In this document: positions 1 through 64,000 of the stretch, in pieces
Position numbering within the stretch: position 1 is the stretch's first letter
Layout of the letters: every line of letters begins with the position of its first letter
Source of the DNA: Candidatus Latescibacterota bacterium
Lineage (GTDB): Bacteria > Latescibacterota > UBA2968
Length of the DNA: 64,000 nt
NCBI GenBank assembly: GCA_965205975.1
Contig: OZ242195.1
Location: forward strand, 1,120,001 to 1,184,000
Direction of reading: 5' to 3'
Translations under genes and position numbers: made by a program
The notes under the pieces: generated by a model
The model's input: the letters and a program-made list of their open reading frames with translations, nothing else
Told to the model about the DNA's origin: nothing
Database searches by the model: none

Positions 1-2
1 AA

Positions 3-104
3 CGATTCAACTCAAATTTTTCTTTGGCTGAAAAAGGGATGGCGTTTATAGAGCGTCAGGTTGGCGCAGGGAGATCTTTCTATGTGCCATTAAAAGAGCA
101 GTGA
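3..104 (+). pseudogene. possible 3' end of a truncated sulfatase-like gene, cut by the window edge
   Basis: Frame 3 reads RFNSNFSLAEKGMAFIERQVGAGRSFYVPLKEQ*. This resembles the mid-protein 'A..F.E.Q...GRPFY' segment of sulfatases but ends abruptly. Confidence 0.3.
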
Positions 105-173
105 ACACCTCCATTTCGGCAGGAGGGAAGACCCGACGCAGGGCCAGAAATCCATAAGCCTCGCCTAACACGC

Positions 174-208
174 TACGCCGCGCTAACTTGTGCGGCGTAT
201 TCTTTTTT
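174..208 (+). terminator. intrinsic terminator-like hairpin
   Basis: TACGCCGC...GCGGCGTA stem followed by a T-rich tract. Confidence 0.6.
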
Positions 209-517
209 CGCCTGATGTTATGCAATTAACCACAGATAAACAGCGCAGCGGACAGATGGACAAGTGGTACATATCTTTCACATGACCGCCCAATCATCGC
301 TCAAAATATACAGAGATTGTTCTGCGCCAAACAGGTGATCCTTAAATTCAAGTTGAAAAAAAAGGGCAATACAGCATATTGAAGGACATAATAAGGGTAT
401 TTGATGCTGTCCATACCTTTTGTCGTGCGATGCTGTGACATTGGCCTGATATTTGCTTGAGTTCTGACTGTTGCGTTTGTCCAAAATACGACCAACTCTT
501 AGACCAGGGCATCTCAA

Positions 518-907
518 ATGGCCGAATTTGATACGATATCCAAACACCTGATTCAGAAATATCCCGACGGCTTTGCCAACTTGAAGGAGGGCATCATGGA
601 TCTGATCCGCGAATCATCACTTTTTCAATCCCTTACCCAGGAAAGCAGAGAGGAAGCCAGAGAGGAAGGTTTTGAGCAGGGCAGAGAAGAGGGTGTTGAG
701 CAAGGCATTGAGCAAGGGGGTAGAGAACGCGCTATTGAGGATATCCTCGACGTGCTGGAGATTCGATTTGATCTCCGCCAGACAGATCCCTTATCTGCTC
801 GCATTTCAGCTATTGGAGATTTACAACGTCTCAAGCAGTTGCACCGTGCGGCGATAGAGGTGTCCAATCTTGATGAATTTGAACGCATGTTAGATTCAAC
901 GACGTGA
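518..907 (+). pseudogene. Rpn/DUF4351-like (YhgA-type) protein with a large internal deletion
   Basis: N-terminus MAEFDTISKHLIQKYP joins directly to the typical C-terminus (ESS.FQ, EQG repeats, VLEIRF, LKQLHRAAI). The nuclease core is absent; only 129 aa. Confidence 0.6.
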
Positions 908-908
908 T

Positions 909-1154
909 ATGAAAAAAATATCATCCATCCCAATTTACACCATCGGTTACGGTAGCCGTTCTATTGAGCAATTCATCGAAGTACTACAACAACATGAAAT
1001 TGCCTACCTTATCGATGTGCGCTCAGCTCCTTATTCTCGCTATAAACCCGAATTTTCCAAAGAGGCACTGGAGGCGAAGCTGCAACAGCACCGAATTCGG
1101 TATGTGTTCATGGGCGATACGTTGGGCGGGCACCCCGATGACGAAACTTGTTAT
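909..1154 (+). pseudogene. DUF488 family protein, 5' fragment interrupted by the IS
   Basis: IYTIGYGSRS, LIDVRSAPYSR, YVFMGDTLGG motifs; similarity stops at TTAT 1151-1154. Confidence 0.8.
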
Positions 1155-1391
1155 CTTACAGCCCGTAAGACCCACTCGCAGAGAGCTTTCGCGTTGGGAA
1201 GCGGACGCGAGTTAGCGAGCGTTGTTTTGCAAGGGCTTCCGAATTTATGGTGCGGTGCTTCCGTGTAAAATCATCACGGAACATGCTTAGCATGGTGGCA
1301 CATTGCTCAAGACAATGTGGGCGGTGGAGCGGTGTATAAGTGCGCCAGCACTTCATCGACCAAAATCATCCGTTCACTGACTACATAAAAT

Positions 1392-1420
1392 TTGCATAAA
1401 TCACTGTTTTTGTGTATATT
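1392..1420 (+). promoter_or_regulatory. sigma70-like promoter for tnpB, probably a leaderless transcript
   Basis: TTGCAT-17 bp-TATATT; ATG lies 6 nt after the -10 box with no RBS. Confidence 0.55.
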
Positions 1421-1426
1421 TATACT

Positions 1427-2533
1427 ATGGAATACTTAACATACAAATACAAAATGTATAGTCGCTGTGATCGCAATATGTATATCCATAGGGATATAGA
1501 TTCTTTTGCTGAGGTGTATAATCATTTCATTGCCTTGCACAAGCGATACTATCGGCGTTTTGGTAAATATCCGAGTAAGTTCACAATGATTAACCATTTG
1601 GCAAAGCTAAAAAGAACAACACGCTTTGCACATTGGCGTTTGTTGCCGTCACAGGCATTGCAAAATGTGGTTGAGCGCATAGACTTTGGCTATCAGAAAT
1701 TCTTTGCCAGAGACAACAAGCGTCCGCCCACATTCAGGTCTCGCTTTCGGTATCAGTCTTATACGCTGAAGCAAACAGGATATAAATTCCTTGAGCGTAA
1801 CAAGGTGCGTATTGGCAAGCGTATATTCAGATACCATAAGAGCAGAAAGTTCGATGTCGAGCGTATCAAGATGGTCACAATCAAACGTGACCGCGTAGGC
1901 GATTTGTGGCTATGTGTTGTTGCAAAGGCTGAGGGTATCAAGTCATTCATGATCAAGAACGGTAAAACCGCAGGTTTTGATTTTGGCTTGCAAACATATC
2001 TAACAGCCTCAGACAGCACAAGGACACAATCGCCATTGTTCTTCAATCGTAATTCGAGGAAAGTCAAAAAGGCTAATCGCAATCTTTCTCGTAAAAAGAA
2101 AGGGAGCAACAATCGTCACAGGGCAAGCGTAAATCATGCCAGAGTGCATAGGCGCGTTGCGAATCAGCGTAGAGACTATCACTGGCGACTTGCCTATCAA
2201 CTGTGTAAAGACTATGACGTTATGTTCTTTGAGACTTTGAACATTGACGCCATGAAACAGTTGTGGGGCAGAAAGATTAGCGATTTGGGCTTTTCAAACT
2301 TCTTGTCCATACTCAAGTATGTGGCAAAAAAGACGGGCAAAGTTGTCAAACAAATCGACAAATGGCTACCCACGTCAAAGACATGCTCGGCTTGTGATAC
2401 AGTGAAAGAGGACCTCGAATTGCGAGAGAGAACATTCCATTGTTGCGCGTGTGGTCTTGAGATAGACAGAGACCTCAACGCGGCGACAAACATTCACAGG
2501 TGGGGGCGTCCACCTATGGCGGAGGTAGCGTAA
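1427..2533 (+). CDS. tnpB: RNA-guided endonuclease TnpB
   Basis: N-terminal TYKYKMY/VYNHFIAL, RuvC GFDFG (D), FETLN (E), DRDLNAA (D), zinc ribbon CSAC...CCAC. Confidence 0.95.
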   Translation: MEYLTYKYKMYSRCDRNMYIHRDIDSFAEVYNHFIALHKRYYRRFGKYPSKFTMINHLAKLKRTTRFAHWRLLPSQALQNVVERIDFGYQKFFARDNKRPPTFRSRFRYQSYTLKQTGYKFLERNKVRIGKRIFRYHKSRKFDVERIKMVTIKRDRVGDLWLCVVAKAEGIKSFMIKNGKTAGFDFGLQTYLTASDSTRTQSPLFFNRNSRKVKKANRNLSRKKKGSNNRHRASVNHARVHRRVANQRRDYHWRLAYQLCKDYDVMFFETLNIDAMKQLWGRKISDLGFSNFLSILKYVAKKTGKVVKQIDKWLPTSKTCSACDTVKEDLELRERTFHCCACGLEIDRDLNAATNIHRWGRPPMAEVA

Positions 2534-2639
2534 GACTTGCCGAACTTCGGGGAAGCAAGCAACTACTGTTGATCCCACAATCCCTGCTGAAGCAACAAGG
2601 TTCTACAATCCCAATGCTTTAAATTTGGGAGTACGCCAA

Positions 2640-3192
2640 CAATGTCTTACTCGGTTCAAAAGCAAAGAAGGTTGTTAAGAACCGGCACCACCAACTCTCC
2701 TCCTATGGCACCGGCAAGGAATATGACAAAACACAGTGGAAACATCTGGTACTACAATTCCTCCAACATGGGCTTCTCAATCGAGATCTACAACACGGCA
2801 GTCTCAAGCTGAGACCTGATGGGCGTGAGGTGATCAGAGGCAAAATGCAGTTTTGGGGATTTCCAGTGGATTCGGCAGACCACATTACTGAAGAACCTGT
2901 TCATGATACGACATCCGAAGAATCAAACGAATATAGTCATGAACTTTTCGAGCTACTTCGCACTAAACGCAGAGAGTTATCGGAGGCTGAACACGTACCA
3001 GCGTTCGTTGTTTTTCACGACAGGACGTTGCGAGCAATGGCTGCCCAATTACCACAATCGGTGGAAGCATTCGGACAGGTTTCCGGTGTCGGTCCTGTGA
3101 AACTTGAGAAATATGCCGATGTCTTTTTGCCTATCATTTGTGATTATTGCCAAAAACACGGGCGAAATTTTCATGCCCAAAGGCAGGGATAA
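2640..3192 (+). pseudogene. recQ: RecQ helicase 3' fragment (RQC + HRDC domains)
   Basis: Frame from 2641 reads NVLLGSKAKKVV..HHQLSSYGTGKEY..QWKHL..GSLKL (RQC), then LFELLRTKRRELSEAEHVPAFVVFHDRTL..GVGPVKLEKY (HRDC). The helicase core is missing. Confidence 0.85.
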
Positions 3193-3240
3193 TTGGATTC
3201 TGGTTTATCCGCCAGGACCTGATCTCGAAGCGCTTTGAAT

Positions 3241-3906
3241 TTATGGATCACTTCCAGCAGACCATGTATTGCCGCCTGCCCGGACGGTTCCTTCTGCTTT
3301 TAGAAACTCCGCGCAGTGGATCCCGCCGCCCAGACTGTTGACAGATGTGATTTCGTGGCCCATTTCGATCAATCCCTTCACAATATCATCGGGCAAGGCA
3401 CGGGTCACACTTACCGGCTCGTGGGTTTGTACATGCATCCTCGGTCCACTGACAGCCTCGAAGGATGTTGCGCCGTAATCGACGATTTTTTGGGCCGCAC
3501 GCGCGTTCACAGAGATGATACGCCTGCCGCCTGGCATTCCAATCGCCACATCCCGATCTGGAAGCTGAATGATGAGCGGAACTGTGTTGTTCAGCGGTCG
3601 CTTGAGCGAAGCCACGGAATTTTTGCGACCGGGTCTGGGATCTAATCTGCACATTCCATGTCCCAGAATGATGCCTGTATCCGGCACCGTAACAAGGGAA
3701 CCGAAGGCACCGCCTTGAGAAATTGTTACGGACGCCACATTTCCTTCGGCATCTGCGGAGCAGCATGCCATACTGGTCGCCACTGCTGCATCAAAGGCAT
3801 TGCCGCCCTGTTCGAGTATTCTCGCACCGACTCTTGCCGCCTCTGGAGGCCCGGCTGCAACTGCTCCTGTTGTGCTGGTAACTTCTTGTCCCTCAGTCAT
3901 ATTCAA
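3241..3906 (-). pseudogene. ggt: gamma-glutamyltransferase with an in-frame internal deletion
   Basis: GARILEQGGNAFDAAVA N-terminus is fused at ~3760 to small-subunit SADAEGNVASVT..GGAFGS..PGGRRI. Most of the large subunit and the Thr nucleophile are missing. Confidence 0.8.
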
Positions 3907-3924
3907 TTTTCCTGTGTTATTTCA

Positions 3925-4671
3925 TTAATTTGCGCCAACATTACTTGGCGTCCGTTGATTGGCGCACATAAGGTGGCGTACTAAGTCAGAAGGGTTTTTT
4001 AACTCTGCCAATTGGCCGCGCATGTCTTCTTGTGGGATGAACCAGGGGCGCATATACATGCCGAGGAGGACAGATCGAATTTCATCGGTTTGGTTTGGGC
4101 GAGCTGTGTGCCAGCAGGCACCGTGCATGACAATGGCGCTTCCGCGTTTGCCGGTGAGGATTTTACCGCCGTTGATCCATTGGCTTTTGAGTTCGGGCGG
4201 TGGCGGTTCGCCTTTGAGGTGGCTTTGGGGCAGCATGGCGGTTGCGCCATTTTCTTCGGTGAGATCATTCAGAAGCCAGATGGTTTGACCTGCGAGACGG
4301 CCGGGTGGCCAGGGCGGTTGCACAGACCAATAAGGGTAGTCTGAATGCCAGCCAAAACTGTCTGCGCCCGGATAGACTGTATTGCCAGACCAGGTGGAGC
4401 AGACCATGTCGTCACCGAGGTATTTGCGCCACAGGGTTACGATGGTCGGGTGAGACAGGAGGTCGAGAAAGATAGGGTGCTTGACGGCGATGCGCCCTAC
4501 GCGCTGCGTTTTGGTTGCAAGCGATTGCTCGGTGGCTTCTTCTTTGAGAAGTTGCTCAAGAATACCTCGTGCTTCATCGGCTTTCTTTTCTGGGATGACC
4601 GAAGGAATGATGTGAAAACCCACTTCATCGAGATCGGTCATGATTTTTTTATAGTCGAGATTTGTTGGCAT
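3925..4671 (-). CDS. phytanoyl-CoA dioxygenase (PhyH) family protein
   Basis: WHSD, ENGAT..PQSH, WHTARPN motifs. Confidence 0.9.
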   Translation of the reverse strand: MPTNLDYKKIMTDLDEVGFHIIPSVIPEKKADEARGILEQLLKEEATEQSLATKTQRVGRIAVKHPIFLDLLSHPTIVTLWRKYLGDDMVCSTWSGNTVYPGADSFGWHSDYPYWSVQPPWPPGRLAGQTIWLLNDLTEENGATAMLPQSHLKGEPPPPELKSQWINGGKILTGKRGSAIVMHGACWHTARPNQTDEIRSVLLGMYMRPWFIPQEDMRGQLAELKNPSDLVRHLMCANQRTPSNVGAN

Positions 4672-4684
4672 TTTTGCTCCTGTT

Positions 4685-5851
4685 TTATTTCACTGCATAC
4701 TGCATCAATTTTTCTTCGTCGATTTCAATGCCGAGTCCCGGGCGGTCGGGGAGTTCGAGATAGCTGCCATTTCGGGTGAGGGAGTGCTTCAGGATCTGGT
4801 CGCTTTTTAGCTGGAAGCTCTGGTCGAAGTGTTCCATGATGACAAAGTTGAGGATGCCTGCCGAGAGTTGAAGTTGCGCGGCGGTAGAAAGGACGTTGCC
4901 CGCGCCAACTGCAGGGGCGAGTGGGATGTCGAAGGTTTCGGCGAGGTGGGCGATGCGCTGGCTGCCCGTGATGCCTGTTCGCGCGAGGTCGGGCAGGAGA
5001 ATGTCGGCGGCATGTGCTTCCAGAACAGCGCGAAATTGATAGGCGTTGTAATATTCCTGGCCGATGCAGATGGGCAGGGTGAGGTCGCGCGGCACTTCGG
5101 CATGGCGGCGGAGGTCTTCGCTGGGTACGGGCGATTCGAGCCAGAAGACGTCGAATTTTTCGAGTTCTTTGCCCAGGGCAATTGCGCCGGGTACGTCGTA
5201 ATGCCAGGTGAGATCGACGAGGATATCGACGTCGGGACCAACGGCTTCGCGTGTGGCTTCTACGACGGCAACGGCATTTTTTAGAGGGCGGTTGAGGTGA
5301 TATTTGACTGCGTCGTAACCCATTTCAACGGCTTTGAAGGCTTGCTCAACACCGATTTCGGGCGTGGAACCATGAATGTTGTTGTAGATACGCACTTTGT
5401 CGCGGTAGGGGCCACCGAGGAGGACGTAGCAGGGGACGTCGAGGGCTTTGCCCGATAGATCCCAGAGGGCGTTGTTGATACCCGCAAGGGCGGCCGCGAG
5501 ATAACCCGCGCGGTAACCTCGACCGCGCATCGTGCCGTAGGTCATGTCGTAGAGCTTTTCGCGGGCGAGTGGATTTTCGCCGATGAGAATGGGCGTGAAC
5601 AGGCGATCTACGACTGCTTTGGTGGCTTCAGGAACGAGCAGAGATTGGCCTTCGCCCCATCCGACAAGGCCATTGTCGGCGGTGATTTTGACAAAGAGTG
5701 CTTCGGCATAGCGCGCAGCCGCCATGTCGTCGATGGGAGGCGTTGTGTCATAGGAGAGCGATTTGCGAGACCGCGCATAATCGGGAATATTTTCAGCGAT
5801 ATTGGGACGGGGTAATTTGACGACATAGGCGTCGATTTGTTCTATTCTCAT
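4685..5851 (-). CDS. mandelate racemase/muconate lactonizing enzyme family protein
   Basis: GWGEG, ALWDLSGK, KYH, D/E/E metal ligands, RPGLGIEID. Confidence 0.9.
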   Translation of the reverse strand: MRIEQIDAYVVKLPRPNIAENIPDYARSRKSLSYDTTPPIDDMAAARYAEALFVKITADNGLVGWGEGQSLLVPEATKAVVDRLFTPILIGENPLAREKLYDMTYGTMRGRGYRAGYLAAALAGINNALWDLSGKALDVPCYVLLGGPYRDKVRIYNNIHGSTPEIGVEQAFKAVEMGYDAVKYHLNRPLKNAVAVVEATREAVGPDVDILVDLTWHYDVPGAIALGKELEKFDVFWLESPVPSEDLRRHAEVPRDLTLPICIGQEYYNAYQFRAVLEAHAADILLPDLARTGITGSQRIAHLAETFDIPLAPAVGAGNVLSTAAQLQLSAGILNFVIMEHFDQSFQLKSDQILKHSLTRNGSYLELPDRPGLGIEIDEEKLMQYAVK

Positions 5852-5878
5852 TTGTGATTCCTTTCTCCCATTTGTCAA

Positions 5879-7309
5879 TTATGCAACGCCCCAGCCAGGA
5901 TACTTATCCGGATCAGCAAACTCCTGTCCCAATTCCAAAAAGCCACGGGGGCCACGCCTACCGTATTCAAATGGATCTTTTGTACCTTCCATCCAACGAT
6001 GCAATCTTTCTTCCATTTCTTGAAGTGCTGGCCGCGCTTCAGCAGAATTCGCCAGGTTAACCATTTCGAGCGGATCTTCCTGCCGGTCAAACAGATAGGG
6101 GCCTCGCTCATTAGCAAACCAACGCGCATAGGTATAGCGTTCGGTGCGCACACCGCGCCAGCGCCCAACCCAACCGTCGCGATTGGGCCAACCATGTGCC
6201 ATATTCTGCAAATAGACAGACTCCGATCCGCCAGGCGTTAACTCCGTATCTGCAGGTGCTTCACCACCCTGCCACACGCTCGAAATATCTCGCCCTTGCA
6301 AACCTTCTGGCAACGGCACGCCACAAGCACCGAGCAATGTAGGTACAATATCAATCGCACCAAAGAAGGCATCCGTTCGTGTACCAGCTTCAATAGCATC
6401 GGGCCAGCGCACCACAAACGGCACATGGCAAGATTCTTCATAAGGTGTTGCCTTTGAAGCCCGCATCGACTCGTCCAACCATCTACTACTGGGTTTGCCA
6501 TACCCATGGCTTGAAAGGTGGTCTCCATGATCTGATGTATAACAGACAATTGTATTGTCTTTGACCCCTAAGCGATCCAGGGCTTCCAACAATCGCCCCA
6601 TCTCTGCATCAAGTCCTGTACAACACCCGTAATAGTCTGCAAGTTCCTCATGTGCCCATGCTTTCATCTCGTCTGGTACATTGCCCGGCACATCCATGTC
6701 TGCAGGATTATAAATATTATATTCGTCGGGATACTGCTTATATGGCCAGTGAGGAGGTCGCCAGGATACAAAGACGGCAAATGGATCGTCTGTTCGGGCA
6801 TTCAGGTGTTTTTCTATAAATTGAATAGCCAAATCCGTTTCGTTCGTTGGTGCCCAGCCTCCGTAAAAGTTCGGGCCCTCATCGTTTTCGTAATAGGTTC
6901 TGTCGAAGTAGGCGCCTTGCCCTCTCCCGCCTGCCAGCGCCGCAAGATAATCCAGCCCGTATCGATTGTCGTCGCCGTACGGCCCTTTACCCAGATGCCA
7001 TGTACCCACGTGCGCAGTGCCATACCCATGCTCGCGCAAAGTGCCTGGCAAGGTTGGGATATCTCGTCGCGGACTGTACTCATTATCAATTACCAAATTT
7101 TGCCAACCATACCGACCGGTTAACAAAATCGCTCGATAAGGCGAACACAGCGGGTGGTTGGAAAACATATTGTCACACACCATTCCTTCGACTGCCATCG
7201 CATCCAAAACAGGCGTTTGGATTACGTCATTGCCATTCGCACCCAGCGCGCTATAACGCTGCTGATCAGAAAATACGAACAGAATATTTGGGCGTTTCTC
7301 ATTACTCAT
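5879..7309 (-). CDS. sulfatase (Cys-type)
   Basis: PNILFVFSDQ, CSPYRAILLTG, TSDHG. Confidence 0.93.
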   Translation of the reverse strand: MSNEKRPNILFVFSDQQRYSALGANGNDVIQTPVLDAMAVEGMVCDNMFSNHPLCSPYRAILLTGRYGWQNLVIDNEYSPRRDIPTLPGTLREHGYGTAHVGTWHLGKGPYGDDNRYGLDYLAALAGGRGQGAYFDRTYYENDEGPNFYGGWAPTNETDLAIQFIEKHLNARTDDPFAVFVSWRPPHWPYKQYPDEYNIYNPADMDVPGNVPDEMKAWAHEELADYYGCCTGLDAEMGRLLEALDRLGVKDNTIVCYTSDHGDHLSSHGYGKPSSRWLDESMRASKATPYEESCHVPFVVRWPDAIEAGTRTDAFFGAIDIVPTLLGACGVPLPEGLQGRDISSVWQGGEAPADTELTPGGSESVYLQNMAHGWPNRDGWVGRWRGVRTERYTYARWFANERGPYLFDRQEDPLEMVNLANSAEARPALQEMEERLHRWMEGTKDPFEYGRRGPRGFLELGQEFADPDKYPGWGVA

Positions 7310-7328
7310 GGGGATTCCTTTCATGTGG

Positions 7329-10166
7329 TTACAGGAGGATCTTGAGCATGTTGCTCAGTAAACGATCCGCTACCGGGTCTGTGCCCAGGTTTTCGACAAT
7401 GCGATGGGTACACAGGACATACTTGCCATTGCCGTGGGCGATTTGTGTCAGATCAGCGCCGTGAAAGGCTTCAGTGACGCCGATGTAGTTTTGTTTGTGT
7501 TTGAGGCCCGCATACCAGTCGTAGGTGATGTTGCCGCCGATCCAGTCGGTTTTGGGTTCTACAATGGACCACTGGGAGGAGATGTTTTGATATTCTTGTC
7601 CCATCAGGCAATTTGAGGGCAAGCCATCGTAGAAGGGGTGGTCTTTGACGACATGACTGCAAGGGGTCCATAATCCTTTGCCGGAGTAGAGTGATAGTGG
7701 GAATGGAAAGAGGATGTCTTTGTCGATGTGGCGAGACATGCGGCTTTTTCCCGGTGCCATTTTGAGAAGGTGCATGGCTGGCAGGTTGAGGAAGAGTGCT
7801 GTACCGCCGTTTTCAACCCATGTGGCGAGATCGGCGAAGCGGGTATCGGGTTTGCCGTTCCAGCCCTGGAGGTTGACGAGTGCGAGCTGGTCTGTGGGTG
7901 TTCGGGTGGAGAAGTCGGTGGTGTTGGAAAGATATCTGCCGAGTGCGCCGTTGAGGTCGATTGTCGCAAGGGGCACATCTGGAATGGCGGATTTGCTTTT
8001 GTCGAGGACGTAGATGCTGGACTGGTTTTTGATGGGGGCTGCGTCGTCAGATGTGAATGTCACTTCGATCTGGCATAGACCTTCAATGCCACGGGTGTTG
8101 ACTTCGTAAGTCGCCAGGTCTGTGATGCCGGTGGGTATTGTTATTTGTTCGTTTATGTCGAGAAGATTCTGTCCGTCGTTTGCGGTAACGCGAAGGGAGA
8201 GTGTGCCCGATAGATCGTTTTTGTCATTGACGGTGGTGAGCAGGATTTGAACGGTTTCGCCTGCATAGACATTTTGTTTGCCGGGGCGAATGGCGATATA
8301 ATGATCGGCGAATACTTCTTTGATGGCGTAATAGGGCTTTTTGGGATTGCGGAAGTTGTCGATTAAGCCAGCGCCGAGGACCCAGTCTCCGTCGTTGAGC
8401 GCGTGGATGCCGATACCCGCGATGTCGGGATTGATGCGGCAGGCTTCGGTCATGAGTTTGTTGCCTGTGGCGTGGATTTCCTGACAAGCTTGTACAAAGG
8501 CGTGGAAGTTGGGGAAAATTTGATCTGCTCCGGTTTCGCGGAAGACCGAGAGATACGAATTGAGGAGGCGTTCGTGCATGCGGTAATCCGGTGTGATGGG
8601 ATTGCCCTCTTTTTTGTACTGTTCAAAATTTGCTTCGAGGTCGGGGATACTGCCATACCCGAGTTCTGAGATATTGGTGAGCAAGTCGGGTTTAATTTTG
8701 CTGTTGGTGAACTGGGCAATTTCTAATCCCAGTTCTTTGAGTTGCGCCTCGGTTTTGCCGAGTGCGAGCAAATTGTCATAACTGCGTTGGGGAAAGGGCG
8801 TGCCGGGATAGTTGTGTACATCGTTGATGACAATGGGTTCGTAGGAGCCGGGAAGATAAATGCTGCATCCATCGGCAAATCCGCCTGCTTCGTCGATGAT
8901 CATGCGGGTGTGATCGCATTCACGCGCTTTTAAGGATACGCTGTGTTTGAGGCGTTTTAGTCCGTCGCGCATGATTTCGTTAAACATTTCCCAGATGACG
9001 ATGGAGGGATGGTTGCGGTCGCGTTTGACCATTTCCGTGGCTTCATTTTCGATGCGTTGTTGGGTGTATGGGGTAATCTGGGGCCAGTTGTCCATGCATT
9101 CGACGGGGAGTGCGCCTACAAATAGGACACCCATTTCGTCTGCGAGGTCATATACGATTGGCGGTTGGGGTTTGCGCCACGGGCGGATCATGTTGATGTT
9201 GCCGTCTTTGATGAGTTGAAATTCTTTTTTTAGAAGATTGAGGTCGCGTGGGTATGCGAGGGAGTGTGGATAGAAGGCTTCGTTGAAGGTGGTCTTGAGG
9301 ATGATTTTTTCGCCGTTTAAGTAGAAGTTTTTGCCTTTGGCTGTAAATTCTCGGAAGCCGAAGCGCGTTTTTTCAATATCTGAGGTTTCGCCCTCAAGGG
9401 CGACTGTGGTGGTGGCGACGTAGAGATTGGGATCGTCGAGTTGCCAGAGTTTGTGGTTTGGGATAGTGAATATTTCTTCGCGGTGGCTTGTGCCGGGATT
9501 CAGGCTGAGCGTTTCTTGTCCAGAGGCGATCTGTGTGTCGCTTTTGTATTCGGTGATTGACCAGGTGATGGTCGCGGATTGTATTCTCAAATCTCGATTT
9601 TGAAATGTGTTGGCGATGTTGACTTCGCCCGTGTGGATGTCGGATGTAACGAATGTGTCGTCAACGTACACTGGCCCCGTAGCGATGAGGGAAACCGATT
9701 GCCAGATGCCACCGGCGATTGCGCCGCGCCAGTGGGGCATGTCATCGCGGCCTATGCCATCAATGACTACGTCTCGGAGGATGAGGGGCGTGATGACGCG
9801 AACAGCGATGAAGTTTTCGCCTTCGGTTAAGAGGTCGTCTATCAAGAGTTCAAAGCCGATGTATCCGCCTTCGTGTGCGCCAGCGGCTTCGCCATTGACC
9901 CAGATTTCTGCGCGGTAGTTGACTGCTTCAAAATGCAGGCGGATGGTTTTGTTTTGCCAGTTATCAGGAAGTGTGAAGGTTTTGCCATACCAGGCGACGC
10001 CTTCGTAATCTTGTTTGAATTCTTCGAGACATGCGGGAACGGTTATTTGCTCTAAGTCTTCGCAGGCGTAAAAATTTTCGCGGTGCAGTAAGTTGAGCGT
10101 GCGGCCCTTGTTGTCGTGATCGTAAATAACTTGCCAGGTTCCGTCGAGTGAGTGGGTTTGTTTCAT
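7329..10166 (-). CDS. glycoside hydrolase family 2
   Basis: LHFEAVNY.AEIWVNG, RFGFREF, RDRNHPSIVIWEMFNE, ISELG. Confidence 0.9.
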   Translation of the reverse strand: MKQTHSLDGTWQVIYDHDNKGRTLNLLHRENFYACEDLEQITVPACLEEFKQDYEGVAWYGKTFTLPDNWQNKTIRLHFEAVNYRAEIWVNGEAAGAHEGGYIGFELLIDDLLTEGENFIAVRVITPLILRDVVIDGIGRDDMPHWRGAIAGGIWQSVSLIATGPVYVDDTFVTSDIHTGEVNIANTFQNRDLRIQSATITWSITEYKSDTQIASGQETLSLNPGTSHREEIFTIPNHKLWQLDDPNLYVATTTVALEGETSDIEKTRFGFREFTAKGKNFYLNGEKIILKTTFNEAFYPHSLAYPRDLNLLKKEFQLIKDGNINMIRPWRKPQPPIVYDLADEMGVLFVGALPVECMDNWPQITPYTQQRIENEATEMVKRDRNHPSIVIWEMFNEIMRDGLKRLKHSVSLKARECDHTRMIIDEAGGFADGCSIYLPGSYEPIVINDVHNYPGTPFPQRSYDNLLALGKTEAQLKELGLEIAQFTNSKIKPDLLTNISELGYGSIPDLEANFEQYKKEGNPITPDYRMHERLLNSYLSVFRETGADQIFPNFHAFVQACQEIHATGNKLMTEACRINPDIAGIGIHALNDGDWVLGAGLIDNFRNPKKPYYAIKEVFADHYIAIRPGKQNVYAGETVQILLTTVNDKNDLSGTLSLRVTANDGQNLLDINEQITIPTGITDLATYEVNTRGIEGLCQIEVTFTSDDAAPIKNQSSIYVLDKSKSAIPDVPLATIDLNGALGRYLSNTTDFSTRTPTDQLALVNLQGWNGKPDTRFADLATWVENGGTALFLNLPAMHLLKMAPGKSRMSRHIDKDILFPFPLSLYSGKGLWTPCSHVVKDHPFYDGLPSNCLMGQEYQNISSQWSIVEPKTDWIGGNITYDWYAGLKHKQNYIGVTEAFHGADLTQIAHGNGKYVLCTHRIVENLGTDPVADRLLSNMLKILL

Positions 10167-10232
10167 GGGTTGAAAAGTTCCTTTTCGTTTGGTGAGACCA
10201 AATAACAGATAGAATGATAAAACGCAATTTAG

Positions 10233-10250
10233 TTTACAAATGTATGTAAA
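10233..10250. promoter_or_regulatory. palindromic candidate operator in a divergent intergenic region
   Basis: TTTACA-N6-TGTAAA between divergent GH2 and sulfatase genes. Confidence 0.3.
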
Positions 10251-10373
10251 TCAAGTTTTCCAGGAGATTACCGATTATTTGTTTTTAGTATTCTCCTTGA
10301 CACTTCTTCTTGAACGTAGTAGATAAGATCGACAGATCGAATGTCGGCAAAAGGCCATACGACAGGAGGAATT

Positions 10374-11759
10374 ATGGCGCCCAATATTGTTTTGTTTCTT
10401 ACGGATCAGTTGAGACGCGATGCGTTGGGGTGTTATGGCAATGAGATTTGTCAGACGCCCAATCTGGATCGACTCGCAGAGGAGGGTGTGCGATTTGATC
10501 AGGCATATACCACAAGCCCTGTTTGTTCACCTGCACGCGCTTCTTTGATGAGCGGTCTTTATCCGCACAATCACGGGGTGATGCTCAATACGCATATTGC
10601 GCCTGCGTGGAATAGGGGATTGTCAACAGATGTGCCGACGTTTAGCCGTTTGCTCAAAGAGGCGGGGTATGTGCTGGATTATGCGGGGAAGTGGCATGTC
10701 CATCAGGATATGGGACCTGAGGAATACGGCTTTGATCGGCATGAGATGGGGAGGGGAGGACGTGGGCAAATAGTCCCTGGTACAGAACTGACGGTTGAGT
10801 TTCCCGGAAGTTCTTTTCCTGTGGCGGGTACAGGTGAGATGCTACCAGAAGAATACAAAACGTGGCAGGTAACGGATTGTGGGATCGAGATGTTGCGCGA
10901 ACGGGCAGGAGGAGACAAGCCGTTTTTTTTGCGCATTGATGCAACAGCACCTCATTTTGCCAATATTGTGCCGGAGCCTTATGCGTCGATGTACGACCCT
11001 GAATCCATTCCACCCTGGCCAAATTTTGACGAATCCTTTGAAGGCAAACCCGCGGCTCATTTGCGAAAACATCGAGAGTGGAATCTCCAAGATAAAGATT
11101 GGGCGTGGTGGCGACAGGTGGTTGCCAAATATTATAGTGATGTGTCTCTGATCGATACATGCGTGGGGCGCGTGTTGGATGTGATACGGGAATGTGGGAT
11201 TGAGGATAATACGATATTTCTTTTCAGTACAGATCACGGTGATGCCACGGGCAGTCACAAGCATTTTGAAAAATCGGGTACAATGTACGATGAAGTGTTT
11301 CGGATTCCGCTGCTGATGAAAGTGCCAGGGGGTGTGAGTCGCAATGTGTCGCAATTTGTTCGGCTGATGGATTTGATGCCTACATTTGTCGAATGGGGTG
11401 GTGGAAAATTGCCCGATGGATTGGATGCGAGGAGTTTGGTACCGCTTGTGAATGGCGATGATCCCGACGATTGGGCAGATAGCGTGTATTGCGAAAGCCA
11501 CGGTGAGGTGTGGGGATATAGCTCGCAGCGAATGGTGCGGACAGAGAAATGGAAATACGTATATACACCTCATGATCTGGATGAATTATACGATCTCGAA
11601 GCCGATCCCGCGGAGATGAATAATCGAATTGATGACCCGATGTGCGCCGATGTGTTAGAGAATATGAAAGGTCGTTTGTTGGGATGGAATGACGCGACCA
11701 ATGATATGTTTCAATGGCATTGGGTGAGATTCAATTTTCCCGAGCCAATTGCGCCGTAA
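10374..11759 (+). CDS. sulfatase (Cys-type)
   Basis: PNIVLFLTDQ, CSPARASLMSG, GKWH, STDHG; RBS AGGAGG. Confidence 0.93.
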   Translation: MAPNIVLFLTDQLRRDALGCYGNEICQTPNLDRLAEEGVRFDQAYTTSPVCSPARASLMSGLYPHNHGVMLNTHIAPAWNRGLSTDVPTFSRLLKEAGYVLDYAGKWHVHQDMGPEEYGFDRHEMGRGGRGQIVPGTELTVEFPGSSFPVAGTGEMLPEEYKTWQVTDCGIEMLRERAGGDKPFFLRIDATAPHFANIVPEPYASMYDPESIPPWPNFDESFEGKPAAHLRKHREWNLQDKDWAWWRQVVAKYYSDVSLIDTCVGRVLDVIRECGIEDNTIFLFSTDHGDATGSHKHFEKSGTMYDEVFRIPLLMKVPGGVSRNVSQFVRLMDLMPTFVEWGGGKLPDGLDARSLVPLVNGDDPDDWADSVYCESHGEVWGYSSQRMVRTEKWKYVYTPHDLDELYDLEADPAEMNNRIDDPMCADVLENMKGRLLGWNDATNDMFQWHWVRFNFPEPIAP

Positions 11760-11781
11760 ATAACGGAAACAAAGGTAAAGC

Positions 11782-12711
11782 ATGGAATATCGCGAGTTGG
11801 GAAAAACGGGTTTGAAAGTCTCGGTGTTGAGTTACGGGGCATCTGGTTTGGGCAGTATTTATGGAACGCCCGATGAAGCTCGGGGAATCAAAGCTGTGCA
11901 TACAGCAATTGACTGTGGAATCAATTTGATTGATACCTCGCCGCTTTACGGTGGCACAAAATCGGAGCGTGCGCTGGGGAAGGCTTTGAAGGAGATCCCG
12001 CGAGACAAATATTATCTGGCAACCAAAGTTGGACGTTACGCAGGTGGGGTGTCCGATTTTTCAGCCGGACGAATTGTGGAAAGTATGGATGAAAGTCTTA
12101 TGCGACTGGGGTTGGATTATGTGGATATTTTCCAGTGTCACGATATCGATTTTGTCTCGCTGGACCAGATCGTAGAAGAAGCACTTCCCACTTTGCGGCG
12201 GTTGCAAGAACAGGGGAAGACCAGGTTTGTTGGTATCACTGGATTTCCGTTAAAAGTCTATCGATATGTGCTCGATAGGACGGATGTGGATACGGTGCTG
12301 TCGTTTTGCCACTATATGCTACATGATACGTCCTTTGAAATGCTGGTGCCTTATTTAAGGAAAAAGGGCGTGGGGATGATCAATGCTTCACCTTTGGGGA
12401 TGGGACTATTCACTGAACGCGGACCAGCGCCAGGTCACCCCGCTACCGAAAAGATCAAGCGGGTTTGTGCAAAAGCGGTGGCGTTTTGCAAGCAGAAAGG
12501 CGAGAACATTTCTAAGCTGGCTATGCAATTTGGATTGGCCAATCCAGATTTTGCAACGACGCTGGTCGGTACAACACGGCCTGAACATTTGAAAGAGAAT
12601 ATCGAGTGGTTAGAATCGCCGATTGATGAAGCATTACTTGCTGAGGTACTTGAGATCCTGAAGCCGATACAGAACACAACCTGGACGCGTGGACTGCCAG
12701 AGAACAATTGA
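11782..12711 (+). CDS. aldo/keto reductase, L-galactose dehydrogenase-like
   Basis: MEYRELGKTGLKVS, DTSPLYG, ATKVGRY, QCHD, NASPLGMG. Confidence 0.9.
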   Translation: MEYRELGKTGLKVSVLSYGASGLGSIYGTPDEARGIKAVHTAIDCGINLIDTSPLYGGTKSERALGKALKEIPRDKYYLATKVGRYAGGVSDFSAGRIVESMDESLMRLGLDYVDIFQCHDIDFVSLDQIVEEALPTLRRLQEQGKTRFVGITGFPLKVYRYVLDRTDVDTVLSFCHYMLHDTSFEMLVPYLRKKGVGMINASPLGMGLFTERGPAPGHPATEKIKRVCAKAVAFCKQKGENISKLAMQFGLANPDFATTLVGTTRPEHLKENIEWLESPIDEALLAEVLEILKPIQNTTWTRGLPENN

Positions 12712-12725
12712 AAATACAAGTTGAT

Positions 12726-13823
12726 CTATACTGCGTATTGCTCCACCGCTTCGGGGTCCAGTTCCAGGCCCAGACCCGGTTTGTCGGGATTGGGTGACCA
12801 GACGCCATTGACCGGCTCGGAAAATTCTGTGTAGGTTATCCGGTCTGATTCTTCCACCGTGCCGAGGTATTCCACTATTCGTAGATTCGGGGTCGCGCAA
12901 GCCAGGTGCAGGTGAATGAGCTGGTAGGCGTGTGGCGCAACGGGCAGGTTGAAGGCGTGGGCAAGGTGTGCCACTTTCATCCATTCGGTGATGCCGCCGA
13001 CCCGGCCCACATCGGGTTGGACGATATCCGCTCCGCCCCGGGCGATGAGGTCTTTAAAGCCGTATTTGGTGTACTCGTGTTCGCCGGTTGCGATGGGAAT
13101 CGCGGTGGCACGGGCAATGGCGGCCAGGCCTTCGATGTCATCGGCCAGCACGGGTTCTTCAAACCAGCCGATGTTGTATTCCTCAAACGTCTGGGCCATG
13201 CGAATGGCTTGCTTGGCGTAGTACCCATTGTTTGCGTCGATGAGAATCTCTATGTCATCGCCCAGTGCTTTCCGCACCGCGGACAGTCGCGCCAAATCTT
13301 CACCCTCACTTCGCCCAAAATCTTTGCCGACCTTCATTTTGACGGACTTCATGCCGCGTTCTACATAGCTGGCCTGTTCGGCAATTAATTCATCTATGCT
13401 GAAGTGGGTCCAACCGCCGCTACCGTAAACCGGGACGGTGTCCGTATAAGGGCCGAGCAGTTTGTAGAGGGGGGTTTGATAATACCTGGCTTTCAGGTCC
13501 CACAGGGCAATATCGACTGCCGAAAGGGCACAAAAGGCCAGGCCTTTGCGGCCCACCCCGCGTATGCGCCAGAACATGTCGTCCCACAACTGTTCTATGT
13601 TGAGTGGGTCCTGACCTATTAGAATGGGTTTGAGCGACCCTTCGATGATCTCACGGGCGGCCTGTGCGCCTCCTCCGGTGCCCAGTCCTTCCAATCCCTC
13701 GTCGGTGATGATGTGGACAAAGCACTGTGTTCTGCCCTGTTCAAGGTGACGAATGGTGGCGTCCTGGATGCCTGTCAGATGAGGCATCGATAGGACGGTT
13801 GTTTTTACATCTGTAATTTGCAC
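12726..13823 (-). CDS. mandelate racemase/muconate lactonizing enzyme family protein
   Basis: SAVDIALWDL, KMK, DAN, EEP, TGEHE. Confidence 0.92.
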   Translation of the reverse strand: MQITDVKTTVLSMPHLTGIQDATIRHLEQGRTQCFVHIITDEGLEGLGTGGGAQAAREIIEGSLKPILIGQDPLNIEQLWDDMFWRIRGVGRKGLAFCALSAVDIALWDLKARYYQTPLYKLLGPYTDTVPVYGSGGWTHFSIDELIAEQASYVERGMKSVKMKVGKDFGRSEGEDLARLSAVRKALGDDIEILIDANNGYYAKQAIRMAQTFEEYNIGWFEEPVLADDIEGLAAIARATAIPIATGEHEYTKYGFKDLIARGGADIVQPDVGRVGGITEWMKVAHLAHAFNLPVAPHAYQLIHLHLACATPNLRIVEYLGTVEESDRITYTEFSEPVNGVWSPNPDKPGLGLELDPEAVEQYAV

Positions 13824-14000
13824 GGTGATGTTCTCCTGAAGGGTGTTATGATATTATGATCTGCTGCATCTATTTAGACCAGAAGACGCCAACCCGTGTT
13901 CCCATTACTCTGGAAAGGCTGCGTAGTGATATGAAGAATGCCCTTGACAGAAGAGTATGCTTTTTAAATCATATCAAAGAAAGGAGGAGGATAAGATAGA

Positions 14001-14795
14001 ATGAGTGAGACAGCTAATCTACATTGGTCTTTTAACCACGACAGAACAGAGCAGTCTCCAGATTTCTCGCAACAGCTTCGCTCTCTGGTAAAGGGGACGC
14101 TGGAAGCGACTGCCTCCGGGGATCGTGGAGGCGCAGTCACCCGCTATACGATTCTCCCCAACTTCAGGCGTGGCTATAAAGGCCGGACAGAGGATAATGA
14201 CCTGTCCGTGGGCGAGGTGGTGATCCGCCGGACGGTTGAGGATGAGAAGCGCCTGAACTATTCTGTTGTGTACAGAAACGCGGCGAGTGGAGAACTTATG
14301 GATATGAAATTTACATCCAATAGGGATGCATTTCGCACGTTGACTGGCGCCTGGTCTGTGCAAGTAGAGAACTGCGCGGGGGACGGCTACAAGGAATTTG
14401 CCTGCGACGGACGTCTCGAGGAGGACAGCTCTGTTTTCCTTACGGCCAATGGACTGGATTTGCAGGCGGGTTTGGCCGATCTATCCGCACCACTGACCTG
14501 CAACTGGACGCTGTTCGATGTGATTCCCGCGCTTTCAGATGGCTTGCGGGATTCTGGTGAGGCACAGAGGCTGACGATCCTGGAGGATCTCGAAAAAGTC
14601 CGAAACAACGGGCAAGTTCGTTTTCTCGAGTCGTATGATTTGCAGTTGGACAGCGGTTCGGTTGCACTTGATGGATACGCCCTTATTGCAGAAGGGATGA
14701 CGCCTTCTTATTGGTGGCTGGATGCGCGTGGAAGGGTGCTTATCGCGGCCACTTTGTATCAAACCACAATCCTGACTGGAGGCGAAAATGCCTGA
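14001..14795 (+). CDS. hypothetical protein
   Basis: 264-aa ORF with strong RBS (AGGAGGAGG); overlaps the start of the next sulfatase. Confidence 0.75.
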   Translation: MSETANLHWSFNHDRTEQSPDFSQQLRSLVKGTLEATASGDRGGAVTRYTILPNFRRGYKGRTEDNDLSVGEVVIRRTVEDEKRLNYSVVYRNAASGELMDMKFTSNRDAFRTLTGAWSVQVENCAGDGYKEFACDGRLEEDSSVFLTANGLDLQAGLADLSAPLTCNWTLFDVIPALSDGLRDSGEAQRLTILEDLEKVRNNGQVRFLESYDLQLDSGSVALDGYALIAEGMTPSYWWLDARGRVLIAATLYQTTILTGGENA

Positions 14796-16242
14796 TCGGC
14801 CGAATATTCTGTTTATTAATACGGATCAACACACATGGGATGTGGTGTCGGCTTATGGCTACCCTTATGTGAAGACGCCAAATATCGATCGGATCGTACG
14901 CAACGGTGTTTCTTTTATGAGATCGTACTCCACCGATCCCGTCTGCGGACCGACAAGAGCCAGTTGGATGACCGGGCGGTACACTTCAGAATTGGGAACG
15001 CCGTTTAACGGGGGTCATTTGCACGAGGATATCCCGGATCTGGGTCAGGTTCTCAACAGTAATGGCTACCAGGCGTTTCATTCGGGCAAATGGCATGTCG
15101 ATGGACGCGATGTCCGGAATTCGTTTCAACTTCTCTATATCGGGAACCGCCCGATTGGGGCTGGTGGGGGCGAGTACTACGACGGGGCAATTACGCATGC
15201 CGCGATTGATTTCTTGAGTCGATACGATGATTCGGACCCCTTCTTCCTGCAGGTGCCTTATGTAAATCCGCATGACATTTGTCAATGCGAGCACGATCAT
15301 GAAGAGAAGACCATCCCGGACCCCATCGCGCAGGGAATATTGAGCGAAGAGGACCTGCCGCCATTGCCAGCGAATTTCCATTACGATGAACGCGAGACAG
15401 TGGTCCACAAGGTGGCGCGCAGGATGGATGAGTGCCTGATCCACTGGCCGATTTTGCGAAAAGTGCGCCATTGGTCCGAGGTCCAGTGGCGATACCTGAT
15501 GTGGCAGCACCACCGCCTGGTCGAGAAAGTAGATAGCGAAATCGGATTGCTTCTCGAGGCACTGGACAAAAGTCGGTTCCGCGATAACACGTTGATCATG
15601 TTTACCATGGATCACGGGGAGGCGTATGGGCAGCACCAGATGTTTCAGAAATTCTCGCTCTACGAAGCGAGTGTGCGTGTTCCGTTCATTGTCGCTTCTC
15701 TGGGCGACGATCTGGATGTGCCCAAGGATCTTAGGGACGAGGCCCATTTTGTTTCGGGTGTGGATCTGTTTCCCACTGTGTGTGATTATGCAGGTATTGA
15801 TATAGTAGATGGCGTGCAGGGCCTGAGCCTGAAGCCGCTGGTAGAAGGTCAGAACCCTGCGTGGCGGGAGTTTGCGTACATCGAGAGCAATGGCTGGGCG
15901 CGGTCGCTTGTGTTTGATCGCTACAAGTATGTCGGCGAGTATATCCCCTATGGGACGGAGCAAGACCTGGATCCGATTGGACCAGACCCGGACCGAATTG
16001 GGCTGGAACAGGTGTTTGATCTGATCGAAGATCCCGATGAGACGCACAATCTGGCATATCAGCCGGAAATGCGGGACAGGCTCAAAAGATTCAGGCAATT
16101 GATGATGGATTTTGAGGGGCAACTGAATCGGCGAAGGATGACGGCCAAACGGCCTGCTACACAATTGCTCAATTGGGGAACGCAAATTCGGGAATATTGG
16201 GATGCACATCCCGAGTTGGAGGGGATGCGGATACAGTTTTAG
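14788..16242 (+). CDS. sulfatase (Cys-type)
   Basis: PNILFINTDQ, CGPTRASWMTG, GKWH, MDHG. Confidence 0.93.
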   Translation: MPDRPNILFINTDQHTWDVVSAYGYPYVKTPNIDRIVRNGVSFMRSYSTDPVCGPTRASWMTGRYTSELGTPFNGGHLHEDIPDLGQVLNSNGYQAFHSGKWHVDGRDVRNSFQLLYIGNRPIGAGGGEYYDGAITHAAIDFLSRYDDSDPFFLQVPYVNPHDICQCEHDHEEKTIPDPIAQGILSEEDLPPLPANFHYDERETVVHKVARRMDECLIHWPILRKVRHWSEVQWRYLMWQHHRLVEKVDSEIGLLLEALDKSRFRDNTLIMFTMDHGEAYGQHQMFQKFSLYEASVRVPFIVASLGDDLDVPKDLRDEAHFVSGVDLFPTVCDYAGIDIVDGVQGLSLKPLVEGQNPAWREFAYIESNGWARSLVFDRYKYVGEYIPYGTEQDLDPIGPDPDRIGLEQVFDLIEDPDETHNLAYQPEMRDRLKRFRQLMMDFEGQLNRRRMTAKRPATQLLNWGTQIREYWDAHPELEGMRIQF

Positions 16243-16281
16243 TTGGCACAACCACAGATACAAAAAAGAAAGGTTTAGCAG

Positions 16282-17574
16282 ATGAGTAAGACGACAGATG
16301 ACGATATCAAAGAACGGCCGAATATTCTGATTATTTTTACCGATGATCAGGGATATTCGGATCTTGGGTGTTTTGGAAACAAAAAGAACAAGACGCCACG
16401 GCTGGATCTACTGGCGAAGGAGGGCACCCGCTTCACCAGCTTTTACGCCCAGCCGGTGTGCGGTCCGTCGCGGTCGGCATTGCTCACCGGTCGCTATCCA
16501 GTCCGCAGTAAAGGCTGGGGGATGCCCGCCAGTGAGATCACCTTTGCCGAGTTGATGAAACCTTCAGGATACCAGACGGCTTGTATAGGTAAGTGGGATG
16601 TCTCGAACCGGAAGGAAATTATCGAGCGCATGCCGAACGCGCAGGGGTTTGATTATTATTACGGTACTCTTGGCGCAAACGACAATGGGTTTATAAAGCT
16701 TCACGAGAATAACACGGCGGTTGGTGAAACGGAAGACATGAGCTGTACGATTCGCCTGTACACCGATAAAGCGATTGATTTTCTGGAGAATCGCCGAGAT
16801 CCGAACAAGCCGTTTGTGCTCTATCTGGCGCATACGATGTTGCACACGATCATCGATGCATCTCCTGAGTTTAAGGGAAAATCGGCTGGTGGGCTATATG
16901 GGGATGTGGTTGAAGAGTTAGACCATGAGACCGGACGTTTGCTCGACAAATTGGACGCGCTGGGGCTGCGCGACAACACACTGGTGATCTATACTACGGA
17001 TAACGGACCGTGGTGCCAATCCAAGTACTATGAAAACAAGAAAGGCCACCCAGAGGGAGCCATCTTTTGGGGCGATCCCGGGCCGTTGCGTGCCGGTAAG
17101 GGATCCGCTTATGAAGCCGGATCTCGTGTGCCCTGTATTGTCCGCTGGCCGGGTAAAGTCCCGGCTGGGCGCACCTCGGATGCGCTCTGGGCCACGATTG
17201 ATTTAATGCCGACTTTTACCGCACTATCAGGTGTCAAACCGCCGATGGATCGCGTGATTGATGGCATTGATCAGACCGCATTGCTTTTGGGGCAGACCGA
17301 AGAAGGTCGAGAAACTTTTATCTATGATCAGGTGGGAGAAGGCGATGCCAATATGGGCGTCGGTATTAGAAAGAAAAATTGGAAGTTGCTGCTCCCTGGG
17401 CGCAAACCGGAACAAGACCATCGATTTCTGATGGATTTTGGAACAAATGGGCTGGAGTTATACGATCTGGATCGCGACATTGGCGAAAAAAACAACATCG
17501 CAGACGATCATCCTGAAGTTGTGAAAGAACTTCGTGAAACCTTAGACAGTTTTAAAAAAGGTGTAGTGGAATGA
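16282..17574 (+). CDS. arylsulfatase-like sulfatase
   Basis: DDQGYSDLG, CGPSRSALLTG, TDNGP, GKGSAYE. Confidence 0.93.
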   Translation: MSKTTDDDIKERPNILIIFTDDQGYSDLGCFGNKKNKTPRLDLLAKEGTRFTSFYAQPVCGPSRSALLTGRYPVRSKGWGMPASEITFAELMKPSGYQTACIGKWDVSNRKEIIERMPNAQGFDYYYGTLGANDNGFIKLHENNTAVGETEDMSCTIRLYTDKAIDFLENRRDPNKPFVLYLAHTMLHTIIDASPEFKGKSAGGLYGDVVEELDHETGRLLDKLDALGLRDNTLVIYTTDNGPWCQSKYYENKKGHPEGAIFWGDPGPLRAGKGSAYEAGSRVPCIVRWPGKVPAGRTSDALWATIDLMPTFTALSGVKPPMDRVIDGIDQTALLLGQTEEGRETFIYDQVGEGDANMGVGIRKKNWKLLLPGRKPEQDHRFLMDFGTNGLELYDLDRDIGEKNNIADDHPEVVKELRETLDSFKKGVVE

Positions 17575-17590
17575 TGGAAAGGAGTAGAGA

Positions 17591-18382
17591 ATGGGTGCGT
17601 TTTATATCCCCGAAGATGCAGAGGCGCAGTTTGAAGAGCGCGGTTATTTTGTGGTTCGAAATCTGATTTCAGCCCAGGCAGTTGAGGCCGTGCGAAGTGA
17701 ACTTGAACGGGTCATCGCAGAAAAGCCGGAAGGATTCAGATTGACCACTGATCGCGCAGATGACACAGGTGTTGACGGTGATGCGGCGGTATGGGCTGTG
17801 GGTGATCGGGACCTTCATAGCCGGGTGCTTTGGGAGGAGTGGTTGACAGCAGAGAATGTGATTGCAATGAACCAACGCTTTCTGGGTGAGAATGTTCGTG
17901 TGCAAGGCACGCGTTTTTTTACGAAGCAGGCTCGAATCGGCGAATCGGTTCCTTGGCACCAGGACATTTGGTTGTGGGAGCGCGATGCCTCGCGTGGCAT
18001 CAGGCCACACAAGCGCGAACATTTTAATTGTTGGGTGGCTCTGGAGACTGTCGATCTGGAGAATGGGTGTTTGCATGTGATGCCAGGCGCCCACAAAGGC
18101 GACGTGATCGAACACGTGCAGTATGATGGGTTGCACCCAGAGATTCCGCGTGAGTTTTTGAAGGATAAGACGCCTGAACCTGTGCCCTTGGGGCCGGGCG
18201 ATGCTGTGATCTGGCATGCGCATATGTGGCATATGAGTCCACCGAATCCGAGTGATCGCACGCGATGGGGCGGTGTTATGATCACGTTTCGCGAAGAGAT
18301 GGCTGAAAAGGCGAATCAGGCCGATCGGGGAATGCTCATCCGCAATGGGATGGCGTGTTCTTATCCAGGACCGATTCGTTGA
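17591..18382 (+). CDS. PhyH family dioxygenase
   Basis: PWHQD, ENGCLHVMPGAH, WHMSPPN. Confidence 0.9.
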   Translation: MGAFYIPEDAEAQFEERGYFVVRNLISAQAVEAVRSELERVIAEKPEGFRLTTDRADDTGVDGDAAVWAVGDRDLHSRVLWEEWLTAENVIAMNQRFLGENVRVQGTRFFTKQARIGESVPWHQDIWLWERDASRGIRPHKREHFNCWVALETVDLENGCLHVMPGAHKGDVIEHVQYDGLHPEIPREFLKDKTPEPVPLGPGDAVIWHAHMWHMSPPNPSDRTRWGGVMITFREEMAEKANQADRGMLIRNGMACSYPGPIR

Positions 18383-18489
18383 GCCACATCTCCAGTTTTT
18401 CATTTTCAACCAGAGAACCAAATATGGCCGAACAAGAAGATTATACATCTGCCACAGCTTTTTTTAATCCTTAAACCAGTGAGTTGATT

Positions 18490-19671
18490 ATGTCAAAACA
18501 CTTAAATTTAGATGAGCGGCTGCGCGTTCCCTACTCCATCGGCACGGGCATTCCCAACGATGCAGAGATTGAGGGGTATGTGCAATCGCTGCGAACCCAG
18601 GGGTTCTGCGTCATCGAGCGGGTGATTCCCAAAGATCAGGTTGACGCGGTGCGCGAGAGTGTGCACCGGGGTCGCGAGCTGTTGCAACAGGACCGCGAGG
18701 CGGAGCGCCGCAAGCGCATAGAGATAGAGCGTCAGAGAGACCCCGATGCCGAGATCGACGACAGCCCTGAGCGCTTCGAAAGATGGCGCGAGGACCCGGT
18801 GCGGCCACCTATGGCACCGCACGCCGAGTTGTGCGATATCGCGCGGTGCGAGACCTTCGCCGAGTATCTCGCGGAGCCTCGCGTACTGCGGGTTGCCAGA
18901 GCCATGCTCGATACACACATCCGTATTTTGCAGACGGAGGTCAACAAGTCGTCGCGACCGGCTAAGAAACCGCTATCCGAGCAGCAGCTTAAGCACCGCG
19001 GTTGGCATTCTGACTGGCCACACGATCTGAGCGCGTATGGGCCAAACAGCGAGCATCCCTGGAAGCACTGCGGCGCAGTCACCCAGCCCTTCCCCGACGT
19101 CTGCATGGCACTATCCACGGTCTGGTACCTCGGTCCGGAAGACGTGACCCCGTTCAACGGCGGTACGTGGATCGTGCCGGGGTCGCACAAAGACCCGCGT
19201 AACCCGCGAGGTCCCGACGACGGCATCGACGCGCGCGCACCAATTCCGGGAGAATTCCAGGTCTCTGCTCCGGCGGGCTCGGTTTTTATGCAGGACACGA
19301 GGATCTGGCACTCGAGCGGGCTTAACCAGAGCGAACACGAGCGCACGGCGGTGGTGTGCCGATATGGGCCGTGGTGGCTGTCTGGGAATGAGTTTGGCAA
19401 CTTGCACTCGGGCGGCCACACACTAAGGACCTACGTGCCGCGGGAGGTTTTCGCCAGGTTCTCTCCGGAGCTGAAGCTGCTGTATCGGCACATCGCTGAG
19501 GGCGAGCAGGATGTGCTACAGCCCGAGAACCAGCACAAGGCGTTGCGCGCCAGGTTTGTGGATCAACCGGAACTGCGCCATCCGGATCGCATCGGCGACA
19601 ACAGCCACATCGTCGCCGGGGACATGAGCGTTGAGGAATGGGAACGCCGCCGCGTCCAAAACGAGCATTGA
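18490..19671 (+). CDS. PhyH family dioxygenase
   Basis: GWHSDWPHD, NGGTWIVPGSH, WHSSGLN; visibly more GC-rich than neighbours. Confidence 0.88.
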   Translation: MSKHLNLDERLRVPYSIGTGIPNDAEIEGYVQSLRTQGFCVIERVIPKDQVDAVRESVHRGRELLQQDREAERRKRIEIERQRDPDAEIDDSPERFERWREDPVRPPMAPHAELCDIARCETFAEYLAEPRVLRVARAMLDTHIRILQTEVNKSSRPAKKPLSEQQLKHRGWHSDWPHDLSAYGPNSEHPWKHCGAVTQPFPDVCMALSTVWYLGPEDVTPFNGGTWIVPGSHKDPRNPRGPDDGIDARAPIPGEFQVSAPAGSVFMQDTRIWHSSGLNQSEHERTAVVCRYGPWWLSGNEFGNLHSGGHTLRTYVPREVFARFSPELKLLYRHIAEGEQDVLQPENQHKALRARFVDQPELRHPDRIGDNSHIVAGDMSVEEWERRRVQNEH

Positions 19672-19872
19672 GCTTTCTAAACGCAGAATAAATTCGTTCT
19701 GCTGATAGCGGGAAATTGGAGCCTGTGAACGGCCCGGATTGGGCAATCGGATAGCAGGGTGAAAGGAGATTGTGTGCAAAGCTATGATGACCTCTTGATG
19801 GAGGTCTATGAGTCTCGGGAAAAGATGGTTGCGACGAATCCCTGGTGATAAAGGAATGAAGGGAGTAGTGCA

Positions 19873-21234
19873 ATGGGAAAACAAAATATTGAGAAGCCGA
19901 ATATTATCTATATCATGCTGGATGAATGGGGATACTTTGAGTGGTCCGCCATGGACCATCCCATTCTTCAGACGCCCAATATCGACAGGATGGCGTCTGA
20001 GGGCATCCAGTTTACTCAGATGCTTGCGGGAGGCAATGTCTGTGCGCCGACGCGTTGTGCACTGATGACAGGTCAGCATACGGGCCACACAACGATCCGC
20101 GCAAATGGCGGCGGTCTGGCACTGCGTCCGGATGATGTGACGATCGCCGAAATGCTCAAAGCCGAGGGCTACGCAACTGGCGGCTTCGGCAAGTGGGGCC
20201 TGGGCGATGCCGGGACAACGGGTGTACCTGAGAAACACGGCTTTGATACCTTCTTCGGTTATTATCATCAGGTGCATGCACACACGTACTATCCGAGATA
20301 TCTTCTCCACAATAGTGAGAAGATGTATCTGGAGGGGAATACAGGTGATTTCCACACTGGCGAGGTGTTCTCCCATGGCCTCATCTATGAAGAAGGGCTG
20401 AAGTTCATACGAGAGAACAAAGATCGCCCATTCTTTGCCTATTTACCGTGGACGCCTCCGCACGGCCAGTGGATGATGCCGGAATCGGATCCAGCCTGGC
20501 AGAAGTACAGGGACGTGAAATGGGATGCCACGAACCAGAGAGGACCGCACGATGCACAGATGTACGCCGCGATGATGGAAATGGCCGATCGCCAGATCGG
20601 TGAGATTATGGATCTGCTGAAGGCGTTGCAGATTGACGAGAAGACCATCATTTTTGCTTGCGGCGACAATGGAGGTGCTCCTTATTTTGCAAATGATAAT
20701 CATCCGCATGGCTTTTTTGCCCCCAATCTGAATCCCGGGACGGGCGAACGCTTCCGCGGGGGCAAGGGCAATTTCTATGAAGGCGGATTACGGGTTCCCT
20801 TTATTGTCCGGTGGCCGGGTCAAATTGAGCCGGGAATGGTTTCTGATCATCTGGGATACTTTCCGGATGTGATGCCCACTCTGGCAGAACTGACGGGGGC
20901 GAAGCCCGGGTCTGAGATTGATGGTATTTCGATCGCGCCCACATTGCGCGGTGAGACCGGGCGCACGCAGGCGCAGCACGAGTACCTGTACTGGGAGGAT
21001 CGGAAAAGTTGCGCTGTTCGTATGGGAAGTTGGAAAGCCGTGAGACCAGACAATGACGGGCCGTTTGAGTTATATGACTTGAGCACAGATGTTGAAGAAC
21101 TGAACGATGTTGCTGCTCAGTATTCTGACGTTCTCGAGAAGATGACGCAGTATGCCGGGGATGCTCATACACCGGTTCGCGAAGGCGAGATTCTCGATCC
21201 ATCTATGGGATTCAAAGGACACGATGAGGATTAG
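19873..21234 (+). CDS. arylsulfatase
   Basis: CAPTRCALMTG, GKWGLG, GDNG, GKGNFYEGG. Confidence 0.93.
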   Translation: MGKQNIEKPNIIYIMLDEWGYFEWSAMDHPILQTPNIDRMASEGIQFTQMLAGGNVCAPTRCALMTGQHTGHTTIRANGGGLALRPDDVTIAEMLKAEGYATGGFGKWGLGDAGTTGVPEKHGFDTFFGYYHQVHAHTYYPRYLLHNSEKMYLEGNTGDFHTGEVFSHGLIYEEGLKFIRENKDRPFFAYLPWTPPHGQWMMPESDPAWQKYRDVKWDATNQRGPHDAQMYAAMMEMADRQIGEIMDLLKALQIDEKTIIFACGDNGGAPYFANDNHPHGFFAPNLNPGTGERFRGGKGNFYEGGLRVPFIVRWPGQIEPGMVSDHLGYFPDVMPTLAELTGAKPGSEIDGISIAPTLRGETGRTQAQHEYLYWEDRKSCAVRMGSWKAVRPDNDGPFELYDLSTDVEELNDVAAQYSDVLEKMTQYAGDAHTPVREGEILDPSMGFKGHDED

Positions 21235-21241
21235 GTCGTTC

Positions 21242-22121
21242 ATGGCAGACACTAAAGCAAATAAAAGCAATCAACACAATGTGCTCTTTATCGCCATTGA
21301 CGATCTGTGTGGTTGTCCCGATGCGATGAACGGAGAAACCTCTGTTCATACTCCCAATATGAATGCGCTTGCCCAAAAGGGCGTGTATTTTACCAATGCA
21401 CATTGTGCAGCGCCTGCGTGCAATCCTTCACGTGTAAGTGTGATGACGGGGTTGGCACCATCGACATCGGGCGTGTATCTCAATAGGCAGGATTGGAGAA
21501 AATGTAAGAGCCTGAAAGATAGGATTACACTGCCTCAATATTTCAAGGGCAAGGGGTACAAAACCCTTGGCGGCTGTCAGTTTTACCGACGACATGGTTG
21601 GGCGTCTATTAGCTGCACTTCAAAATGGACCTCACGCCGAAAATACTATTATTGTGTTGTGGTCAGACAATGGGTATCATCTGGGGCAAAAGGAGCATTG
21701 GGAGAAATTCGCATTGTGGGAGCAGACCACGCGGGTACCGATGATCATCGTTGCGCCTGGAGAGATTGCCTCGGGCAAGGTCTGCAAACAGGCTGTCAGC
21801 TTGCTCGATATTTATCCCACGCTAATCGAATTGTCTGGCGGCAAAATATCAGGAGATTTCGATGGGGTGAGTCTGGTCCCTTTGCTACATAACCCAGAAG
21901 AGGAGACCCATCGCGCAGTGGTCTGCACACAGGGATGCAATAACCATGCAATAAGATCGGATAGGTGGCGTTATATCCGGTATGAAGACGGATCGGAAGA
22001 ATTATACGACCATCAAAGCGATGGGAAAGAGTTCCACAATCTGGCAGATCGGGAAGCGTATGTTTCCGTCAAACGAGAACTGGCATCATGGTTGCCAAAA
22101 CACAATGCGGAACCACAATAG
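21242..22121 (+). pseudogene. iduronate-sulfatase-like sulfatase with an internal deletion and frameshift
   Basis: NVLFIAIDDL..CNPSR..GYKTLGG joins at TTGGCGGC (21567-21574) to another frame reading LAAVSFTDDMVG..WSDNGYHLG. Confidence 0.85.
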
Positions 22122-22145
22122 ATGGTAACAAACAGGGAGAAGGCT

Positions 22146-22922
22146 ATGAAACTCACCACTGAACAAATCAGTGAATTTTACCACCGAGGGTATGTCAAAA
22201 TCCCCGGTGTGATCTCGAAATCAATGGTTGACACGGCTCGTCAAGCGATCAACTATTCCATCGGCACACTCAGCCCGAAGGGTCTGAATTTGGCAAAGCA
22301 CCACGGTGGCGGTGAGGTCGTCAGCAATCTCAATAGCAGCCCAATGATCAAGGATCTGTACCACAAAAGCCCTGTCATTTCTCTGACCGAATCTCTACTG
22401 GGCGAAGGAAATCTTAAAGTCCCCATTGGCAGGACAACTCCCGCCTCGCGTTTTCCCAATGTCCTGGGCAAAGCACCGCCCGAACCGACCGGTCACATCG
22501 ATAATATGGGCAATGGGAGAAACGGCAAACCAAAAGGTTCCTATCACCGGGGCTTTACCTGCTTTGGCATCATCTATCTCGCCGATGTACCCGAGCCTTA
22601 TAGTGGAAATTTCACAGTCTGGCCCGGGTCCCATCACGTCTATGAAGACTATCTAAATAAGGAGGGCATTGAAATTCTCTCCAATGGACAGCCACGTATT
22701 GACCAGCCCGAACCACCGGATATGATCACCGGTCAGGCAGGGGATCTCATTCTCGCTCATTTTTTGGTGTATCACTGCGCCAGCCCCAATGCTTCTCCCA
22801 ACATTCGCTATGCCACAATTGCCCGCATGAGCCATGTTGATTGCGCAAAAAATGGCAACGACTGCTTTACCGACATCTGGCGAGAATTTTCCTGCGTCCG
22901 CGAAGTGATGGGTATTGACTGA
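22146..22922 (+). CDS. PhyH family dioxygenase
   Basis: GHID, GNFTVWPGSH, YHCASPN. Confidence 0.88.
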   Translation: MKLTTEQISEFYHRGYVKIPGVISKSMVDTARQAINYSIGTLSPKGLNLAKHHGGGEVVSNLNSSPMIKDLYHKSPVISLTESLLGEGNLKVPIGRTTPASRFPNVLGKAPPEPTGHIDNMGNGRNGKPKGSYHRGFTCFGIIYLADVPEPYSGNFTVWPGSHHVYEDYLNKEGIEILSNGQPRIDQPEPPDMITGQAGDLILAHFLVYHCASPNASPNIRYATIARMSHVDCAKNGNDCFTDIWREFSCVREVMGID

Positions 22923-22985
22923 GAACTTCAAGCGACTGACGTGAAGGAGATTGTGGCAGCAGCAGAAAAGGCAACGGGCTAAAAG

Positions 22986-24299
22986 CTATTTCCTCGAAAC
23001 AGGGATGCCCCGATCAGTCTTCCATTTTCTTAGGGCTTGTCCCCATTTGCCCGGTCTGGCGTCTTCAGGAGTCAGGATCTTCTTGTCAGCGTTATACTTG
23101 AATCCCTCAAGGGTCACGTTCTCGATATCGACGCGATATGTACCATTTGTGTAATCCTTTACCGCCCCGATCGATGGCCCGTCAAAGAATTTTATGACCT
23201 TTCTGAGCCTCAGATCATCGTAGTATTCTTCCGGAATATTCATCATTTCGTGTGTTTTTACCTGCGCATCTCGCCCAAAAATCGCGTGAATATTTTTGAT
23301 GGAACACCCATCGGCAAAGCGTCCGGGTTTCGCGGCGGGATTTCTCGCCTGTTCGGCCTTCTTGACGTTTCCTCTGCCTATGGTGACCGCATATGTACTG
23401 CTTTTGGACGTGACGCCATCGACATGGACCAATCCATTGTTCGCGCTGTGAGGTCCAAGCATGACGGCACACCGTCCGTTTTCAGAGGTGATGTTTCTGG
23501 CTGTAATGTCATAAACTGCCGTGTGATCTCCCACAGCACCCGTTTCCAGTCTCAGGGTGACGCCTCCCTTTGCATAAAGATCTTCGAAGTGCAACGATTG
23601 TGCGCCGTGTAACTGAACGAGTCCGTATCCCGGGCTGGCGTTGAAGATGCGGCAATTTCGAATGGTTCCATTGGTTGCGCGAGAGATCCCCCAGTGTTTC
23701 ACATTTTCGTTGCGCGACCGTGTAGGAGTCATCGTCAATCCGCAATAGACCGTGAAGTTATCTTTTATGTCGAGGTCGGAGATGAGGAAATTTCTGACCA
23801 TTCTGCACAGGACGGTGCGGATGCCTTCGTCTTCCCGCCGTTCCCGGTCGGAATAATCGACGATGAACCGTCCGCCGAGTCCCCTAATGCTGACGTTCTC
23901 AATAAACTCATTTCCCCTTTGCTTAGGTCCCCTCCCGGATGTATCCTCATAGTCCAGGATGAAAATAACGGTTTTTGTCCCTTCTGGCCAATAGGGCTTG
24001 ATGACTGTATCCTTTTCGATCAACAGGTGTACATTTGACTTGAGATAGACTTTTGCAAATCGATAGGTGCCTTTCGGAAGAATAAGCCGTCCACCGCCTG
24101 CGGCTGCGACGTCGTTGATCGCCTTCTGCAAAAGCGCACTCTGGTTGGTTTTTGCACCGTCATCAACCAGGCTGTAATCGGATTCGAGGTTTTTCACAAA
24201 ACCGTTTGGGTCCATGGTTTCCTGGTATCTGGCCTCGGCCGTTGTGGCCCATGAGATAAGCGTGAAGGTCATGAGACCAGGTATCAAGGTGAGCTTCAT
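22986..24299 (-). CDS. secreted beta-helix glycosidase, GH82 iota-carrageenase-like
   Basis: Signal peptide; LQKAINDV..GGGRLILPKGTY..KSNVHL; GYGLVQLHGA..F..L...GGVTLRLET matches the GH82 catalytic region. Confidence 0.75.
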   Translation of the reverse strand: MKLTLIPGLMTFTLISWATTAEARYQETMDPNGFVKNLESDYSLVDDGAKTNQSALLQKAINDVAAAGGGRLILPKGTYRFAKVYLKSNVHLLIEKDTVIKPYWPEGTKTVIFILDYEDTSGRGPKQRGNEFIENVSIRGLGGRFIVDYSDRERREDEGIRTVLCRMVRNFLISDLDIKDNFTVYCGLTMTPTRSRNENVKHWGISRATNGTIRNCRIFNASPGYGLVQLHGAQSLHFEDLYAKGGVTLRLETGAVGDHTAVYDITARNITSENGRCAVMLGPHSANNGLVHVDGVTSKSSTYAVTIGRGNVKKAEQARNPAAKPGRFADGCSIKNIHAIFGRDAQVKTHEMMNIPEEYYDDLRLRKVIKFFDGPSIGAVKDYTNGTYRVDIENVTLEGFKYNADKKILTPEDARPGKWGQALRKWKTDRGIPVSRK

Positions 24300-24400
24300 A
24301 ATAGATTCTCCTTGTTTTATATCAGTGCTCGATGGTTTTTATTCTTGCACACAACTTACATATCTAAAGGCGCAACTGCAAGCTGAAGATAAAGTTATCA

Positions 24401-26383
24401 TTATCTGCCCGGCAGATTTTTTGCACGGTTCACGAGATGATGGACATCCATGTATGGTTCGGGGGCTGTGGACCTCCAGACGACCTCGCCGGTCGCATCC
24501 AGCAGGACTGTGCCGTGCGCTGGGCCGGTGTGGGCCATTCCAAACCAGCCTGCCCATTTGCCAGAAGTGTCTGAGACCAGGCTCGACGACAGCGCAGCAA
24601 CTCTCTCCTGGTCTGGATCGGATTCTGGCGTGATGATCACCAGATTGATGTCGTTCTCCCGAAGCACCTCGTCGAACAAACGCGCGTGCTCGTAACAATG
24701 CCCGCATTGAACGCCAGTGATGAATGTGACGACGGTCGTCTTGCCAGTGATCAAGCTGAGTTGCTCTGGCTCTTCCACAACCAGGAACTGTCCCATCATC
24801 CCGTTGTCTTCGTGTTCCAGGATGTGGCAGTGGTACATGTATGGTACCTGAGGATCAGCATATCGATCGAAGGCCATGATGATCCGAACGAGATCACCTG
24901 GAGGCACCAGGACTGTGTCTTTCCAGCCGAGGTCGGCACTGGTGGATGGTTGGCCGTTGCGGTCGAGAATTTGAAACTGGACCGGATGGAGGTGGAAAGG
25001 GTGCGGCTGACCGCCGCGATTATGTACTTCCCAAATCTCAATGTCTCCCAATCGCACGACCTCATCAATTCTCTCCATGTCCATTGTCTTGCCGTTGATC
25101 GGTGGTCCCCCTCGACCTCCTCGACCTCTTCGACCTCCCCGTCCCCCTCGTCCTCCTTGTCCTCGTTCGCCTTGTAGAGCCGCCAGATTCCGGGTGATGC
25201 GTTGTTGTATGTTTTGTAGTCGTCCCCCTCGTTCCCCTCGACCACCTTGTCGGAGTCCAGCCAAAACCATCGGACGGGTTTTGGCGGCGAGTGAGGGATC
25301 GATGCGGGAGATGGTGTTGAGGCGCTCTGGCAGTGCGTGAGATGCGCGTTTTGCTGGCTGGGGAACGATTTTCAACAATTGCAGGTTCCCCGTGCCGATT
25401 CCCCATAAAAACGATATAATCGTTCTCCGCAATCCTGCTTCTGGGTAGCTTTTCAACACCACCTCAGCACCGTCGCTGAAGTCAACCAGGATTTCGGCTC
25501 GCTCGCCGGGTGCGAGGATCACGCGGTTGGTTTTGAGGGGCGTCTCGAGGAATCCGCCATCTGTGGCGATCTGATGAAACTCTCGGTTATCGTCAAAGCC
25601 GATGTAGTAGATACGCGCATTCGAGCCGTTTAACAGTCTGAATCGAATGCGACGCGACTCAACCTGGAGAAATGGATTATAGGTTCCATTGATCAGCATG
25701 GTGTTTCCAAAGACAGCACCCTGGTTGCGGGCAAAGCGAAACGCACCATCGTTGTCAAACAGTCGGTCCTGGAGCACGAGTGGAATGTCGTCAACGCCGT
25801 AGGTCTTTGGCAGGTCCAGCGCATCACTGTTATCGTCATCGATCCACATGAGGCCAGCGACCCCCCGATAGACCTGCCGTCCCGTATTGCCATGCGGATG
25901 CGGGTGGTACCATAACGGAGCAGCCTGTTGATCGACCGGAAAGCTGGCAGTCCACGATACTCCAGGCTCAATTTTCTGATGTGGTGTGCCGTCCATGCGA
26001 GCGGGAACGTGCATTCCGTGCCAGTGCATTGTCGTTATTTCATCCAGGTTGTTCTGGACGATCAGATCGACATCTTCGCCCCGACGCAGTCGCAGTGTCG
26101 GTCCCAGAAACGGTCCGTTAACGCCAGCTGTCGGTGTTTGTTTGCCTGGCAAGAACTCTCGGCTTCCTTCAGCAACGGTCAGGTGAAACTGCCGACGTCC
26201 ATCCACAACGGTTCCAAATAACTGTTCGGGAATCAGCAGTTTATTCTCAAAGGTCAACCCACTGTTTGTGGCCCGGATGAACAACAGCCAGTAGCAGGTC
26301 ACGCCCAATAACAGTACGATAATCAACAGTTCGATTGTGATTGGCTTCAGCCGTCGGGACCTGGTCGCTGTATCTGCAGGCAT
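24401..26383 (-). CDS. three-domain multicopper oxidase with an RG-rich insert and a C-terminal thioredoxin-like domain
   Basis: HWHG, WYHPH, HPFHLH, HCHILEHEDNGMM copper motifs; N-terminal TM segment; C-terminal CGHC. Confidence 0.9.
   Translation of the reverse strand: MPADTATRSRRLKPITIELLIIVLLLGVTCYWLLFIRATNSGLTFENKLLIPEQLFGTVVDGRRQFHLTVAEGSREFLPGKQTPTAGVNGPFLGPTLRLRRGEDVDLIVQNNLDEITTMHWHGMHVPARMDGTPHQKIEPGVSWTASFPVDQQAAPLWYHPHPHGNTGRQVYRGVAGLMWIDDDNSDALDLPKTYGVDDIPLVLQDRLFDNDGAFRFARNQGAVFGNTMLINGTYNPFLQVESRRIRFRLLNGSNARIYYIGFDDNREFHQIATDGGFLETPLKTNRVILAPGERAEILVDFSDGAEVVLKSYPEAGLRRTIISFLWGIGTGNLQLLKIVPQPAKRASHALPERLNTISRIDPSLAAKTRPMVLAGLRQGGRGERGGRLQNIQQRITRNLAALQGERGQGGRGGRGGRRGRGGRGGPPINGKTMDMERIDEVVRLGDIEIWEVHNRGGQPHPFHLHPVQFQILDRNGQPSTSADLGWKDTVLVPPGDLVRIIMAFDRYADPQVPYMYHCHILEHEDNGMMGQFLVVEEPEQLSLITGKTTVVTFITGVQCGHCYEHARLFDEVLRENDINLVIITPESDPDQERVAALSSSLVSDTSGKWAGWFGMAHTGPAHGTVLLDATGEVVWRSTAPEPYMDVHHLVNRAKNLPGR
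25108..25245. repeat. low-complexity (CCTCGACCT)-type repeats encoding a Gly/Arg-rich loop
   Basis: cctcgacctcctcgacctcttcgacctccccgtccccctcgtcctcc; protein QGGRGGRGGRRGRGGRGG. Confidence 0.75.
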
Positions 26384-26492
26384 GCTTTCTCCTTATATGG
26401 GTGATCCGCGTTGCGCGCTTGTGCGCGAGTGGTGTGACATCTTATTTGACAGCAGAAATTCGTGGCGCGTTCCATTCATTGCGCATCCTAAT

Positions 26493-26528
26493 AAAAAAAG
26501 GTCGTGAGATTAGTTCCCACGACCTTTT
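26493..26528 (-). terminator. intrinsic terminator downstream of the FAH gene, possibly bidirectional
   Basis: A7-GGTCGTG...CACGACC-TTTT. Confidence 0.7.
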
Positions 26529-26582
26529 GACTTTGATTACTGAAAAAACTGAGTTACAAAATCAGAATTCGTTCAACCTGTT

Positions 26583-27422
26583 TTACCAACGCCTCTTCAG
26601 CGCATCGCGGACACTGACCTCTAAGTGAGGACCGAATCCCTCGATCTCCAACCGAACTTTGAAGCCATCCTGAATCGGTGACAGAGCTTCGTGATGGGTG
26701 CCGGTTGCAACGACATCCCCTGGTTCAAGGGTGATGACGCTGGTGATTTCCTCCAGCAACTCGGGGATGTGGCGGGCCATATCGCCTGTAGAAAAATCGT
26801 GTTTGAGGGTGTTGTTGACCCATAGCTTCACTGAAAGGTCATTTGGGTCTGATACCTCATCGGCAGTCACCAGAGTCGGTCCGAGGGGAGCAAATGTGTG
26901 CCAGCTTTTTCCCAGGAAGAAGCCACCGGGCAATCCCCGAGCCGAAACATCTATGAACTGTGTATAACCAAAGACGTGGTCCAGCGCATCGGCTTGCGAG
27001 AGGTGGCTGGCTCTCTTGCCGATTACCAGTGCCAACTCTGGCTCAAAATGGAAAACACTCGCTTCGGCGTCCGGGAGTTCAACCGTGCTGCCGGTAGGCA
27101 TCACACTCGTGTTGGCCTTGAGAAATCCATTGAACAGACTTCGCTCCGGCTGCCCCGGCTCGATATAATTACCAGCGGCACACATGAGTTGACTGGGGCG
27201 GGGCAGGGGCGATTGCAAAGTCACCGTATCGAGGGCGACACCGTTTCCACCTTCTATAGCGCTCTCGATTCTGGATTGCATGGCATCCCAATCAGTAATG
27301 ATCATCTGCATCATTTCTTGAGCGTTGTGATACCCTAAGTCAGCGACCGAATTACCAACTGGGACGACTGTATCGCCTTGCAAAACACCCAGTTGAAAAT
27401 CATTGTAGAGTACGAGTTTCAT
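26583..27422 (-). CDS. fumarylacetoacetate hydrolase family protein
   Basis: AGNY, HFEPELALVIG, DVSAR, GKS..TFAPLGP, GDVVATGT. Confidence 0.93.
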   Translation of the reverse strand: MKLVLYNDFQLGVLQGDTVVPVGNSVADLGYHNAQEMMQMIITDWDAMQSRIESAIEGGNGVALDTVTLQSPLPRPSQLMCAAGNYIEPGQPERSLFNGFLKANTSVMPTGSTVELPDAEASVFHFEPELALVIGKRASHLSQADALDHVFGYTQFIDVSARGLPGGFFLGKSWHTFAPLGPTLVTADEVSDPNDLSVKLWVNNTLKHDFSTGDMARHIPELLEEITSVITLEPGDVVATGTHHEALSPIQDGFKVRLEIEGFGPHLEVSVRDALKRRW

Positions 27423-27552
27423 GAGAATTTCCTCCTGAAAAATAATGTTAATGAAGATCCTTTTCTGGGAATCTATCTCGTTTAAGCTCGGCCAATATAA
27501 GACATTTTCCCGGGGATTGAAAATCTGAATGATGGCTTGCGATTTCTTTCAC

Positions 27553-27983
27553 TTTCCTGTAGGAAGCCCCGTCCTTTGGGCGTGGTCAGAGATAGTTGGC
27601 TTTGCCGTTAAGCCGTTTTGTGGGTATATTTCGCAGGTGCTATCGTAGCGCACACAAAGGCACTCTCTTTTGAGAGTAAACGGTTTCGGTGTGGGATAGC
27701 ACACAAAATCCTCTCTGTGATGTTAGTTGAGAGGCAGATTTGGCAACAACAGCGGTATGGATTGCGGTTGTGTTGTCGTCAAATCTGATGGGCACAGTTA
27801 GGGGCCTGACCTCCCAAACCTGCGGTAGCAATCCGCTGCTGTCAACTGCCCTGAAGTCTCGCCACGCAGTGAGCGGTTTAAACCTAAGCCCTTGCTCGGA
27901 TATGCTGCATTGCCTCCAATGGGTGGGTCAAGCACCTGGGGTGTGGCAGGGACAAGCCACCTGCTCAGCAGGTGGTGGTTGAC
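27553..27983 (+). mobile_element. non-autonomous ORF-less IS200/IS605-derived element
   Basis: Inserted 3' of TCAC. Left end GAAG + hairpin CCCCGTCC-TTT-GGGCGTGG. Right end CAAG + CCACCTGC-TCA-GCAGGTGG + TGGTTGAC. Removing it restores the host reading frame. Confidence 0.85.
27602..27630 (+). promoter_or_regulatory. sigma70-like promoter inside the element
   Basis: TTGCCG-17 bp-TATATT, same architecture as the tnpB promoter at 1392-1420. Confidence 0.55.
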
Positions 27984-28000
27984 ATCGTTCTGACTATCCG
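27637..28000 (+). ncRNA. predicted structured RNA: 5' hairpin domains + TnpB omegaRNA-like scaffold + flank-derived guide
   Basis: Stems GTGCTATC/GATAGCAC, ACTCTC/GAGAGT, CCTCTC/GAGAGG, CAGATTTG/CAAATCTG; GTCAAC (27841) is complementary to terminal GTTGAC (27978). Confidence 0.55.
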
Positions 28001-28992
28001 GAGTTGTATCGGCATGATGAAAATCATCCTGCCAAAGCCTTAAAGCCCTATCAGAGCTACATAGATAATCCCCTTTATATGCCATATGATCGCATCCATA
28101 ACGCGGTCAATAACTATGATTATTATGGCAGTATTACTGCGGTGGATGAGCAATTGGGGCGGGTTTTGGATTGGCTCGATAACCAGCCTGAAAGTGTTCG
28201 GGATAATACCATTGTCATCTATACGTCCGACCATGGTGCGATGGGTGGTGCTCAGAATGTTGCAGGAGGGCAAAAGAGATGGCCGCATGACCCTTCATCG
28301 AGAATACCATTTCTCGTGCGTTGGCATAAGGGTATTGACACTCCCGGGCGGGAAGCGGATGAACTCTTCTCATTCATTGATTTCTTTCCGACCTTTTGTC
28401 ATTTGGCAGGATTAGACGAAATGTTGGCAAAAAAAAATGATAGAGAAAGCCTGGAGTCTTTAGGCTACTTAAAAGCCAGTCCTGGTGTGAATCACAGTAG
28501 AAATATTATGGCAGAATCAGGCGGACCTGATCCAGATTCTGTATTTTTATTTCATTTTAGCAATATGAATTCCATATCGAGTCCTTGTCCTATTCACCGA
28601 ACCGTTGTGACAAAGGACTGGGCATATAGTGTCAAGGGGAAAACACGCCTGGGGGGGAAACCGAATTGGACAGTGTGGGACGAACCCGGCGGTTGGCTGT
28701 ACGACCGAGGCAAAGATCCGTTTCAGTTGGACAATTTGTTTTTCAATGAGAATTTTGAAGCCATTCGCACAGAGCTTCATCCTTTATTACAAAACTGGAT
28801 GAAAGAGGCAGAACTTCCATTTAGAAATAGGTGGTTTGAGAAAACGACCCGGAAAAATATCGAAGCGTGGTCATCTGAATGTGGTATTCTCTCTGAAGAC
28901 GAAGAAGCGATGAGAACACAGGGCCAGTCGTACGTCATGAATGTATGAATGTGTTCATTAAAAAAATGATCTCACACATTGGAGGAAGTGAC

Positions 28993-31032
28993 ATGAAGAA
29001 AGTCGGTCTATGTATGATGAGCCTGTTGTTTGTGCTGTGTGTAGATGTGCTGGCACAGGGCACATATCTATCACAACCAGTGCTTGATACTCGGATTGCA
29101 GAGATTCTGCATCTGGATGGACTCCGTTTTAAGGATCTCAACAAGAATGGCAGGGTGGATTTGTATGAAGACTGGCGTCAGCCTGTTGAGAGACGAGTGG
29201 AGAATCTACTGTCGCACATGACACTGGAAGAGAAGGCAGGAATGCTGCTCATCAATACGCTGAATGCAGAGGCCGGGGGACGACTCTCTGATCGCGCCGT
29301 TCAGTTTGTAGAAACCGAAAAAATGACGCGCTTTATCTTTCGCAATACTGTGACAGCAACTCCACCCCAACAGACGGGAAGCCGTTGGCGTGGAGCTCAA
29401 ATTACCCCTTATGAAGCAGCGCAATTTATGAATGCGATGCAGGAGCTTTCTGAGGCTACACGTCTGGGGGTTCCCGCTCTGTTCAAATCCAACGCCAGAA
29501 ATCACTATGAACACGATGCCAGGGCGGGCATCAGCGTGTCGGCGGGGTCTTTTTCTGAGTGGCCAAAAGAAGCAGGTCTGGCAGCGACCCGGGATATGGA
29601 TCTGATTGCGGAATTTGCTCAGATCATGGCAAGGGAGTGGACGTCAATTGGTTTGCGGGCGATGTATGGGTATATGGCAGATCTGGCTACGGAACCCCGC
29701 TGGTATCGGATTCACGAGACGTTTACAGAAGATGCAGATCTGGCCGCCGAAATTATGACTGTGCTGGTGAAGAACCTGCAGGGTGAGAGTTTGAATTCAA
29801 AAAGTGTTGCGCTGACAATGAAGCACTTTCCCGGCGGCGGTCCTCAGGAAGGCGGGGGTGATCCTCACTACGATTTTGGCAAGAATCAGGTTTATCCTGC
29901 AAAAAAATTCGATTATCACTGGAAACCGTTTAAGGCCGCTATAGATGCAGGGGTGTCGTCGATTATGCCTTATTACGGCGTTCCGATCAGCCAGCCATAT
30001 TTTCCCAATGATGTGGGGATGGCTTTTTCAAAGGGAATTCTAACTGAGTTGCTGCGAAACAAGCTCGGATTTAAAGGATATATCAATTCCGATACAGGCA
30101 TTATTGGTGATCGCGCATGGGGTTTGGAAGACAAGAGCATTGATGAGCAGATTGTCATTGCAATAGAGGCTGGAACCGACGTACTGTCGGGTTTTAACAA
30201 TAACAGACAGATTTTGAATCTGGTGACTGGCGGAAAGCTTTCTGAAGAGCGAGTTGATCTGTCTGTACGCAGGCTCTTAAGAGAACAATTTCAATTGGGT
30301 CTTTTTGAGAATCCCTACGTGAATCCAGATCGTGCAGCCTATCTGGTCGGCAATCGAGCATTTCAGAAGAAGGCGGAGATTGCACAGCGCAAATCCATTG
30401 TTTTATTGCAATACAAAGCAGGTGTGTTGCCCTTAATGGCTCAGAGTGAGACCGATTCGATTCAAATTTATACGATGGGTATGAATCCGGAGGTAGTGGA
30501 GGGCGCTCAATGGTCGGGTTATACTGTTGTGGCAGGAGATTATGATCCCGACAAGAATGAGATGCGTCCTGCTGTACCAGAAGGTACAGACTATGCGATT
30601 TTGCGGGTTGTTGTTTCTAACTCGCGTTCACGGGAAAGGCGTTTTGGCGGGGCCAGTCCAGATGAACTGGATTTGCTGGCGTTCTCTGATATGGCAAAGG
30701 CCAAATCCTGGTCTATTTCGCCTTCTCTCACGGATATTCAGGGTGTTATGAAGGAAGTGGGGGCCGATAAGACCATTCTATCAATTCGTTTTCGACAACC
30801 CTATGTGCTGGATGAGGCCAGTGGATTGAGAACTGCTGGTGCGATTCTGGCGACTTTTGGTGTAAGTGATGCAGCCCTTATGGATATTCTGACCGGCAAG
30901 TTTAGACCCCAGGGGAAATTGCCTTTTGCTCTGGCTGCCAATGCAAAAGCGATTGTGGAGCAGAATCCCGATTCTCATGGATATGGTGAAGCAGACACGC
31001 TGTTTCCGTTTGGGCATGGTTTGAGTTATTAG
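28993..31032 (+). CDS. glycoside hydrolase family 3, secreted beta-glucosidase-like
   Basis: Signal peptide; MTLEEKAG, KHFPGGG, IMPYY, FKGYINSD, GKLPF, FPFGHGLSY. Confidence 0.93.
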   Translation: MKKVGLCMMSLLFVLCVDVLAQGTYLSQPVLDTRIAEILHLDGLRFKDLNKNGRVDLYEDWRQPVERRVENLLSHMTLEEKAGMLLINTLNAEAGGRLSDRAVQFVETEKMTRFIFRNTVTATPPQQTGSRWRGAQITPYEAAQFMNAMQELSEATRLGVPALFKSNARNHYEHDARAGISVSAGSFSEWPKEAGLAATRDMDLIAEFAQIMAREWTSIGLRAMYGYMADLATEPRWYRIHETFTEDADLAAEIMTVLVKNLQGESLNSKSVALTMKHFPGGGPQEGGGDPHYDFGKNQVYPAKKFDYHWKPFKAAIDAGVSSIMPYYGVPISQPYFPNDVGMAFSKGILTELLRNKLGFKGYINSDTGIIGDRAWGLEDKSIDEQIVIAIEAGTDVLSGFNNNRQILNLVTGGKLSEERVDLSVRRLLREQFQLGLFENPYVNPDRAAYLVGNRAFQKKAEIAQRKSIVLLQYKAGVLPLMAQSETDSIQIYTMGMNPEVVEGAQWSGYTVVAGDYDPDKNEMRPAVPEGTDYAILRVVVSNSRSRERRFGGASPDELDLLAFSDMAKAKSWSISPSLTDIQGVMKEVGADKTILSIRFRQPYVLDEASGLRTAGAILATFGVSDAALMDILTGKFRPQGKLPFALAANAKAIVEQNPDSHGYGEADTLFPFGHGLSY

Positions 31033-31072
31033 TTCAAGATGGTTTTATGTTAAAAGAAGGCTGTGTAGCGAT

Positions 31073-32398
31073 ATGAATTACGACTACATCATAATTGGCG
31101 CGGGGTCGGCAGGGTGTGCTGTTGCGGGTCGTTTGAGTGAAAGTGGGCAGTATCGCGTTTTATTGTTGGAAGCCGGTGGACCGGATGACCGGGACGCAAT
31201 TCACATTCCTGCGCGATTTCCAGATCTGTTTCATACGGATAAAGATTGGGATTATGAAACCACACCGCAAGCCGGATTTAATGGGCGGCGGGATTATGTG
31301 CCGCGCGGCAAAATGTATGGCGGTTCGAGTTCTATCAATGCGATGGTCTATCAGCGAGGTCATCCGAGCAATTACGATCAGTGGGCTGCGATAGGGAATG
31401 ACGGCTGGGCGTATGTCGATGTGCTGCCCTATTTCAAGAAGATGCAGCACCAGACGCGGGGAGGCTCTGAATATCACGGGACGGGAGGCCCGATTCATGT
31501 ATCAGACTCTCGGGATCCAAATCCATTGAGTGTGGCTTTTGTCGAAGCGGCCCAGCAGGTAGGGTTCCGGCTGAATCGAGACTTCAATGATGGGGATCAG
31601 GAAGGGTTTGGCCTGTATCAGGTCACACAGAAACATCTCAATGAACTGGGTATTCCGGTTGTGAAGGCATTGCCTGGTGTGGGACAAAATTTGATGGAGC
31701 ACGTTCAGGTTGGGATGGCGTATGCCTGTACTGAGGAGATTACGCAGGCTGGCAAAGATAATCCTGAGCAAGCGATCAGATATCAGAATGAAAGAATGGG
31801 ATTGCTCACTTCCAATTTGGGGGAAGCGGGCGGGTTTGTGAAATTGTCTGCCGATGCGTCCGCGCCAGAATTGCAATTTCATTTTGGACCTGATTGGTTT
31901 GTTTTGCACGGGTCTCAAGAGATGGAAGGACATGGATTCACAATTCTGCCGGGGCTGGTGGGGACAAAAAGTGTGGGAGACCTTAAGCTGCGTTCGGCAG
32001 ATCCGTTTGAAGCGCCATTGATCGATCCCCAATGCCTGGTTGACGAGGCCGACGTGCACGTGATGCTGGAAGGTGTTAAACTGGCGCGAGAAATTGTACA
32101 TGCACAAGCTTTTGACCGATATCGCGGGCGAGAGTTTTTCCCGGGGGATGATGTGCAGGATGATCAGGCATTGGTTGACTTTATTCGCAATTATTCAACG
32201 ACTATTTACCATCCGGTGGGTACGTGTAAGATGGGCAACGATGATATGGCTGTGGTGAATAATCGACTTCAGGTACACGGAATTGAGGGATTGCGCGTAG
32301 CTGATGCTTCGATTATGCCATTTATTATCAATGCAAATACCAACGCGCCGTGCATGATGATTGGAGAGAAAGCCGCAGATATGATTCTGCGTGGCTAA
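31073..32398 (+). pseudogene. GMC (choline dehydrogenase-like) oxidoreductase with an in-frame internal deletion
   Basis: GAGSAG, GGSSSINAMVY, YHPVGTCKMG, NANTNAP present; VTQK joins directly to HLNELGIPVV, so the R.S..YL..EVILSAG..SPQLL.LSGIG segment is missing. Confidence 0.8.
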
Positions 32399-32432
32399 AA
32401 ATTGGCTACACACTTTGGAAAGGACCCTTTGT

Positions 32433-33923
32433 ATGGCAGAGAAACCCAATGTGATCGTAATTTTTACAGATGATCAGGGATATGGTGACGCGAGTTGCCT
32501 GAATCCAGATGCGAAGTTTCCAACGCCAAATCTGGATCGGTTGGCAGCAGAAGGGATCGCTTTTACCAATGGGCATTGCTCAGATACGGTTTGCACCCCT
32601 TCGCGTTATGGATTGCTGACTGGACGCTATTCCTGGCGGACGTTGAAGAAACAGGGCGTTTTTCCCGCCGAAGTGCCGTGTCTGATTACAGACGAACGTA
32701 TGACGCTGGCTTCAATGTTCGGGGCAAATGGATATGATACGGCGATGGTGGGCAAGTGGCATCTGGGTATGAATTTCCCTGGCGAGGTGGGCAATCGCGA
32801 TTGGAGTCAGCCTGTTACCGATATGCCGCTGGATAAGGGATTTGATTATTTCTATGGCATACCCGCTTCGCTCAATTATGGAATTCTCGCCTGGTTTGAA
32901 GGGCGATATGCCAGAGTACCGCCGACAGTTTACACGGCTAAGAAGCCCAATAGCCGGCATATGGATTATCGCATCATGCCACCATATCAGAACACGCCAG
33001 AAGAGACGCTTGAAGCATTGGGCACAAGGGGGATGGAGGTTGCGCCTGATTTTATTGACAATGAGTGTTTGACGCGGTTTACCGATAAGGCAATTGCGTG
33101 GATGCAGGGCAAAGAAGCAAGTGCCAAAAGTGGTAAGCCATTTTTTTTGTACCTGCCATTTACATCGCCGCACTATCCTGTGTGCCCGCGTGAGGAATTT
33201 TGGAATCAAGGCGATTGCGGTGGCTATGGTGAGTTTATGATTGAGACAGATCACCATGTAGGGCGCGTGCTGGATTATCTGGAACAGTCGGGATTGGATG
33301 ATAATACTATTGTTGTATATACCAGTGATAATGGCCCTGAGAATTCGTGGCGTAGAAGGATTGAAGAATTTGGTCATCATAGCAATGGGATTTATCGCGG
33401 AGGTAAAAGGGATATTTACGAAGGTGGACATCGCGTGCCATTTTTTATGCGGTGGCCCAAAGGCATTCAGAATCCCGGGCGCGAATGTGATGATCTGGTA
33501 GGTCTGATCGATTTGATGGCGACTTTTGCTGAGGTTGTCGGTGCGGAGTTGCCTGCTGATGCGGGCGAAGATAGCCAGAGTTTTGCGAAGATACTCAGTG
33601 ATTCTGACACACCCCACGAACGATTGTCTTTGATTAACCACGGTGCTGGAGGACGGTTTGCGATTACAGAAGGCACGTGGAAGTTGATTATGGCGCACAA
33701 GGATGAGCCGTTGGAGCTTTACGATCTCGCGAATGATCCCGGCGAGACAAAAAACGCGATTGGCGATCATCCTGAGATTGTAGCAGATTTGACCGATAAA
33801 ATTACAAGCATTGTGTGCAATGGGCGTACGACCTCTGGAGAGAATCAGGCGAACGATACCGATTACTGGAATGATTTGACGTGGATTTCATCTGAAGATT
33901 ATCAGGAAAGGCAACTAAAATGA
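32433..33923 (+). CDS. arylsulfatase A-like sulfatase
   Basis: DDQGYGD, CTPSRYGLLTG, GKWHLG, TSDNG, YEGGHRVP. Confidence 0.93.
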   Translation: MAEKPNVIVIFTDDQGYGDASCLNPDAKFPTPNLDRLAAEGIAFTNGHCSDTVCTPSRYGLLTGRYSWRTLKKQGVFPAEVPCLITDERMTLASMFGANGYDTAMVGKWHLGMNFPGEVGNRDWSQPVTDMPLDKGFDYFYGIPASLNYGILAWFEGRYARVPPTVYTAKKPNSRHMDYRIMPPYQNTPEETLEALGTRGMEVAPDFIDNECLTRFTDKAIAWMQGKEASAKSGKPFFLYLPFTSPHYPVCPREEFWNQGDCGGYGEFMIETDHHVGRVLDYLEQSGLDDNTIVVYTSDNGPENSWRRRIEEFGHHSNGIYRGGKRDIYEGGHRVPFFMRWPKGIQNPGRECDDLVGLIDLMATFAEVVGAELPADAGEDSQSFAKILSDSDTPHERLSLINHGAGGRFAITEGTWKLIMAHKDEPLELYDLANDPGETKNAIGDHPEIVADLTDKITSIVCNGRTTSGENQANDTDYWNDLTWISSEDYQERQLK

Positions 33924-35467
33924 GGAATTCTCAACAAACACCGGGGCAGCGTCCCAATATTCTGATTATATGCAGCGATCAGCATCATCCGGCAATGGTG
34001 GGGTATCGGCAGTACCCATTTGTGGAGACGCCCAATCTGGATCGCCTGGGGCGCGAAGGTACACACTTTACGAGAGCGTATGCCAATTGTGCGGTGTGCG
34101 GTCCCAGTCGCATGAGTTTTATGACGGGGAAGTACGTTCACCAGATTGATAGCTGGTCGAATGGCGTGCCTCTGCCCGATGAAGAAAAACAAAAGACCTG
34201 GGCAGCGCGGCTGGATCAAAATGGTATTGAATCGACTTGCATAGGCAAAATCGACTCCGCTGGCTCTGTTGATGATCACAACCCTGGATTTACGCATTTT
34301 GACGAACCTATTCACCGAACAGCATGGGACCCCTATCCGAGAGAATTGCCTTTTGACAAACGCCTTCCGGGATGCACGCGGCCAGCCAGTCGGCGATTTT
34401 TGCTCGAAGCGGGTGGGGGAGATGTCGCTAAGGTTGATGACCGGCAGGAGTTGGGATTCTATGGTCACGACCGCGAGGTGACGGATAAGACATTGGCGTA
34501 TTTGCGGGAAAAAGGGCAGGATAAATCGGATTCGCCCTGGGTGCTGTATGTCGGCTATCTGTATCCCCATTGGCCGTATCGCGTACCTCAGAAATATTTC
34601 GATATGTACTATCCCGATCGCGTTTTGATGCCTCACGATGCAAAGTTTCCAAATCTCGATATTCATCCCGCGATGCAGGAGTGGCAAGCCTCTAATGTAT
34701 TTGGGGAAGTGACAGAGGATATGCTGCGCCGGACGATTGCCGCTTATTGCGGTATGATCACCTGTATGGATGATATGATCGGCGAGGTTTTCGATGAGTT
34801 GCAGGACCAGGGGCTGTATGAAAACACATATATCATCTACACATCAGATCATGGAGAATCCATGGGTGAACACGGGCTTTTTTTTAAGCACTGTTCTTAT
34901 GAAGGGGCTATTGGGGTTCCTCTTGTGATCACAGGACCGGGTATTCCTGAGGGAGAGGTCAATACCGACACGCCCGTTTCTCTGGTTGATCTCTATCCCA
35001 CCATTTTGGACATGGCGGGGTTGGATCCCGAACCTGGTCTGCCTGGCGCAAGCTGGTTGCCACTTGTGAAGGGTGAACCACACAAACGGTCTGAGCGCGT
35101 TTTTGCAGAATGGCATGGTCCGCAACTTCGAGGCGCGTATTACATGATTGTGCGGGGAGATTACAAATACACCTGGTATGAATTTCATCCGCCCTCGTTA
35201 TTCAATGTGAAGGAAGACCCGAAGGAAGAGCGCGATCTCGCATCGGATATTGAACAGGCTGACAGGCTCAGGGCATTTGAAGAGGAGTTGCGTTCCATAG
35301 TCGATCCGAAGGCGACGGCTCTGCGCGCCAAGCGAGATTTGGGGCTGATTGCTCCAGATGGCACGGATATGACCGATAGTCTGATACCCTGGGCGGGATT
35401 TGAAGACGGGACAGTTGGGAAAGTTATGCGTGCCGACAGTGCGCGGCGCAGGAGGAAAAAGATATGA
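33920..35467 (+). CDS. sulfatase, choline-sulfatase-like
   Basis: PNILIICSDQH, CGPSRMSFMTG, TSDHGE. Confidence 0.92.
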   Translation: MRNSQQTPGQRPNILIICSDQHHPAMVGYRQYPFVETPNLDRLGREGTHFTRAYANCAVCGPSRMSFMTGKYVHQIDSWSNGVPLPDEEKQKTWAARLDQNGIESTCIGKIDSAGSVDDHNPGFTHFDEPIHRTAWDPYPRELPFDKRLPGCTRPASRRFLLEAGGGDVAKVDDRQELGFYGHDREVTDKTLAYLREKGQDKSDSPWVLYVGYLYPHWPYRVPQKYFDMYYPDRVLMPHDAKFPNLDIHPAMQEWQASNVFGEVTEDMLRRTIAAYCGMITCMDDMIGEVFDELQDQGLYENTYIIYTSDHGESMGEHGLFFKHCSYEGAIGVPLVITGPGIPEGEVNTDTPVSLVDLYPTILDMAGLDPEPGLPGASWLPLVKGEPHKRSERVFAEWHGPQLRGAYYMIVRGDYKYTWYEFHPPSLFNVKEDPKEERDLASDIEQADRLRAFEEELRSIVDPKATALRAKRDLGLIAPDGTDMTDSLIPWAGFEDGTVGKVMRADSARRRRKKI

Positions 35468-38400
35468 CACCTGTAAATAATTCATTGCCCTTTAGACTGG
35501 GTGTGGGGTCTGCATTAAAAGCTGCGGCTCTGGCTTATTCGCAGACTGTTCGCAATGAGCCTGGGCTTTTGGCTTATTGGCGAGTGGGGGAGACTCAGAA
35601 CGCTGATGTCGGCAGAGAGAGTTCGTATGTGGCTTTGGGAATTGTGCCACATCTGGATGAAGATCCAGGGGGCGATGCATCTGTTGAATTCTTTTTTCAA
35701 GTTATTTCCGATGAGCAGTTGGACTATGAGCCCTGTCTTATTTCACATCAGATAGCCCACGGTGAACAGACGCGATTTGCGTTTCATGTGACGCGAGATT
35801 TGAATGCGCTTCGATTTCTCAACGGCACGACAAATACACTGATTTTCCCGCCTGATGGCCCGATAGAAGTGGGGCAGTGGTATCATTTTTTGGCTACGAG
35901 CAAGCCGCGACAGGAATTTCGCGCTTATATCGATGGCGTCGAATGCTTTCTGGATATGGGGTCTCTGGCGTTTGGTGTGCTGCGGCAAGCTGGTCCGATA
36001 CAGATTGGTGCGTCCAGCGCAAGTGGTGAGGATCGGGCTGTAAATTGTGCGATAGACGAGGTAGCTATATACAATGTGGCTCTGACACCGTTGGATATCG
36101 CGCGACACGTTGATGCAGCTGGTCGAGAGACGCTCCGAAAGCGGGTGGTGCATGATCGGGAACAACGGGAGGACGAAGAAAACGAGGTGGCGGCGGAGGC
36201 GCTTAGGGCGCGTCTAAACGATTCCGCTTTGTTCGATCCCGGCGAGACAAAAGTCTATGAAGGGCAATATCTGGATGCGATTTCTCTGCCTGTGGGGGGT
36301 ATTGGTGCGGGTTTGATTCAGGTGAATGGCAAGGCAGAGCGGTCAGTATGGCAAATATTCAATAATTTTGAACATATCGAAGTATCCAATAGCTTTTTTG
36401 CCGTGTGGGCGAGGCCCCGGAGAAAAGAGCCTGTGGTCAGGGCGTTGCAGACTTCGGGTGTTGGCGTATTTCCCGCGATGGATCATCTGAGATTCAGGGG
36501 GGAATTCCCGTTTGGATGGTTTGAGTTCGCAGATGCCGATTTTCCCCTTCGGGTCGAAATGGAGGTTTTTAATCCGCTGATTCCCTTCGATGTGAAATCT
36601 TCGAGTATCCCGTGTGGGATTTTTAATCTGACGGCGAGCAATGAAGGCGATTCCCCTGTAGAAGTCAGTTTTCTGGCTACGCAACAAAATGCGATTGGCA
36701 TCGCGGGAGATGAAACCCAGGAGGATTATGGCGGCAATGTCAACCGGGTGATTCGAGAGGATAATGCGACTTCGATTCATATGACGCACCTGTCGTCACC
36801 GGATGTAGATATGGTGCTGTCGGCACAGGTGGAAAATGCCTGTGCGACAGCTTCGTGGACCGGCTTGCGCGATTTGTATGAAGCGTTTTCACGAGATGGT
36901 GATCTGGAGTATGTCGAAACAGCGGGTCCGTCGGCTACTGGCGAAACGGTCGATTGCGCGCTGGCTACGCCATTTGTGCTTCGACCAGGGGAAAAACGCA
37001 CTATTACCTTTGTTCTCGCCTGGTATTTCCCCAATACCAACCATGGTTCGCGTATATGGGTGAAACACGGCAATATGTATGCAAACTGGTGGACTGATGC
37101 GCTGGATGTTTATGCATATCTCAAGGCTAATCTCGGTGATTTGACACAACAGACGCGGCGCTTTCACGATACGCTCTATGCGTCTAATCTCCCACACTGG
37201 TTGCTGGATCGAATTAGTTCTCAGGTCGCAGTGCTGAGAAGCAAGACGTGTTTTTGGGCAAGAGATGGGTATTTTGGAGCCAATGAAGGTTGTGCACCAA
37301 CTTTGGGTTGTTGCTTGGGGAATTGCAGCCATGTATGGCACTATGCCCAGGCGCATGCGCGTCTTTTTCCCGATATTGCGCGGAGAATGCGCGAGCAGAC
37401 ATTTGCTTTGCAGCGGGAAGATGGGGGATTGCCTTTTCGCCACAGCGATCGCCATTTTGAAATACAAGGTCCGGCAATTGATGGGATGCTCGGCGATATT
37501 TTGAGTACGTATCGCGAGTATCTGTGTAGCTCAGATCAACAGTGGTTACACGCGCATTGGCCCAGCGCGCAGAGGGCGATGGATTTTGTGATTGCGCGTT
37601 GGGATTCAGATGAAGACGGTTTGCTATCAGGTTCGCAACACAATACGCTCGATGGTGAACTGTCGGGATCAACATCGTGGATGGGGACGCTTTATCTGTC
37701 GGCTCTTGCGGCGTGTGAAAAGATGGCGGTATTGGAAGATGATGCGCAGTCCGTTGACCGATATCGCAGGTTGCGCGAAAAGGGAACGCGAAACCAGAAT
37801 CAGACGCTCTGGAATGGCGAGTATTACGTGCAGAGTCCCGACGAGGATGCCCATGAAGACTACGGAGATGGTTGCCATATCGATCAGGTGCTGGGTGAGT
37901 GGTGGGCACCGCTGGTGAATTTGCCGGGGCACTATCCCGAGGAAAATGTCCGTTCGGCACTGCGGTCGCTTTTACAGTACAATTTCAAGCATCATTTTCG
38001 GACGACGACACAGAGGCCGAGAAAATTTGTCGATAATGACGATGCAGCTATGAAGATGATTTCCTGGCCAAAAGGTCCTCAGCCATTCCGCAGTATGAAA
38101 TACGGCGACGAGGCGATGACGGGTTTTGAGTATGGCGCTGCTGCAACGATGGTTCAGTTTGGAATGCTCAGGGAAGGCCTGATGGTTGCCCGCGCTGTTT
38201 ACGATCGCTACGATGGCAAGCTGCGCGATCAGTTGACGGAGATGAATACGGCGTCGTGGGGGTATAGCGGAAATCCGTTTGGCGATGATGAATGCGGCAA
38301 ATTTTATGCACGGGCGATGAGTGTGTGGTCATTGTTGCTCGCTTGCCAGGGCTTTGTATATGAAGGTCCCAAAGCGCGAATTGGCTTTGCACCTGTTTGG

Positions 38401-38703
38401 AAACCCGATGATCACGTATCCTTTTTTACCGCAGCCGAAGGATGGGGCCTGTTCAGGCAGCGACGCGATGTAGAAATGCAGGTGATGGAATTAAGTGTTG
38501 AATGGGGGCGTCTGCCCGTTCGGATATTTGAATTTGTATTGCCCGAAGGTCGGCAGGTACAATCGGTTGTTGCTTCCGTCGGTGGGGAGGAGGTGAGTAA
38601 TATCGCCTCATTTAGCGATTCTAAGGTGACTCTGACCATGGAAGAAGAAGTGGTTTTAACTGCTGAAAATAAGATGGTCATTGAGGTGTCGATCAATCGG
38701 TAA
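35464..38703 (+). CDS. LamG-like domain fused to GH116 (GBA2-like) glycosidase
   Basis: N-terminal YWR, GQWYH, IDEVAIYN (LamG); PVGGIGAG, NCSHVWHYAQ, QHNTLD, DQVLG, ECGKFYAR (GH116). Confidence 0.85.
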   Translation: MTPVNNSLPFRLGVGSALKAAALAYSQTVRNEPGLLAYWRVGETQNADVGRESSYVALGIVPHLDEDPGGDASVEFFFQVISDEQLDYEPCLISHQIAHGEQTRFAFHVTRDLNALRFLNGTTNTLIFPPDGPIEVGQWYHFLATSKPRQEFRAYIDGVECFLDMGSLAFGVLRQAGPIQIGASSASGEDRAVNCAIDEVAIYNVALTPLDIARHVDAAGRETLRKRVVHDREQREDEENEVAAEALRARLNDSALFDPGETKVYEGQYLDAISLPVGGIGAGLIQVNGKAERSVWQIFNNFEHIEVSNSFFAVWARPRRKEPVVRALQTSGVGVFPAMDHLRFRGEFPFGWFEFADADFPLRVEMEVFNPLIPFDVKSSSIPCGIFNLTASNEGDSPVEVSFLATQQNAIGIAGDETQEDYGGNVNRVIREDNATSIHMTHLSSPDVDMVLSAQVENACATASWTGLRDLYEAFSRDGDLEYVETAGPSATGETVDCALATPFVLRPGEKRTITFVLAWYFPNTNHGSRIWVKHGNMYANWWTDALDVYAYLKANLGDLTQQTRRFHDTLYASNLPHWLLDRISSQVAVLRSKTCFWARDGYFGANEGCAPTLGCCLGNCSHVWHYAQAHARLFPDIARRMREQTFALQREDGGLPFRHSDRHFEIQGPAIDGMLGDILSTYREYLCSSDQQWLHAHWPSAQRAMDFVIARWDSDEDGLLSGSQHNTLDGELSGSTSWMGTLYLSALAACEKMAVLEDDAQSVDRYRRLREKGTRNQNQTLWNGEYYVQSPDEDAHEDYGDGCHIDQVLGEWWAPLVNLPGHYPEENVRSALRSLLQYNFKHHFRTTTQRPRKFVDNDDAAMKMISWPKGPQPFRSMKYGDEAMTGFEYGAAATMVQFGMLREGLMVARAVYDRYDGKLRDQLTEMNTASWGYSGNPFGDDECGKFYARAMSVWSLLLACQGFVYEGPKARIGFAPVWKPDDHVSFFTAAEGWGLFRQRRDVEMQVMELSVEWGRLPVRIFEFVLPEGRQVQSVVASVGGEEVSNIASFSDSKVTLTMEEEVVLTAENKMVIEVSINR

Positions 38704-38732
38704 AACCTGAGAAAAAAAGAAAGGATTAAGGC

Positions 38733-39539
38733 ATGAACCAACCCTTGCAGTTGAAGAGATATTTTTGGGACGCAGTTGTTGCAACCATGTTCTGCTCGTT
38801 GGTTACCACATCAGAAACAGATGCACAACCCGATGGCAATGAATGGGTTGAACGTTACGAACCTCACGTTTTCAACGATATGCCATATCGGCTGTTGGAG
38901 CCTATAGATTTTGATGCGGACAAGCGCTACCCTGTTATCGTTTCATTGCATGGCGGCGGTGGCCGGGGGACGGATAATCGAAAACAATTGCGTGGCTGGA
39001 ATAGACTTCTTGCAGACGAGCAGAGGCGAACAGATTATCCGTCTTATGTGCTCGCTCCTCAAGTCAGTCGTTTGTGGAATGCAGAAGACCTTCAAAAGAT
39101 CAAGGATCTCATTGCAACATTGCCGTCCGTTGATATGGATAGAATATACATTCTCGGGCACTCCATGGGAGGGCACGGTACCCATGTATTTTTACAAATT
39201 GATCCTCATTATTTCGCAGCGGCAGTACCTTCGGCTGGAACGGGTTTGCCTCAGACAGAAGAATTTATCGATGCGTCAGTGATTAAAGATGTTCCGATAT
39301 GGGCTTTCCATGGGGATCAGGATAAGGTCTGTCCATTCGAACGCGCTCAAAAACTTTTTGAGGAGATGAAGAAATCAGGTGGGAATATGAAGTTCACGAT
39401 CTGGGCTGGTGATGGACATGGTGTTGCCATGAAAATGATTACTGGTGCCGACAATGGCAACACCCAATTCAGCAGCGATCGCTGTGATCCCGAGCCGGTG
39501 TTTATGAAATGGCTTTTTGCACAGAAACGCACGCTGTGA
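38733..39539 (+). CDS. secreted alpha/beta hydrolase (esterase/peptidase-like)
   Basis: YPVIVSLHGGG, GHSMGG, WAFHGDQD. Confidence 0.85.
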   Translation: MNQPLQLKRYFWDAVVATMFCSLVTTSETDAQPDGNEWVERYEPHVFNDMPYRLLEPIDFDADKRYPVIVSLHGGGGRGTDNRKQLRGWNRLLADEQRRTDYPSYVLAPQVSRLWNAEDLQKIKDLIATLPSVDMDRIYILGHSMGGHGTHVFLQIDPHYFAAAVPSAGTGLPQTEEFIDASVIKDVPIWAFHGDQDKVCPFERAQKLFEEMKKSGGNMKFTIWAGDGHGVAMKMITGADNGNTQFSSDRCDPEPVFMKWLFAQKRTL

Positions 39540-39735
39540 GTAGATTTTTTCGCACTCGATGAAGAATAGCATGTTCATATCTCGGAATGTAAATTGAACA
39601 TTTTGTAGCAAATGGCGGTATGGATTTTTTGTCATTTAATTCATAAATATATATAAATAAAAGATTTGTAAAATATCCTGGTCAACGGCACCGATTTTGC
39701 CTGATGTTGTGGAAACAATATCAGGGAGATAGTAT

Positions 39736-40428
39736 ATGAATGGCTTTGTAAAAAGTAGAGGTGGTATCGCGGGTGTGGCGGATGTGGATATGCCGCGGGA
39801 AAAACTCGAGCGTTTGGGACCGGAGGCTTTGCGCGATGAGGAATTGCTGGCAATTTTGCTGCGGACGGGCTACGAAGGCCGAAATGTGCTGGAAATTTCG
39901 CGCGGGATAATCAAGAAGTATCCCGTTAATAAACTCGTGGATATGGATCTGAAAAAGCTCACGACAATGAAGGGAATCGGACGGGCAAAAGCCGCGGGTT
40001 TGGTCGCGGGATTTGAACTGGCAAAACGAGGTCTCAATCAGGGAATAGGAATTGAACCTTCTATTACGAGTCCGGTTGATGTTTTGGGGTTTCTGACCGA
40101 TATCAAAGATCGGCGCAAGGAATATTTTGTGGCGCTTTTTCTCAATGCTCGGAATCAGGTGATTTGCCGCGAAGATGTGTCGGTTGGCTCGCTCAATGCC
40201 TCACTCGTGCATCCGCGAGAAGTGTTTGCGCCAGCCGTGGGGTCGTCTGCTGCGAGTGTAATTCTGGCGCACAATCATCCCAGCGGTGATGTAACACCGA
40301 GCCGGGAAGATATTGAGCTGACGCGCCGCATGGTGCAGGCCGGTGAGATTATGGGGATTGAGGTGTTGGACCATCTAATCGTCGGTTCGGAGCGGTTCTT
40401 GAGCATGAAAGAGGCGAATGTTTTTTAG
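39736..40428 (+). CDS. radC: RadC family JAB-domain protein
   Basis: PREKL, ELLAILL, VHPREVF, AHNHPSGD, LDHLIV. Confidence 0.95.
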   Translation: MNGFVKSRGGIAGVADVDMPREKLERLGPEALRDEELLAILLRTGYEGRNVLEISRGIIKKYPVNKLVDMDLKKLTTMKGIGRAKAAGLVAGFELAKRGLNQGIGIEPSITSPVDVLGFLTDIKDRRKEYFVALFLNARNQVICREDVSVGSLNASLVHPREVFAPAVGSSAASVILAHNHPSGDVTPSREDIELTRRMVQAGEIMGIEVLDHLIVGSERFLSMKEANVF

Positions 40429-40436
40429 GTGGTGAT

Positions 40437-41246
40437 ATGAGTCGAATATTAACGCTGACGACAGATTTTGGCATTTCTGATGGCTATGTCGGTGCGATGA
40501 AGGGCGTGGTGCTCACCTGTGCGCCAGAAGCTCGAATTGTAGATATTACACATCAAGTGCCGCCTCAGGATATTGCTGCCGGTGCGTTTGCGATGTATTG
40601 CGCGTGCCCTTTTTTTCCAGAAGGTAGCGTGCATGTTGGGGTGGTTGATCCCGGAGTGGGGAGTGATCGACGGGGTATTGTCGTTGAGACGGAGCAATTT
40701 GTATATGTCGGACCGGATAATGGTCTGTTTTCTCCTGTCTATGAGCGAGAAGCTGTAAGGCGCATTGTGGCGATTGAAAATACGGCATTGATGAGACCCG
40801 TTGTAAGTTCGACGTTTCACGGACGAGATGTATTTGCCCTGGTAGGGGCGCATTTGCTCAAGGGAATACCGTGTGGCGAGGTGGGACCGGAAATTGAGGA
40901 TCCAGTTACATGTGATTTGTGGGGTGTTGAAGAGCGTGCCGATGCACTCGTTGGTCGGGTGGTGTGCGTTGACCATTTTGGCAATGCGATTTCAATGATT
41001 GCGCAGGCGCAAATTGATGCAAAATATTCCGATGGGGATTTTGAGATCGCGATTGGCAAGATGCGATTTGACCAGATATTCCAGACATATAGTGAGGCCA
41101 AAGAGGGAGAAGCACTGGCACTTTACGGCAGTATGGAGACGCTGGAGATCGCGATTTGTGGAGGTAGTGCAAGCAGGACGCTTGGCATAAAGCGAGGAGA
41201 TGAGATTTGTGTTTTTAGGGGTCAGGGCAGGAGGGATAAGAGTTGA
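40437..41246 (+). CDS. SAM hydroxide adenosyltransferase (DUF62) family
   Basis: TTDFG, VVDPGVGS.R, GPDNG, TFHGRDVF, VDHFGN. Confidence 0.9.
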   Translation: MSRILTLTTDFGISDGYVGAMKGVVLTCAPEARIVDITHQVPPQDIAAGAFAMYCACPFFPEGSVHVGVVDPGVGSDRRGIVVETEQFVYVGPDNGLFSPVYEREAVRRIVAIENTALMRPVVSSTFHGRDVFALVGAHLLKGIPCGEVGPEIEDPVTCDLWGVEERADALVGRVVCVDHFGNAISMIAQAQIDAKYSDGDFEIAIGKMRFDQIFQTYSEAKEGEALALYGSMETLEIAICGGSASRTLGIKRGDEICVFRGQGRRDKS

Positions 41247-41911
41247 GAAATGCGGTCTATTTCGATATCGGGCTGTTCTAATGGCGTTTGAGGCTTTCTG
41301 CTTTTTTGTCGGCCATGGCGCATGCGTGCGGTGGTCATACCCAGGGTTTTTGCCGTGGCTATTTCGTCGGTGAGTTTGTCGCCCACGCATAGAATGTGGG
41401 CGTGGGGCAAGGATAATGCTTTTGCTGCTTGCGTGAGGGATGGTGTTTTATCACTGCTTTTTCCGGCGTCGTGTAGAATGAGGGTATTGTCGGCCTCGCT
41501 AAAATAATCGCACAAGCCGAGAAGGCGCACTTTTTCGCGCTGGCGGTCGGGATTTCCAGAGGTGACAAGGGCGAGTTGGTAATCGCGCTGGACAAGGGTA
41601 GCGAGGGTGGGGAGTACATCGGGGAAAAGGGTGATGGTCTCCACAATGCGGGGATTGTAGGCATTGAGTGCCCGTTCTACGATGTTGGCCGGGATATTGT
41701 ACTGGGTGCCGAGTATGCGGATGGCCTCTGAAGATCCATGCGTTTGGGATAGTGACACCTGTTGCTGATAACCAGTCTCAATTGAGAGGTCGGGATGTGC
41801 AGATGCGAGAATTTGAGCTGCTCTGTGACGTGCGGGTTGGGTGAGTTGACCCGTGCAATCAAAGAGGGTGTCGTCGAGGTCAAAAATAATACCTCTAAAT
41901 TTTGCTATCAT
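41222..41911 (-). CDS. HAD-superfamily hydrolase
   Basis: FDLDDTL, LVTSG, K, VGD..TDEI motifs. Confidence 0.9.
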   Translation of the reverse strand: MIAKFRGIIFDLDDTLFDCTGQLTQPARHRAAQILASAHPDLSIETGYQQQVSLSQTHGSSEAIRILGTQYNIPANIVERALNAYNPRIVETITLFPDVLPTLATLVQRDYQLALVTSGNPDRQREKVRLLGLCDYFSEADNTLILHDAGKSSDKTPSLTQAAKALSLPHAHILCVGDKLTDEIATAKTLGMTTARMRHGRQKSRKPQTPLEQPDIEIDRISQLLSLLP

Positions 41912-43866
41912 TCGTCCAGGTCCCAGTAGTCGGGCACGCTCAGGCCGCTGAAAATGCGGCAGATCGCATCGGCGACTTTGGCAGGGTCGTGGCTGATAAA
42001 ATCACCCGCGCCGCGCTCTATGGTATCGGGATGAAATTCTTCTAAAAAGTCTGCACGGGTCCAGGGACCGAGTGCATCGAGCGTTTCTGAATCGCATTCA
42101 ACGAGAACTTTGCCATCTTTTTTGTACTTCTTGAGCAATGGGTGCCAGTCCTGACCTTTAGATGTTTGAAATATACGAGGGTTCTGCACCAGCGTGTGAT
42201 CGACGACGCCATCGCGCTGATTCTTGGGAAGGTGATTGAGGATGGTTTTGAGATGGTCAGAAGCCCTAAAATCATCGGTCTGCCCGGGTTGTGTGACGAT
42301 GTTGCAAACATAGATGGTTTTGCCCTGAGTGCGTTTGACCAGTGCTTTTTGAATGTCGGGCACGAGGAGGTTGGTGATGACGCTTGTGTACAGGCTGCCC
42401 GGTCCAATGACGACGACATCTGCATCGGCAATGGCTTGCAGAGCACCGCGCGGCGCTTTGATCTGATTTTGTTCCAGGCTCACTTTGCGCCCCTGGCGCA
42501 CGCGGATCTCAACTTGTCCGGTTTCGGAGTCTATGACGTGCTCGAGCGCGCTGTTTTTGCGATTGAGTTCGCGCAATAGTGCGTCGTTGGTGATGAGATA
42601 CGCCCGCTCGATCGGTGGTTTGTCGGGTTTCCTGACCATCCATTCGGTATATTGATGTTCGCCGTTTGTCAGTTTGGCGCAAATATCGACATTGTCGGTG
42701 CTGGCAGGGAAAACTGTGCCCTGTACGTGCAGCATGGCGCTGGCTGTTTTTATTGCCGCATTAAAATCGCCGAGTTGCTGAGTGAGTGCTGCCACGAGAA
42801 AGTTGCCAATATGGTCGTTCTTAAAAATACCGGATTCTTGTTCGCTGTTGGGAAAACGATGTTGGAAGACGTTGAATAGCCCCTGAGATATCTGTTCGGG
42901 GTCGGCGAGCGCTGTGAGGGCGTTGCGTATGTCACCGGGGGGCTGTACTCCCAAATTCCAGCGGATACGTCCCGAGGAAGCTCCGGTATCGGTCACGGCA
43001 ACGACGGCTGTGGGATGATGGGTATAGGGGCGCAGTCCGCGCAAAACAGTGGGCAGGCCGGTGCCACCGCCGATAACGGCGATTTTGAACCGGTCGGGGG
43101 TTTTGCCGATCCGCGAGAGGTGCAACAATGTGGATATTTGGGCGAGGTACTTGATTTCGTAGTTGGGGCGGTCGCCTATCGCGGGTGTTTCTCGGGAGAA
43201 TCTTCCGCGCCGCAACCAGATTGTGGTGAGGCCCTGGCGATTGCCTGCACGAATTTCATCGTGGGTGCGGTCGCCAACGACGATGAGTTGGTCGGGAGAG
43301 AGCTTGTGGCTTTCCAAGAGTTCTGAAAACCAGTAAGCATGTGCAGGGGGACCTTCGTTGATGATGCGATCAAAATAAGAGGCAATGCCCAGGCGTTCAA
43401 TTTTGTTGCGCTGACGGCGCACCCTGCCCAGCGTGATCAGAAATAGTTTATAGCCCGCCTGGCGCAATTCCCGGAGGGTATGTAAGGCGTCGGGATAGGG
43501 GCGAATGTCTTCTACATCTTCGGCATTGTAAACGCGCTCCATTTCAGCCACAAGGGCTTCGACTGGCTCGGCTTCCGGGTCGGTTTTTTGTTTGTCAAGA
43601 AAACGGCGTACCTGATCGGGTTTGTCTTTGAAGACAGCTTTGGCGATATCAAAAAAAGCGAAATAATAGGGCGAGGATGAATAATAAGGACCGTGTTTGC
43701 GTTCGAGCGTATTGATGCGTTGGAGTGCATAGGCGCGGGTGGCAAAAAAACCGTTTGAAAACAGAAAGGCAGCAACGCGCTGACGCGCGGCATGTACGAC
43801 GGGCGTCAGGTCAAATAGGGTTCCGTCGAGGTCGAATACGATTGCGCGGGCATTTTCCAGGGACAC
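41908..43866 (-). CDS. HAD hydrolase fused to a YvcK/GlmR (CofD-like) domain
   Basis: N-terminal FDLDGTL..VGDRTHDEI; C-terminal IGGGTGL, TDTGASSG, PPGDIRN, GPGSLYTS, HDP. Confidence 0.9.
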   Translation of the reverse strand: MSLENARAIVFDLDGTLFDLTPVVHAARQRVAAFLFSNGFFATRAYALQRINTLERKHGPYYSSSPYYFAFFDIAKAVFKDKPDQVRRFLDKQKTDPEAEPVEALVAEMERVYNAEDVEDIRPYPDALHTLRELRQAGYKLFLITLGRVRRQRNKIERLGIASYFDRIINEGPPAHAYWFSELLESHKLSPDQLIVVGDRTHDEIRAGNRQGLTTIWLRRGRFSRETPAIGDRPNYEIKYLAQISTLLHLSRIGKTPDRFKIAVIGGGTGLPTVLRGLRPYTHHPTAVVAVTDTGASSGRIRWNLGVQPPGDIRNALTALADPEQISQGLFNVFQHRFPNSEQESGIFKNDHIGNFLVAALTQQLGDFNAAIKTASAMLHVQGTVFPASTDNVDICAKLTNGEHQYTEWMVRKPDKPPIERAYLITNDALLRELNRKNSALEHVIDSETGQVEIRVRQGRKVSLEQNQIKAPRGALQAIADADVVVIGPGSLYTSVITNLLVPDIQKALVKRTQGKTIYVCNIVTQPGQTDDFRASDHLKTILNHLPKNQRDGVVDHTLVQNPRIFQTSKGQDWHPLLKKYKKDGKVLVECDSETLDALGPWTRADFLEEFHPDTIERGAGDFISHDPAKVADAICRIFSGLSVPDYWDLDE

Positions 43867-43958
43867 GGCACATCTCCGCGGTTGAGTTGTGGGAACAACG
43901 GGGAAGATAAGACTTTTTAGATTAAGAAAAAAAATAAAAGTGGGGAAGAAGAAAGATT

Positions 43959-44666
43959 GTGCAGATAATGTGTAAAATTTGGAAGGCGGCGCTCAATTTT
44001 GTTTATCCGTCGTCTTGTATGCTTTGCCAGGCATCACTGCCGGATTCGCCAGGGCTGTGTGATTCGTGTTGGGATGATATCGATATTTGGGATTCGGGAT
44101 TACACGAGGTGGGTTTTGAACACGAATTTGATCAGATAGTTATTTTGTATCAATTTAATGATTGTATTCGATCTTTAATTCACGCGCTCAAATACCGGGG
44201 AAAAACACTTCCTGGACAGATATTTGGGAAGGCTTTGGGGCAGCGCATTGGGGGCCTCTTCGATCCCGATACGGTGATCGTCCCGGTACCACTTCACTCT
44301 GCAAAAAAAAGAGCACGCGGATACAATCAAAGTGAGATTATTGCACGGGCTACAGGACGAGTGTCGGGTTTGCAAGTGCTGGCAAACGCGCTGAAAAGAG
44401 TGCGGCTAACTCCTACACAGACACAACTGGGCGTTTTGGAACGCCAACACAATGTGCAGGGAGCATTTCACGTGCGTCTTCCCGCGTCTATTGAGGGGCG
44501 AAAGATATTTCTGATTGACGATGTCATCACAACGGGCGCGACGCTAAATGCATGTGTTCTGGCGCTTAGATCTGCAGGGGCGCAATGCGTGTCTATTGGT
44601 GCTGTTGCCAGTCCCCTATTGGGAGAAGATGATCTGTCTCAAGACGTAGAAAAATCAGGGTCTTGA
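43959..44666 (+). CDS. comF: ComF family protein
   Basis: CxxC..CxxC zinc ribbon, VPVPLH, RGYNQS, LIDDVITTGAT. Confidence 0.92.
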   Translation: MQIMCKIWKAALNFVYPSSCMLCQASLPDSPGLCDSCWDDIDIWDSGLHEVGFEHEFDQIVILYQFNDCIRSLIHALKYRGKTLPGQIFGKALGQRIGGLFDPDTVIVPVPLHSAKKRARGYNQSEIIARATGRVSGLQVLANALKRVRLTPTQTQLGVLERQHNVQGAFHVRLPASIEGRKIFLIDDVITTGATLNACVLALRSAGAQCVSIGAVASPLLGEDDLSQDVEKSGS

Positions 44667-44714
44667 CACTGGTTTCATATTTTAGTGAGCGTGCCTGTAA
44701 AAAATACAACGGGC

Positions 44715-44743
44715 TTGACAGGTATGTTGCAATACCTTAAACT
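44715..44743 (+). promoter_or_regulatory. promoter of the glycolysis operon with a palindrome in the spacer
   Basis: TTGACA-17 bp-TAAACT; AGGTAT-N6-ATACCT at 44720-44737. Confidence 0.55.
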
Positions 44744-44814
44744 TCAAGTCTTTGAAAATCTCGCAGGACTCTGGCGATTATGCTCGTGATAGTGATTTTG
44801 CAAGAGGAGATATT

Positions 44815-46904
<2,090 letters not shown>

Positions 46905-46941
46905 AAATAGTCGCTGATTCTGACTTTTGAGAGGCGATAAC

Positions 46942-48150
46942 GTGGCGAAGTTGTCGATTACAGACCTGGATATGAGGGATAAGCGCGTTCTGGTGCGCGT
47001 TGATTTTAATGTGCCCATTGAAGATAGGCAGGTCGCGGATGACACGCGCTTGCGGGCTTCTTTGCCTACGATCCAATACATTTTGGATGCAGGTGGGCAG
47101 CCCGTGTTAATGTCACATTTGGGGCGTCCAGAGGGTGAGGTAGTGCCCGAGCTATCGCTTAAACCCGTGGCCGAAGCCCTTCAAATACTGCTGGGACGCG
47201 AAGTGCTTTTGTCGCCAGACTGTGTGGGTGAGGCAACAACCTCATTGGTGAAACGCGCGCCCGATGGTTCAGTTGTACTGCTCGAAAATTTGCGATTTCA
47301 CGCTGACGAAGAAGCCAATGCGCCGGGTTTTGCCACACAACTATCGGAATTGGGCGATGTGTATGTCAATGACGCCTTTGGCAGTGCCCATCGCGCGCAT
47401 GCCTCTACTGAGGGGATTACCCATTATTTTGTTGACTGTGCTGCGGGTTTGTTGATGCAGAAAGAGTTGGAGTATCTGGGCACGGCATTGGCCGATCCAG
47501 CGCGTCCTTATGTCGCGATTATGGGCGGGGCAAAAATTTCCGGTAAAATTGATGTGATTGAAAATTTGTTTTCAAAAGTGGATACCCTGCTCATTGGCGG
47601 TGGTATGGCGTTTACGTTTTTTAAGGCGATGGGCCTGGAAATTGGGAAGTCGTTGTTGGAAGAAGATCGCGTTGGGGTCGCTGCCCATTTGCTCAAGCGC
47701 GCAGAGGCTGAAGGTGTAGATCTGGTATTGCCAACCGATACGGTTGTGGCGGCAGAGATGACGGAGGGGATACCCGCTCAGATTGTGCCGCGAGATCAAA
47801 TTCCAGCGGATTTGGAGGGATTTGATATCGGAATCGAGACGCGAAAGCGATTTTCCGGTGTGGTTTTAAGTGCTAAAACCGTGGTGTGGAATGGTCCTCT
47901 GGGTGTGTGTGAGATTTTCTCTTTTTCAAAGGGGTCGCGTGCGGTTGCCAAAGCACTGGTTACGGCGACTGAGCGCGGTGCAACGACGATTGTTGGTGGG
48001 GGGGAAACTGCTGCTGCGATGGCAGATTTTGGCGTGGCGGAAAAATTGAGTCATGTCTCGACCGGAGGCGGGGCTTCTCTGGAGTTTTTAGAAGGCCAAA
48101 CACTGCCTGGTGTGGCGGCACTTTCGGATAGGGAAGAGGAAGAAGGATAG
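46942..48150 (+). CDS. pgk: phosphoglycerate kinase
   Basis: RVDFNVP, SHLGRP, LLENLRF, HVSTGGGASLE. Confidence 0.97.
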   Translation: MAKLSITDLDMRDKRVLVRVDFNVPIEDRQVADDTRLRASLPTIQYILDAGGQPVLMSHLGRPEGEVVPELSLKPVAEALQILLGREVLLSPDCVGEATTSLVKRAPDGSVVLLENLRFHADEEANAPGFATQLSELGDVYVNDAFGSAHRAHASTEGITHYFVDCAAGLLMQKELEYLGTALADPARPYVAIMGGAKISGKIDVIENLFSKVDTLLIGGGMAFTFFKAMGLEIGKSLLEEDRVGVAAHLLKRAEAEGVDLVLPTDTVVAAEMTEGIPAQIVPRDQIPADLEGFDIGIETRKRFSGVVLSAKTVVWNGPLGVCEIFSFSKGSRAVAKALVTATERGATTIVGGGETAAAMADFGVAEKLSHVSTGGGASLEFLEGQTLPGVAALSDREEEEG

Positions 48151-48181
48151 GTGCGTATTCAAATTGTGAAAGGGCGTAGCG

Positions 48182-48937
48182 ATGCGAACGCCATTTGTGG
48201 CGGGAAATTGGAAGCTCAATAAAACACCTGATGAGGCAGAAATACTTGCGCGATGCGTGGTGGATGCGGTATCGGGCGTGACGGATGTGGATGTGGCGAT
48301 ATGTCCACCTTTTACGGCGCTGGAACGGGTTTCAAGTGTGGTGTGCTGTACTGGTGTAGGGCTGGGTGCTCAGAATATGTACTGGGAGGCCGAGGGTGCT
48401 TTTACAGGTGAGGTTTCGGCTCCCATGCTGTTGACTTGCGGTTGTGAATACGTTATATTAGGTCACTCTGAACGGCGGCAGTTTTTTGGCGAAACAGACG
48501 ATACTGTCAACCGCCGTTTAAAGGCCGCCCTGAGTAATGAATTGAAGCCTATTGTGTGTATTGGCGAGTCTTTTGATGAGCGTCAGGCCGATGTGACTGA
48601 GCAGGTGGTTGAGACGCAAACGCGGGGTGCTCTCAACGGCATTTCCGCTGACGATATGCGAGGGATTACTCTGGCTTATGAGCCTGTTTGGGCCATTGGC
48701 ACAGGGCTGACGGCGACGCCGGAACAGGCAGAGGCTGTCCATGCGTTTCTCCGGCAGGTGTTGGCGCAAATTTATGACAACGATGTCGCACAGGGGATTC
48801 GCATTCAATATGGCGGGTCTGTGAAGCCCGATAATGCGGCGGAGTTGTTTCAGCAGGACAATATTGACGGAGGATTGATCGGCGGGGCTTCGCTGGAAGC
48901 CGATGATTTTGCCGCTATTGTGAAAGCGGCTATATAG
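48182..48937 (+). CDS. tpiA: triosephosphate isomerase
   Basis: GNWK, GHSERR, AYEPVWAIGTG, YGGSV. Confidence 0.97.
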   Translation: MRTPFVAGNWKLNKTPDEAEILARCVVDAVSGVTDVDVAICPPFTALERVSSVVCCTGVGLGAQNMYWEAEGAFTGEVSAPMLLTCGCEYVILGHSERRQFFGETDDTVNRRLKAALSNELKPIVCIGESFDERQADVTEQVVETQTRGALNGISADDMRGITLAYEPVWAIGTGLTATPEQAEAVHAFLRQVLAQIYDNDVAQGIRIQYGGSVKPDNAAELFQQDNIDGGLIGGASLEADDFAAIVKAAI

Positions 48938-48945
48938 AGGGTGAT

Positions 48946-49338
48946 ATGGAAATATTTCTTTTGATTGTTCATGTGATCGTTTGTGCGGTACTCATTCTGG
49001 TTATCTTGATGCAGCCCGGCAGAAGTGGTGGGCTGTCCGGTGGTGCTTTTGGCGGTATGGGGGGTGGGGGCACATCGATGTTTGGCGGTGGTGGTGCCGT
49101 GCCTATGTTGGCAAAAGTGACGACGTATGTGGGGATTATTTTTGCGCTGACGTGCATCGGGCTTTGGTACGCGGGGCGTTCTCCTGATTCTGTGCCGTCA
49201 ACGGCTGCTGAGCGATTAATGGAAGAAGGGCAGATGCCCATGCAGCAAATTCCTCAACCTTTGACCTTTCCGGAAACCACACCCACCGAAGGAACAACCC
49301 AAACAGCACCGGCCGATACCGGCAGTACCACGCCGTAG
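48946..49338 (+). CDS. secG: preprotein translocase subunit SecG
   Basis: Two TM segments around a Gly-rich loop; conserved tpiA-secG-tRNA-Leu order. Confidence 0.9.
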   Translation: MEIFLLIVHVIVCAVLILVILMQPGRSGGLSGGAFGGMGGGGTSMFGGGGAVPMLAKVTTYVGIIFALTCIGLWYAGRSPDSVPSTAAERLMEEGQMPMQQIPQPLTFPETTPTEGTTQTAPADTGSTTP

Positions 49339-49345
49339 ATTTTGT

Positions 49346-49432
49346 GCCGAAGTGGTGGAATTGGTAGACACGCTGTCTTGAGGGGGCAGTACTCGAAAGG
49401 GTGTAGGGGTTCGAATCCCCTCTTCGGCACCA
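49346..49432 (+). tRNA. tRNA-Leu(GAG)
   Basis: GCCGAAG/CTTCGGC acceptor stem, anticodon loop TTGAGGG, long variable arm, GTTCGAATC, CCA end. Confidence 0.97.
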
Positions 49433-49442
49433 CAATAAAAGC

Positions 49443-49475
49443 AAGGGCTTGTGATATGGATCGCAAGCCCTTTTT
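49443..49475 (+). terminator. intrinsic terminator after the tRNA
   Basis: AAGGGCTTGTGAT...ATCGCAAGCCCTT plus T tract. Confidence 0.75.
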
Positions 49476-49497
49476 CTGTCGATAGGAGTAAGATGCC

Positions 49498-51078
49498 ATG
49501 CGTTGGCATATCCTCGCCTTGCTATCCATTGTGCTTCTGATTCAACCTCTTCGGGCTAATGTCGTGTTAGAACAAGCCCCCAGGCCGGATTTTGATAATA
49601 GTGGTGTGGTTGATTTTCCCGACTTTTTGCTTTTTATCGCCAGGTTTGGGGCGCGTCAGGGCGATGATAAGTATGAAGATCGTTTTGATCTGGATGGCGA
49701 TGGCGAGATCGGGTTCGGCGATTTTTTGCGTTTTGCCGCAAATTTTGGCAAAACAGTCGCGCCAAATGGAGGGACGACCCCTGATAGGAAAATTCTCGGC
49801 TCGTTATTTATCTCTAAAGTATGGGCTGGGCATCCCGTTAGTTTTGACCTGTTGACTTATGGCGATGTACAATTTGTCGCATTTTACGATGCCGACCGCA
49901 AAATGACGGTGGGGATGAGAAATTTAGATGCAGAGACGTGGATATTTACACAGCCCAGAGGTGTATGGTTGGAAAATCGAGGCCGACTGTCGTCGGAGAT
50001 CGGATGGGACACTCACAATTACCTGACGATGGCCATTGATACCGACGATCATATCCATCTGAGCGGCAATATGCACGTGGATCCGCTGATTTATTTTCGC
50101 ACAACGCGGTCACTCGATGTGACGAGTTTTGAGCGCATTGATTCTATGGTGGGAGAAAGTGAAGACCGCTGTACTTATCCCGTGTTTATGCGCGGTCCCA
50201 ATAATGAATTGATTTTTCGATATCGAGACGGCAGTAGTGGCAATGCGGTTGAATTTTACAATATCTATGATGTTGAGACCAGAACCTGGCGAAGGTTGCA
50301 CGATACGCCGTTATTGGATGGGTTAGGGCGCATGAATGCGTACGCACGCAGCCCCCAGAAAGGTCCCGATGGGATGTTCCACATGATTTGGATGTGGCGC
50401 GATACGCCCGATGCTGCAACCAATCACGATATCTCTTATGCTCGCAGCCGAGACCTGGTCGCCTGGGAAACGGGTGGCGGCGATGCGCTGGAGTTACCGA
50501 TTACGATAGGAAGCGGTGCCATTGTCGATCCTGTGCCGCCGAGGGGTGGAATGATCAATATGACGCAGTCATTGGGTTTTGATCATCAGAAACGCCCGGT
50601 GATCAGTTATCACAAGCACGACGAAAATGGGTACACGCAAGCCTATTGTGCGCGATTGGAATACGGCGAATGGGTCGTGTACAAGGTGAGCGATTGGACC
50701 TATCGGTGGGAATTTGGAGGGGGCGGATCAATTGTCGCAGAGATTCGGTTGGGCAGCGTAAAGGTAGAATCCGATGGGGGCCTGAGTATGAGCTATATAC
50801 ATGTGAAAGAGGGACGGGGAATCTGGAAGTTGGATCCCCAAACCATGCAGGTGATCGGAACCTATCCGCCGCCGCCGAGTGCGATACCCGGGGAGTTGGC
50901 GCGAGTGACTTCTCAATATCCGGGCATGAGGATCAACACGCGCTGGGCGAGGGGAGCGGGCACAAGACCCGGCGAGCGATATCTCTTGCGCTGGGAAACG
51001 CTGGGGCGCAATCGGGACCTCCCACGAGAGGATATCCCACCACCGAGTGACTTGAGGCTTTATATTCTTCCGAAATGA
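49498..51078 (+). CDS. secreted protein: EF-hand/dockerin-like pair + BNR-4 beta-propeller domain
   Basis: Signal peptide; DFDNSGVVDFPDF and DLDGDGEIGFGDF; WDTHNY, IHLSGNMH, TYPVF, YRDGSSG, TNHDISYARS. Confidence 0.85.
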   Translation: MRWHILALLSIVLLIQPLRANVVLEQAPRPDFDNSGVVDFPDFLLFIARFGARQGDDKYEDRFDLDGDGEIGFGDFLRFAANFGKTVAPNGGTTPDRKILGSLFISKVWAGHPVSFDLLTYGDVQFVAFYDADRKMTVGMRNLDAETWIFTQPRGVWLENRGRLSSEIGWDTHNYLTMAIDTDDHIHLSGNMHVDPLIYFRTTRSLDVTSFERIDSMVGESEDRCTYPVFMRGPNNELIFRYRDGSSGNAVEFYNIYDVETRTWRRLHDTPLLDGLGRMNAYARSPQKGPDGMFHMIWMWRDTPDAATNHDISYARSRDLVAWETGGGDALELPITIGSGAIVDPVPPRGGMINMTQSLGFDHQKRPVISYHKHDENGYTQAYCARLEYGEWVVYKVSDWTYRWEFGGGGSIVAEIRLGSVKVESDGGLSMSYIHVKEGRGIWKLDPQTMQVIGTYPPPPSAIPGELARVTSQYPGMRINTRWARGAGTRPGERYLLRWETLGRNRDLPREDIPPPSDLRLYILPK

Positions 51079-51158
51079 GATGCCTGTGATATTAAGTTGT
51101 AAAAGCCCATTGGTTGCTTATATTTCAGTGTGTGTACAACCTTAACGGAGAACGCCTT

Positions 51159-51647
51159 ATGAAACGGCTCTATCTCGTGCGACACGCCAAGTCGGATTGG
51201 AGCAATTTCGGGTTGGCTGATTTTGATCGGCCCCTGAACAAGCGCGGAAGAAGGGACGCAAAGCGCATGGGCAAATATCTGAAGCAGGTATGGAAGGTCG
51301 AACCAGATTATGTGTTGTGCAGCACGGCCAAGCGCGTGCGATCTACGGTCAAGCGGTTGCGCAAATCTCTCAATTTTTCCAAAAAGCGAATTGCATGGCA
51401 CGAGCGCATTTATTCGGGGCATAGTGGGGATGTGTTAGATTTGATTCGACAGGTCGATAAGCGATATCGGGAAGTTATGGTGATAGGCCACAACCCGGAT
51501 ATGACCGTATTGGTCAATGAACTAACGGGATCTGCTATTGCCAATGTGCCGACTTGTGGTATTGCGGGTATTGATCTGCCGATTGATAATTGGTCAGATG
51601 CGGTGTCGGGAGATTTGGTGTTTTTTGTGGTTCCAAAGTCGATTTGA
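51159..51647 (+). CDS. SixA-like histidine phosphatase
   Basis: LVRHAKS, DFDRPL, GHNP. Confidence 0.9.
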   Translation: MKRLYLVRHAKSDWSNFGLADFDRPLNKRGRRDAKRMGKYLKQVWKVEPDYVLCSTAKRVRSTVKRLRKSLNFSKKRIAWHERIYSGHSGDVLDLIRQVDKRYREVMVIGHNPDMTVLVNELTGSAIANVPTCGIAGIDLPIDNWSDAVSGDLVFFVVPKSI

Positions 51648-51683
51648 CGTGGCTGTAACTTATTCATCAGTCAGCTTCCGCGT

Positions 51684-51724
51684 GGGGGTCGGTTCTTTAC
51701 TTGAGAATCGGCCCCCGTTTTTTT
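51684..51724 (+). terminator. intrinsic terminator between convergent genes
   Basis: GGGGGTCGGTTCT...AGAATCGGCCCCC plus T7. Confidence 0.75.
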
Positions 51725-51735
51725 GGGTTAGCCCC

Positions 51736-52896
51736 TCAATACGTTTCGGATACGTCGAGCACGGTACTGTTTTCCGCGCTTTTCGTTGTATTGGAATTTT
51801 TGATCTTTTCCCGGAGTTTTTCATAGAAAAGGTCGCTATCAACCGGGATATCTACCCAGTTTTCTGTCCAGGCAGATAAGAGCATGGCATTGGCGAGTTC
51901 GACGCCTTTGACGCCCTCAACACCAGGCGCGAGGAGTGGACTGCCCGTGCGTATGGCGTCAACCCAGTTTTGCGTAATGCCGCGATGGGCTTCGCCGCTG
52001 CCGCCCGTGGGGATGTCGCATTTCCAGGATTCGGGGCTGCCGAAGCCGCCTTTGTATTCTTTGCAGAATTTGCTGACGGATTCGCGGGTGCGCCAGAAGG
52101 TGATGTTTCCACCTTCCATGACGACTTTGCCGCGATCGCCAGTGATTTCGAGACGGTTGGTGCCGGGGGCTTCGCCTGTTGTGGTGATGAATACACCCGT
52201 CGCGCCATTTTCATATTCCACATAAGCGGTGACTTCGTCATCGACTTCGATATCGTGGTATTTGCCAAATCCGACAAATGCCCTGCATCGGATGGGCATA
52301 CCGCAAATCCATTGCCAGAGGTCGAGGTTGTGCGGACACTGGTTCATTAAGACGCCGCCGCCTTCGCCTTCCCATGTCGCGCGCCAACCGCCTGAATCGT
52401 AATAACTTTGCGAGCGGAACCAGGTGGTGATTATGTAGTTCGTGCGCTGAATTTCTCCCAGATCCCCCGATGTGACCAGATCTTTGAGTTTTTGGTGCGC
52501 CCCAATGGTGCGCTGGTTGAACATGAGGCCGAAGACGCGGTCGCTTTTTTCGGCCACGGCGTTCATTTCTTTGACCTGTTTGGTATAAACGCCTGCGGGC
52601 TTTTCTATAAGCACATGCAACCCGCTGTTCATAGCTTGAATTGCCAGTGGCGGATGGAGATAATGCGGTGTGGCGACGATGACGGCATCGACGGTTCCAG
52701 AAGCCATCATATCATCGGCACTGTCGAATGTGCGAATATTCTCGCCCAGATTTTCGCGCGCCCACTTGATGCGGTCGGGATCTATGTCGCAGATGGCGGT
52801 TAGTTCGGCATTGGATACCTCGCCCGGGAGCAAATAAAGACTATGTCCACTGCCCATGTTGCCGATGCCGATAATGCCGATGCGTACCTTATCCAT
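51736..52896 (-). CDS. Gfo/Idh/MocA oxidoreductase
   Basis: GIIGIGNMG, ATPHYLH, IEKP, GGGVLMNQCPH. Confidence 0.93.
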   Translation of the reverse strand: MDKVRIGIIGIGNMGSGHSLYLLPGEVSNAELTAICDIDPDRIKWARENLGENIRTFDSADDMMASGTVDAVIVATPHYLHPPLAIQAMNSGLHVLIEKPAGVYTKQVKEMNAVAEKSDRVFGLMFNQRTIGAHQKLKDLVTSGDLGEIQRTNYIITTWFRSQSYYDSGGWRATWEGEGGGVLMNQCPHNLDLWQWICGMPIRCRAFVGFGKYHDIEVDDEVTAYVEYENGATGVFITTTGEAPGTNRLEITGDRGKVVMEGGNITFWRTRESVSKFCKEYKGGFGSPESWKCDIPTGGSGEAHRGITQNWVDAIRTGSPLLAPGVEGVKGVELANAMLLSAWTENWVDIPVDSDLFYEKLREKIKNSNTTKSAENSTVLDVSETY

Positions 52897-52935
52897 AAAA
52901 TTCTCCTGTGTTTGTGTTGGGGGGTAGGAATATCC

Positions 52936-54075
52936 CTACATCCCGATCCTGTTTTTTTCGATATAATTCCAATTAATATTCATGCCCAATCCCGGACGCT
53001 GGGGAACGTGGACGAATCCCTGGTCATCCAGGGGTTCGCCGTGTTCGTGTAGCCAGGGCGCGTGTTCGTCGAAGTCGATGAAGGGGTGGAGGAGGCCGCG
53101 TTCGTAAAATTCGCCGTTGGTCATGGCGCACAGGGCGTGCAAATTGCCGGGACCGCCTCCGTGGATTTCGCAGCGCATGCCGAAGGATTCGCACAGGTGA
53201 ACGGTTTTCATAAGAGGGGTCAAACCGCCAACATCGCCGACGCCACAGCGAGAAATATCACAGGCACCGGCTTTGATCCATTCGGCGCGGACATACATTT
53301 TGCCTTCGCAAGTTTCGGGACCACATATTGGTAAGGACGTTTGTTCACAGAGCCAGACATAGGACGACATGCTGTGTTCATCCATGGGTTCTTCCATCCA
53401 GTAATAGTCGAGTTTTTCAAGTCCTTTTGCCAGGGCGAGCGAGGCTTCGCGGTCGTAATAGTGATAGGGGTCGAGCATGAGGGGCACATCGGGGCCGACG
53501 GCTTCGCGCACGGCAGCGCAGGCTTCGAGGTCTCGTTTGACACTGGGGGCACCCTCGTAAGGTGGTTGCCATGTGTGGAGTTTGAAGGCGGGGTACCCGC
53601 GTTTCATACACCATTCGGCAAAGCGGGCATAGTCTTCGGATGTGGCCAAACCGCCTTCGAGGTCGTCGCCGCACATGGTAGATGCATAGGCGGGGACTTT
53701 GTCGCGGTACCCGCCGAGCAATTTGTAAACGGGTTGGTTGAGGGCGCGCCCGGCCAGGTCCCAGAGGGCGAGGTCAACGGACATGATGACTCTATCGGTT
53801 ATCGTGTCTGAGTTGATGCGCTGGCGGTGGTTGAGGTCGTGCCAGATTTGTTCGCGCATAAAGGGGTCTTTGCCAATGAGTTCTGGCCTGATCATGCTGT
53901 TGATCACCTGTGCATTTGCACCAAACCAGTATCCGGAAATGTCTTCGTCGGTTGAAATTACGAGCAGGGTTTGAACGGCTTCGCGCTCGGGACCGGGATG
54001 CCCGTGTCCATCGCTGTCGCGTTCGGTGTTGGCGATGTATTTGAATTGAATGGTTTCGACATCGGTGATTTCCAA
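52936..54075 (-). CDS. mandelate racemase family enolase-superfamily protein
   Basis: DLALWDLAG, FKLH, D/EEP/E ligands, RPGLG. Confidence 0.9.
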   Translation of the reverse strand: MEITDVETIQFKYIANTERDSDGHGHPGPEREAVQTLLVISTDEDISGYWFGANAQVINSMIRPELIGKDPFMREQIWHDLNHRQRINSDTITDRVIMSVDLALWDLAGRALNQPVYKLLGGYRDKVPAYASTMCGDDLEGGLATSEDYARFAEWCMKRGYPAFKLHTWQPPYEGAPSVKRDLEACAAVREAVGPDVPLMLDPYHYYDREASLALAKGLEKLDYYWMEEPMDEHSMSSYVWLCEQTSLPICGPETCEGKMYVRAEWIKAGACDISRCGVGDVGGLTPLMKTVHLCESFGMRCEIHGGGPGNLHALCAMTNGEFYERGLLHPFIDFDEHAPWLHEHGEPLDDQGFVHVPQRPGLGMNINWNYIEKNRIGM

Positions 54076-54087
54076 AGGGAACTCCTT

Positions 54088-55539
54088 TCAATACAGCGGC
54101 CTATAACGCAGGTCGCCGCCTTCTTGGCGTTGTTTTTTATAATCGGCTTCAAGTGCCTCTCGCACCCAGTATTGTGGGGCAGATGTGTAGTTCGATTGGT
54201 GTTTCTGGTTGTCAATCCAGTGCTCGAGCAAGCGGGATTTGAGGTTGTGTTCAACCGGGGCGAAGTGCGCGTCTCCCGCGCGATTGACGAGTTCGTCGGG
54301 ATCGTTTTCGAGGTCGTAAAGTTCGGCAGATCCATCGGCGTAGTGCGCGTATTTGTAGCGTTCGGTTCGCACCATAGCGCGACCACCGATTTCGCAAAAT
54401 GCGGCCTGTCGAATGGTCGCGGTGGGGTCTTTGAATAGTGGGCGAATGTCCTCTCCTTGAAGTGTGCTCGGCGGTTCGGCATCGCAGGCGTAATAAATAA
54501 GTGGTACGAGATCAATGATGCTGACAAGGCTCGATGCGCGCTGATGGGTGGGGACATCGGGACCGCGAATGATGAGGGGCACGCGCGACATGCAGTCGTA
54601 AAAGAAGCCTTTGAAGGGCAGGCCGTGATCGCCCAGTGCGTCGCCGTGATCGCTGGAGAAGACGATGAGGGTGTCGTCGAGTGCGCGGTGGGCTTCCAGT
54701 GCGGCGATGATTTTGCCAATGCCTTCGTCAATCAGGCTGATATTGGCGTAGTAGTGCTCGCGCCATTTGCGGTAGTGCTCTGGCGTGGCCTGTGAATAGT
54801 CCAGGCGAAACATGGAGTTGGACAGGCTGCCGCGACCGCGGTCTCTTTGTGCGGGCGGTTTGTCGGCGAGTTCTTCTGGGGAACCGACGGGGGCGGGGAT
54901 GGGCGCGTCGGCATACATAAGGGCCATGTCTTCTGGGGGGTCGTAGGGGTCGTGCGGTCCGGGAAAGCTGACCCATGCGGCAAAGGGATCGTTCCCATTT
55001 TGTTGGAGCCATTCGGCTGCTTGATCGCCGACAAAGCCATCGACGTGGAATTTGCGCTCGCGCGGTGTGATGGATGCGCCCAGATTTTCGTAATAACCCG
55101 GCAATGTGGTGGGGTGCGGTCGGTCGAGGCCGTGTGCAGCGAGAAATTGTACGTGGTGGTCGGGCAGGAAAATGTGCCGTTTGTCTTCGGCCATGATGCG
55201 TTCGTCAAAGCCCTGGTGCGAGTCCCAGGGGTGAAAGTGCATTTTGCCAATGGCTGCGGTGCGCCGTCCGGTTTGCGAAATGATGCGCGGCCAGGTTGGG
55301 ACATGATCGGGTAACCAGTTGCCATTGCCGAGCACGCCGGTCACGCTGGGGTACTGTCCGCTCATGATGGACGCGCGACAAGGTACGCATACAGGGGAGG
55401 GGACAATGCAGTGGTCAAATACCATGCCTTCGCGTGCAAGGCGGTCGAGGTTGGGGGTTTGCATAAAGTCGAGGCCGTAACAGGGCAGGCTGTCCCAGCG
55501 CTGTTGATCGGTGGTGATTAAAAGGAGGTTGCGAGCCAT
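54088..55539 (-). CDS. sulfatase (Cys-type)
   Basis: TTDQQRWD, CVPCRASIMSG, GKMH, SSDHG. Confidence 0.93.
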   Translation of the reverse strand: MARNLLLITTDQQRWDSLPCYGLDFMQTPNLDRLAREGMVFDHCIVPSPVCVPCRASIMSGQYPSVTGVLGNGNWLPDHVPTWPRIISQTGRRTAAIGKMHFHPWDSHQGFDERIMAEDKRHIFLPDHHVQFLAAHGLDRPHPTTLPGYYENLGASITPRERKFHVDGFVGDQAAEWLQQNGNDPFAAWVSFPGPHDPYDPPEDMALMYADAPIPAPVGSPEELADKPPAQRDRGRGSLSNSMFRLDYSQATPEHYRKWREHYYANISLIDEGIGKIIAALEAHRALDDTLIVFSSDHGDALGDHGLPFKGFFYDCMSRVPLIIRGPDVPTHQRASSLVSIIDLVPLIYYACDAEPPSTLQGEDIRPLFKDPTATIRQAAFCEIGGRAMVRTERYKYAHYADGSAELYDLENDPDELVNRAGDAHFAPVEHNLKSRLLEHWIDNQKHQSNYTSAPQYWVREALEADYKKQRQEGGDLRYRPLY

Positions 55540-55598
55540 AAGGTGCTCCAGAATAAGGGTGAGTTCAGGTGGGTCAAAAGGACGGGACAAGATAGGAC

Positions 55599-55635
55599 GG
55601 GGAAACAGGTATGGCAAAGTATTTCTGTTGGTCAA
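55599..55635. repeat. 37-bp direct repeat, copy 1 (promoter-like on the minus strand)
   Basis: GGGGAAACAGGTATGGCAAAGTATTTCTGTTGGTCAA; 35/37 identical to 57456-57492. Confidence 0.9.
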
Positions 55636-55642
55636 ATAAAAT

Positions 55643-55680
55643 AAAAATGGCCTACTCTGTATTATTCAGAGCAGGCCATT
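55643..55680 (-). terminator. intrinsic terminator of the AAA/PD-(D/E)xK gene
   Basis: A tract + ATGGCCTACTCTG...CAGAGCAGGCCAT. Confidence 0.65.
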
Positions 55681-55765
55681 GGCTTGCAATACTTCTTTAC
55701 GGTGTGTTCGTATTCCCACAAAAGTTAAAAGCGCCGGGCAATATTTATATCTTATAGATGGCAAA

Positions 55766-57313
55766 TCACGCACGTACAACTTCAAAGGCCGTTATATTGC
55801 GGGTGTTCTTACTGAACTCTACCCCGATCAGGTGAATCGGCTGATCCAGACCCCGATATTTGTCTGCGTATCCCTTTGCCTGCAATTGCGTCATTGCGGC
55901 ACCTTCGGACGCCAGTTCTACCACTTTGAACTCGAACAGGTAGATGTTATCGTTGAAGTGTACAGCCATATCGACACGCCCCTGGCTGCTGCTGTCCTCT
56001 ACCGTGATATTGAGGCCCAAGCCCGCAAAATAGGAATAGAACACGCTGGCATAGTAGCCTTCAAAATTGGCGATGTCGTTATTGGTGTACCATTCGTAGG
56101 GAATACTGGCAAAGAAGGCGTGGAATAAGGTCTCGAGACCGGCGAAGTCATTGGCCTCGAGCAGGCGGTAGAGTTGCACGCTGTTCTCCATCTGCCGCGA
56201 CGGGTCTTTCACCAGATAGCGCAACAGGCTTCGGTTGAGGCTCTGGCGTACTTCCCGATTGGGATAACCCAACCGATAGAATGACGTGCCGCCGAGATTT
56301 TCCTCACCAGTAATGGTCAAATACCCAGTTTGAAATAACAGGGCCTCGGTCGCAATTTCATCCACATCGAAAGTTGATAGCAAGTCGCTACTGCCGATCA
56401 TGTCGTCGAGTTTCAAGGAACTGACCTGACGTTTGAACAGGGTTTCAATGAGGAAGGTAGGCGTACCTGTCTCAAACCAATATGTGCCGAAGGTGCGCTT
56501 GTCGAAGAGCAGGAGGATGTCGAAGGGGTTGTACACCTTCTCCTCACCCAGCCAGCTATAGCCGTTATACCAGTCGCGGATCTCATCCCGATCCAGACCC
56601 GGCAGTTCGGGGGTGAATACTGTATCGAGGTCCTCTTCGGTATAGCCACAGATAGCCGAGTAGCGCGCATCCAGCGTGATATCCTTCAGGTTGTTGAGAC
56701 CAGAGAACAGATGCACCTTGGAAAACTTGCTGACGCCCGTGAGAAATGTGAACTTGATATAGGCATCATTGGACTTGATCGTCGAATACAGACCGCGCAG
56801 AAAGTCGCGGTTGTCGCGCGCAATCTCCGGTTCTTCCAGAGCATCGAGTATTGGCTTGTCGTATTCATCAACCAGAACGACAACGCGTTGTCCTGCTTTT
56901 TCGTGAAGGATTTCCAAAATAGATGCGAAGCGTCCGGGGGCTGTGGTGTATTCGGAAACGATTTTCGCCCGACGTTCTATGGCCGCGAGTTGTTCCATCA
57001 CATTCGCCTGCAGGTAGCCCGCTTCTTTGAAATTGCCCCTGCCAAAGTCGAGGCACAGTACAGGATAGCGAATAGACCAGTCCCACTGGTCGTGGATGTA
57101 CAGCCCTTCAAACAGCGGTTCATTGCCCTCAAACAGTTCTTTCAGCGTGTCCAGAAACAGGCTTTTGCCAAAGCGTCTCGGACGCGATAAAAAATAGTGC
57201 GTGCCCTCGTCCATCAGTCGCCGTATGTAGGCCGTTTTATCGACATAGTAAAAGTTTTCTTCCCGGATTTTGCGGAAGGTCTGAATGCCGATGGGCAGTC
57301 TGCGTCTGGTCAT
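55766..57313 (-). CDS. AAA-ATPase-like + PD-(D/E)xK (PDDEXK_9) nuclease protein
   Basis: LPIGIQTF, YYVDKT, RPRRFGKS, LVDEYDKP, EGYY, GRVD..FEFK, Q...KGY. Confidence 0.93.
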   Translation of the reverse strand: MTRRRLPIGIQTFRKIREENFYYVDKTAYIRRLMDEGTHYFLSRPRRFGKSLFLDTLKELFEGNEPLFEGLYIHDQWDWSIRYPVLCLDFGRGNFKEAGYLQANVMEQLAAIERRAKIVSEYTTAPGRFASILEILHEKAGQRVVVLVDEYDKPILDALEEPEIARDNRDFLRGLYSTIKSNDAYIKFTFLTGVSKFSKVHLFSGLNNLKDITLDARYSAICGYTEEDLDTVFTPELPGLDRDEIRDWYNGYSWLGEEKVYNPFDILLLFDKRTFGTYWFETGTPTFLIETLFKRQVSSLKLDDMIGSSDLLSTFDVDEIATEALLFQTGYLTITGEENLGGTSFYRLGYPNREVRQSLNRSLLRYLVKDPSRQMENSVQLYRLLEANDFAGLETLFHAFFASIPYEWYTNNDIANFEGYYASVFYSYFAGLGLNITVEDSSSQGRVDMAVHFNDNIYLFEFKVVELASEGAAMTQLQAKGYADKYRGLDQPIHLIGVEFSKNTRNITAFEVVRA

Positions 57314-57455
57314 TATGATGCACCTTTTTCTTTCGACATTTGCAGTTATCTGCAATTTACTCGAAAAAACAGGGGTTTGCAACGGCATTCTTGCGTATGA
57401 GGTAAAGAGTTAAAATCTCCGGGCAATCCGAAAACCGTCATAGCTGAGCCGGAAA

Positions 57456-57492
57456 GGGGACACAGGTATGGCAAAGTATTTCTGTTAGTCAA
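57456..57492. repeat. 37-bp direct repeat, copy 2
   Basis: GGGGACACAGGTATGGCAAAGTATTTCTGTTAGTCAA. Confidence 0.9.
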
Positions 57493-57584
57493 GTTAAAAA
57501 AATTGACGTTGACCCAAACAAGTTTTATGTTAGTATTTATTGAAGTATATCCCGTTTAGCATCTGTTTGTCGAGGAGGCGTGCA

Positions 57585-58778
57585 ATGTTACAGGAATTTC
57601 GCGTCGATAATTTTAAGTCTTTGATTAACATTGTATTTAAGCCGCAGGAAATCAATCTGCTTCTTGGTAAGAACAATTCTGGTAAGACAAACCTCTGTCA
57701 GGCTTTGCAGTTTGTGGGGTGTAGTTCAATTTTCCCGCTCAATGAGTGTGCGGAACAAGTTGCAGGTGGACGGTTTGGTATGACCAATTTCGCATTTGAT
57801 AAATCCACTATAGATTTTTATGTCCGGGCAGAAGTGCCCTATGAAGAGGCGGCTTTGATCTTTGAGTATGAACTGACCATCTCGCCGCCGAGGTACAGTA
57901 TTGGAGAAGGAAAAATAATTGGAGAACCAATAGTAAAAGTTGATCGAGAGGTCTTAACCGTTACGGGTGGAAAATTTGACAAAATCATTTTACTCGAAAA
58001 TATCTCCGGCAGGATTAGGGTTTTGCATGAGAAAGATTTTATTGATGGCAGGGATAATTATGAGAAAAAGAGTGCTCCTGTAGATACAACAATGTTGCAG
58101 CGTCTCTATGATGGGGAAACCAATGCACGAGCTAATCATTTCAAACGCTATTTAGGCAATTGGGTTTGTTACGATTTGTCGCCTGCTGCTATGAGGGAAT
58201 CGGACTATAAGCCCAATGAATTTGTTCTCAGTACAGATGGGAGCAATCTCGCATCTGTGCTCTACTGGTTAAAGACCTCCAATGAACGGGATTATCGCAA
58301 GCTGGTGAAAGTCATGCAAGTGATTGAGCCGAAAATTGAGTTTATCAATTTTTCCGTTGTCTCAGAAAGTGTCGTAGGTATGCTTTTTGAAGATTCTGAG
58401 AGATATACATTGCCCTTCTGGAAAGCCTCAAATGGGACACTTCGATTTTTGGCTCTGTCTTATGTCTTATTAATTCAATCACAACGGATAATGGATTCGC
58501 GTCCATTGCTCATGATTGAGGAGCCTGAAAATGGCATTTATGTCGGTTTTCTAAAAACGCTACTCGAAATGGTTGATCAATCTCAGGGACCGCAGATCAT
58601 TTTTACCTCGCACGCGCCTTATTTTATCGATCTTTTTGACAAGTATTTGGACGGGATTTTTGTACTTAATCGTGACGAACAGCACACCTCAATTACGCAA
58701 CCGGATATTGATGAGGTGAAGACACGCCTTGAACATTTTCCATTGGGAGAGCAGCATTTTCGGGAGATGTTGGGATGA
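57585..58778 (+). CDS. ABC-type ATPase (AAA_21/AAA_15-like)
   Basis: NFKS, GKNNSGKTN (Walker A), SNGTLRFL, IEEPENG (Walker B), TSHAP. Confidence 0.9.
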   Translation: MLQEFRVDNFKSLINIVFKPQEINLLLGKNNSGKTNLCQALQFVGCSSIFPLNECAEQVAGGRFGMTNFAFDKSTIDFYVRAEVPYEEAALIFEYELTISPPRYSIGEGKIIGEPIVKVDREVLTVTGGKFDKIILLENISGRIRVLHEKDFIDGRDNYEKKSAPVDTTMLQRLYDGETNARANHFKRYLGNWVCYDLSPAAMRESDYKPNEFVLSTDGSNLASVLYWLKTSNERDYRKLVKVMQVIEPKIEFINFSVVSESVVGMLFEDSERYTLPFWKASNGTLRFLALSYVLLIQSQRIMDSRPLLMIEEPENGIYVGFLKTLLEMVDQSQGPQIIFTSHAPYFIDLFDKYLDGIFVLNRDEQHTSITQPDIDEVKTRLEHFPLGEQHFREMLG

Positions 58779-59365
58779 AGATTGGGTATTATGTGCAGGG
58801 AGATGCAGATGAGGCAGTTGTCTGGGGACTCAGGAAACGCTGGTGTCCCGATGCGGAATTGGCGGAGGGACAGTTCCGGGGTGCTTCAAAGGAATCTTTC
58901 AGGCGGGAGATTGCTAATTCCCTGATGGATTTGAAAAGCGATAAAAGGTGTGATGTTATTGTTGTTTTAACAGATGCCGATGCGAATCGCTGGCAGAGGG
59001 TAAAACAAGCTGAAAGAAAAAAAATTCCCGCAGACTGTCAGCATTTGACCCTTTTTGGTGTGGCTGAGGAAAATATTGAATGCTGGCTGGCGATTGACCA
59101 AGAAGCACTCGCCCGTGAACTGAAATGCCAGGAGGAGGATATTCCCACAGATAACCCTTCTAAATCAAATTTTATTAAACGGCGTTTTGGGTTGACACAA
59201 CGGGATAAGAAACAGGATGCAAAAGCGCGTATTTGCAATTATGTCGCGCAAGCCTCCTTGAGGGAGTGGATTGAGGGTTCGGGTTCCTTTGAGGATTTTT
59301 ATAAAGAGGCACGTCGCTGGGCTGCCCAAAATGAGTGCTCGATTCCCAATGAAAGGGAAAGGTAG
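58775..59365 (+). CDS. TOPRIM-like protein (DUF4276/RloB-like)
   Basis: YVQGDAD, VLTDAD (DxD), ENIECWL; ATGA overlap with the ATPase gene. Confidence 0.7.
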   Translation: MKIGYYVQGDADEAVVWGLRKRWCPDAELAEGQFRGASKESFRREIANSLMDLKSDKRCDVIVVLTDADANRWQRVKQAERKKIPADCQHLTLFGVAEENIECWLAIDQEALARELKCQEEDIPTDNPSKSNFIKRRFGLTQRDKKQDAKARICNYVAQASLREWIEGSGSFEDFYKEARRWAAQNECSIPNERER

Positions 59366-59649
59366 ATAGCTATCTGTCTGGACTGGGCGTGGGCACGGCG
59401 GGTTTTTATATGCGTGACGATAATGACGAGCCTAATCATTATGTGGTCTCGAACAACCACGTCATTGATGGATCGAATATGGCGGGTATCGGAGACATGG
59501 TTGTTCAACCCGGGACACTCGACTTGACGAGTCTTGAATTACGTTCAATGCCAAATATCGTCTCACTGGGCGCGCAGGCGAAAATCGGAAAATTGGATGG
59601 CTTTGTGCCGATTCAATTTCTGACGTCGGGAAATATACCGCGGACGTAA
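59366..59649 (+). pseudogene. trypsin-like (Nal1-type) serine protease fragment
   Basis: GTAGF..YVVSNNHV..N.AGIGD.VVQPGTLD..FVPIQF; catalytic His only, Asp and GDSG motifs absent. Confidence 0.65.
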
Positions 59650-59714
59650 TTAATGAATTGTGCACTGCTACAGGGTTAAACCTGGATGTGGTTACTGGTT
59701 GAAGGAGGTACATA

Positions 59715-60005
59715 ATGAGACGAGCGACATTTAGCGAACTTCAGGATTTACTGACGGCGAGACCAGCAAGAATTTTGGCTGAAATCGACAATGCGGATGC
59801 ACAGTTATCGATCCCCCTTGATGGACAAGGGGTGCGAGTCTTGGTGGAGACACGAACAGATAGAGAAGCAGCGCGTGTTCCTACGTCGCTACGCGTGTCA
59901 ATTAGTGGTGAGCTAGTCAATGTTCCCTTGGAAGCGCGGGCAACTGCTCAAGACTACGAATTGTTGGACACCGTACAATCGTCAAACCTGACCTCGATGC
60001 AGTGA
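59715..60005 (+). CDS. small hypothetical protein
   Basis: 96 aa, strong RBS AAGGAGGT. Confidence 0.7.
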   Translation: MRRATFSELQDLLTARPARILAEIDNADAQLSIPLDGQGVRVLVETRTDREAARVPTSLRVSISGELVNVPLEARATAQDYELLDTVQSSNLTSMQ

Positions 60006-60078
60006 GGTGGCTGACATCATGATGAAATGCTCATTGGACAAATTCTGAAAAATTCTCCTGTAAGCATAGAGGAAGAAA

Positions 60079-60348
60079 ATGGATCAAAATGAACGAAGAA
60101 CGATAAAGGATATTGTCAAAGTGCTCTATCATTCAAGGGGTGATTGGCGCACGCCAGGGGGCATAGCGCGAGATCTCGAAATTCCTTCTGAAACGGTAAC
60201 CCAAATCATCAAAGACCATCGAGAATTTTTTATTTTAGCAGATGACGAACCTGCGAAATTTGCTTTTCTTCCCAGCGGTTTCGATGCCGTGTCACTCACT
60301 GATCGTGCGCGGAACTTATATCTCCAGGAGCTAACCCTGAGTTCATAG
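60079..60348 (+). CDS. small hypothetical protein, possibly winged-helix
   Basis: 89 aa, RBS GAGG, WRTPGGIARDLEIPSETV HTH-like segment. Confidence 0.6.
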   Translation: MDQNERRTIKDIVKVLYHSRGDWRTPGGIARDLEIPSETVTQIIKDHREFFILADDEPAKFAFLPSGFDAVSLTDRARNLYLQELTLSS

Positions 60349-60391
60349 CAAAGACGTATCCGGTGAGCGTTGTTCTGTACTGCAAAGATTA

Positions 60392-60434
60392 GTGGTGTCC
60401 CTTCCCTACAAGGGCAGGGCAAAAGGGACACCAC
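60392..60434. terminator. strong hairpin between convergent genes
   Basis: GTGGTGTCCCTT...AAGGGACACCAC 12-bp inverted repeat. Confidence 0.55.
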
Positions 60435-60487
60435 CCCCACCTCATCAGGACCATCCCTGGACGCCCCGTTGCACTCTCGGCAATACC

Positions 60488-61564
60488 TTAGTGCTGTCCG
60501 TTTGAGCCGACGAGAGTGCGGGCAACGCGAAAACCTGTAAGGCTGTTCCGTTTTACGGGTTTGAGAGTGTCGCGATTGGCCGACCGCAGGTCACTCTGAT
60601 TACTATTCCACGAACCGCCGCGTACCACATGCTGACCACAGTCCTTAGACTCCCAGGCATATCCGTCCACGGATGATTCCTTGTAATTGTCTCTCCAGCA
60701 ATCCTGCACCCATTCCTGCACGTTACCGTGCATGTCGTGAAGACCCCAACCATTAGCCTCGAACGAGCCCACTGGGGCTGTCTTTTGATTATCCCACTGA
60801 CTACCGCAGTTCTTGCAATTAGCACGGTTATGATCAATCTTATCCCCCCAGTTATACTTTGTCACTGAGCCAGTACGCGCCGCATACTCCCACTCCGCCT
60901 CACTCGGCAAACGATAGCCTTTGCCCGTCTTGAACGACAGCCACTGCGTATATGCCACCGCATCATCCCACGAGACGTTGATCACAGGACGCCGACCACG
61001 CTCCCAGTCTTCATCATTCGCACTTTCGCGCCCAGTCGCATCTGTAAAGTGATCATACTCCTCAAACGTTACCTCGTATTTCGATAGCGCAAACGATCCT
61101 ATCCGCACCTCCTGCACCGGTTTCTCGTCTTTCTCGCAGCCTATATTCGACACACAACCCATCCGAAAACGCCCCGGCGGAATCACCACCATCTTCGGAC
61201 CAATAAACATCTGCTCAGCCTTGACCAACAACGCCAGTGCCTTCTCATAGGATCCGCCATTCTTCCCCGCTGTCGCTAAATATTTATTTATTGAGTCAAT
61301 CGCGGTCTGGATAAAGCCTGCTGAAAAGGCAACTCGGGCATATTCAAAGTAGAACTCGTCAGATAACGTAAAATTTCGCTCTTTTTGCAGAGCGTTGATC
61401 TTATTCATCATATAGAGAGCATTCCCATAGTCTTTTTGGGCAAGTAGTTGTTTTACCTGAAGCTGGTATTTATCCGCTATAATCTCCGGCGAAAGTTCGG
61501 CTGATACAATCGTGAAAACTCCCAACAAAACGACAATGAAAATGCTCCTAATTACATCCCGCAT
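60488..61564 (-). CDS. secreted protein: helical N-terminus + FGE-sulfatase (CLec-fold) domain
   Basis: Signal peptide; MVVIPPGRFRMG, YEVT, PVINVSW, RLPSEAEWEYAAR, DMHGNV.EW, RGGSW, GFRVAR. Confidence 0.92.
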   Translation of the reverse strand: MRDVIRSIFIVVLLGVFTIVSAELSPEIIADKYQLQVKQLLAQKDYGNALYMMNKINALQKERNFTLSDEFYFEYARVAFSAGFIQTAIDSINKYLATAGKNGGSYEKALALLVKAEQMFIGPKMVVIPPGRFRMGCVSNIGCEKDEKPVQEVRIGSFALSKYEVTFEEYDHFTDATGRESANDEDWERGRRPVINVSWDDAVAYTQWLSFKTGKGYRLPSEAEWEYAARTGSVTKYNWGDKIDHNRANCKNCGSQWDNQKTAPVGSFEANGWGLHDMHGNVQEWVQDCWRDNYKESSVDGYAWESKDCGQHVVRGGSWNSNQSDLRSANRDTLKPVKRNSLTGFRVARTLVGSNGQH

Positions 61565-61616
61565 GATGTTTCTCCTTAATCCTTATCAAATTTTACCTCA
61601 GGGACACCTCAGCCTA

Positions 61617-62759
61617 TCAGCCGACTATCTTTCCAATCAAATTTGGAATCCAATTGCCGATGTCGATAGGCAATGCAATCCCACACACAAAGGCCCAATT
61701 TGTGTGATCAATCAGAGGCGTACCGTAGAAAATTGGGCTTCCATCCCTGGGATCGAAGGTCGGGAATCCGTCGTAGTCCTCAGGTTCATTCAATTCCTTG
61801 AAGCGATCAAAATTCCACTTGATCGCTTTATAATAGTTGATGCTATCGCGGCTCGTGTTCTCGACTGATCGTTTTTCTAGTACCTTCTCATCTATGTCCG
61901 CCACTAACTCTTTCGCTGCTTCCTCGAATCCAGACCTTAATTTTTGCTCGGTACGCATCGAGACCCCCAAAAAAATTTCAGGAAACCGAGGGATACGGAA
62001 TGTAAAGCCACCAACGAAACCATCTATGATTTTCGAGCTATCGACTCCAAACTCTAAGGATAGCAATAAGTCCAAGGAATTAAAGCAATTCAGCAGGAAG
62101 CCAGTATTTAGAGAGGGCTGGAAATAGCCATCATATTTGATTAACACTGCATCATTCTCCACCTTAAAGTCCTTCCCCCTGAATCTCCAACTCCCGCCCA
62201 CCCCAAGAACGGGACGAATAATGGGATCATTTGAGGCGACTGGGCCGGGAGCCATACCTTCGATGTTTTTAGGGCTTGCTTCGATAGTCCAGGCGATTTC
62301 ACCATTCTTTGTCGCATTCTTCGGAGCTATGACTTCGAAGTTAAACTTTTTGTCTGCATTGTCAGTTGGTAGGAATTTGATCTGAAGTTGTAGGGTCCCA
62401 TCTTTTAATCGCTTCTGTCGTAGTGAGTATTCTATTTTGGGTGTTACGCTTTTTTTCTCTGTCAGCGAGTCTTTCTCCGTTGAGATCACAATCCTCTCTG
62501 TCAGTGAGTCTTTCTCCGTTGAGGTCACGATCCTTTTTTCCAGTGAGTATTCCGTTGTCCGTGGTGCTTGCTTGACGTATGCGGATCTGGGGATCTTAAG
62601 CTCAACGACCAATGAATTGTCCATTTGTGGGCATATCACTGAATAGGTCCATACGTTTTGTTCATCTCGTACGTTGAAACCCATAAACTCAAGGTTCTGA
62701 GCGTTGGCAGAAGCTACAGTAGCAATCATCAGTGTGAATAGAAAAATTGATCTGGTCAA
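61617..62759 (-). CDS. secreted hypothetical protein
   Basis: 380-aa ORF with signal peptide and RBS; internal 13-aa duplication. Confidence 0.75.
   Translation of the reverse strand: MTRSIFLFTLMIATVASANAQNLEFMGFNVRDEQNVWTYSVICPQMDNSLVVELKIPRSAYVKQAPRTTEYSLEKRIVTSTEKDSLTERIVISTEKDSLTEKKSVTPKIEYSLRQKRLKDGTLQLQIKFLPTDNADKKFNFEVIAPKNATKNGEIAWTIEASPKNIEGMAPGPVASNDPIIRPVLGVGGSWRFRGKDFKVENDAVLIKYDGYFQPSLNTGFLLNCFNSLDLLLSLEFGVDSSKIIDGFVGGFTFRIPRFPEIFLGVSMRTEQKLRSGFEEAAKELVADIDEKVLEKRSVENTSRDSINYYKAIKWNFDRFKELNEPEDYDGFPTFDPRDGSPIFYGTPLIDHTNWAFVCGIALPIDIGNWIPNLIGKIVG
62456..62533. repeat. 39-bp tandem duplication (2 copies)
   Basis: TCTCTGTCAG(C/T)GAGTCTTTCTCCGTTGAG(A/G)TCAC(A/G)ATCC twice. Confidence 0.9.
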
Positions 62760-62795
62760 GCCTCTCTCCTTTTCTAAAAAATAAAAACGCAGAAG

Positions 62796-64000
62796 TTAAA
62801 ATCGCCGGACAACTCGAAAACCGTTGTAGTTGTCCCGGAAATCGGTGGAACTCCAGCTGCGAGACGCAAAACGCAAGTACCTCGGTTCGTAGCCCCACGA
62901 ACCACCACGCCTAACGCGCTTACCGCAGTCCCCAGACTCCCACGAAGAACCATCTACTGGGATGCCAACATAGCTATCATTCCAACAGTCCTGAACCCTC
63001 TCCCATACATTCCCGTGCATATCGTAAACGCCCCAACCATTCGCACGGAAACTTCCCACTGATACGGTCTTCCCTCTATCCACACCTTTACGACCCCCGC
63101 CGTAGATATAATCCCCATTGTAATTCGCCTGATCAGTCGATATTGTTGACCCAAAATAAAAGGGCGTATCCGTTCCCGCTCGTGCCACATACTCCCATTC
63201 TGACTCGCTCAGTAAGCTATACCGGTGACCCGTCTTTTCAGATAACCAACGCACATAAGACTGCGCATCCTTCCAACTCACACACACCACAGGGTGGCTA
63301 TCCGTCTGAGTATAATCAGGATTACGCCAACTTAGCCCGCTCTGAGCCTCCCATTTTTCGGAGGAACTATTCCAAACATGACAATTTCCCGCGTTGTACC
63401 CCGTATCTGAAACAAATTTGGAAAACTCTCTTCGCGTCACCTCATACACACCCACGGCCAGAGGATAACCTATATTCACGCGATGACGAGGCCCCTCATT
63501 GTCTTGACGGCCCTCCTCGCTACCGGGAGAACCCATCATGAACGATCCCGACGGCACCACCACCATCTCTGGACAGTCCGCACAGTCCTTGAATCGCCTC
63601 CCTACGCGCTGCTCTGTCGCTGACAAACGATCTGTTAGGGCCGACAACAAAGACCCAGGCGCATTCACCACACGCAGCGAATCCACATACCTATCTGCCA
63701 TAGCGACATTATTGCGGTTCATCGCTTCCTCAAACTTTCCCTCATATCTCGCAATCTTTGACTGACGAAGACGCTCTGCCTCCGCTGCTGCCTGACGATG
63801 TCGTGCTGCTTCCGCCTCTCGACGCTGACGATCGGCCTCTTGCGCCACAGACAAACGATCTGCCAGTTCCGACAACATCGGTGCATCCGCATAGACACTC
63901 TGGATACGAGACACATACCCTTCGGCCTCGGCAAAATCCTTACTACGCAACGATGCTTCAAATTTCGATACGTAACGATCAATTATACGATCCAGACCCG
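62796..64000 (-). CDS. FGE-sulfatase (CLec-fold) domain protein, 5' end outside the window
   Basis: Frame open to the window edge; FKDCADCPEMVVVPSGSFMMGS, PVVCVSW, SESEWEYVAR, RGGSW, GFRVVR. Confidence 0.92.
   Translation of the reverse strand, partial: GLDRIIDRYVSKFEASLRSKDFAEAEGYVSRIQSVYADAPMLSELADRLSVAQEADRQRREAEAARHRQAAAEAERLRQSKIARYEGKFEEAMNRNNVAMADRYVDSLRVVNAPGSLLSALTDRLSATEQRVGRRFKDCADCPEMVVVPSGSFMMGSPGSEEGRQDNEGPRHRVNIGYPLAVGVYEVTRREFSKFVSDTGYNAGNCHVWNSSSEKWEAQSGLSWRNPDYTQTDSHPVVCVSWKDAQSYVRWLSEKTGHRYSLLSESEWEYVARAGTDTPFYFGSTISTDQANYNGDYIYGGGRKGVDRGKTVSVGSFRANGWGVYDMHGNVWERVQDCWNDSYVGIPVDGSSWESGDCGKRVRRGGSWGYEPRYLRFASRSWSSTDFRDNYNGFRVVRRF

What the first reader, a model, noticed from the sequence alone, without database searches (positions are those of the whole stretch)
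27549..28000. ORF-less IS605-type element carrying its own promoter, a ~200-nt structured RNA cargo and an omegaRNA-like scaffold
Seen: a 431-bp element (27553-27983) with no credible ORF. Both ends fit the IS608 guide/cleavage pairing rule. Left guide GAAG predicts TCxC and the flank is TCAC; right guide CAAG predicts TGxC and the end is TGAC. Excision gives TCAC|ATCG and restores an open sulfatase frame (..GLRFLSHRSDYPELY..), so the insertion is clean. Inside, TTGCCG-17-TATATT points at 27637, where stacked stems begin: GTGCTATC/GATAGCAC enclosing CACAC/GTGTG and ACTCTC-TTTT-GAGAGT, then CCTCTC/GAGAGG, CAGATTTG/CAAATCTG and GCGG/CCGC. These lead into GCTGCTGTCAACTGCCCTGAAGTCTCG, which reads AAVNCPEVS like a tnpB 3' end, and a GTCAAC...GTTGAC-closed scaffold. 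Known: TnpB omegaRNAs derive from the right end and use the 3' flank as guide. Inference: tnpB has been replaced by a folded RNA module rather than merely deleted. This would be a mobile RNA-only parasite that borrows TnpA and TnpB in trans, with a guide (ATCGTTCTGACTATCC..) and TAM (TCAC) matching the empty site. I do not recognise the 5' RNA domains.
Basis: partly seen in the sequence, partly recalled or inferred. Interest (0 to 1): 0.78.

Follow-up and report, generated by a model that had tools for sequence, protein, structure and literature searches.

The report
Protein-free transposon carrying enlarged guide RNA
A small jumping element in sponge-associated bacteria has lost its nuclease gene but still makes a folded RNA that keeps the nuclease's guide scaffold and, most likely, a regulatory hairpin from inside the lost gene, which offers a natural test of how guide-only parasites compete for a borrowed enzyme.

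Summary
The 431-bp ORF-less IS605-type element is real and mobile: 3 copies in this genome, 13 in 8 of 21 congeners (Ca. Latescibacterota), target TTCAC in 11 of 12 full copies. It encodes a plus-strand, covarying ~350-nt RNA with three pseudoknots, seen in 4 of 4 metatranscriptomes laid; one contig ends 17 nt past the right end in poly(A). Its 3' half is homologous to the omegaRNA of a co-resident AmaTnpB-like TnpB with the same target. Two first-reader claims fail. The insertion is not clean: about 770 bp of the sulfatase gene is deleted. The 5' 'cargo' is probably not foreign: its conserved core maps to a stem-loop inside the tnpB ORF, around the RuvC-II glutamate, where synonymous sites are frozen and where Nety et al. 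2023 found an mRNA region that inhibits AmaTnpB. A second lineage in another family keeps the same core and architecture. Standalone omegaRNAs are known; keeping this ORF-internal element, the extra kissing loops and a 16-nt antisense to tnpB were not found in ten literature searches. Best reading: a guide-only parasite using the retained hairpin to capture TnpB in trans; a TnpB sponge is the main rival. Binding and cleavage are untested.

The parts
27548..27552 (+). Target pentamer TTCAC (TnpA cleavage site; predicted TnpB TAM). At this copy it is the upstream, promoter-region site left after a deletion
27553..27983 (+). ORF-less IS605-family element, 431 bp
27563..27585 (+). Left end: 4-nt DNA guide (27563-27566) and subterminal hairpin (27567-27585), shared with tnpB-only elements and a tnpA-only IS200 of the genus
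27602..27630 (+). Putative promoter; -10 (27625-27630) conserved in place, -35 assignment not conserved
27637..27702 (+). Domain A: outer stem, internal loop and hairpin; core strands 27656-27663 and 27678-27688 map to the stem-loop inside the tnpB ORF (codons about 249-281)
27710..27734 (+). Domain B hairpin with conserved loop
27735..27787 (+). Domain C long hairpin; its tip (27761-27765) pairs with the loop of hairpin E (27828-27832), pseudoknot 1
   Evidence: same contact covaries in type II
27790..27851 (+). Nexus-like helix (27790-27794 with 27847-27851) enclosing hairpins D and E; D loop (27807-27811) pairs with 27926-27930, pseudoknot 2
27841..27983 (+). omegaRNA core; 27841-27846 pairs with 27978-27983 (canonical TnpB pseudoknot)
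27886..27901 (+). 16 nt exactly complementary to the 3' end of the three cognate tnpB copies in this genome
27953..27983 (+). Right end: DNA guide 27953-27956, hairpin 27957-27975, cleavage motif 27980-27983
27984..28000 (+). Predicted RNA guide (about 17 nt of flank); matches the intact sulfatase allele of relatives
   Evidence: guide length from another copy's transcript
27984..28948 (+). 3' remnant of a sulfatase gene whose 5' part (about 250 codons, with start and active-site motif) is deleted

Best explanation
A non-autonomous IS605 derivative of an AmaTnpB-like tnpB element that lost the protein but kept the RNA parts that engage TnpB. Shown: it moves to TCAC-ending sites with exact IS605 ends; it is transcribed; the RNA folds on the plus strand; its 3' half is the family omegaRNA. 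Strongly indicated: domain A descends from a conserved stem-loop inside the tnpB ORF that straddles the RuvC-II glutamate codon, the region reported to inhibit AmaTnpB. Inferred: that stem-loop is a TnpB-binding or loading signal in the native mRNA; the RNA-only element, which cannot make TnpB in cis, keeps it to capture TnpB made by other elements, is trimmed at its 5' end to a guide RNP, and cuts empty TTCAC-plus-flank alleles so that recombination restores the element. Domains B-E and two extra kissing loops stabilise and orient the protein-free RNA. TnpA is borrowed from an IS200 with the same end hairpin.
For: Ends, target and copy number. Fold: plus strand -99.8 against -74.3 kcal/mol for minus; 14 of 79 pairs change on both sides, 99.2% of cells pair. 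Expression in 4 of 4 runs laid, one contig spanning 27653-27983 plus 17 nt and an A-tail. A model of the 3' half finds the native omegaRNAs of the two same-scaffold tnpB copies in this genome (E about 1e-8); the intact one has target TTCAC and all three RuvC residues. In 37 family genes codons 274-277 are synonymously frozen (P about 0.003) and codons 249-281 form the best-folding window outside the 3' end, with one pair covarying 27 A-U / 9 C-G / 1 U-A. Domain A cores align best to that stretch in 265 of 407 core-gene pairs, against 129 of 1221 for shuffled cores and 27 of 555 for other parts of the RNA. A second ORF-less lineage in another family keeps the core and architecture. Nety 2023 (PMC10278001) reports inhibition by this mRNA region supplied as a separate RNA.
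Against: No binding, processing or cleavage data. The cognate TnpB is not enriched with the element: 5 of 8 carriers against 8 of 13 non-carriers; two single-contig carriers (G010, G020) have none. No Y1 transposase in this genome. Each homology test of domain A alone is weak: nhmmer E 0.12-0.29 in 3 of 8 elements, joint model E 0.6 on one gene, 2 of 6 cores scored best elsewhere, one core placed in only 6 of 37 genes. The published effect of the region is inhibition, not loading. Covariation rests on about three lineages of type I and three sequences of type II. RNA evidence is from contigs, which show neither strand nor 5' end; the A-tailed contig is single, depth 3.8.
Confidence: 0.5

Rival explanations
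1. TnpB sponge or antagonist: the abundant RNA binds TnpB through domain A and the omegaRNA core but is a poor guide, and in type I also pairs with the tnpB mRNA 3' end, damping nuclease activity from competing elements (selfish or host-beneficial).
For: The homologous mRNA region inhibits AmaTnpB in trans; a 16-18-nt antisense run to 16 of 23 family 3' ends, null 6-11 nt, covering the native 5' hairpin and nexus; a copy without its left end is kept at 99%.
Against: Right end, canonical pseudoknot and a guide-length 3' end are all kept; type II has no antisense (8-11 nt); co-folding gain of -9.5 kcal/mol lies within random controls (-5 to -22), and a control tnpB family gives a similar best duplex.
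Confidence: 0.2
2. Ordinary standalone omegaRNA (PATE) whose 5' domains only protect an untranslated transcript from decay and are trimmed off; domain A survives as any stable hairpin would.
For: Standalone omegaRNAs acting in trans are known; the 5' region of the ISDra2 omegaRNA is dispensable; domain C keeps shape while sequence drifts (18 of 53 invariant).
Against: Unpaired or weakly paired core letters of domain A are kept across two families while most of the ORF is gone; 5' and 3' halves are joined by covarying contacts.
Confidence: 0.17
3. One reading: tnpB was replaced by an unrelated RNA module with its own function, carried as cargo.
For: Domains B-E have no detectable match to tnpB DNA, to Rfam or to 15 tnpA/tnpB loci; the RNA persists where no cognate TnpB was found.
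Against: The module was never found outside these elements in 151 genomes; its core maps to tnpB; it is interlocked with the omegaRNA.
Confidence: 0.09
4. A self-splicing or self-cleaving RNA (IStron-like) that hides the insertion or matures its own 5' end.
For: Compact, multiply pseudoknotted fold; IStrons join a group I intron to IS605 ends.
Against: No group I or ribozyme match at E up to 5-10; the element ends in C; no spliced joint in four RNA runs; most copies are not in intact genes.
Confidence: 0.04

Closest known systems
PATE-like elements and standalone omegaRNAs (Meers et al., bioRxiv 10.1101/2023.03.14.532601; Altae-Tran et al., PMC10691335; passages read)
   Same: IS200/IS605 ends, no protein gene, omegaRNA at the right end, dependence on TnpA and TnpB in trans; the second paper calls their biological role unknown.
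   Different: Here the RNA is about 350 nt (typical scaffolds 150-200 nt, PMC13639567 passage), has two extra pseudoknots, an ORF-derived domain, and in type I an antisense stretch to tnpB.
AmaTnpB and its mRNA inhibitory region (Nety et al. 2023, PMC10278001; Results part 1, passages and supplementary table S1 read)
   Same: TAM TCAC; by eye the same protein family and the same codons and stem strands next to RuvC-II as the ORF element found here.
   Different: There the region lies in the mRNA and was proposed to pair with the omegaRNA; here a shortened form is fused to the omegaRNA in a protein-free element, and folding shows no special pairing of domain A with the omegaRNA, favouring a structure over antisense.
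ISDra2 TnpB omegaRNA (Nakagawa et al., PMC10097598; passages read)
   Same: 3'-terminal pseudoknot stacked on a 5' stem, right-end hairpin, 16-nt flank guide.
   Different: Its 5' extension is disordered and dispensable; here the 5' part is conserved and covaries.
IStrons (bioRxiv 10.1101/2023.11.20.567912; passages read)
   Same: A large structured RNA inside IS605/IS607 ends, overlapping an omegaRNA.
   Different: No group I core, no terminal G, no sign of splicing.

Membership tests
IS200/IS605 non-autonomous element (PATE) | Subterminal hairpins with DNA guides matching the cleavage motifs, no target duplication | tested here: met
   the same left hairpin goes with three guide/target pairs that change together; the pairing rule itself is recalled
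IS200/IS605 non-autonomous element (PATE) | Copies at unrelated sites 3' of a fixed tetra/pentanucleotide | tested here: met
   12 full copies at 9 sites, TTCAC 11, ATCAC 1; empty alleles with the pentamer
IS200/IS605 non-autonomous element (PATE) | No tnpA or tnpB ORF | tested here: met
   (best translated match E 0.017 in 37 proteins, judged chance)
IS200/IS605 non-autonomous element (PATE) | Mobilised by TnpA in trans | not testable with these tools
   Candidate IS200 with the same hairpin in 1 of 9 tnpA loci examined; none in this genome
TnpB omegaRNA (standalone) | Scaffold homologous to a TnpB omegaRNA with nexus and 3' pseudoknot | tested here: met
   the pseudoknot differs on both sides between type I and type II
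TnpB omegaRNA (standalone) | Transcript ending about 16 nt into the 3' flank | tested here: inconclusive
   One contig with 17 nt and an A-tail; two others run 119 and 228 nt into flanks
TnpB omegaRNA (standalone) | Compatible TnpB in the same genome | tested here: inconclusive
   Present here and in 5 of 8 carriers, not found in G010 and G020
TnpB omegaRNA (standalone) | Guides TAM-dependent cleavage | not testable with these tools
   Needs biochemistry
AmaTnpB mRNA inhibitory region | Position next to RuvC-II and shared sequence/structure | tested here: met
   For the family ORF element: and by eye. For domain A: 265 of 407 placements, single tests weak
AmaTnpB mRNA inhibitory region | Inhibits TnpB DNA cleavage | not testable with these tools
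   Needs biochemistry
IStron / group I intron | Group I catalytic core and terminal G | tested here: not met
   element ends in C
IscB omegaRNA / HEARO | Minus-strand RNA starting at the right end, HEARO model match | tested here: not met
   Minus-strand fold weaker, no Rfam match

The most novel reading that the evidence does not exclude
tnpB mRNAs of the AmaTnpB family carry a second TnpB-binding RNA element inside the ORF, and a class of RNA-only transposons has fused it to the omegaRNA in a self-folding 350-450-nt RNA that captures TnpB from other elements while, in one lineage, base-pairing with the donor's mRNA to unfold its own guide: a guide-RNA hijacker.
Probability: 0.3. Interest if true: 0.88.

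Novelty: new variant of a known kind. Interest (0 to 1): 0.7.

Why it matters
Two open points meet here: what standalone omegaRNAs do, and whether the inhibitory region of AmaTnpB mRNA is conserved and how it acts. Protein-free elements work as natural deletion scans: they show which RNA parts of a tnpB element selection keeps once coding is gone. They point to a conserved stem-loop around the RuvC-II codon as a functional RNA element, give covarying alignments for mutagenesis, and suggest either a natural RNA inhibitor or a loading enhancer for a compact genome-editing nuclease family. The locus also shows these elements deleting flanking host DNA between two target sites.

Tried and rejected
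Rfam: nothing near threshold for type I, its divergent variant or type II. Minus-strand IscB/HEARO reading rejected. Pattern scans: viral contigs 0 hits and 3 chance hits; metagenome contigs 3 chance hits; GTDB 16 hits, 14 real and all Ca. Latescibacterota, 2 chance; plasmids none. A wider scan of viral contigs for the domain A core was not completed, so its range outside this phylum is open. Reading hairpins D/E as decayed zinc-finger codons looked plausible by eye but had no profile support and type II differs there; left open. Antisense action in trans got no thermodynamic support. Domain A pairing with the omegaRNA got none. Co-occurrence with cognate TnpB showed no enrichment. No self-target in this genome. 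Lack of RNA cover on the window's flanks is not used as evidence, since other strains carry the element elsewhere. In one search the inner stem of C and the outer three pairs of the first stem were dropped because MAFFT misaligned them; one core was mis-sliced and was redone. Earlier scan notes held nothing on this element.

Full report
1. The element. Bases 27553-27983 recur twice more in this 5.56-Mb single-contig genome at 99% identity, once full length and once without the first 29 nt. Across the genus, 8 of 21 genomes carry it: 12 full copies of 429-455 bp at 98-99%, 88-90% and 69-70% identity, at 9 distinct sites, all ending at the same bases. The flank is TTCAC in 11 and ATCAC in 1. Record titles from a GTDB scan name the host group as Ca. 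Latescibacterota. The same left hairpin occurs on tnpB-only elements that follow TTCAT and on a tnpA-only IS200 with a third target; the four bases before the hairpin change in step with the target, as the IS608 rule (recalled) predicts. No Y1 transposase was found in this genome; of 9 tnpA loci examined in the genus only that IS200 shares the hairpin.

2. The insertion is not clean. Eleven relatives hold the orthologous right flank; all show the target pentamer at the junction but a different left flank, and three that were translated give intact 560-567-codon frames. This genome's left flank matches DNA 762-808 bp further upstream in 9 of 10 tested, ending at a second site that reads TTCAC in 4 of them. 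The 5' part of the sulfatase is therefore deleted between two target sites, by intramolecular transposition or by recombination between two insertions (inference). The truncated third copy also has a left-side deletion; 2 of 13 relatives show its empty site with TTCAC. The second copy shows no length change in the 6 of 13 relatives with a left-flank match, but none has the pentamer there.

3. The RNA. The plus strand from 27630 folds with z -2.9, and the alignment folds far better on plus than on minus. A structure of 14 helices and 79 pairs is kept in 99.2% of cells, with 14 pairs changed on both sides, above all 500 shuffles and all slid controls; I chose the helices from these sequences, dropped two misaligned parts, and there are only about three lineages, so this overstates. 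Three pseudoknots stand out: C tip with E loop (1 of 5 pairs covaries), D loop with 27926-27930 (2 of 5), and the canonical 27841-27846 with the 3' end (invariant in type I). The first two tie the 5' part to the omegaRNA. A -10 hexamer keeps its place 6-7 nt before the first stem in 12 of 12 copies; the proposed -35 does not.

4. Expression. Nineteen runs hold part of the stretch, 12 on record as RNA. Four metatranscriptomes from four studies were laid as contigs, and all four cover the interior. One contig runs 27653-27983, then 17 nt of another copy's flank, then an A-tail; one covers 27678-27941; in a third, interior unitigs have depth about 40 each against 4 for the left-end unitig, but two contigs run 119 and 228 nt past the right end. 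Contigs show no strand or start and DNA can be present, so this is good evidence of presence and a single hint of a guide-length 3' end.

5. The partner nuclease. This genome has eight TnpB matches. Three belong to one family; a model of the element's 3' half finds the omegaRNAs of two of them at E about 1e-8. The intact one follows TTCAC and keeps D, E and D; read by eye, 16 of 26 family loci in the genus follow TCAC, 5 TTCAT, 5 are unclear. Its closest solved relatives are Cas12f1 proteins. Against a tight link: the family is in 5 of 8 carriers and 8 of 13 non-carriers, and was not found in two single-contig carriers.

6. Where the 5' module comes from. A model of domains A-C matched only these elements in 151 phylum genomes. 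The 3' model led to a second ORF-less lineage (type II, 544-576 bp, target TTCAT) in another family: three copies in G139 and one in G126, a further one in G133 found by a joint model and a partial one. It has a different left end but the same plan, z -3.4, 27 of 104 pairs covarying in three sequences, the C-E contact covarying and the terminal pseudoknot changed on both sides. The most conserved piece is the core of domain A. The type I model also touched a tnpB ORF at that core (E 0.25). In 37 family genes from both genera, codons 274-277 use almost one codon each (shares 0.96-1.0, mean 0.66; 13 of 178 columns reach 0.95; run P about 0.003), as do 250, 252, 254 and 264. Codons 249-281 give a consensus fold of -11.5 kcal/mol against 0 to -5.2 elsewhere, apart from the 3' end, with one pair covarying even within one genus (4 A-U, 9 C-G, 1 U-A); its inner helix uses the same pairs as domain A. 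Eleven domain A cores align best to nt 740-850 of the genes in 265 of 407 pairs (range 6 to 35 of 37), against 129 of 1221 for shuffled cores and 27 of 555 for other parts. The pairs are not independent, and single tests are weak. In the elements the two strands are joined with the middle, including the catalytic glutamate codon, removed. Domains B-E show no profile match to tnpB; their origin is open.

7. Antisense stretch. Bases 27886-27901 are the exact complement of the 3' end of all three cognate tnpB copies, the stretch that forms the native 5' hairpin and nexus. Runs of 16-18 nt are found against 16 of 23 family ends for this copy (null 6-11); four of six lineages keep 14-18 nt, one 12, one is broken by a wobble-compatible change. 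It is not chance, but it may be an old inverted duplication kept for a cis hairpin: co-folding is no better than controls and type II lacks it.

8. Literature. ORF-less IS605 elements that encode omegaRNAs used in trans are known (10.1101/2023.03.14.532601, passages; PMC10691335, passages). Nety et al. 2023 (PMC10278001; abstract, introduction, part of methods, first part of results, passages and table S1 with long cells cut; figures S1-S5 could not be read and may show which shorter fragments inhibit) report that AmaTnpB, TAM TCAC, trims the 5' end of its mRNA, and that nt 825-875 next to RuvC-II, or a 125-nt fragment, inhibit cleavage when added as a separate RNA; they leave its conservation open. 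By eye that fragment has the codons and both stem strands of the element found here; this comparison was not computed. ISDra2 structure passages (PMC10097598), IStron passages (10.1101/2023.11.20.567912) and two reviews (PMC13565253, PMC13639567, passages) describe nothing like it. Ten searches found no report of a standalone omegaRNA that keeps an ORF-internal element; the library lacks most subscription papers.

9. Verdict. A real, mobile, expressed RNA-only IS605 derivative; a new variant of the standalone omegaRNA/PATE kind. Its interest is that it appears to keep a tnpB mRNA element linked to nuclease regulation. I favour capture of TnpB in trans (0.5) over a sponge (0.2), a merely stabilised ordinary guide (0.17), foreign cargo (0.09) or a ribozyme (0.04). 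Interest 0.7.

Noticed in passing
L289, L292 (G143), L293 (G126), L263 (G145): A third ORF-less IS605-ended family, about 450-540 bp, with its own conserved RNA and a different terminal pseudoknot; its ends resemble the more distant tnpB element of L259. No domain A core was seen.
   Followed up: partly
L031 (G016) and L014 (G020): Two variants only 72% alike sit at the same site while the right flanks are 93% alike: independent insertion or replacement at one site.
   Followed up: partly
L288 (G138:C1 about 3451964-3452357): A 390-bp element with a decayed piece of tnpB coding sequence followed by a type II 3' end: a possible intermediate.
   Followed up: no
G000:C1 near 3068190, 4766350, 1221000: Three solo copies of the left-end hairpin flanked by A and T runs, like the right end of the IS200 in L146; possible footprints now serving as terminators.
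   Followed up: no
window about 1400-2530, plus strand: An intact tnpB of another family, without tnpA here; relatives carry it in autonomous IS605 elements.
   Followed up: no
G000:C1 936914-937728: Cognate-family tnpB with an internal deletion but intact ends and omegaRNA.
   Followed up: partly
run X12 laid on window 27674-27958: More divergent variants exist in RNA: one skips 27703-27787, others carry a different domain A hairpin or a right-end hairpin like that of the tnpB elements.
   Followed up: no
L237, L249, L250 (G035), L238 (G015) and G000:C1 near 1575271: A short right-end-like hairpin repeat with no tnpB upstream.
   Followed up: no
window 24401-26383, minus strand: 660-aa ORF that looks like a multicopper oxidase with a glycine/arginine-rich insert and a C-terminal redoxin-like part (label recalled from the translation, not checked).
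   Followed up: no
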